In this document: piece by piece, positions 1-24,000 of the stretch
How positions within the stretch are numbered: position 1 is the first letter of the stretch
Layout: every line of letters starts with the position of its first letter
DNA from: Thalassotalea euphylliae
Lineage (GTDB): Bacteria > Pseudomonadota > Gammaproteobacteria > Enterobacterales > Alteromonadaceae
Direction of reading: 5' to 3'
NCBI RefSeq assembly: GCF_003390375.1
Contig: NZ_QUOT01000001.1
Span: 1,927,822-1,951,821, forward strand
Length of the DNA stretch: 24,000 nt
Notes under the pieces: generated by a model
Seen by the model: only the letters and a program-made list of their open reading frames with translations
Databases searched by the model: none
What the model was told of the DNA's origin: nothing
Program-made: the position numbers and the translations under genes

Positions 1-318
1 AACAGATATTAATTTTTAGCACCTTTTACTAACTAGCTAAAAAACAGGTAAGTATCTAAAATTAAAATGAAATTTAATGGCTACTATTCAGCTCTACACT
101 GGCAATACTTAGAAGCCAATCTAAGGGGTCATCCGAGTAACAATGTAAAACAAGAGAAAATAAGTGCAAAACAATCATAACCCAGCAATAACGATTACAT
201 AAAAACAACACTAAACTAACATTAGGTTGTAACAAAAAATCACAGCAATCATCGCAGTAACTTTAGTAAGACAAAAGCACTGTAAAGTGAATACACTAAA
301 TAAAAAGACGAGCGTTCA

Positions 319-1974
319 ATGTTAAATTACTTAACTCTACTTCCAGTTAAAACCCGCCTGACAATTGGCTTTGGCGTTATCTTGCTACTAATGTTGGTGT
401 TAACCACACTTGGCATCCAGAAAGTGAATGTGATCGATCACACACTGACTGAGATTACCGATATCAACTCAGTCAAACAGCGATACGCAATTAACTATCG
501 TGGCAGTGTGCATGACCGCGCGATTGCTATCAGAGATGTAGCCAACGCAAGAAACAACGCCGAGGTTCAATCATTTGAACGTGAAATCAACCAATTAGCA
601 GGATTTTATCGAGAATCCGAACGCTCGATGCAGCAAATGCTTACCGAAGCCCCCAGCAATTTTAGTAGCCAAGAACGCAGTATTTTGGAAAAAATTAACC
701 GTATTCAAGCCCGTACATTACCGATTGTTGAAAACATTATTCAATTGAAAAAGAGTAATCAACTGAGTGAAATTAACAACTTAGTGCTTGAACAAGCCAG
801 ACCTGCATTTATCGATTGGTTAGCAGCGATCAACGAATTTATCGATTATCAGGAAGCGGCTAACCAAAAAGCAACGCCAGCCGCACGCGATGTTGCCAGT
901 GGCTTCCAAGAATTAATGCTCGCGCTTACTGCCGTCGCCTTAGTGATTAGCCTATTCGTTGGTTACCTGATTGAGAAAAGCATGCGCCGCTCACTTGGTG
1001 GTGAACCATACGAAGCGGCAGGTGCGCTAGCAAAAATAGCACAAGGCGATTTAACCAGTCAGGTAACAACAAATGATGCCAACAGTTTGCTTGCCTCACT
1101 CAACAGCATGCAAAGCACCCTAAGTGGCATTGTTGCTAATATTGTTAACGCCGCCGACCAACTAAGCCATCAGACCATGACGGTATCTTCAGGCTCAGAA
1201 CAAGCTTATGAAGCCGCGCAAAACCAAGCGTCATTAACCACAGATACCGCAGCTCGCCTAGAAACTATGCGCGACAACATAGACCAAGTATCGCAAACAG
1301 CATCTCGCACTGAAGAGAACTCAAGTTCAACCGCTAGCTATGCCAAGCAAGGTCGTGAAGCAATCAATGCCAGTGCCAAGGAAATGGAGCGTATTTCTGA
1401 TACCGTAAACGGCACGGTAGAGCAAATCAGACGCCTTGAAGAACGGACAAAAGAAATTGGCGGTATTGCCAATGTGATTAGCGGTATTTCAGAGCAAACC
1501 AACTTGTTGGCATTAAACGCCGCTATTGAGGCAGCGCGTGCAGGTGAATCAGGACGAGGCTTTGCCGTAGTCGCCGATGAGGTTCGTCAACTGGCTAAGC
1601 GTACCGGTGAAGCCACCGCCGAGATTGAAAATATGATCGGCCAAGTACAAGCTGAAACAGCGGCTTCCGTAGCAGCAATGGAAACAACTCAGCCACAAGT
1701 TGAAAATGGCCGTTCACTGACCTTGCAGGCAACCGATTTATTGGAAAATATTGAACAACAAGCGACAGATTCACTGGCGCGTATTCAAGAATTAGCCAGT
1801 GCTGCAAGCGATCAAGTAACCACCATAGGTGATATAGCTCATACTATGGAGCAAATTGCCCAAATGTCAGAAAACTCAATCACTTCGCTACAAGCGAACA
1901 ATAGTGCAACAAACTCACTACATGAATTGTCTGAACAACTAAAATCTGATGTGGGTTACTTTAAACTTAAATAA
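319..1974 (+). CDS. Methyl-accepting chemotaxis protein (TM, four-helix-bundle-type periplasmic sensor, TM, HAMP, MCP signalling domain)
   Basis: 551-aa ORF. N-terminal TM ([20 protein letters not shown]) and second TM ([20 protein letters not shown]). Canonical MCP hairpin-tip motif [38 protein letters not shown]. Followed by a strong terminator. Confidence 0.92.
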
Positions 1975-1993
1975 AATAAGCAGTTAACAAAAC

Positions 1994-2023
1994 AAAAGGC
2001 CAGCAAAACTGCTGGCCTTTTTT
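1994..2023. terminator. Bidirectional rho-independent terminator between the convergent MCP and DUF2063 genes
   Basis: aaaaGGCCAGC-aaaact-GCTGGCCtttttt. 7-bp GC-rich stem at 1998-2004/2011-2017, flanked by an A-run and a T-run, so it works on either strand. Confidence 0.75.
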
Positions 2024-2067
2024 GTATATTTCGGCGTTTTATCTAATACTAGCCACAAACTAACAGC

Positions 2068-2859
2068 CTAACTCGCCGTTCTAAATTGATAGATCAGCCC
2101 TTGTTGTAACCAGGTTTGGATGCTTTGCACTGCAAACACAGGCACTTGCTCAGGCTCATGCCATGTTAGCAAGCCTTCACAAACGTCAGCAAAGTCTGCA
2201 CCTTGTAAGTACTGCTCAATCATATAGCGCTCGTCAGCTTCTAATGATCTAAATTCGGTTAAACGGTCGTGATTACGCCATAGCAACCAATGTTGCTCTT
2301 CGGCATGCTCAGTAGCTGGTGATGGTGCTTGATTACCTTTAATTGCCTGCCAACTGCGCACCGCATTATAACGCTCACTAAAGAGTTGCATGCTTGGGTG
2401 GAAACGTATTTGAATCGTCGGCCATAACTCAGGTGCAATTGCTGCTAGGTCTTGCGGCTGAGCACGCGCAATATCTGCAGCATCAAAGGCTGCCAATAAT
2501 AAGCGCTCGAAACGCGCTAATTCGGCTAATATCGGGTGCTCACTAAAAGGCGCATTATTGGCGAGATACTCTGGAATAAACTGGCAATAATGGCGCAATG
2601 AATCAAATTTTGATGGATAGGCATCAAGGTAGCCCGCAAACATTTGATCAAATAGCTCATCGCCTAAATACAAGCCAAGAATCTCGTGGTCGGTTTCAAC
2701 CACTTCTTGTAATCGAATACGATACGCGTTGCCATAAATAGACACGCGTTGCTCAGCGCTGATATTGCCTTGATCATTTACAACATGCTCGGCGAATGGG
2801 CCATTGCCATGCAGTAAAAAGTGCAGGAAGTCTTGTTGAATTTGTTTAAGAGAACTCAT
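2068..2859 (-). CDS. DUF2063-family protein, BufC/HvfC-like partner of MNIO RiPP maturases
   Basis: 263-aa ORF. N-terminal pattern typical of DUF2063: LQ..F...LL, then RVSIYGNAYRIRLQEVVETDHEILGLYLGDELFDQMFAGYLDAYPSKFDSLRHYCQFIPEYL. SD GAGGT lies 8 nt upstream of the ATG. Starts 15 nt after the DUF692 stop on the same strand. Confidence 0.8.
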   Translation of the reverse strand: MSSLKQIQQDFLHFLLHGNGPFAEHVVNDQGNISAEQRVSIYGNAYRIRLQEVVETDHEILGLYLGDELFDQMFAGYLDAYPSKFDSLRHYCQFIPEYLANNAPFSEHPILAELARFERLLLAAFDAADIARAQPQDLAAIAPELWPTIQIRFHPSMQLFSERYNAVRSWQAIKGNQAPSPATEHAEEQHWLLWRNHDRLTEFRSLEADERYMIEQYLQGADFADVCEGLLTWHEPEQVPVFAVQSIQTWLQQGLIYQFRTAS

Positions 2860-2874
2860 TTAACCAACCTCAAA

Positions 2875-3726
2875 CTAGGCTTCAATCTGGCTGCGAATAT
2901 TGGGAATATGCTGCTCAGCAATATTTCGTGCGATGTTTAGCTCTGCCGTTAAGTCAGCAAAACTGGGAATATTCGCATCGCGCTCAATCATAGTGCTTAC
3001 CGGGCCAAACAATTTTAATGCTTCTTTGTATAGTTGCCAGACAGGGTCTGGCACATCGTGATCATGGGTATCAACCACATAGTCTCCGAAGTCAGAATGC
3101 CCTGCCAAATGGAACTGCTGCACACGTTCTGGGTTTAACGAGCGTAAATATTCCATGGCATCAAAATCATGGTTGCGCGCACTTACGTAGATATTATTGA
3201 TATCTAATAACATGCGGCAGTCAGCTTGCTCACAAACTTCACGATAAAACTGCCATTCATTCATCTCGTCAGTTTTATACGTTAAATAGCTGGATACATT
3301 TTCCATCAGCATTTGACGGCCCATAAAGTCTTGTACTTGCTTAATGCGCTCAACAACGTGGGTTAACGACTCTTCTGTGTATGGCAGTGGCAATAAATCA
3401 TGACTGTTAACACCACCAACTGATGTGAAACAAAGGTGATCAGAGAACCACTCTGGCTGCACATCAGCAATTAAGGTTTTTAACTTGGTTAAATACTCTA
3501 TATTCAATGGATCAGTTGAACCAATCGACATTGACACCCCATGCATCACAATAGGGTAGTTTTCTCTGATTTGGTCAAGGTAATATCTTGGCTTACCACC
3601 AGCAACCATATAGTTTTCTGAAATGATTTCAAACCAGTCAACGTCTGGTTTTTGTTCAATCACATCATTGTAATGATTCGTTCGCAGGCCAAGGCCAAAT
3701 CCTAGAAATTTCTTCAAAATAGTCAC
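2875..3726 (-). CDS. DUF692 / MNIO-family (multinuclear non-heme iron oxidative) enzyme, BufB/MbnB-like RiPP maturase
   Basis: 283-aa ORF with the characteristic DUF692/UPF0276 N-terminus (GFGLGLRTNHYNDV...DWFEIISENYM....GGKPRYYLDQIRENYPIVMHGVSMSIGSTDPL) and later H/D/E-rich metal-ligand motifs (FSDHLCF, LMENVSSY, FHLAGHSD, VVDTHDHDV). The predicted start is GTG with a weak SD, so the exact start is uncertain. Confidence 0.85.
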   Translation of the reverse strand: MTILKKFLGFGLGLRTNHYNDVIEQKPDVDWFEIISENYMVAGGKPRYYLDQIRENYPIVMHGVSMSIGSTDPLNIEYLTKLKTLIADVQPEWFSDHLCFTSVGGVNSHDLLPLPYTEESLTHVVERIKQVQDFMGRQMLMENVSSYLTYKTDEMNEWQFYREVCEQADCRMLLDINNIYVSARNHDFDAMEYLRSLNPERVQQFHLAGHSDFGDYVVDTHDHDVPDPVWQLYKEALKLFGPVSTMIERDANIPSFADLTAELNIARNIAEQHIPNIRSQIEA

Positions 3727-3918
3727 TCGTGTCTAGTAATAGAGATAGTGTAAATGAGCTTGAGGGTAGATAAAAACTCAAAGGCTAATGATGACAGGAA
3801 AGTTGTCAGTTTGTTGATCTATTCTATGCGAATTGCTCGCAAAGTTTATACATGGTAAATCAAAGTAAAGCAGCAATTGAGTTTGTCGCTAGATTCAACT
3901 GACTACTTTACTTTATCG

Positions 3919-3953
3919 CAAGGCTGTTTAGCGTAAGTAACTAAACAACCTTG
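3919..3953 (-). terminator. Stem-loop in the precursor-maturase spacer. Candidate partial terminator or mRNA-stabilising hairpin.
   Basis: On the transcribed (minus) strand: CAAGGUUGUUUAG-uuacuuacg-CUAAACAGCCUUG. This is a 13-bp stem with one G-U pair and a 9-nt loop, 35 nt after the precursor stop. No clean U-tract follows, so it is not a canonical intrinsic terminator. Confidence 0.4.
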
Positions 3954-3987
3954 TCTAAACATACTAACTAATACTTTTTAGTTAATA

Positions 3988-4467
3988 TTATTTGCCTACA
4001 GTACCGCCGATATCGCCACATGATTTCGCTGTGGTAGAAACAAAGCCTGTACCTTTACAAGTTGCATGGCCTGCACACGCGTTTTCAGCAGTTTTACAGT
4101 CGTTGTGACCTTTACAAACGTTAACACCGTAACAATGTACTAAGTTAGCCGTTGAAATTTGGCCAGTCCATTCATCAGAAACGGTACCGCCAACATCTTT
4201 ACACGCTTTAGTTGGCATGCCTACAAAGCCAGTACCTTTACAAGATGCTTGACCTGCACACGCGTGCTCAGCTGTTTTACAGTCATTGTGGCCTTTACAT
4301 ACATTAACGTCGTAACAGTGAACCATTTCAACTGTGTTAGTGTTTGTTGCTGCTACTGTGCTGCCAGCAGAACCTGAGTTAGAAGCAGTTGCACCACAAC
4401 CAACTAAAGTAGCTGCCGCTAATGCCATTGCTGCGCCTGATAAATGAGTCTTTGTTGCTTTTTTCAT
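3988..4467 (-). CDS. Cys-rich exported RiPP precursor, bufferin/DUF2282-like, with a lipoprotein signal peptide and two tandem core domains
   Basis: 159-aa ORF with SD GGAGA 4 nt upstream of the ATG. Signal peptide MKKATKTHLSGAAMALAAATLVG|C has an L-V-G-C lipobox. Two 49-aa repeats match the DUF2282 pattern CYG...K..NDC......CAG.........G.....C..(I/V)GG. First gene of an operon with DUF692 and DUF2063. Confidence 0.85.
   Translation of the reverse strand: MKKATKTHLSGAAMALAAATLVGCGATASNSGSAGSTVAATNTNTVEMVHCYDVNVCKGHNDCKTAEHACAGQASCKGTGFVGMPTKACKDVGGTVSDEWTGQISTANLVHCYGVNVCKGHNDCKTAENACAGHATCKGTGFVSTTAKSCGDIGGTVGK
3997..4326 (-). repeat. Intragenic tandem duplication (period 183 nt / 61 aa) of the Cys-rich core
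   Basis: aa 48-96 MVHCYDVNVCKGHNDCKTAEHACAGQASCKGTGFVGMPTKACKDVGGTV versus aa 109-157 LVHCYGVNVCKGHNDCKTAENACAGHATCKGTGFVSTTAKSCGDIGGTV. All 6 Cys align. The similarity is also visible at DNA level (4180-4326 versus 3997-4143). Confidence 0.9.
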
Positions 4468-4561
4468 AATTTCTCCGGGGCTTAAACGCAGTATTGAAAA
4501 TTGTTCAAATACCGCTTGTTTTTCATGAGTCAGGGCATAAGACCCGACACCGTCAAAAAAA

Positions 4562-4589
4562 TTGACACAAATTGTAAAAAAATTTTAAT
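4562..4589 (+). promoter_or_regulatory. Candidate sigma70 promoter in the divergent region, pointing toward the Aer-like gene
   Basis: TTGACA (4562-4567), 16-nt spacer, TTTAAT (4584-4589). This would give a leader of about 320 nt for the gene starting at 4919. Sequence match only. Confidence 0.3.
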
Positions 4590-4918
4590 CGAATAAAAGA
4601 TAAGCATAGTCGATACAACTAAATTTTGATGCCAAGGCTACTTCAACCTCCTTAAAAACAAGCATTAATGACATGCTGATACAAAAAAGCGATGTGCAAC
4701 AAGTGATGATTGCGAAGGATTTAAACTCGGAAAATTTAAGTGCAAATAGTCTAATTGCATCTATAGTTTAGTTAAGCCGAAGTTTAATAAGGTATTAGAT
4801 TTACTCCATTTTTATATCAGTTTTATTTAACCTCGTTGTTTTGCAGGTAGCTAAATACAACGCAATCAGACGTCCAATGAATTAAGCCTTTGCTTAACTC
4901 GCATTAAAGGAAGACAGC

Positions 4919-6490
4919 GTGAATAAAGACCGTCATATCAGCCAAAAAGAATATCAATTCCCTACCAGTCAACGACTTATCTCATCAACCGACAAGCGCG
5001 GCGTAATTACCCACTGTAACGAGGCTTTTGTCGAAGTTAGTGGTTTTACCTGCGACGAGCTTATCGGCAGTAATCACAACATTGTTCGCCACCCTGATAT
5101 GCCAAGTGTCGTGTTCAAAGAGATGTGGGAAACCTTACGCGCTGGCAAAATATGGATGGGAATTGTTAAAAATCGACGCAAAAACGGCGATCACTACTGG
5201 GTATCAGCATTCGTTACCCCGATCTTTGAAGGCGATGATATCGTTGGTTACGAATCAGTGAGGGTTAACGCTTCTGAGCCAGAAAAGCAGCGAGCTAGCC
5301 AAGCATATCAAAGGTTGCAACAAAATAAGTCCGCACTGCCAATTAGCGACACAATTCGCCACTTTACTCGGCAAATAAGACCTTTTATCGTCGGCGGCCT
5401 TGCCTGTGTTGGCGCTGGCTGGCTCACCAACTCTACAGAATTGATGCTCATTGGCCCAGCGGTGATGGTGCTGTGTGGATATTGGAGCATTAAGAGTCAG
5501 CAAAAGTCATGGTCATTGTTTTTAAATATTGCGCCCGATGCCTACAAAGATACTACCGTAGCGCAAACTTACTTTAATGCTAACCAAGCACAGGCACGTG
5601 CTAAGCTAGCGCTAATTTGCGAAATAGCCCGCGGCAGAACCGGCCTAACAAGAATTGACGACGCCTCTGTGGTGCTTGCCGAAGTTGCCGAAACAACCCA
5701 CTTTCAAGCAGAAAAAACCAGCCAAGTTATTGAACAGCAAGAAACAGCAGTACAAGTCATTGCTTCCGCTATTAGTGAAATGTCGAGCGCCATTCAAGAA
5801 GTTACCGAGCGTGTTGAAGGTAACGCAAGTAGCGCTAAAGAAGCTGCGGCAAGTGTAAATAACGGTAACCAGCAGGCTAAGCAAGCCGCAAAATCCATTG
5901 AGGAACTGAAAAATTCAGTGACTTCCATCGCCAGCACAGTAAAAGACTTAGCCGAATCGACAGAAGAAATTAATCAAGCGGCAACCATGATTTCATCCAT
6001 AGCGGAGCAAACTAATTTACTGGCCTTAAACGCCGCTATTGAGGCAGCCCGCGCGGGTGAGCAAGGTCGCGGCTTTGCGGTGGTAGCGGATGAAGTGCGC
6101 AGCTTGGCAATGCGTACACGCGAATCAACCGAAGAAATTCATAGCATTGTTAACAAGTTGATCACTCGCTCGCAAAAAGCTGCAGAAGTGTCTGAACAAG
6201 GCTTAGAAGAAGCGGAAAAAGGCATGCAAATTGTCGATGGCACCCGCATTGCTTTGGGTGAAATTAATAAAGCTGTCGATAATATTGCTGATATGACGAT
6301 TCAGATGTCGTCTGCCGTTGAAGAACAAAGCGCAGTAGCTGAGCATATTAACCAACAAGTGGGTGACATCGCACAAGGTGCATCAGTCGCTAAAAAGGCA
6401 GCAGAAGAATCGTTTGGCGCCAGCCAGCAGCTAAAAGATACCATCGCGAATGTCAGCTCATTGATTCGTCGCTTTAATACCTCAGCTTAA
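4919..6490 (+). CDS. aer: Aerotaxis/energy-taxis receptor, Aer-like (N-terminal FAD-type PAS, membrane hairpin, HAMP, MCP signalling domain)
   Basis: 523-aa ORF with a GTG start preceded by AGGAAG. The PAS segment ...[53 protein letters not shown] closely follows the E. coli Aer PAS signature (NMVRHPDMP...[15 protein letters not shown]). Central hydrophobic hairpin [14 protein letters not shown]...[16 protein letters not shown] tip [35 protein letters not shown]. Confidence 0.88.
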
Positions 6491-6575
6491 CTAACTTCAG
6501 GTTTACTCGCACTCGCAACTGGGTTTTAAGTGAGAAACGAGGTTTAAAGGCCGTTCGCCTAGAGGCAATTATCGC

Positions 6576-8492
6576 CTATTGGCTGCCGGCAGCTGATTGC
6601 TGACACTCTTGGTTTATAAGCGTGTTAAAGTCGTTTCTCGGCATGGGTTTGTATAAGAAATAGCCTTGTGCACTTTGGCAACGTTCACGCATCACATAGT
6701 CGAGCGTTGCCTGATCTTCCACCCCTTCAGCAATTACCGACAATTCCAAGTTGTGACCAATATCAATAATGGTGCGCGTGATCGCTGCACTTTGTTTATT
6801 GGTGGTAACTCCCTGTAAAAACGCCTTATCAATTTTCAAGTAATCAATGGGCAGAATTTGCAGATAACTAAATGACGAATACCCTTTGCCGAAATCATCA
6901 AGCGCAAACGCAATGCCGCGGGTTCGAAGTTGCTCCATCGTACGGCTGATGACTTCTTTATTTTCCATGAAAATAGATTCAGTTAGCTCAATAATCAATT
7001 GGCTGCCGCATTCATTGCTTTCATCACATTTACTCAATAGATAGCGAATAAGCTCGGCATCTTGAAATTCAATAATCGATAAATTAATCGCGAGTTTTAA
7101 ATGACTAAGCCCTTGGCTTTGCCACTGACTGATGCATTCAAACGCGGAGTCGATAGCCTTCTTACCGACTTGGCTGATAAGCCCTGTAGTTTCTGCGACC
7201 GGAATAAAAATATCGGGAGGAACAGAACTTCCGTCTGGCTTAAACCAGCGCATCAATATTTCTGCGCCGATGATCTCACCAGTGCTTAAATCAATTTTTG
7301 GCTGGAAATAAGGCTCAAGTTCATCTGCCTGCAAAGCTTCGCGCAATTCACGTTCAACTTTTACTTGCAACATCGCTTGCTGCTCTAGGCTTTGATCATA
7401 AAACTGGTAGTTATTTTTGCCTTGTGCCTTTGCTTGGTACATCGCCATATCGGCTTTCAAAATTAAGTGCTCAGCGCTGTTGTCGTCTTGTGGAAAGCAG
7501 GCAACGCCGATACTACAACTGACAAAGTGCTGACGGCCTGAAAGACAAAATGGTTCGGTTAAAATCGCCAGCAATTCCTCACACAGTGCGCGAATGTCCT
7601 GCTTACTTGCGACCGACTCCAGCAACAAGACAAATTCATCGCCACCTAGGCGAGCAAGTGTATCTTGCTCGCGCAAACGAGATTTAACACGTTGTACTAG
7701 TTCAATCAGTAATTCATCACCGGCTTTATGCCCTTCGGTATCATTAACGCGCTTAAAGTTATCCAAATCAATAAACAAAACCGCTAACAGCTGCTCTGAG
7801 CGCTTTGCTAATGCAAGTGCGTGTTCAACGCGATCTAATAACAAGTTGCGATTAGGCAGACCCGTCAAAGCATCGTGGTAGGCTTGGTGTTGAATTAAAT
7901 CTTCACTTTCTTTTTGCTGCGTAATGTCACGAAAACACCACACACGACCGATGAGTTTACCGTCAGCTATTTGTGGCAAAGAGCGATATTCAAAAAAGCG
8001 GTTACTGCTCAGTTCGATCACCCCGTTGATGTGGCGTGTTGGGTCTTCTTCTAGTTTTTGCTTAACTTGAACCGCTTGGTTTGGGTATTTAAATAATGAT
8101 AGTAGCGCCGACCAACGTTGATATTCAGTAACACCATTTTGCAGGAAAAATGTTTGCCCCATGCAATTGATGCTCATGACATTACCATCAACATCGTAAA
8201 CCACAATGTTTTCGCCCGTCGCATCAAAGGTAGCGTTGAGCACGCTTAACGATGATTGCAGTTGGTTTTTTGTTTCGCTGAGTTCGCCAAGTTGATTTTT
8301 TAGCAGCGCGTTGCGCTCATTGAGCTCTTCCGATATCAAAAATAAAGAGCGTTCAAGGGTGCTAACATCTTGCTCGTATCCAACATAAGCTTCAGACACC
8401 GCAGCAAAATAATCTTGGTGCTCTGTTTTTAATGAATCGTCAATGCCAAAGCGTTTAAGTTGGCGCTTGGCTAGCTTGTGTAACTCAGTCAC
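6576..8492 (-). CDS. PAS-GGDEF-EAL c-di-GMP turnover protein (diguanylate cyclase/phosphodiesterase)
   Basis: 638-aa ORF. N-terminal coiled-coil and PAS-like region. Intact GGDEF (RLGGDEF, 7632-7646) with an RxxD I-site (REQD) five residues upstream. EAL-domain motifs EILMRW, DDFGKGYSSFSYL, KIDKAF, EGVED and QGYFLYKP. GTG start overlaps the FIST stop by 8 nt. Confidence 0.9.
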   Translation of the reverse strand: MTELHKLAKRQLKRFGIDDSLKTEHQDYFAAVSEAYVGYEQDVSTLERSLFLISEELNERNALLKNQLGELSETKNQLQSSLSVLNATFDATGENIVVYDVDGNVMSINCMGQTFFLQNGVTEYQRWSALLSLFKYPNQAVQVKQKLEEDPTRHINGVIELSSNRFFEYRSLPQIADGKLIGRVWCFRDITQQKESEDLIQHQAYHDALTGLPNRNLLLDRVEHALALAKRSEQLLAVLFIDLDNFKRVNDTEGHKAGDELLIELVQRVKSRLREQDTLARLGGDEFVLLLESVASKQDIRALCEELLAILTEPFCLSGRQHFVSCSIGVACFPQDDNSAEHLILKADMAMYQAKAQGKNNYQFYDQSLEQQAMLQVKVERELREALQADELEPYFQPKIDLSTGEIIGAEILMRWFKPDGSSVPPDIFIPVAETTGLISQVGKKAIDSAFECISQWQSQGLSHLKLAINLSIIEFQDAELIRYLLSKCDESNECGSQLIIELTESIFMENKEVISRTMEQLRTRGIAFALDDFGKGYSSFSYLQILPIDYLKIDKAFLQGVTTNKQSAAITRTIIDIGHNLELSVIAEGVEDQATLDYVMRERCQSAQGYFLYKPMPRNDFNTLINQECQQSAAGSQ

Positions 8493-9624
8493 CCGACAGC
8501 TCTGATAACAAGGTGATGGTCATGGTTTGGTTATGCAAACCACAACGGCCAGCAGGCACAATGGGGGAAATTTCGCCATAAGAGTAAAAACCTGTCATCG
8601 CACAATTTACTGGTAAGGTTTCTTCAACAATTTCGAGCTCTTCTTCTACGCGCTGAGCCAGCACTAGCCTGCGGCCAACGCAGCTCATTAATATTGCCAA
8701 TTGAGGTTCTATTTGATCAAAAAAAGTGAGTGCTTGCTCAGCTGAATCTTGCGCACCATCGACAAGATGATCATAATTTGCGCGCATTAGTTGGCAACTT
8801 GCCCCCTCTGGCATATTGCCCGCAAAAATCATACTTTGGCGTTGTTCATCAATATTTAAAATCGTGCGCACCACAGGTTGCTCTTGCTGCTCAGTTTTCA
8901 TCGCAAGCGGAAAACGTAGCGCAGAGGCTGGCAAGTTTTCGGCATGCTCACCTAAAAACTCTTTATACAATTCGAGCGCTGGCTTACCGTCAATTTCAAA
9001 TAACTCATTATCTTCTGAACGAGTAATTTCGCGCATGGGGCCAAACTCTCGCCAACCGCCAAGGTGACCATGCCCAACCACTAACGCATCGCCGTATAAA
9101 CCAACGATGACAACTAAGCCACTGACTTTTTGGTCATTATGCCAAACAATGGTTTCTTGAAATTTAGCTGCATCCCCCGCTAACCCACCGGTAACAACAA
9201 CATTTTCTGGCAGCACGCCACTAATCCCAGCAATGAGCTCAGAGCCGTTAATTGCCTGACCGTCAGAAATAACAAAGGCGTGCTTAAGCCCTTGTGCTGG
9301 AATACCACGCGCTAACGCTTGGCCAAGTTGAAAGCTATTATTAAAATCACTCGCTAGCTGACTAAAAACTTCGACATTTACACGGTCAAATTCAATCGCT
9401 GTTAAACACAAGGTGTCATCGTGTAACTGCGCACCTTGTATCTCACCACTGGTGGTGCAGCCGACAATTTGTGCATTTGGGAAAGCTTGTTGAATATCAG
9501 TGTAAAGCGTTTGATCTAAGGCAAAGTCACGATTGCCATACGTCATCACCAACTGCGCAGACGAATGTTGGACAAGTAGTGTTGACCAAGCAGACGCTCG
9601 ATAAATTGACTGAAATGTTTTCAT
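8485..9624 (-). CDS. FIST (N- and C-domain) sensory protein
   Basis: 379-aa cytoplasmic ORF with FIST-like motifs (IVGCTTSGEI, VVVTGGLAGD, FYSYGEISP). Directly upstream of, and overlapping, the GGDEF-EAL gene. Confidence 0.75.
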   Translation of the reverse strand: MKTFQSIYRASAWSTLLVQHSSAQLVMTYGNRDFALDQTLYTDIQQAFPNAQIVGCTTSGEIQGAQLHDDTLCLTAIEFDRVNVEVFSQLASDFNNSFQLGQALARGIPAQGLKHAFVISDGQAINGSELIAGISGVLPENVVVTGGLAGDAAKFQETIVWHNDQKVSGLVVIVGLYGDALVVGHGHLGGWREFGPMREITRSEDNELFEIDGKPALELYKEFLGEHAENLPASALRFPLAMKTEQQEQPVVRTILNIDEQRQSMIFAGNMPEGASCQLMRANYDHLVDGAQDSAEQALTFFDQIEPQLAILMSCVGRRLVLAQRVEEELEIVEETLPVNCAMTGFYSYGEISPIVPAGRCGLHNQTMTITLLSELSGD

Positions 9625-9905
9625 TACTTCCTCATTTCTAAAGCAACTTACGGCACTATCTTCTACTAATAACTGCGGGTAACTGCTACTTCGACTAACA
9701 ATAAATATGATTAATACGATCAGTGACTAATCTTACCAAGTCGTACTAAAGTTACAATATGTAACAAACTATCTATGCTCTTGATATTAGCAGATATACG
9801 TGAAGCCTTCGCAAGCAAGCTCGCGCACTTAGTCTTCAATTTGCTGTTTAGATCAACACTAGGTCATTCATTACGTTTTATTACTGCCATAGTTGACCTA
9901 CAAAT

Positions 9906-9928
9906 TGTTATAATTATTACAAATTTTT
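9906..9928 (+). promoter_or_regulatory. Candidate extended -10 promoter of upp, with a T-tract in the initially transcribed region
   Basis: TGtTATAAT at 9906-9914. Predicted start around A9921-A9923, followed by TTTTT (9924-9928), then SD AAGGA (9933-9937) and the ATG at 9943. Confidence 0.45.
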
Positions 9929-9942
9929 GATTAAGGAAAACC

Positions 9943-10572
9943 ATGGCTGTTCACGAAATTACTCACCCGCTTGTTCAACACAAACTTGGCTTAATGCGCG
10001 CTAACGGCATTAGCACAAAAAGCTTTCGCGAGTTTTGCTCTGAAATTGGTACTTTGCTGACCTATGAAGCAACACGACAGTTACCAACAGAAACAAAAAC
10101 CATTGACGGCTGGCAAGGTACGCCAATTGACGTTGAGCACATTAAGGGTAAAAAAATCACACTAGTGCCTATTTTACGTGCAGGTTTAGGCATGTTAGAC
10201 GGCGTTATGTCGTTACTACCAAGTGCCAAAGTCAGTGTCGTTGGCTTATATCGTGATGAAGAAACGTTAGAAGCCGTACCATATTTTGACAAGGTCGTTG
10301 CTGATATTGACGAACGCACGGCACTGATTGTTGACCCTATGCTGGCGACTGGCGGTACCTTAATTGCCACCATCGATTTGCTTAAGAAAAAAGGCTGTAA
10401 AGACATTATGGGCCTATTCTTGGTAGCTTCTCCTGAAGGTATCGAAAAGCTCGAAGCAGCGCACCCTGATGTGGATATTTATGTCGCATCGGTTGACGAT
10501 CACTTAAACGACAAAGGCTATATTATTCCTGGCCTAGGCGACGCAGGCGATAAGATTTTCGGTACTAAGTAA
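9943..10572 (+). CDS. upp: Uracil phosphoribosyltransferase
   Basis: 209-aa ORF, full-length match by eye to Upp ([24 protein letters not shown] loop [11 protein letters not shown]-terminal [17 protein letters not shown]). Confidence 0.97.
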
Positions 10573-10573
10573 C

Positions 10574-11785
10574 ATGCAGCAATTGAAAACCCCATTACTT
10601 GGGTTACAAATGCTGTTTGTAGCCTTTGGGGCGCTTGTTTTAGTGCCTATCTTAACGGGATTAGATCCCAACGTTGCCCTGTTTACTGCGGGTATTGGTA
10701 CTTTGGTGTTTCAGTTGGTGACGAAACGCCAAGTCCCTATTTTCTTAGCTTCCTCTTTTGCCTTTATCGCCCCCATTAGCTACGGCGTCGCCACTTGGGG
10801 CATCGCCGCCACCATGTCTGGCCTAGCCGCCGCTGGTGTCTTGTATATGGCACTGGGGTTACTTGTGGCATGGCAAGGCAACCAAATCATTCATCGCGTT
10901 TTACCTGCCGTTGTGGTGGCGCCTGTGATCATTGTGATTGGCCTAAACTTAGCCCCTGTTGGTGTGAACATGGCGCTTGGTAAAACAGGTGATGGCGCGG
11001 TTCAGTTGGTTGAAGCAAGTACAGCATTAACCATCTCGCTAACGGCGCTAGCGGTTACGGTATTGGTCTCACTTTTAGGTAAAGGGCTCTTTAAGTTAGT
11101 ACCGATTTTAATTGGTTTAACCGTTGGCTACTTGCTTTCGTTATACTTCGGCATCGTTAATTTTGATTCCGTAAGTGAAGCTGCATGGTTTGCTTTACCT
11201 AACTTCACTGCACCAGAGTTTCACTGGGAAGCGATTCTGTTTATTTTACCAATAGCCATTGCGCCAGCAGTTGAGCATATTGGTGATATCACGGCAATTT
11301 CCAATGTGGCTGGTAAAGATTTTCTCGAAAAGCCGGGCTTAAAGCGCACGCTTATGGGGGATGGCTTAGCCACTTCAGCTGCAGCACTTTTCGGCGGTCC
11401 ACCAAATACGACTTACTCAGAAGTCACTGGCGCGGTTGCTTTAACCAAGTCATTTAACCCAGTTATTATGACTTGGGCAGCTGTTTTTGCTATCGGTTTA
11501 TCTTTCTTAGGAAAAACAGGTGCACTACTAGCAACTATTCCTGTACCTGTGATGGGTGGCATTATGGTATTGCTGTTTGGTGCCATTGCTGTTGTTGGTT
11601 TAAAAACACTAATCACCGCACAAGTCGACCTTGGCAAAGGTAAAAATATGGCGATTGTTGCTGTAGCTCTGGTATTTGGCCTTGGCGGTATGCAGTTTGA
11701 TTTGGGCTTATTCCAACTGCAAGGTATAGCGTTGGCTGCAATCTCGGCAATTGCGCTTAACCTATTATTGCCAAATGAGAAGTAA
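10574..11785 (+). CDS. uraA: Uracil permease (NCS2 / uracil-xanthine permease family)
   Basis: 403-aa polytopic ORF starting 1 nt after the upp stop. NCS2 motifs (LQMLFVAFGALVLVP, AVEHIGDI, PPNTTYSEVTGAVALT, PVPVMGGI). The upp-uraA operon order is conserved. Confidence 0.9.
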   Translation: MQQLKTPLLGLQMLFVAFGALVLVPILTGLDPNVALFTAGIGTLVFQLVTKRQVPIFLASSFAFIAPISYGVATWGIAATMSGLAAAGVLYMALGLLVAWQGNQIIHRVLPAVVVAPVIIVIGLNLAPVGVNMALGKTGDGAVQLVEASTALTISLTALAVTVLVSLLGKGLFKLVPILIGLTVGYLLSLYFGIVNFDSVSEAAWFALPNFTAPEFHWEAILFILPIAIAPAVEHIGDITAISNVAGKDFLEKPGLKRTLMGDGLATSAAALFGGPPNTTYSEVTGAVALTKSFNPVIMTWAAVFAIGLSFLGKTGALLATIPVPVMGGIMVLLFGAIAVVGLKTLITAQVDLGKGKNMAIVAVALVFGLGGMQFDLGLFQLQGIALAAISAIALNLLLPNEK

Positions 11786-11835
11786 GTTTTACGTTTAGTT
11801 TAACTGGCATCTGTCGGCATGAAAAATATCGACAT

Positions 11836-11870
11836 AAAAAAATCCACCGAATAAGGTGGATTTTTTATTT
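11836..11870. terminator. Bidirectional rho-independent terminator after uraA, also downstream of the small minus-strand ORF
   Basis: aaaaaaaTCCACC-gaataa-GGTGGAtttttt. A-run on one side and T-run on the other. Confidence 0.7.
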
Positions 11871-11889
11871 CTGCGAGCATCTATAAAAA

Positions 11890-12054
11890 TTAGTAAAAAT
11901 CTGAGTACTTAATATTCAATAAGGCAATGGCAATTGCGCCAACAACGGGAAACAAAGCCAAAAACAGTTTCCAAGCGGCATGACTTTTACCTATCGATAC
12001 AAGTTGTGAAGCAATCAGCATTCCTATTAATACCATTAATTTGACAAGTAACAT
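11890..12054 (-). CDS. Small hydrophobic protein (54 aa, two predicted TM segments). Below the 60-aa cutoff of the ORF track.
   Basis: Minus-strand GGAGG (12059-12063), 4 nt, then ATG at 12054. Translation MLLVKLMVLIGMLIASQLVSIGKSHAAWKLFLALFPVVGAIAIALLNIKYSDFY, stop at 11890-11892. Sits in an otherwise empty 440-nt gap and ends just before the bidirectional terminator. Confidence 0.45.
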   Translation of the reverse strand: MLLVKLMVLIGMLIASQLVSIGKSHAAWKLFLALFPVVGAIAIALLNIKYSDFY

Positions 12055-12186
12055 AACGCCTCCTTACGCATATGTTTCAACGTCTTAACTCAATAGTTAA
12101 ATTAATTTCACCTGTTAGAACGAATCGCCGACTATCCTTTAAAACATAGACCTTTTTAGTATTAATCAATAAACAACAAAATTGCA

Positions 12187-12202
12187 CTGTCAGTTCTGAC
12201 AG
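12187..12202. promoter_or_regulatory. lux-box-like palindrome (CTG-N10-CAG) upstream of the LuxR-type gene
   Basis: aCTGTCAG-tt-CTGACAGgt. Perfect 7-bp inverted arms, ending 24 nt before the ATG at 12227. Confidence 0.35.
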
Positions 12203-12226
12203 GTATTTACAGGATGTAGATGTGAG

Positions 12227-12937
12227 ATGGAATGGGACGATATTTATCAGCTGATAAAATGTCAGCGAGAAGCCGAACTCGTCAATTTGTTTGAGCAACA
12301 GCTCATTAAAATTGGCATTAAAAGCTTTGGTTACTTTCAGTTTAACGCACAACACCCCAGTGAATTAAATGTGATTAGTACCTACCCTCAACAATGGGTC
12401 GATGAATATATCGCCAAGAACTACCTACAACTAGACACTACCATTCCACTATCTGTTGTGAGCAATTCGCCTGTGCCCTGGTCATACGCGAAACAATGCA
12501 GTAACGGCAAAGCGCAATTTGGCTTTTGGCAGCAGGTCAAAGCTCACAAACTCAATGCTGGCGCTTCAATACCACTAAGTAATAATAAACTTCAAATAGC
12601 TGGTTTAGGTTGCGCCATAGACAATGAGGCAGAAACTAAATGGCTTGAACAGTATGGCAAGCAACTTGAGATCACCTCTACCGTATTTCATCAAAAACTT
12701 TGTGCCTTAAAAAGTTGCCCAAATGTTGCCATTCAGCAGCTAAAATTAACCCATCGAGAAATAGAGTGCGGTAAATGGTTAAGTAATGGCTGCACATATA
12801 ACGAGGTCGGTAAAAAGCTCAATATTTCTGAACGAACAGCGAGATTTCATTTAGAGAATATAAAGCTTAAGCTGGGGGCAAAAAATAAGGAGCAAGTAAT
12901 ATCTAAACTCGTCGCACATCAGATCATTACTCCTTAA
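12227..12937 (+). CDS. LuxR-family transcriptional regulator with an N-terminal autoinducer-binding-type domain (LuxR solo within this window)
   Basis: 236-aa ORF. C-terminal GerE/LuxR HTH (LTHREIECGKWLSNGCTYNEVGKKLNISERTARFHLENIKLKLGAKNKEQ). N-terminal YPQQW57VDEY61...LD70T...PW85 matches the spacing of conserved AHL-pocket residues. Confidence 0.85.
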   Translation: MEWDDIYQLIKCQREAELVNLFEQQLIKIGIKSFGYFQFNAQHPSELNVISTYPQQWVDEYIAKNYLQLDTTIPLSVVSNSPVPWSYAKQCSNGKAQFGFWQQVKAHKLNAGASIPLSNNKLQIAGLGCAIDNEAETKWLEQYGKQLEITSTVFHQKLCALKSCPNVAIQQLKLTHREIECGKWLSNGCTYNEVGKKLNISERTARFHLENIKLKLGAKNKEQVISKLVAHQIITP

Positions 12938-12947
12938 CTATCAACAG

Positions 12948-13399
12948 TCAGGTGTTAGGCCTTTTAGGTACCACTATTGTTGAGACATAACTACAGACTT
13001 CTTGCTGCTCTTGATTTGTCGCAGACACAGCAATAGTAATCAATCCTTGTTCGGGCTTTGAACTAGACGCTTTAGCTTCAATGACCGTGACCTTAGCTTG
13101 CAAGCTATCACCAGGGCGAACAGCTTGATTAAATCGAAGCTTATCTACACCTGCGCCAATTAAGCCACCAGCAGGTTTAGCATCACTTGCCACAATTAAT
13201 TTCATGGTAATAGCTGCCGTATGCCAACCACTGGCCACTAACCCTTTAAAAAAACTACTTTTGGCTTGTTCTTCATTGGTATGAAATGGCTGCGGGTCAA
13301 ATTGCTGAGCAAATTCGATAATTTGCTCAGCAGTGACTTGATGTTGTTTGTTGTGAATACTTGGCCAACGACAAAATCTTCAAGAAATATTTGCTTCAT
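12948..13399 (-). pseudogene. MaoC-like (R)-specific enoyl-CoA hydratase / hotdog-fold dehydratase, interrupted by a frameshift
   Basis: N-terminus MKQIFLEDFVVGQVFTT... reads from ATG 13399 (SD AGGGA upstream) and hits TAG at 13238-13240. The rest (HQVTAEQIIEFAQQFDPQPFHTNEEQAKSSFFKGLVASGWHTAAITMKL...) is in another frame, open from 13379 to 12948. The two frames join in the ACAACAAACAAC tract near 13343-13354. Confidence 0.7.
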
Positions 13400-13430
13400 A
13401 AAAATCCCTTTAAAGCTTTACATTAGCAGT

Positions 13431-14174
13431 TTATTGCACCTTGTACTGCTGACGATATTTTTTGACTAATTTATGGGTGCATATACCACCAATGACCCCC
13501 GGCAGCACCCAAAACATAATCTGCCACTGATCACTTACAATATTGGCGAGTAGTTGGCGACCACCAAAAGCAAAAAACGCGGTGTAAGCCCCAATACCTG
13601 CTCCAATAATATGACGCAAATGCTGAATTAGCCATTCTCTTGGTTGAATAGACGGTTTAAAAATATAGTGCAGTAATTGGTAGCTATTCACCAAACACAA
13701 AGCGCTAAACACCTGCAATAAGACAAAAGAATATTTAGTACCTAAATAACCTACATAAGGCGAAATTACCGCCATAGTGAGAATTGGCAACAGGTGCGGC
13801 CATTGACGCAGTGCCTGTCGGTTTTCACGACATTTCAATACGAGTACCGAGTGGCGTGTACTGTTAAGCACCAGTAGCGACAACATCAGTAAGAACCAAG
13901 CAAACATTTCGCTCCACCACACCAGCTTATCGGCCTCGGCACCAGATAATGAAGATGAAGGATCTTTAATGGCTAACGGATCGAATAACACCATTAAAGT
14001 GATAGCAACCCCAGATAAACTGACAGCGAGCATCCCAAACTCAAACCACTTGCCTGACCGCTTGTGAAAATGCCCGCCTTTTTTGGCAATAACAGGCAAC
14101 CAAAAAGTGATTAATGACACACTGCCAACCACAATGTGTAAAAACAGTAAAACGGAATAAATTGAATAGTACAT
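13431..14174 (-). CDS. Polytopic inner-membrane protein of unknown function (about 6 TM)
   Basis: 247-aa ORF with repeated hydrophobic segments and positive loops (KKGGHFHKRSGK). Ends 31 nt upstream of the MaoC-like start on the same strand. No family recognised by eye. Confidence 0.6.
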   Translation of the reverse strand: MYYSIYSVLLFLHIVVGSVSLITFWLPVIAKKGGHFHKRSGKWFEFGMLAVSLSGVAITLMVLFDPLAIKDPSSSLSGAEADKLVWWSEMFAWFLLMLSLLVLNSTRHSVLVLKCRENRQALRQWPHLLPILTMAVISPYVGYLGTKYSFVLLQVFSALCLVNSYQLLHYIFKPSIQPREWLIQHLRHIIGAGIGAYTAFFAFGGRQLLANIVSDQWQIMFWVLPGVIGGICTHKLVKKYRQQYKVQ

Positions 14175-14232
14175 ATTTTCTCTCCCTAAGTTGTTGGAAG
14201 TAGTCTACGCACTGCTATTTGGCGACATCAGT

Positions 14233-14267
14233 GCCAAAGGTCACGATTTAAAAACATGACTTTTGGC
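14233..14267. promoter_or_regulatory. Imperfect inverted repeat in the divergent promoter region. Candidate operator.
   Basis: GCCAAAGGTCACG-N9-CATGACTTTTGGC, 11 of 13 positions complementary. Lies between the membrane-protein gene (-) and the kinase gene (+). A perfect TATAAT sits at 14310-14315, 27 nt before the kinase ATG. Confidence 0.3.
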
Positions 14268-14341
14268 CTATAGGTTTTTACGACTTAATCTGAAATAATC
14301 CTTAAAAGCTATAATCGTCAACAGGTTACCAATAAGAAGAT

Positions 14342-15505
14342 ATGTATAAAGCCATCGCTAAAATTAGCCAACACTGTGAGCGACTTGATGTTTTAGCTGT
14401 TGTGACTTGGGGGTTAGTACTTGCCATTTCACTGTACGCCTTACCTTCACAAACCGCCAACGTGCAAGCAAATACATTGGGGATTGCCATTTGTTTCGCC
14501 GCTTATATTGTCTGTTTTTTTGGTGCGACCAAACTTAATAAAGCGTCACTCTTTGGCCGTGCCCATCAAGTATTTTTGGGATTACAACTAGCGAGTGCAT
14601 TTGCCATTATGTTAATGCTGCCACTCGACTTTATTCCTATCCTTACCATTATTTGGGCTGGCATGCTGATTAATTTCTGCCGATTTGAAACGGCGTTACT
14701 CATTATTATTGCGCTAGTCGTCGTGTGGTTTAGCCTCTATGGTTGGCGTTGGCAAAAAGACCATGTGCTACTGACGGGCTCTCTCTATGGCACGTTTCAT
14801 ATTTTTAGCTTGCTGATGAGCCAACAAACACAAAAAGCCAAACAAGCGAGCGAACAAGCGAATGAACTTAACCGCCAGTTACTCGCCACTCAGCAATTGT
14901 TAACACAATCGACAAAGCAACATGAACGCACACGCATTGCTCGTGAACTTCACGACTTACTTGGTCATCATCTCACTGCGTTAACCATAAACCTGCAAGT
15001 GTCATCTCATTTATGTGAGCGAGATGGCAACTCAGCCGCGAAAGAAAAAGTTGATGAAAGCTATGCGCTTGCCAAACTCTTGTTAAGCGATGTACGCGAG
15101 GCGGTCAGCACAATTAAGGCGAATCAAGCTATTGACGTGCAGTCAGCAATTGAGGCGCTTGTCGCTGGCGTACCTGCACTCAAGGTACACCACTCGATTC
15201 AAACAGATATCCAACTTGATTCGTTTGAACTGGCAAATACCTTAGTTCGCATCAGCCAAGAAGCGATCACCAATACGCTGCGTCATAGCGGTGCTAGTGA
15301 ATTTTGGCTCTCCATTACCCAGCAACGAGACGAAATTCAGCTAAAAATTTATGACAATGGCACTGCTCCCGCGAAGCTAGTCGCGGGTAATGGACTGTCA
15401 GGTATTACAGAGCGTGCAGAACTTCTTGGCGGCACAGTAAACTTCAATCGTGAAAATGATGGGTTAACGATTGTGGTTAATTTGCCTAATCACATACGCC
15501 AATAA
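14342..15505 (+). CDS. Sensor histidine kinase, HisKA_3 / DesK-LiaS-like, with a multi-TM N-terminus and no obvious periplasmic domain
   Basis: 387-aa ORF. About 5 hydrophobic segments with short loops in the first 170 aa. H-box ERTRIARELHDLLGHHLTAL. HATPase motifs (EAITNTLRHSGA, DNG, GNGLSGITERAELLGG). Confidence 0.88.
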   Translation: MYKAIAKISQHCERLDVLAVVTWGLVLAISLYALPSQTANVQANTLGIAICFAAYIVCFFGATKLNKASLFGRAHQVFLGLQLASAFAIMLMLPLDFIPILTIIWAGMLINFCRFETALLIIIALVVVWFSLYGWRWQKDHVLLTGSLYGTFHIFSLLMSQQTQKAKQASEQANELNRQLLATQQLLTQSTKQHERTRIARELHDLLGHHLTALTINLQVSSHLCERDGNSAAKEKVDESYALAKLLLSDVREAVSTIKANQAIDVQSAIEALVAGVPALKVHHSIQTDIQLDSFELANTLVRISQEAITNTLRHSGASEFWLSITQQRDEIQLKIYDNGTAPAKLVAGNGLSGITERAELLGGTVNFNRENDGLTIVVNLPNHIRQ

Positions 15506-15545
15506 ATTTAGCATGCAACACCAAGAAAAAAGCGAGACTTTATAA

Positions 15546-16202
15546 GTGACTATAAAACTACTACTCGTAGACGACCAAACCTTAGTTAGGCAAGGAATTA
15601 AAAGCTTACTTGCGCTATCAGAAAAAGTCACTGTGAGCGCTGAAGCTAGCGATGGCACACAAGTATTAACGCAAGTAGCAGCACATAAGCCTGATGTGAT
15701 TTTGCTCGATATCTCTATGCCAAAAATGGACGGTATTGAAACTTTAGTGCAGTTAACGCAAGCGGGAATTGCTACGCCCGTTATTATTCTGACTACTTTC
15801 GACGATTCAGAGCTGGTTCTCAAAGGGATGCAAGCGGGTGCAAAGGGCTACTTACTTAAAGACGTATCACTGGAGTCACTTATTAGTGCCATTGAAGCGG
15901 TTCATAATGGGCAAACTATGGTGCAGCCCGCAGTTACAGAACGGCTGTTAAAAGGTATTACTAAAGTTAACGGTCTTAGTGATGATTTTACTGCACCTAC
16001 TCCGTTAGAGCCGCTGACTCCAAAAGAGATAGAAGTACTGAGACTGATGGCGAGCGGCTATTCCAACAAAGAAATATCAGGTGCCTTATTTAAATCTGAA
16101 GGTACCATTAAAAATCATGTTTCCAGCATTTTAACCAAGCTCGGCGTCAGAGATCGCACTAGAGCAGTATTATTAGCGATAGAGCAAGGTATTTTATGTT
16201 AA
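15546..16202 (+). CDS. NarL/LuxR-family response regulator (REC + GerE HTH)
   Basis: 218-aa ORF. REC motifs LLLVDDQ, DVILLDISMP, LTTF, KGYLLK. C-terminal LTPKEIEVLRLMASGYSNKEISGALFKSEGTIKNHVSSILTKLGVRDRT. GTG start 40 nt after the kinase stop. Confidence 0.9.
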   Translation: MTIKLLLVDDQTLVRQGIKSLLALSEKVTVSAEASDGTQVLTQVAAHKPDVILLDISMPKMDGIETLVQLTQAGIATPVIILTTFDDSELVLKGMQAGAKGYLLKDVSLESLISAIEAVHNGQTMVQPAVTERLLKGITKVNGLSDDFTAPTPLEPLTPKEIEVLRLMASGYSNKEISGALFKSEGTIKNHVSSILTKLGVRDRTRAVLLAIEQGILC

Positions 16203-16311
16203 AGTACTGTTAACACTCACTAAGCTTGTTGTATGCTCTTTCACTTGCTTACCAGCATAAGTAAGTGCGTTTATTCGATTTGTCAGGCACTGTCGTTCTA
16301 GGAGAAGTAAC

Positions 16312-16893
16312 ATGTATGCCAATTTACCAAATTTACAATCACCTAACACTCAACTAACCAGTACTCAACCACATAGTTCAAATATTACGAAGGCAGCAGG
16401 CTTTACCCTGATCGAACTTGTTGTCGTAATTGTCATCTTAGGTATTTTATCAGCTGTGGCTGTGCCACGTTTTATCGACCTATCATCTGATGCTAATGAA
16501 GCAGCACTTGAAGCACTAGCTGGTAGTTTGGAATCAACCGCCAACCTTTATAACAGCAAGGCTTTAGTTGAAAGCCGCACTGATAATGGTTTTGAATTTG
16601 AAGGTATTTTCTTCGATCAAGGATACCCAATTGGCATCTCTTTCAACGACAGCGACAATGTGCCAGAAATTCTTGAAGCCATGAACCTTAGTGATGACTT
16701 CGTTTTCAATACAATTTTTAACGACAGTAATGCTGATAACCAAGTTGCCCGCGGCCTGTATTTAACGAATAAAGCGCCAAATAACTCGCCAACTACTGCA
16801 GAAATTATCGCAACCAACTGTTATGTAAGTTACAAAAGTGCTGTTGTAAATGCAGTAACACCGGAAGTCATTATCGTAACTACTGGTTGCTAG
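16312..16893 (+). CDS. Type IV pilin-like protein (MshA-like N-terminus, prepilin cleavage/methylation site) with a long leader
   Basis: 193-aa ORF with a strong SD (GGAGAAGTAAC-ATG). Motif KAAG30|F31TLIE35LVVVIVILGILSAVAVPRF. C-terminal Cys170/Cys193 pair typical of a pilin D-region disulfide. Confidence 0.8.
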   Translation: MYANLPNLQSPNTQLTSTQPHSSNITKAAGFTLIELVVVIVILGILSAVAVPRFIDLSSDANEAALEALAGSLESTANLYNSKALVESRTDNGFEFEGIFFDQGYPIGISFNDSDNVPEILEAMNLSDDFVFNTIFNDSNADNQVARGLYLTNKAPNNSPTTAEIIATNCYVSYKSAVVNAVTPEVIIVTTGC

Positions 16894-17023
16894 TCTTCGC
16901 TAAGTCTACTGCTAAGCTAAGCGCGCTTGGCAGTGGAAAGTATCCCTAAATTCCCAATCTTGCTGCGTAAAGCAGCTTCAACGCAAATACTCCTAGCAAC
17001 TAATAGTAAGTTTTTCAATATTG

Positions 17024-17602
17024 TTATTTTAATAAGCGCCATAGTGTTCCTTGGTCCGGCACGCCAGTCATTTCAAAACCTATATCAGACTGATATGCCA
17101 TTAATGCAGATTTAGTCGCATCGGTATATTGGCCATCAATTTGACCTTGATATAACTCAAGCTCGCTCAGTTTTTGCTGAAGTTTGCGAATGGTCGCCCT
17201 GTACAAGACAACTTTTCTCTCGCCAATAGTGACAGCGATACGAGGAGACTCCTGTTTAATCCTTACAGGTTCCAACTTCTCAATAATACCGCTTACCACC
17301 TGGTAAAGTTGATTGCTTGGATTACTTTGACAGTGGCTGTCCATTACATTCAGCAGTAACTCCAGTGATTGATAGGCGGTTATGTCATAGGTATCTGTAA
17401 CATATCGATTGTGAGCAGAGATATAACCTTCCAACCAACCGCCAATCATATAGTAAATATTAGAGCGTTTTTGTCTCTCTAAAAGAAATGCCTGACAGGT
17501 TAAAAAGCCTGCTCCTTTCATGGCAAATTTACCGTTAATATCGGCGGCCATTACAGGTAGATTGATCGATAAGAGCAAAACGCTGAACAACAGTGATTTC
17601 AT
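17024..17602 (-). CDS. Secreted protein with a C-terminal peptidoglycan-binding (PG_binding_1-like) domain
   Basis: 192-aa ORF. Signal peptide MKSLLFSVLLLSINLPVMA|A. C-terminal LYQGQIDGQYTDATKSALMAYQSDIGFEMTGVPDQGTLWRLL matches the PG-binding repeat pattern. Confidence 0.7.
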   Translation of the reverse strand: MKSLLFSVLLLSINLPVMAADINGKFAMKGAGFLTCQAFLLERQKRSNIYYMIGGWLEGYISAHNRYVTDTYDITAYQSLELLLNVMDSHCQSNPSNQLYQVVSGIIEKLEPVRIKQESPRIAVTIGERKVVLYRATIRKLQQKLSELELYQGQIDGQYTDATKSALMAYQSDIGFEMTGVPDQGTLWRLLK

Positions 17603-17719
17603 GAGTGATTATATCTAAGAGTTATTTAAGTAATTATAGGTGGTTAGCGTGATTTGCCAGCTTACATCCAATAATTAACTATCAACTGGCAAGCCAAAAC
17701 AAGAGTATTATTTAAAACC

Positions 17720-19540
17720 CTATGCAGTATTTCTTTTACGCAAATGATTACTGTTAGCTGACAAGGATAACACCAGTACGGATAAGGCGAGTAGCATTAG
17801 CAAAACACTGCTGGGTGTAGGTACTGACACCGCGAATGCTTCAATCGGGTTAATTGCACTTCTTACCGCTAAAGTCGTTGGCGGTGGTGGTGTATTATTA
17901 TTAAAGTCAACCACGAAACTCTCTCCTACTTGCAAGTCAAATCCTCCTAACGGGAACATATTGACAAACAAGTTAGGCGATTGAAATAAATCTGCGCCAG
18001 CTGCTAATACATTGCCAATACCTATTTGACGATCAAAACCAAGGATGTCGAAGTTAATTTGTAATAAGTCGATCATCAGTTCTAAATCAAAGTCTAGTAA
18101 TGTTTCATTGGTCAAATTAGCATCAAGGAAAAAGGTTGGTGTAACTGTGGTAACGTCATCAAGAAAAGTGATGTCAGGTAATAAATCCCAAGCAGAGATC
18201 AATTCGGTTACCATTTCTCCACCCACCATCACCGCTTTATCAAAGGCCATAGACACAAACAGTGTTGGCTCTAATTCAAAGTCTTGTTTTAAGTCGATGG
18301 TTGGCCCCATTTGCACATCAATAATATCGTAGCCGATGCTGCCAATGGTACCGATGGGCGCACTAGAGCCAAACAAGCCTGGTACACCTGCCGCGCTGGC
18401 AACAATATTGTCGATGTCAATAAACAAATCCACCAAGTCGTCTTGACCACTGGCTTTAAGGGTATTTGTGTTGGTATCTAGACCTCCACTGGCATTAGGC
18501 TGCGGAAGATGTAAAGTCGCTTCCACTATACCTAGAGCATCTACACTAAATGGAAAGCCATTGGCTTGATCGGGAAAGCCGAATACTGATGGTTGCTGGC
18601 CAAGCAGTGAGACACCACCTTCGCCATCTTGGTTAAAGGATAGTATTGATGCTCTTTCATTAATGTTAAATGGTGTTGAACCTGTGCTACAGCCCGCAGG
18701 TATAATGCAGGCTTCTCCCCCCACAGTTCCACTTAGTTCCATAATTGCATCAACATTAAGCGCTAGGTTGGCAAAAGACGTATCGAGCGTATTGGCGCCA
18801 GCCAATAGGCTGTTAGCATTAAAATTGATTGGGTTAGTTTTATCTAAATTTAACGTATCAGGAAGATCTAACGTGGCTTGATAAGACACTGTGGCATCTA
18901 CTGAGCCACTGCCAATCTCAATACCAAGTTCAATACCAACTCTACCATCAGTAGAGCCTTGTACAGCGACGCCAGTGCGGGTATCCACTTCCAAAAATGA
19001 AGGTGGCGCAGTGCCTAGTGGTGCTACAGGCAAACGTGCCGATTGGCCATTACGACAAACACTCGACGAGAAGCTCTTTCGACATAGAGAGAAAGCCGCA
19101 TCATAAGCCGCCCGTCTTGTTAAATCTGCCGCACGGGCAATTTTGCAAGCCACAGCAAACCGACTGCAACTGCGCACCGATGGCCGGCTTCCCAATTTAG
19201 GAACAAATATGCGCCCGCTTTGGCCATTGATACAAGTGCTTGAGGAATTCCCCAAGGCTCGACAACCAGCAAAAGCAATATCGTAAGCCGCCCGCAACGG
19301 GTTAATCACGTTAACATCTTCTCGACCAGCAATCAGATCAATATCTACTTGTTGATCTTGCCACTGAGCACCCAGAAAACTTCGCTGATCTAACATAAAC
19401 GAGTCACCCGTATCCCAAATACTTTGGCCAGATGTGGTAAAGCTAAGGTCATATTGCAGCAGATTTGCCTGCACAGAATAGGAAATCCCTGTTGAAATAA
19501 GCACAGCCAATTGGCAACAAACGCGCAAAAACTGAGCCAT
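17720..19540 (-). CDS. Large secreted protein of unknown function with a PEP-CTERM-like C-terminal sorting signal
   Basis: 606-aa ORF. N-terminal signal peptide (...LISTGISYSVQA|N). C-terminus VPTPSS + LLMLLALSVLVLSLS + NHLRKRNTA is a variant PEP motif, a TM helix and a basic tail. The body is rich in G/S/T/N/D with no motif I recognise. Confidence 0.65.
   Translation of the reverse strand: MAQFLRVCCQLAVLISTGISYSVQANLLQYDLSFTTSGQSIWDTGDSFMLDQRSFLGAQWQDQQVDIDLIAGREDVNVINPLRAAYDIAFAGCRALGNSSSTCINGQSGRIFVPKLGSRPSVRSCSRFAVACKIARAADLTRRAAYDAAFSLCRKSFSSSVCRNGQSARLPVAPLGTAPPSFLEVDTRTGVAVQGSTDGRVGIELGIEIGSGSVDATVSYQATLDLPDTLNLDKTNPINFNANSLLAGANTLDTSFANLALNVDAIMELSGTVGGEACIIPAGCSTGSTPFNINERASILSFNQDGEGGVSLLGQQPSVFGFPDQANGFPFSVDALGIVEATLHLPQPNASGGLDTNTNTLKASGQDDLVDLFIDIDNIVASAAGVPGLFGSSAPIGTIGSIGYDIIDVQMGPTIDLKQDFELEPTLFVSMAFDKAVMVGGEMVTELISAWDLLPDITFLDDVTTVTPTFFLDANLTNETLLDFDLELMIDLLQINFDILGFDRQIGIGNVLAAGADLFQSPNLFVNMFPLGGFDLQVGESFVVDFNNNTPPPPTTLAVRSAINPIEAFAVSVPTPSSVLLMLLALSVLVLSLSANSNHLRKRNTA
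19004..19297 (-). repeat. Internal duplicated Cys-pair module near the N-terminus of the 606-aa protein
   Basis: aa 82-120 LRAAYDIAFAGCRALGNSSSTCINGQSGRIFVPKLGSRP versus aa 141-179 TRRAAYDAAFSLCRKSFSSSVCRNGQSARLPVAPLGTAP. Shared pattern AAYD.AF..C......SS.C.NGQS.R..V..LG..P. Confidence 0.75.
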
Positions 19541-19755
19541 ACATAGCTCCTTGAGTTAGGCTATTTATGACCACCTAAACCTAGCGTTGCAAGGCTTAGC
19601 ATAAGAGCAATTGTGTGGTGAGGGTTGAGCTATGCAATTTACGGGTCAAGATATTATTCTTACTCATAATCAACAAGCTAAAAATATACAATATAAAATA
19701 AGCCTGCATAGGACTAACGAATGTAAATAAAACTGACAGACTAGAGAAACAAATA

Positions 19756-19800
19756 AAGTCAGTTGTTTGCTCAACAAAAATGTAGATAAACAACTGACTT
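19756..19800 (-). terminator. Long-loop hairpin downstream of the dCache chemoreceptor gene. Candidate terminator or operator.
   Basis: Perfect 13-bp inverted repeat AAGTCAGTTGTTT (19756-19768) / AAACAACTGACTT (19788-19800) with a 19-nt loop. On the minus-strand RNA it is followed by UAUUUGUUUCUCU. The AU-rich stem and large loop lower confidence. Confidence 0.35.
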
Positions 19801-19899
19801 GATAATGCGTTAGTTCGGCTACTCGATATGGCAAATAGCCTAACTTGCAACCAGAGCGATAACTGAATGCTTTGATTAACGCCCTGAAGGGGTAAGCAA

Positions 19900-21810
19900 C
19901 TAAAGCTTAAACTGACTAACCACTTTGGTTAGGTTACTATTAGCACTTGCTAATACTGTGGTTGCGCCGTTCACTTCATCGCTGCTGGCCGCAACCTGCT
20001 CAACCATGTCACTAATGGTCACCATGTTGCGATTAATCTCTTCAGAAACCGAAGACTGCTGCTTAGCTGCAGCGGCAATTTGAATGTTTAAGTCATTAAT
20101 ACCGCCAACTGAATTCACGATCTGATCAAGGTTTTCAACCACTAAATGGGTTTGTTCTGAGGCTTCAACACAGCTTGCTTTTGTCGACTCAATACCATTG
20201 ATAACACTTTGCGAACTTGCATTTAAGCGGTTAATTGTATTGTGAATTTCAGTGGTACTGTCTTGTGTTCTTGACGCTAGTGCTCGCACTTCATCAGCAA
20301 CTACCGCGAAACCTCGGCCTTGTTCGCCAGCACGTGCGGCTTCAATTGCCGCATTCAAGGCAAGTAAGTTGGTTTGCTCTGCAATATCACCAATCACTTT
20401 CAAGACAGCCGAAATATTATCAATTTCTTGTCCCATTTGATTAATTTGGCCTGAAGACTCTTCAACTTTCTCGACCAAATCGCTGACATTTTGGGTCGCA
20501 CCTGAAACCACTTGCTTAGAATGTAACGCTTGCTCGTTAGTGCTCGTGGTCACATTCACTGCGTTTTCAGTGTTATTGGCAACGTCGGTTGAACTTGCAC
20601 TCATTTCATTCAGTGCAGTTGCCACTTGGCTAGTCTCAAGACGGTGCGCTTCTAACACTTCGTTGTTACTTTGACGCAATGCCTGTAGGTCATCGACACT
20701 GGTGGCAATGTACTGACTAGATTCAGCGATATCACGCATCATTGTTTGTAAGTTTTGGATAAAGGTATTGATGTCTCTTGAGATTTCACCCAAGTCATCT
20801 TCACGCTCTACTTTCAAACGCTTGGTTAAATCACCGTTACCATTTGAAAGCTCATTTACCGTTTTCTTCAACGCTTCAACTGGGCGGTAGGCGTAAGAAA
20901 GCAATACGTATATCGCGATAGTCGATAATACAATTAACACAAAGGTGGTCAGGCTTGATGAAACTAAAGAGTCACCCAGAGCGCTATACATGACTGACTT
21001 ATCAATTGCGACCAACATAAACCAAGTAGTGTCTTGGGTAATGGTTACCGTCTCAAAGTAAGCGATTTTATCAATACCTAGTAACTCGAACTCATGCATG
21101 TTTTGCTGCTTTGACAACATGATTTGTTCAAGCTCAACTAGCGGCTCAAAGTCTGACAATCGCGATTCACCCGGCACATCAACCTCGCCAGTAGACGAAA
21201 TCGTCAAGCCGGTATCATCATATAGCGCCGCGATTGAGCCAGGGAAGGTAGCACGCTCAATAAATGGGTCTAATGCTCTAATTGCGATATCGGCAGCTAG
21301 CACCCCTTTAAATTGGCCACTTTGATATAACGGCGTAGCTAAGGTCACCATTAACTGGTTAGAAGCGTTATCTTTGTAAATCTTAGTCACTGTTGTCGAC
21401 GCTTGTCGCTTAGCTTGCTGATACCAAGTGCGCGAGCGTGGGTCTGCGTTACCAGCATTGAACTCACCGTGCTTGTGGCTTAGTCCCATGCCATCTTCAT
21501 AGCCAACAATGATATCGGCAGCAGAAATAGAACGACCAAGGCTGTTTAAGTAACCTTGGATTTTCACTTTGTCGGTAGCGCCTGCAAATAGTTCAGCTGA
21601 TTGCTCAATGCCTTGTTTGATGCTCGACATGTAATTTTGAACTTTCGCGCCATTACTCGACATTTGTAGCGTGGCATATTCATCAACGTTTGCCTTCACT
21701 AATCCAGACAGTTGATAGTAAGCGGAAGTAGCTAAGATGATCATGGAAATTGCTAATAAGCTAATCGCAACCATGACAATGCGGGTTTTGAAATTAAACT
21801 GCTTTTTCAA
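19900..21810 (-). CDS. Methyl-accepting chemotaxis protein with a double-Cache (dCache_1-like) periplasmic sensor
   Basis: 636-aa ORF. N-terminal TM, a periplasmic region of about 260 aa (YEDGMGL..., [23 protein letters not shown]), second TM, HAMP, and MCP tip [38 protein letters not shown]. The predicted start is TTG at 21810, so the exact start is uncertain. Confidence 0.9.
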
Positions 21811-22253
21811 AATTTTTTCTCTGTTTTTCTTCTTTGCCTAGGCAAAAATTATTTCCTATAAATAAACATATCCATGTCTTTAATTATTAATCCGTTACTT
21901 CGGCCTTAACTCGACCGTCATTATTATGTAATTGAGTAGACTGCTTAATAACAGCAGTGTTGAGTAACTTCCTCTATTGTGCTCCTTCTATCTTTTTCAT
22001 GCTTTTGGGCAATAGACCACAGTTGACTAAGTAAACAATTAAGCCATTTTAGTTAGATAGCTTTATGTCTAGACATTAACCAAAAACGGGACGATACAAT
22101 ATGGCCAAACTGACCAATTAGTCAATTTATTAGAGGGTGTTAGCGACTGTTTGGAGATTAATTAACCGACCATTTATCAAAGTTCAAAATGGTACGTAAA
22201 AAATGGAATATGCACTCGATTATACCGATTGGCATCAGCTAAAACCTAAGCAT

Positions 22254-22286
22254 AAAAAAACGGCAAGCCTTGGGCTTGCCGTTTTT
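22254..22286. terminator. Rho-independent terminator of mdh (bidirectional architecture)
   Basis: aaaaaaaCGGCAAGCC-ttg-GGCTTGCCGttttt. 9-bp GC-rich stem, 37 nt downstream of the mdh stop. Confidence 0.8.
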
Positions 22287-22322
22287 ACTGAAAGTATGAA
22301 AGCTATTTTATCAGCAAGCTTA

Positions 22323-23258
22323 TTAGCCGTTGATAAAATCAATACCTTCTTTGATGTCTTTGTTTAAGGTTTCAAGCATATCTTCTTTTGCTTTTTGCTC
22401 GAATGCGCTTAATTCACCGTATGAAAGAATTTCTTCAACACCGTTTTTACCTAAACGTACTGGGTGTGCGAAGTATTCTGCGTCACCATCTTCAACTGCA
22501 ACATAAGCGTAATCAACAACTTCTTCACCTTGTAAGCCTTTGATTAATGACATAGTGAAACGTGCCGCCGCAGCGCCCATAGAAAGAGTTGCAGAGCCAC
22601 CGCCAGCTTTAGCGTTAACAACTTCAGTACCTGCGTTTTGAATACGAGGAGTTAGGCTTGCTACTTCTTCTTCAGTAAATTCAACACCTTCTACTTGAGA
22701 AAGTAGTGGCAGAATGGTTGTCCCTGAGTGACCACCAATAACTGGTACTTTAACCGTTGCAACATCAACGCCTTTAAGCTCAGCAATGAAAGCTTCAGAG
22801 CGGATAACGTCAAGCGTTGTTACACCGAATACACGGCCAGCTTCGTAAGTACCTGCTTTTTTGAATACTTCAGCAACAATTGGCACAGTGCCGTTAACAG
22901 GGTTAGTGATAACACCTACTAATGCTTTAGGACAGTTAGCTACGATGCCTTCAGCAAGCGTTTTAACGATACCAGCATTAACATTGAACAAGTCAGCACG
23001 ATCCATACCTGGCTTACGAGGCATACCCGCTGGGATGATTACAATGTCTGCACCGGCTAATGCAGGTGCTAAGTCGTCAGCACCGTAACCTTTAACATTT
23101 ACCGCAGTAGGGATGTGGCTTAAATCAACAGCAACACCAGGAACAACAGGTGCAACATCGTATAATGCTAAGTCAGAACCTGCAGGTAATTGAGTTTTTA
23201 ATAGTAAAGATAACGCTTGGCCGATACCACCAGCTGCGCCTAATACAGCAACTTTCAT
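22323..23258 (-). CDS. mdh: Malate dehydrogenase (NAD-dependent)
   Basis: 311-aa [24 protein letters not shown] Rossmann motif, [25 protein letters not shown]. Full-length match by eye to gammaproteobacterial Mdh. The divergent argR neighbour is conserved synteny. Confidence 0.97.
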
Positions 23259-23650
23259 TGGAATTCTCTCCCGATTTGAGTATTTACTTAATTTTTGTCG
23301 CCCAAAAGATATAGCATTAATCCATAAAAAACAATTAGAGAATCCTCAGGAAGCTTGCCCTTTTCACGCCAATAAGCAATTTTCCTTTACAGTTACATTG
23401 ATAACTTCCCTGAATGTTAATTATGTTTGGACACAAAAAGACACTTATTCACCAAATAACGTTATTTATAATGAGGCAAGAAGCACGGTGCTACCCTATT
23501 CCCACGATTACTTGGTATAGTAGAGCATAGTAGAAAAACAAATGAATGAAATTGGTCTAGAATCAGGCTATTTCAACGAATGGATGCACTTAATTGCGCT
23601 ATGCTTAACCCCAAAAGCGCAAGCGATAACGCAACAGGTAGTATGGCAGT

Positions 23651-24000
23651 ATGATGACAGCACAACAAAAACAAGAAGCCCTAGTTCAAGCATTTAAAGA
23701 CTTACTCAAGCAAGAGCAATTTGGCTCTCAAGGTGAAATAGTTGATGCCTTAAAAGCACAAGGCTTCGACAATATCAGCCAATCAAAAGTCTCGCGCATG
23801 CTCAGTAAGTTTGGCGCGGTACGCACTCGTAACGCCCGTCAAGAAATGGTGTATTGTTTACCCGCCGAATTGGGTGTGCCAACCGCAAAAAGCCCGCTTA
23901 AGCAATTAGTGTTAGATATTGAGCATAATAATGTGATGATCATTATTCGCACTAGCCCAGGCGCTGCGCAATTGATTGCTCGTTTGCTTGATAGCGTCAG
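23651..24000 (+). CDS. argR: Arginine repressor (partial, runs off the window end)
   Basis: Translation from ATG 23651: [77 protein letters not shown]... This is the typical ArgR winged-helix N-terminus. Divergent from mdh as in E. coli. Confidence 0.9.

What the first reader, a model, noticed from the sequence alone, without database searches (positions are those of the whole stretch)
2068..4467. Compact MNIO (DUF692) RiPP operon of the bufferin / DUF2282 type: precursor - maturase - DUF2063 partner
Seen in the sequence: three co-directional minus-strand genes. These are a 159-aa exported protein with 12 Cys (3988..4467), a DUF692-type enzyme (2875..3726) and a DUF2063-type protein (2068..2859). 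The last two are only 15 nt apart, and the operon ends at a strong terminator (1994..2023). Established knowledge: DUF692 proteins are the MNIO enzymes (MbnB of methanobactin, TglH, ChrH and others) that oxidatively modify Cys in ribosomal peptides, usually with a partner protein. The DUF2282-DUF692-DUF2063 trio was recently characterised in Caulobacter as the bufferin system. Those are Sec-exported RiPPs whose Cys are converted to 5-thiooxazoles and which chelate copper in the periplasm. Inference: this locus makes a post-translationally modified, metal-binding envelope peptide or protein. It is the most system-like, least housekeeping element of the window, and most genome annotations still label all three genes as hypothetical or DUF.
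Basis: partly seen in the sequence, partly recalled or inferred. Interest (0 to 1): 0.85.

Follow-up and report, generated by a model that had tools for sequence, protein, structure and literature searches.

The report
Lipid-anchored double bufferin (Buf2) operon
This is an ordinary, intact member of the known bufferin family: three genes that make a membrane-tethered, cysteine-rich protein whose cysteines an iron enzyme most likely converts into copper-binding rings.

Summary
The three minus-strand genes exist as described. The locus is a bufferin gene cluster, but of the Buf2 (BufA2, "BUF_6/12Cys") subtype, not the DUF2282 (Buf1) subtype.

- **Precursor (3988..4467):** it passes the NCBIfam BufA2 equivalog with two matched stretches. 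It is a tandem duplication of the 6-Cys domain behind a lipoprotein signal peptide (LVGC), so it has 13 Cys, not 12.
- **Enzyme (2875..3726):** it passes the BufB maturase equivalog. All metal-ligand motifs and the catalytic Asp are present.
- **Partner (2068..2859):** it is a DUF2063 protein. Its confident model matches the MNIO partner proteins TglI and NGO1945.
- **Prior description:** the 12-Cys and lipoprotein variants were already reported bioinformatically (Microb Genom 2025). NCBI now names close homologues.
- **Conservation:** 80 of 82 related loci keep the A-B-C order without further conserved genes.

Two features I did not find in the papers read:
- A stable hairpin between the precursor and maturase genes, in about 85% of loci against 5% of control segments.
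- A bipartite promoter-like motif, cTGAAAt-N17-GGTCTT, upstream of the precursor across genera. The window carries a diverged copy.

Thiooxazole chemistry, copper binding and outer-membrane anchoring are inferred, not shown. This is a new member of a known kind, of modest interest.

The parts
4539..4567 (-). Candidate promoter TGTCAA-N17-GGTCTT. It is a diverged copy of the motif cTGAAAt-N17-GGTCTT found upstream of two-domain bufA2 genes in other genera.
   Evidence: It is the only match to the relaxed motif in the 24-kb window, on either strand. It lies inside a block of about 68 nt (4519..4586) that is nearly identical to T. euphylliae, while the rest of the intergenic region is not conserved. 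The family motif is 265-fold enriched upstream of bufA2, and the unbiased GGTCT-anchored profile supports it.
3988..4467 (-). bufA2: precursor, 159 aa, a lipoprotein with two 6-Cys bufferin domains
   Evidence: NF050166 BufA2 equivalog scores 136.9 bits against a cutoff of 60, with 2 stretches. It is 93% identical to a T. euphylliae protein that UniRef names 'Lipoprotein'. All 12 domain Cys are invariant in 30 homologues.
4396..4467 (-). Signal peptide, residues 1-24, ending in the lipobox L-V-G-C (4396..4407). Cys24 is the predicted lipidation site and Gly is at +2.
   Evidence: Read directly from the sequence. A lipobox is present in 111 of 120 closest homologues, and Asp at +2 occurs in only 1 of 111. 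No signal-peptide predictor was available.
4330..4395 (-). Low-complexity Ala/Thr/Ser/Gly/Asn tether, residues 25-46
   Evidence: Composition. Residues 1-42 have pLDDT below 50. Sequence is variable but length is conserved among homologues, with a median of 21 residues.
4180..4329 (-). Bufferin domain 1, residues 47-96, Cys51/57/63/70/76/89
   Evidence: Scanned alone, this domain marginally reaches Pfam DUF2282 (24.4 bits against 22.4).
3997..4146 (-). Bufferin domain 2, residues 108-157, Cys112/118/124/131/137/150
   Evidence: It is 37/50 identical to domain 1. Its Cys residues are invariant.
3861..3987 (-). Three stem-loops directly after the precursor stop codon: 3962..3987 (10 bp), 3919..3953 (14 bp) and 3861..3915 (20 bp). 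None has a canonical U-tract.
   Evidence: The RNA fold of the 269-nt gap has z = -5.98, with 0 of 200 shuffles folding as well. The third stem is kept in T. euphylliae with a T-A to G-C double change, and the 3919..3953 stem lies in sequence that has no counterpart in T. euphylliae. A hairpin at this position is a family-wide feature.
2875..3726 (-). bufB: MNIO (DUF692) maturase, 283 aa
   Evidence: PF05114 scores 383 bits. NF050167 MNIO_BufB scores 388 bits against a cutoff of 310. The closest solved structure is 3BWW, E = 1.6e-50. H62, H97, E142, D175, H206, H210, D219, H221, E248 and D250 are invariant in 81 sequences.
2068..2859 (-). bufC: DUF2063 partner protein (HvfC/BufC family, also called PME1), 263 aa
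   Evidence: PF09836 scores 54.7 bits against 27.2. The AlphaFold2 model has pLDDT 92. Foldseek matches TglI (8HI7_A) and NGO1945 (3DEE) with probability 1.0, and gives a weak match to the RRE protein TbiB1.
1994..2021 (.). Bidirectional intrinsic terminator that closes the operon and the convergent chemoreceptor gene
   Evidence: A 12-bp stem with 6 G-C pairs and T-rich tails on both strands.

Best explanation
The locus is a three-gene Buf2-type bufferin (captophorin) biosynthetic operon, bufA2-bufB-bufC, probably from a Thalassotalea-like marine gammaproteobacterium.

**Shown here**
- Gene identities, by profiles above curated cutoffs.
- The duplicated 6-Cys architecture and the lipobox.
- Intact MNIO ligand motifs.
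- A TglI/NGO1945-like fold for the partner protein.
- Strict A-B-C synteny in relatives.

**Inferred from the characterised Caulobacter Buf1/Buf2 and related systems**
1. In the cytoplasm the BufB-BufC complex binds the precursor. BufC acts as the recognition and chaperone subunit. BufB is the multi-iron oxidase.
2. BufB performs a 4-electron oxidation of the four central Cys of each domain to 5-thiooxazoles, eight in total.
3. The first and last Cys of each domain stay as thiols and form one disulfide per domain after export.
4. The modified protein is exported by Sec.
5. It is diacylglyceryl-modified and cleaved at Cys24 by the lipoprotein pathway.
6. Because +2 is Gly rather than Asp, it is probably passed to the outer membrane. 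There it hangs on a tether of about 22 residues in the periplasm.
7. In that position it sequesters Cu(I)/Cu(II) with its thiooxazole thiolates.

**Expression (inferred)**
- Transcription starts at an ECF-sigma-like promoter (TGTCAA-N17-GGTCTT).
- The sigma factor for this promoter is not encoded in the window.
- The conserved hairpins after bufA2 end or stabilise most transcripts, so precursor mRNA exceeds enzyme mRNA.
For: **Profiles**
- BufA2 NF050166 scores 136.9 against a cutoff of 60.
- BufB NF050167 scores 388 against 310.
- MNIO PF05114 scores 383 bits.
- DUF2063 PF09836 scores 54.7 against 27.2.

**Precursor architecture**
- Two repeats are 74% identical.
- All 12 Cys and the HCY, GHNDC and GFV motifs are invariant in 30 homologues.
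- A lipobox is present in 111 of 120 homologues, with almost no Asp at +2.

**Enzyme**
- All ligand motifs and the ERD catalytic Asp are invariant in 81 BufBs.
- These residues align with the solved structure 3BWW.
- The catalytic role of the equivalent Asp is shown for FonB-D249 (PMC13097082).

**Partner**
- The model has pLDDT 92.
- It matches TglI, NGO1945 and, weakly, an RRE protein.

**Synteny**
- A-B-C order holds in 80 of 82 loci from more than 15 genera. The commonest B-C junctions in this longest-ORF estimate are 8- and 4-nt overlaps.
- The wider neighbourhood is not conserved.

**Chemistry and function, from the literature**
- In Buf2, CysI and CysVI are unmodified and the central Cys each lose 4 Da. 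Absorbance is at 305 nm. The system is copper-induced and copper-protective. Buf2 clusters lack DoxX (PMC11626156).
- 12-Cys duplicated forms make up about 10% of Buf2 precursors and lipoprotein forms about 16% (PMC12452194).
- 5-thiooxazole is the product in every MNIO-PME1 cluster characterised so far (PMC13097082).

**Hairpin and promoter**
- Hairpin.
- Promoter.
Against: - No experiment bears on this locus, and no 12-Cys or lipidated bufferin has been characterised in the papers read.
- Even for Caulobacter Buf2 the heterocycle structure was inferred from mass and UV by analogy with Buf1.
- The window has no copper regulator, copper pump, DoxX or sigma/anti-sigma gene. The copper link therefore rests on homology alone.
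- Position 251 of BufB is Ala. Most relatives (63 of 81) and Caulobacter BufB2 have the Asp proposed to contact the substrate Lys.
- The window's -35-like element (TGTCAA) differs from the family consensus (TGAAAT).
- Most intercistronic hairpins, including the window's, lack a U-tract. Termination is therefore not demonstrated.
- The precursor model is only moderately confident (pLDDT 62).
- Outer-membrane sorting uses the E. coli +2 rule, which is not universal.
Confidence: 0.85

Rival explanations
1. The biosynthesis is the same, but the physiological role is different. The tethered thiooxazole protein would serve copper acquisition or delivery to envelope cuproenzymes (a chalkophore- or chaperone-like role). 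Alternatively it would buffer another thiophilic metal or an oxidant, rather than detoxify excess copper.
For: - No copper-resistance or copper-sensing gene lies near the operon, in the window or in relatives.
- In one relative (L003/L086) a periplasmic thioredoxin-like gene sits directly upstream and carries the same promoter motif. This hints at a thiol/redox envelope regulon.
- MerC-Buf2 fusions in mercury loci show that some bufferins deal with other metals (PMC12452194).
Against: Every characterised relative binds copper, and protects against copper or is copper-induced wherever that was tested. These are Buf1, Buf2, oxazolin, fontiphorin and bulbicupramide. No evidence specific to this locus favours another ligand.
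Confidence: 0.12
2. The precursor is an ordinary disulfide-rich lipoprotein that is not modified, or the operon is decaying. BufB and BufC would then act on another substrate or be inactive.
For: - Stand-alone bufferin precursor genes without an adjacent MNIO exist (PMC12452194). One orphan two-domain copy was seen here (L050).
- BufB has Ala instead of Asp at the proposed substrate-contact position 251.
- The A-B gap of 261 nt is unusually long, against a family median of about 80 nt.
Against: - All three ORFs are intact.
- All catalytic residues are conserved.
- All 12 Cys are invariant.
- Adjacency holds in 80 of 82 loci.
- Ala or Gly at position 251 occurs in 18 of 81 otherwise normal clusters.
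- The extra gap length is accounted for by added hairpin sequence.
Confidence: 0.03

Closest known systems
Bufferin 2 (buf2ABC, CCNA_03001-02999) of Caulobacter vibrioides; family Buf2 / BUF_6/12Cys / NCBIfam BufA2 (PMC11626156, PMC12452194)
   Same: - Three-gene A-B-C cluster without DoxX.
- Same 6-Cys domain and an exported precursor.
- BufB-type MNIO and a DUF2063 partner.
- Expected modification of the four central Cys, with an outer disulfide.
   Different: - The domain is duplicated here (12 Cys). That form makes up about 10% of the family.
- The signal peptide is a lipoprotein type, as in about 16% of the family.
- BufB has Ala at the Asp251-equivalent position.
- The promoter motif here is cTGAAAt-N17-GGTCTT-like. 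From my own recollection, which I did not check, this differs from the Caulobacter SigF promoter.
Bufferin 1 (buf1ABCD; DUF2282/PF10048) of Caulobacter vibrioides and the gig operon of Cupriavidus metallidurans
   Same: - Related small fold.
- Sec export.
- MNIO plus DUF2063 maturation to 5-thiooxazoles.
- Copper chelation in the periplasm.
   Different: - Buf1 has 4 conserved Cys, with 2 modified.
- It usually comes with DoxX and often with sigma/anti-sigma genes.
- The window protein fails PF10048 as a whole, and only its domain 1 alone barely passes.
Oxazolin (HvfABC), fontiphorin (FonABC), gonophorin and bulbicupramide (MmrABC): EGKCG-repeat 'Lys-Cys' captophorins
   Same: - Closely related MNIO. 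HvfB model NF003818 scores 284 bits, and 3BWW is the best solved relative.
- The partner protein is of the same DUF2063/PME1 type. NGO1945 (3DEE) is among the best fold matches to the BufC model.
- 5-thiooxazole products that bind copper.
   Different: - Their precursors are unstructured EGKCG repeats rather than folded 6-Cys domains.
- The HvfB and HvfC cutoffs are not reached here (284 against 360, and 29 against 142).
- They have Phe rather than Asp or Ala after the catalytic Asp.
Lipidated MNIO RiPPs (DybA and chryseobasin-like peptides; PMC13056109)
   Same: An MNIO-modified precursor carrying a lipobox, so that the general lipoprotein pathway supplies export, lipidation and leader removal. 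That paper lists a subset of bufferins as predicted RiPP-lipoproteins.
   Different: - A different MNIO clade (ChrH-like).
- Different chemistry (macrocycle plus hydantoin).
- No DUF2063 partner.
- Lipidation was shown experimentally for DybA, not for any bufferin.
Methanobactin (MbnABC)
   Same: An MNIO acting on Cys of a ribosomal peptide to make a copper-binding heterocycle.
   Different: - The MbnB model scores far below cutoff (65.9 against 325).
- The partner is different (MbnC).
- The product is oxazolone-thioamide.
- It is a secreted chalkophore used for copper uptake.

Membership tests
Buf2 bufferin cluster (BufA2 / BUF_6/12Cys) | Precursor matches the BufA2 profile above the curated cutoff | tested here: met
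   NF050166 scores 136.9 bits against a cutoff of 60, E = 1.9e-40, with two matched stretches.
Buf2 bufferin cluster (BufA2 / BUF_6/12Cys) | Six (or 2 x 6) conserved Cys in the core | tested here: met
   There are 12 domain Cys in two 6-Cys repeats. All 12 are invariant in 30 homologues, and all 120 closest homologues have 12 domain Cys.
Buf2 bufferin cluster (BufA2 / BUF_6/12Cys) | N-terminal Sec-type signal peptide on the precursor | tested here: met
   The N-terminus has a Lys-rich region, a hydrophobic core and the lipobox LVGC. A lipobox is present in 111 of 120 homologues. UniRef names homologues 'Lipoprotein'. This rests on a pattern match only, because no SignalP run was possible.
Buf2 bufferin cluster (BufA2 / BUF_6/12Cys) | Adjacent MNIO of the BufB type with an intact metal site | tested here: met
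   NF050167 scores 388 against 310. PF05114 covers the full model length. The His, Asp and Glu motifs and the catalytic Asp250 are invariant.
Buf2 bufferin cluster (BufA2 / BUF_6/12Cys) | Adjacent DUF2063 partner with an RRE-like C-terminal domain | tested here: met
   PF09836 scores 54.7 against 27.2. The model (pLDDT 92) matches TglI and NGO1945 with probability 1.0, and matches the RRE protein TbiB1 weakly (probability 0.89).
Buf2 bufferin cluster (BufA2 / BUF_6/12Cys) | Cys converted to 5-thiooxazole (-4 Da each, about 305 nm absorbance) and copper binding | not testable with these tools
   This needs co-expression, mass spectrometry, UV, NMR and metal titration.
Buf2 bufferin cluster (BufA2 / BUF_6/12Cys) | Non-defining signature of 'Cys-Lys' MNIOs: Asp after the catalytic Asp (BufB2-Asp251) | tested here: not met
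   The window has Ala251. Among 81 sequences (80 relatives plus the window's own), 63 have Asp, 10 Ala and 8 Gly. The literature describes this as a selectivity determinant, not a family criterion.
Buf1 bufferin (DUF2282, PF10048) | Pfam PF10048 match above the gathering score | tested here: inconclusive
   The full-length protein gives no hit even at E<=10. Domain 1 alone scores 24.4 bits against 22.4. Domain 2 alone gives no hit.
Buf1 bufferin (DUF2282, PF10048) | Four conserved Cys per core | tested here: not met
   There are six per domain.
Oxazolin / Hvf-type (EGKCG) captophorins | EGKCG-repeat precursor, with HvfB and HvfC equivalog scores reached | tested here: not met
   The precursor has no EGKCG repeat. 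HvfB scores 284 against 360 and HvfC 29 against 142.
Methanobactin (Mbn) | MbnB equivalog score | tested here: not met
   TIGR04159 scores 65.9 against 325.

The most novel reading that the evidence does not exclude
The two-domain lipoprotein bufferins of marine Gammaproteobacteria form a distinct functional subclass. In this reading they are outer-membrane-anchored, eight-thiooxazole metal sponges. They would be transcribed from a conserved ECF-type promoter (cTGAAAt-N17-GGTCTT) belonging to an undefined envelope metal/thiol-stress regulon. The sigma factor of that regulon would be encoded elsewhere in the genome. An intercistronic hairpin would set the precursor-to-enzyme ratio. None of these three points is reported in the bufferin papers I read.
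Probability: 0.3. Interest if true: 0.5.

Novelty: new member of a known kind. Interest (0 to 1): 0.3.

Why it matters
[quoted passage not shown] They are proposed as a widespread periplasmic copper defence. This locus adds nothing categorically new.

It is, however, a clean and compact example of the uncharacterised subclass that is both duplicated (12 Cys) and lipid-anchored. That makes it a reasonable candidate for three tests:
- whether one BufBC pair processes two folded domains in tandem;
- whether a bufferin is really lipidated, and where it ends up;
- what regulates Buf2 clusters, which, unlike many Buf1 clusters, carry no sigma/anti-sigma genes.

The promoter motif and the intercistronic hairpin found here give concrete handles for the third test.

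Tried and rejected
- **Pfam DUF2282 as the precursor family.** Rejected for the whole protein.
- **Exact-sequence look-up of the window's BufB.** It is not on record, so the source organism is only inferred from 92-93% identity to Thalassotalea euphylliae.
- **Solved structures for the precursor and for BufC by sequence.** None were found. BufC needed a fold search.
- **Foldseek of the precursor model against AFDB.** The library was unavailable. With pLDDT 62 the model was not pursued further.
- **Rfam scan of 1900..5000.** It gave only sub-threshold hits on the terminator. There is no known riboswitch, leader or sRNA in the 5' region or the A-B gap.
- **Sigma-70 promoter scan.** It found nothing upstream of bufA2 and fewer hits than in shuffles.
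- **The 3919..3953 hairpin as a dispersed repeat element.** It has no other copy in the window.
- **Search for an ECF sigma, DoxX or copper genes.** None was found among the window ORFs of at least 110 aa, which were all scanned except two short overlapping ones. None was found in four annotated neighbourhoods of relatives.
- **Literature search linking DUF2063, ECF sigma and copper.** It returned only the Cupriavidus gig paper and a Sinorhizobium ECF paper, and I read neither.
- **Metagenome-wide scan with the promoter motif.** Considered and not run. With only 13-14 specified bases I expected chance hits to dominate.


Full report
**1. Observation**

- 3988..4467, 159 aa
- 2875..3726, 283 aa, GTG start
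- 2068..2859, 263 aa

The B-C spacer is 15 nt and the A-B spacer is 261 nt. A 12-bp G+C-rich stem at 1994..2021 has T-rich tails on both strands. It closes the operon and also closes the convergent chemoreceptor gene 319..1974.

The precursor has 13 Cys, not 12. Cys24 is the last residue of a lipobox (LVGC). The other twelve sit in two repeats, residues 47-96 and 108-157, which are 37/50 identical at the protein level and 113/150 at the DNA level. This points to an old internal duplication rather than a recent one.

**2. What the genes are**

| Gene | Profile result |
|---|---|
| Enzyme (bufB) | PF05114 (MbnB_TglH_ChrH) over the full model, 383 bits |
| Enzyme (bufB) | NCBIfam 'MNIO family bufferin maturase' NF050167, 388 bits, cutoff 310 |
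| Enzyme (bufB) | HvfB 284 (cutoff 360), ApyH, MbnB 65.9 (cutoff 325), ChrH: all below cutoff |
| Partner (bufC) | PF09836 (DUF2063), 54.7 bits, cutoff 27.2 |
| Precursor (bufA2) | No Pfam hit on the full-length protein |
| Precursor (bufA2) | NCBIfam BufA2 NF050166, 136.9 bits, cutoff 60, two matched stretches |

With the threshold relaxed to E<=10, the whole precursor still does not hit DUF2282. Domain 1 scanned alone reaches 24.4 bits against a 22.4-bit cutoff. Domain 2 alone gives nothing. The precursor is therefore Buf2-type, also called 'BUF_6/12Cys'. It is related to DUF2282/Buf1 but is not a member of it.

**3. Literature**

- The PNAS 2024 paper (PMC11626156) defines Buf1 (DUF2282, 4 Cys, buf1ABCD with DoxX) and Buf2 (6 Cys, buf2ABC without DoxX) in Caulobacter.
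  - In Buf2, CysI and CysVI stay unmodified and probably form a disulfide.
  - The central Cys each lose 4.03 Da.
  - The product absorbs near 305 nm.
  - Both operons are copper-induced and protect against copper.
- The 2025 survey (PMC12452194) states the following.
  - About 16% carry lipoprotein signal peptides.
  - Sigma/anti-sigma genes occur in Buf1 clusters but not in Buf2 clusters.
- PMC13056109 lists a subset of bufferins among predicted RiPP-lipoproteins.
- PMC13097082 places BufA2 in the 'Cys-Lys' group of captophorins. It assigns 5-thiooxazole to all the MNIO/DUF2063 clusters it characterised.

The kind of system, including both peculiarities of this precursor, is therefore already described. 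It has been described only bioinformatically for the 12-Cys and lipidated forms.

**4. Relatives**

The closest precursor is 93% identical and comes from Thalassotalea euphylliae. Many others at 60-85% identity come from these genera:
- Shewanella
- Pseudoalteromonas
- Psychrobium
- Paraglaciecola
- Halioglobus
- Marinicella
- Aliikangiella

Several are already named 'BufA2 family periplasmic bufferin-type metallophore' or 'Lipoprotein'.

All 120 listed homologues have 12 domain Cys. Of these, 111 have a lipobox, and the rest have an ordinary signal peptide. Asp at +2 occurs once. In an alignment of 30 homologues, the 12 Cys and the HCY, GHNDC, GFV and D-GG motifs of both domains are invariant. 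The stretch of about 22 residues after the lipobox is variable and low-complexity.

A scan of one genome per species gave 438 confirmed loci, and I kept the best 80. Together with the two T. euphylliae loci, 80 of 82 have bufB and bufC directly downstream of the precursor. The two exceptions are:
- an orphan second copy (L050);
- a contig end (L074), where bufB is cut off and bufC lies beyond the end.

In the longest-ORF estimate, the commonest B-C junctions are 8- and 4-nt overlaps. Wider neighbourhoods differ between genera. They contain no DoxX, sigma factor or copper genes.

**5. Enzyme and partner**

Against the solved structure 3BWW (E = 1.6e-50), the motifs HG-S-S, SDH, EN, D-NN, HLAGH, D-H and ERD align. 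In 81 BufB sequences, these residues are invariant:
- H62
- H97
- E142
- D175
- H206
- H210
- D219
- H221
- E248
- D250

D250 corresponds to the catalytic base shown by mutagenesis in FonB (D249A is inactive). That these His, Asp and Glu residues are the iron ligands is from my knowledge of MbnB and TglH structures. PMC13097082 states only that 'MNIO metal-binding residues' are conserved.

One difference stands out. The residue after the catalytic Asp is Ala in the window, Asp in 63 of 81 sequences, Ala in 10 and Gly in 8. Asp at this site was proposed to contact the Lys that follows each modified Cys.

BufC has no sequence match in the PDB. Its AlphaFold2 model, built from a 33-sequence alignment, has pLDDT 92.1. 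By Foldseek it matches the following:
- TglI, the partner of the MNIO TglH (8HI7_A, E = 3e-7);
- NGO1945 (3DEE, E = 5e-7, TM 0.76 on the target);
- the leader-binding RRE protein TbiB1, weakly, over about 74 residues.

The precursor model is mediocre (pLDDT 62). It shows a disordered N-terminus (residues 1-42) and two small strand/helix units. I did not use it further.

**6. Two features not mentioned in the papers I read**

*(a) A hairpin between bufA2 and bufB*

In the window:
- The 261-nt gap folds far better than shuffles (z = -5.98).
- It contains three stems right after the stop codon: 3962..3987, 3919..3953 and 3861..3915.
- The 20-bp stem is retained in T. euphylliae with a T-A to G-C double change.
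- The 14-bp stem is absent in T. euphylliae.

Across the family:
- The gap is usually 50-125 nt.
- 85% of gaps fold with z < -2.
- Only 5% of equally long control segments, taken just upstream of bufA2, do so.
- The difference is significant (Wilcoxon p = 2e-13, n = 75).
- 76 of 80 gaps have a hairpin of at least 7 bp.
- Only 20 of these are followed by a T-rich tail.

I infer a leaky terminator or a 3'-end-protecting structure that raises precursor mRNA over enzyme mRNA. That logic is known from other RiPP operons (my knowledge). It has not been demonstrated here.

*(b) A bipartite motif upstream of bufA2*

- TGAAA-N17-19-GGTCT occurs in 37 of 81 upstream regions.
- That is 1.83 per kb, against 0.007 per kb elsewhere in 1.9 Mb of loci.
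- When instances are anchored only on GGTCT, positions -23 to -19 read T41, G32, A29, A37 and A41 out of 45.
- The 17-nt spacer is unconserved.
- The layout resembles ECF-sigma promoters (inference). The sigma-70 scan finds nothing there.
- The window carries TGTCAA-N17-GGTCTT at 4567..4539.
- This is the only relaxed match in 24 kb.
- It lies inside a block of about 68 nt that is almost identical to T. euphylliae, in an otherwise diverged intergenic region.
- No sigma factor gene was found among the window ORFs that were scanned, which covers all of at least 110 aa except two short overlapping ones.

**7. Mechanism**

Shown here:
- gene identities;
- the duplicated, lipobox-bearing architecture of the precursor;
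- intact catalytic motifs in the enzyme;
- the fold of the partner protein;
- conserved synteny;
- the hairpin;
- the promoter motif.

Inferred by homology:
1. BufBC converts the four central Cys of each domain into 5-thiooxazoles in the cytoplasm.
2. The protein is exported by Sec and lipidated at Cys24.
3. One disulfide forms per domain.
4. The protein is anchored, probably in the outer membrane because +2 is Gly. This is the E. coli rule, as summarised in PMC13056109.
5. It chelates copper in the periplasm.

The predicted signature on the 136-residue mature polypeptide (about 13.5 kDa before lipidation) is about -36.3 Da.

**8. Verdict**

- The finding is a new member of a known and now routinely annotated kind.
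- Specialists would not be surprised.
- The hairpin and promoter observations are modest additions that would need experiments.
- My interest score is 0.3.

Noticed in passing
window 4919..9624, compared with L002 5300..6000: In Thalassotalea euphylliae the upp-uraA pair lies about 690 nt upstream of bufA2. In the window three signalling genes sit between them: a PAS chemoreceptor (4919..6490, +), a GGDEF-EAL protein (6576..8492, -) and a FIST protein (8485..9624, -). This is an insertion or deletion difference next to the operon.
   Followed up: partly
window 6576..9624 (-): The FIST-domain gene overlaps the start of the GGDEF-EAL gene by 8 nt. It gives a sub-threshold match to the NO sensor NosP (82 bits against a cutoff of 450). 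This may be a ligand-sensing c-di-GMP module.
   Followed up: no
L003 5313..5862 (same locus as L086 7386..7862): In 'Endozoicomonas sp. G2_1' the bufA2 is 84% identical to the window's. There, a signal-peptide-bearing thioredoxin/TlpA-like gene (WCPYC motif) lies directly upstream of bufA2. It is preceded by a strict copy of the TGAAA-N18-GGTCT motif. This hints that the motif marks a small envelope thiol/metal regulon.
   Followed up: partly
L052 1577..2164: Another strict copy of the promoter motif precedes a 175-aa multi-pass membrane protein of unknown function in a Paraglaciecola MAG.
   Followed up: no
L050 versus L064 (Alteromonadaceae bacterium M269): This genome carries two two-domain bufA2 genes. 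One has bufBC next to it and the other is an orphan.
   Followed up: no
window 17720..19540 (-) and 13431..14174 (-): Two sizeable ORFs (606 aa and 247 aa) have no Pfam or NCBIfam match. T. euphylliae has a 247-aa ORF, also without Pfam hits, in what looks like the same position next to the HisKA_3 kinase / LuxR-type response regulator pair; I did not align the two.
   Followed up: no
window 12227..12937 (+): A LuxR-type regulator with an autoinducer-binding domain. No LuxI-type synthase turned up among the window ORFs that were scanned.
   Followed up: no
window 2875..3726, residue 251: BufB has Ala where most relatives (63 of 81) have the Asp proposed to contact the substrate Lys. Ten sequences, the window's own included, have Ala and eight have Gly. 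I did not test whether this tracks with changes in the precursor.
   Followed up: partly

Follow-up and report, generated by a model that had tools for sequence, protein, structure and literature searches.

The window analysed here, a 24-kb stretch of the Thalassotalea euphylliae genome, carries on its minus strand a three-gene operon that begins with bufA2 (3988..4467), an open reading frame with an ATG start, taken from the list of open reading frames and assigned by its match to the family model NF050166, which encodes a two-domain bufferin precursor of 159 amino acids. A Shine-Dalgarno sequence, GGAG (4473..4476, minus strand), can be read 6 nt upstream of the ATG, and the CGGAGAA around it is also kept in the 84%-identical locus L001. 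An exact-sequence look-up identified the product as WP_115999003.1 / A0A3E0U457 of T. euphylliae, which NCBI names "BufA2 family periplasmic bufferin-type metallophore" and UniRef "Lipoprotein"; the accession has no match in the supplementary tables of one key bufferin paper. The NCBIfam model NF050166 (Cu_RiPP_BufA2) matches the protein in two stretches, with a score of 136.9 bits (cut-off 60; E = 1.9e-40). Immediately downstream on the same strand lie bufB (2875..3726), encoding a 283-aa MNIO bufferin maturase recognised by NCBIfam NF050167 (MNIO_BufB; 388 bits, cut-off 310) and Pfam PF05114 (383 bits), and bufC (2068..2859), encoding a 263-aa DUF2063 partner recognised by Pfam PF09836 (54.7 bits, cut-off 27.2). 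BufB does not reach the cut-offs of the HvfB (284 bits vs 360), ApyH, MbnB and ChrH models, and BufC has a weak, sub-threshold match to HvfC (29.2 bits vs a cut-off of 142). A strong, bidirectional intrinsic terminator (12-bp stem; 1994..2021), called by the terminator scan directly after bufC, closes bufA2BC. The operon has no DoxX gene, an absence that is typical of buf2 clusters (PMC11626156, PMC12452194). The model match, twelve cysteines in the family spacing, a predicted Sec-type signal layout and the linkage to bufB and a DUF2063 gene without DoxX are all traits of the BufA2 family, and the gene can be assigned with high confidence, for identity and architecture taken together, as the bufA2 of a bufA2-bufB-bufC operon.

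The family was named Buf_6/12Cys in its founding paper after members with six or twelve conserved cysteines (PMC11626156). Its founder, bufferin 2 of Caulobacter (BufA2, CCNA_03001; PMC11626156), shares with the window protein the NF050166 match, the six-Cys core and an operon of MNIO and DUF2063 genes without DoxX, but it is a single-domain protein whose signal is of the signal peptidase I (SPI) type, yielding a soluble periplasmic peptide, whereas the window BufA2 combines two domains with a lipobox. Buf1 proteins (DUF2282, PF10048) share the enzyme pair, the thiooxazole chemistry and Sec export with Buf2, and their predicted fold is reported to be very similar; they differ in having four cysteines rather than six and in usually being accompanied by DoxX and SigF/NrsF genes, and the PF10048 model misses the window BufA2. 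An earlier, sequence-only reading of this DNA had described each core as a DUF2282 pattern with two extra cysteines. This description does not hold: PF10048 gave no match to the window BufA2 at E ≤ 0.01 or even at E ≤ 10, which rules out membership of DUF2282 (Buf1), and six or twelve cysteines are a trait of the NF050166 (BufA2) family itself. A precomputed PF10048 match is present in only one of the 120 nearest homologue clusters.

The mature part of the protein is built on two cysteine-rich cores, domain 1 at aa 48-96 (4180..4326, minus strand; Cys 51/57/63/70/76/89) and domain 2 at aa 109-157 (3997..4143, minus strand; Cys 112/118/124/131/137/150), which lie 61 aa apart. They are identical at 37 of 49 amino acids and 112 of 147 nucleotides, with their six cysteines in perfect register, so that the tandem repeat proposed from the sequence, with its 61-aa period and aligned cysteines, is confirmed. 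A repeat search recovered the same feature as a direct repeat of 143 nt at 78% identity with a spacing of 183 nt (61 codons), whereas Tandem Repeats Finder reported no repeat in bufA2, which would be expected when fewer than two diverged copies are present. A lysine follows three of the four central cysteines in each domain (in domain 1 at Cys 57, 63 and 76). In an alignment of 89 two-domain homologues (A1), all 12 core cysteines are invariant, as are H50, H60 and H121, and H111 is at least 90% conserved. The histidines had been put forward as possible additional metal ligands, a suggestion that needs correcting: at the position of H68 (in the AEHAC motif), at least 90% of homologues have Asn, so H68 is not a conserved ligand candidate, and H134 is a majority residue only.

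The 12 residues between the cores (aa 97-108; 4144..4179, minus strand) include D98, W100 and G102, each at least 90% conserved among the 89 homologues, and form a predicted beta-strand (aa 95-104) with a pLDDT of 83-86, the highest confidence in the AlphaFold2 model. Judged from this conservation and the predicted structure, the segment is not a loose linker. The model as a whole is of moderate confidence (mean pLDDT 66) and contains a strand-loop-strand-helix unit that occurs twice, with the scaffold and interdomain strand at 70-87, the Cys-rich loops at 55-60 and the N-terminal tether below 50 (over aa 20-42). A profile search of PDB sequences with BufA2 found no related solved structure, and Foldseek found no meaningful match in the PDB for the model (pLDDT 66). 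Equivalent domains are equally conserved between proteins (mean identity 0.76 for D1-D1 and 0.77 for D2-D2), and D1 and D2 of the same protein show a mean identity of 0.775, against 0.731 for D1 of one protein and D2 of another among the 89 homologues. The greater likeness of domains within one protein hints at co-variation or some concerted evolution. As a comparison for the age of the duplication, the within-protein value (0.775) is about the same as that of equivalent domains across species (0.76-0.77).

Among 5.8 billion proteins searched there were 989 matches, of which the best 120 clusters were inspected: all encode proteins of 149-164 aa with 12-14 cysteines and are, thus, all two-domain, and 112 of them have a lipobox. 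In contigs from one genome per species, 367 stretches encode relatives. The best 80 of these loci span Shewanella, Colwellia, Cognaticolwellia, Halioglobus, Amphritea, Marinicella, Pleionea, Psychrobium and other genera, and the bufA2-bufB-bufC order is kept in 79 of them; Pseudoalteromonas is found among the protein matches. The clade is widespread in marine Gammaproteobacteria, so functional results obtained on one member would generalise broadly. Repeated replacement of the lipobox by an SPI site is seen inside the two-domain clade, in most Shewanella and in Motilimonas.

At the N-terminus, a pattern test predicts a signal peptide (aa 1-23; 4399..4467, minus strand) with an n-region, MKKATKTH, and an h-region, LSGAAMALAAATLVG, ending in the lipobox L21-V22-G23-C24 (4396..4407, minus strand), of which Cys24 is the predicted lipidation site and first mature residue. 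The rule applied was of the PROSITE PS51257 type ([LVI][ASTVI][GAS]C, with the cysteine at positions 15-35 and positive residues in the first seven positions), and the protein conforms to it, with its cysteine at 24, lysines at 2, 3 and 6 and six uncharged positions before the box; the lipobox recognised in the sequence-only reading is accordingly upheld. Cys24 is kept in at least 90% of the 89 aligned homologues, and G11, A15, A17 and A19 of the signal peptide are nearly invariant. The eight of the 120 nearest clusters that have no lipobox lack its cysteine, and most of them end instead in an Ala-rich sequence resembling a signal peptidase I site (GTAQAQA, GQAMAA). The lipobox is, thus, either kept or exchanged for an SPI-like end, a near-dichotomy that would be expected of real signal peptidase II (SPII) substrates. 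The sequence-only reading was right in taking the product for an MNIO-substrate precursor with an SPII-type lipobox and a duplicated six-Cys core, and a single MNIO/partner pair is encoded immediately downstream.

The competing possibility is cleavage of the leader by signal peptidase I, e.g. behind A26-T27-A28, which would remove Cys24 with the signal peptide and release a soluble periplasmic two-domain bufferin. An A26-T27-A28|S29 motif does lie 2-4 residues past Cys24, and a small-x-small triplet occurs within eight residues of the cysteine in 66 of the 112 lipobox homologues, but such triplets are expected by chance in a linker rich in Ala, Ser and Gly. SPI-type ends are found in most of the eight lipobox-free clusters and in about 22 of the best 80 loci, mostly from Shewanella (about 56 of these loci have a lipobox), so a soluble form is clearly viable in relatives. 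Against this, Cys24 in a canonical L-[AVM]-G-C box persists in 112 of the 120 nearest clusters, whereas the positions behind the cysteine vary freely (e.g. CNAT, CAST, CSNN), and the UniRef name of the exact sequence is "Lipoprotein". SPI cleavage of the window protein is, on this evidence, improbable, and cleavage by signal peptidase II is preferred.

In Escherichia coli, lipoproteins in which the residue at position +2 is other than Asp are sorted by the Lol system to the outer membrane by default. The window protein has Gly at this position, rather than Asp, which points to the outer membrane as its destination; among the 112 lipobox homologues, Asp occurs at +2 once and Glu once. Membrane tethering would, therefore, most likely be to the inner leaflet of the outer membrane. 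The predicted anchor is separated from the first core by a tether rich in Ser, Thr, Asn and Ala (aa 25-47; 4327..4395, minus strand), which varies in sequence and length and gives no consensus in the alignment.

The combination of a lipobox with tandem cores had been raised as a possible new sub-architecture. About 10% of Buf2 precursors have been reported to contain 12 cysteines as duplicated domains and about 16% to carry predicted lipoprotein signal peptides, with the suggestion that they might be membrane-anchored (Microbial Genomics 2025, PMC12452194), and bufferins are also listed among predicted RiPP-lipoproteins (PMC13056109). The same survey modelled a 12-Cys Buf2 of Cognaticolwellia aestuarii, WP_077285100 (Fig. 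3h, PMC12452194), which corresponds to one of the loci retrieved here (L069) and is 62% identical to the window protein. Like the latter, it has two six-Cys domains (156 vs 159 aa) and a bufA2-bufB-bufC operon, with a lipobox that reads L-M-G-C rather than L-V-G-C; the two proteins differ in the linker and in a few non-conserved residues (e.g. H68), and are alike in architecture. A homologue survey had been proposed as the check on novelty, and in the survey made here the two-domain lipobox form proved to be dominant and annotated in its clade (120 of 120 clusters two-core, 112 of 120 with a lipobox). Each supposedly new feature is, thus, already in print and their combination is the norm of the clade, which refutes the claim to novelty: the two-domain lipobox BufA2 architecture has been published and annotated before, and marine bacteria commonly have it. 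The best explanation of the window gene is very probably that it encodes the precursor of a bufA2BC operon belonging to the known 12-Cys, lipoprotein-signal subtype of Buf2 (Buf_6/12Cys). This changes little for the field, adding one more already-annotated member to a published bufferin subtype, and it makes the window bufA2 a clean candidate for experiments on two-domain, lipobox-bearing bufferins.

Other MNIO substrates resemble the window protein in part. DybA, an MNIO-modified RiPP of the chryseobasin-like type, is likewise an MNIO precursor with an SPII lipoprotein leader, and its triacylation has been shown by mass spectrometry (PMC13056109, 2026); unlike BufA2, it is processed by a ChrH-type MNIO, which forms a macrocycle and a hydantoin on CPACGMG, it comes from Bacteroidota/Neisseria and it is not a thiooxazole metallophore. 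In the oxazolin/fontiphorin/bulbicupramide group, one MNIO/DUF2063 pair processes many cysteines along a single precursor, whereby the doubt raised earlier, as to whether one MNIO could serve two cores, is answered, since these EGKCG-repeat substrates carry many sites per enzyme pair. They differ from BufA2 in their short 5-mer repeats on a helical or unstructured peptide and belong to another NCBIfam family and MNIO subgroup, the window BufB staying below the cut-off of the HvfB model. The Microbulbifer mmr and Fontimonas fon clusters were considered as closer relatives and ruled out on the same grounds, as their precursors are of the EGKCG-repeat type and not Buf2.

In Caulobacter vibrioides, BufB and BufC are necessary and sufficient for the conversion of cysteine to 5-thiooxazole, and Buf2 shows a mass shift of -4.03 Da on each of its four central cysteines, with CysI and CysVI unmodified and probably forming a disulfide (PMC11626156). 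As only the four central cysteines are modified there, eight modified cysteines and two disulfides would be expected in the window protein, and the figure of up to 12 processed cysteines that had been suggested for it is probably too high. By analogy with Caulobacter Buf1 and Buf2, the iron enzyme BufB would act with BufC in the cytoplasm, oxidising the four central cysteines of each domain to 5-thiooxazoles at eight predicted sites (C57, C63, C70, C76, C118, C124, C131 and C137). Export through Sec would be followed, if the lipobox is read correctly, by the transfer of diacylglycerol to Cys24 by Lgt, cleavage between G23 and C24 by signal peptidase II and N-acylation by Lnt, and the +2 rule (Gly) suggests that the Lol system would then deliver the protein to the outer membrane, on its inner leaflet. 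The outer cysteine pairs (C51-C89 and C112-C150) would close as disulfides in the periplasm, and the flexible tether of about 23 residues would hold two copper-binding modules sequestering excess periplasmic Cu(I)/Cu(II). Taken as a whole, this sequence of maturation, export and copper binding appears reasonably probable, on the grounds of analogy and sequence features.

The first step could be questioned, as sizeable fractions of the genes for bufferin precursors have no MNIO gene linked to them (PMC12452194), and one or both domains might go unmodified by BufB/BufC, leaving a plain Cys/His-rich lipoprotein with metal bound through its thiols and disulfides. The MNIO and partner genes nevertheless follow the precursor directly here and in 79 of 80 relatives, and the two domains are equally conserved, as their between-protein identities indicate. 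BufA2-type substrates have been described in later work as "Cys-Lys" precursors, with an Asp in BufB2 proposed to read the Lys, and these Cys-Lys motifs, the proposed determinants of recognition by BufB2, are at equivalent positions in both domains. An unmodified domain is, thus, a very improbable outcome, and modification of both cores by BufB/BufC is retained as the preferred reading.

Copper-homeostasis genes and copper-responsive regulators were sought in the 24-kb window and none was found, and a sigma-70 scan of the 450-nt region upstream of bufA2 (4468..4918) found no promoter, so the link to copper comes from homology alone. The protein might, thus, be anchored and modified as proposed and yet serve in something other than copper detoxification: the binding of another metal, copper delivery to envelope cuproenzymes, a redox function or signalling. 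Several observations fit such a role. The neighbouring genes, none of them for copper resistance or sensing, encode chemoreceptors, a GGDEF-EAL protein and a putative FIST protein; Buf2 clusters lack the SigF/NrsF genes of Buf1 clusters, and MerC-Buf2 fusions suggest that some members handle other metals (PMC12452194); and a related marine MNIO cluster, mmr (Microbulbifer), was not expressed under copper stress. The only characterised Buf2, that of Caulobacter, is nevertheless induced by copper, as is the Buf1 operon of the same organism (PMC11626156), and Buf1 is copper-selective, binding Cu 1:1 with very high affinity through the sulfur and nitrogen atoms of its thiooxazoles. The putative metal-binding residues are, moreover, invariant in the clade of the window BufA2. 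A role other than copper detoxification, therefore, seems unlikely, and copper sequestration is favoured.

Noncoding sequence on both sides of bufA2 shows some conservation. The last ~130 nt before the gene are identical in two T. euphylliae strains; in a three-way alignment of the upstream region, a T-rich block is the only conserved feature, and the L001 locus also has the CAATTTTTTT block that lies about 80 nt ahead of the start codon. Directly after the bufA2 stop, in the interval between bufA2 and bufB, two stable RNA hairpins are predicted (3919..3988, minus strand), with stems at 3961-3988 and 3919-3953, the latter of 14 bp, and a minimum free energy of -31.1 kcal/mol (z = -4.8). They have no U-run, and the terminator scan did not call them. 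The first 90 nt after bufA2 fold with z < -2 in 68 of 77 related loci (median -3.5), and the hairpins may represent a conserved element, acting as attenuator or as transcript stabiliser, by which the ratio of precursor to enzyme is set.

Whether the lipid anchor and the duplicated domain belong together was addressed in a sample of Buf2 proteins made up of the top 150 among 720 representatives at 50% identity, of which 14 had two cores and 122 had one. A lipobox was present in 10 of the 14 two-core forms and in 25 of the 122 one-core forms (odds ratio 9.7, p = 2e-4, not corrected for phylogeny). This enrichment and the conserved, predicted-structured interdomain segment could be taken to mean that lipid anchoring and domain duplication are functionally coupled, in which case bivalent copper buffers tethered to the outer membrane would form a functional class of their own. 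This idea is put forward tentatively, and we consider it possible rather than probable. If true, members of the class would differ from soluble single-domain bufferins in having a localisation or capacity not available to the latter; such a coupling was not found stated in the bufferin literature examined.

Further observations concern relatives and neighbouring genes. One 500-aa representative (P0170) has 24 cysteines and seven stretches matching the window BufA2, and is possibly a Buf2-like protein of many domains; its length exceeds the maximum of 367 aa given for Buf2 (PMC12452194). The L001 locus (NZ_JAGHQT010000002.1), labelled 'Endozoicomonas sp. G2_1', encodes BufA2, BufB and BufC proteins that are 84%, 90% and 77% identical, respectively, to those of T. 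euphylliae. No other genus has a locus as close, so the genome may be mislabelled or the operon recently transferred. The operon is surrounded by signalling genes (319..1974, 4919..9624, 12227..16202 and 19900..21810), which encode three methyl-accepting chemoreceptors, a GGDEF-EAL protein, a LuxR-type autoinducer-binding regulator and a HisKA_3/LuxR two-component pair, and a neighbouring open reading frame of 379 aa (8485..9624) encodes, to judge from its sequence, a putative FIST-domain protein.
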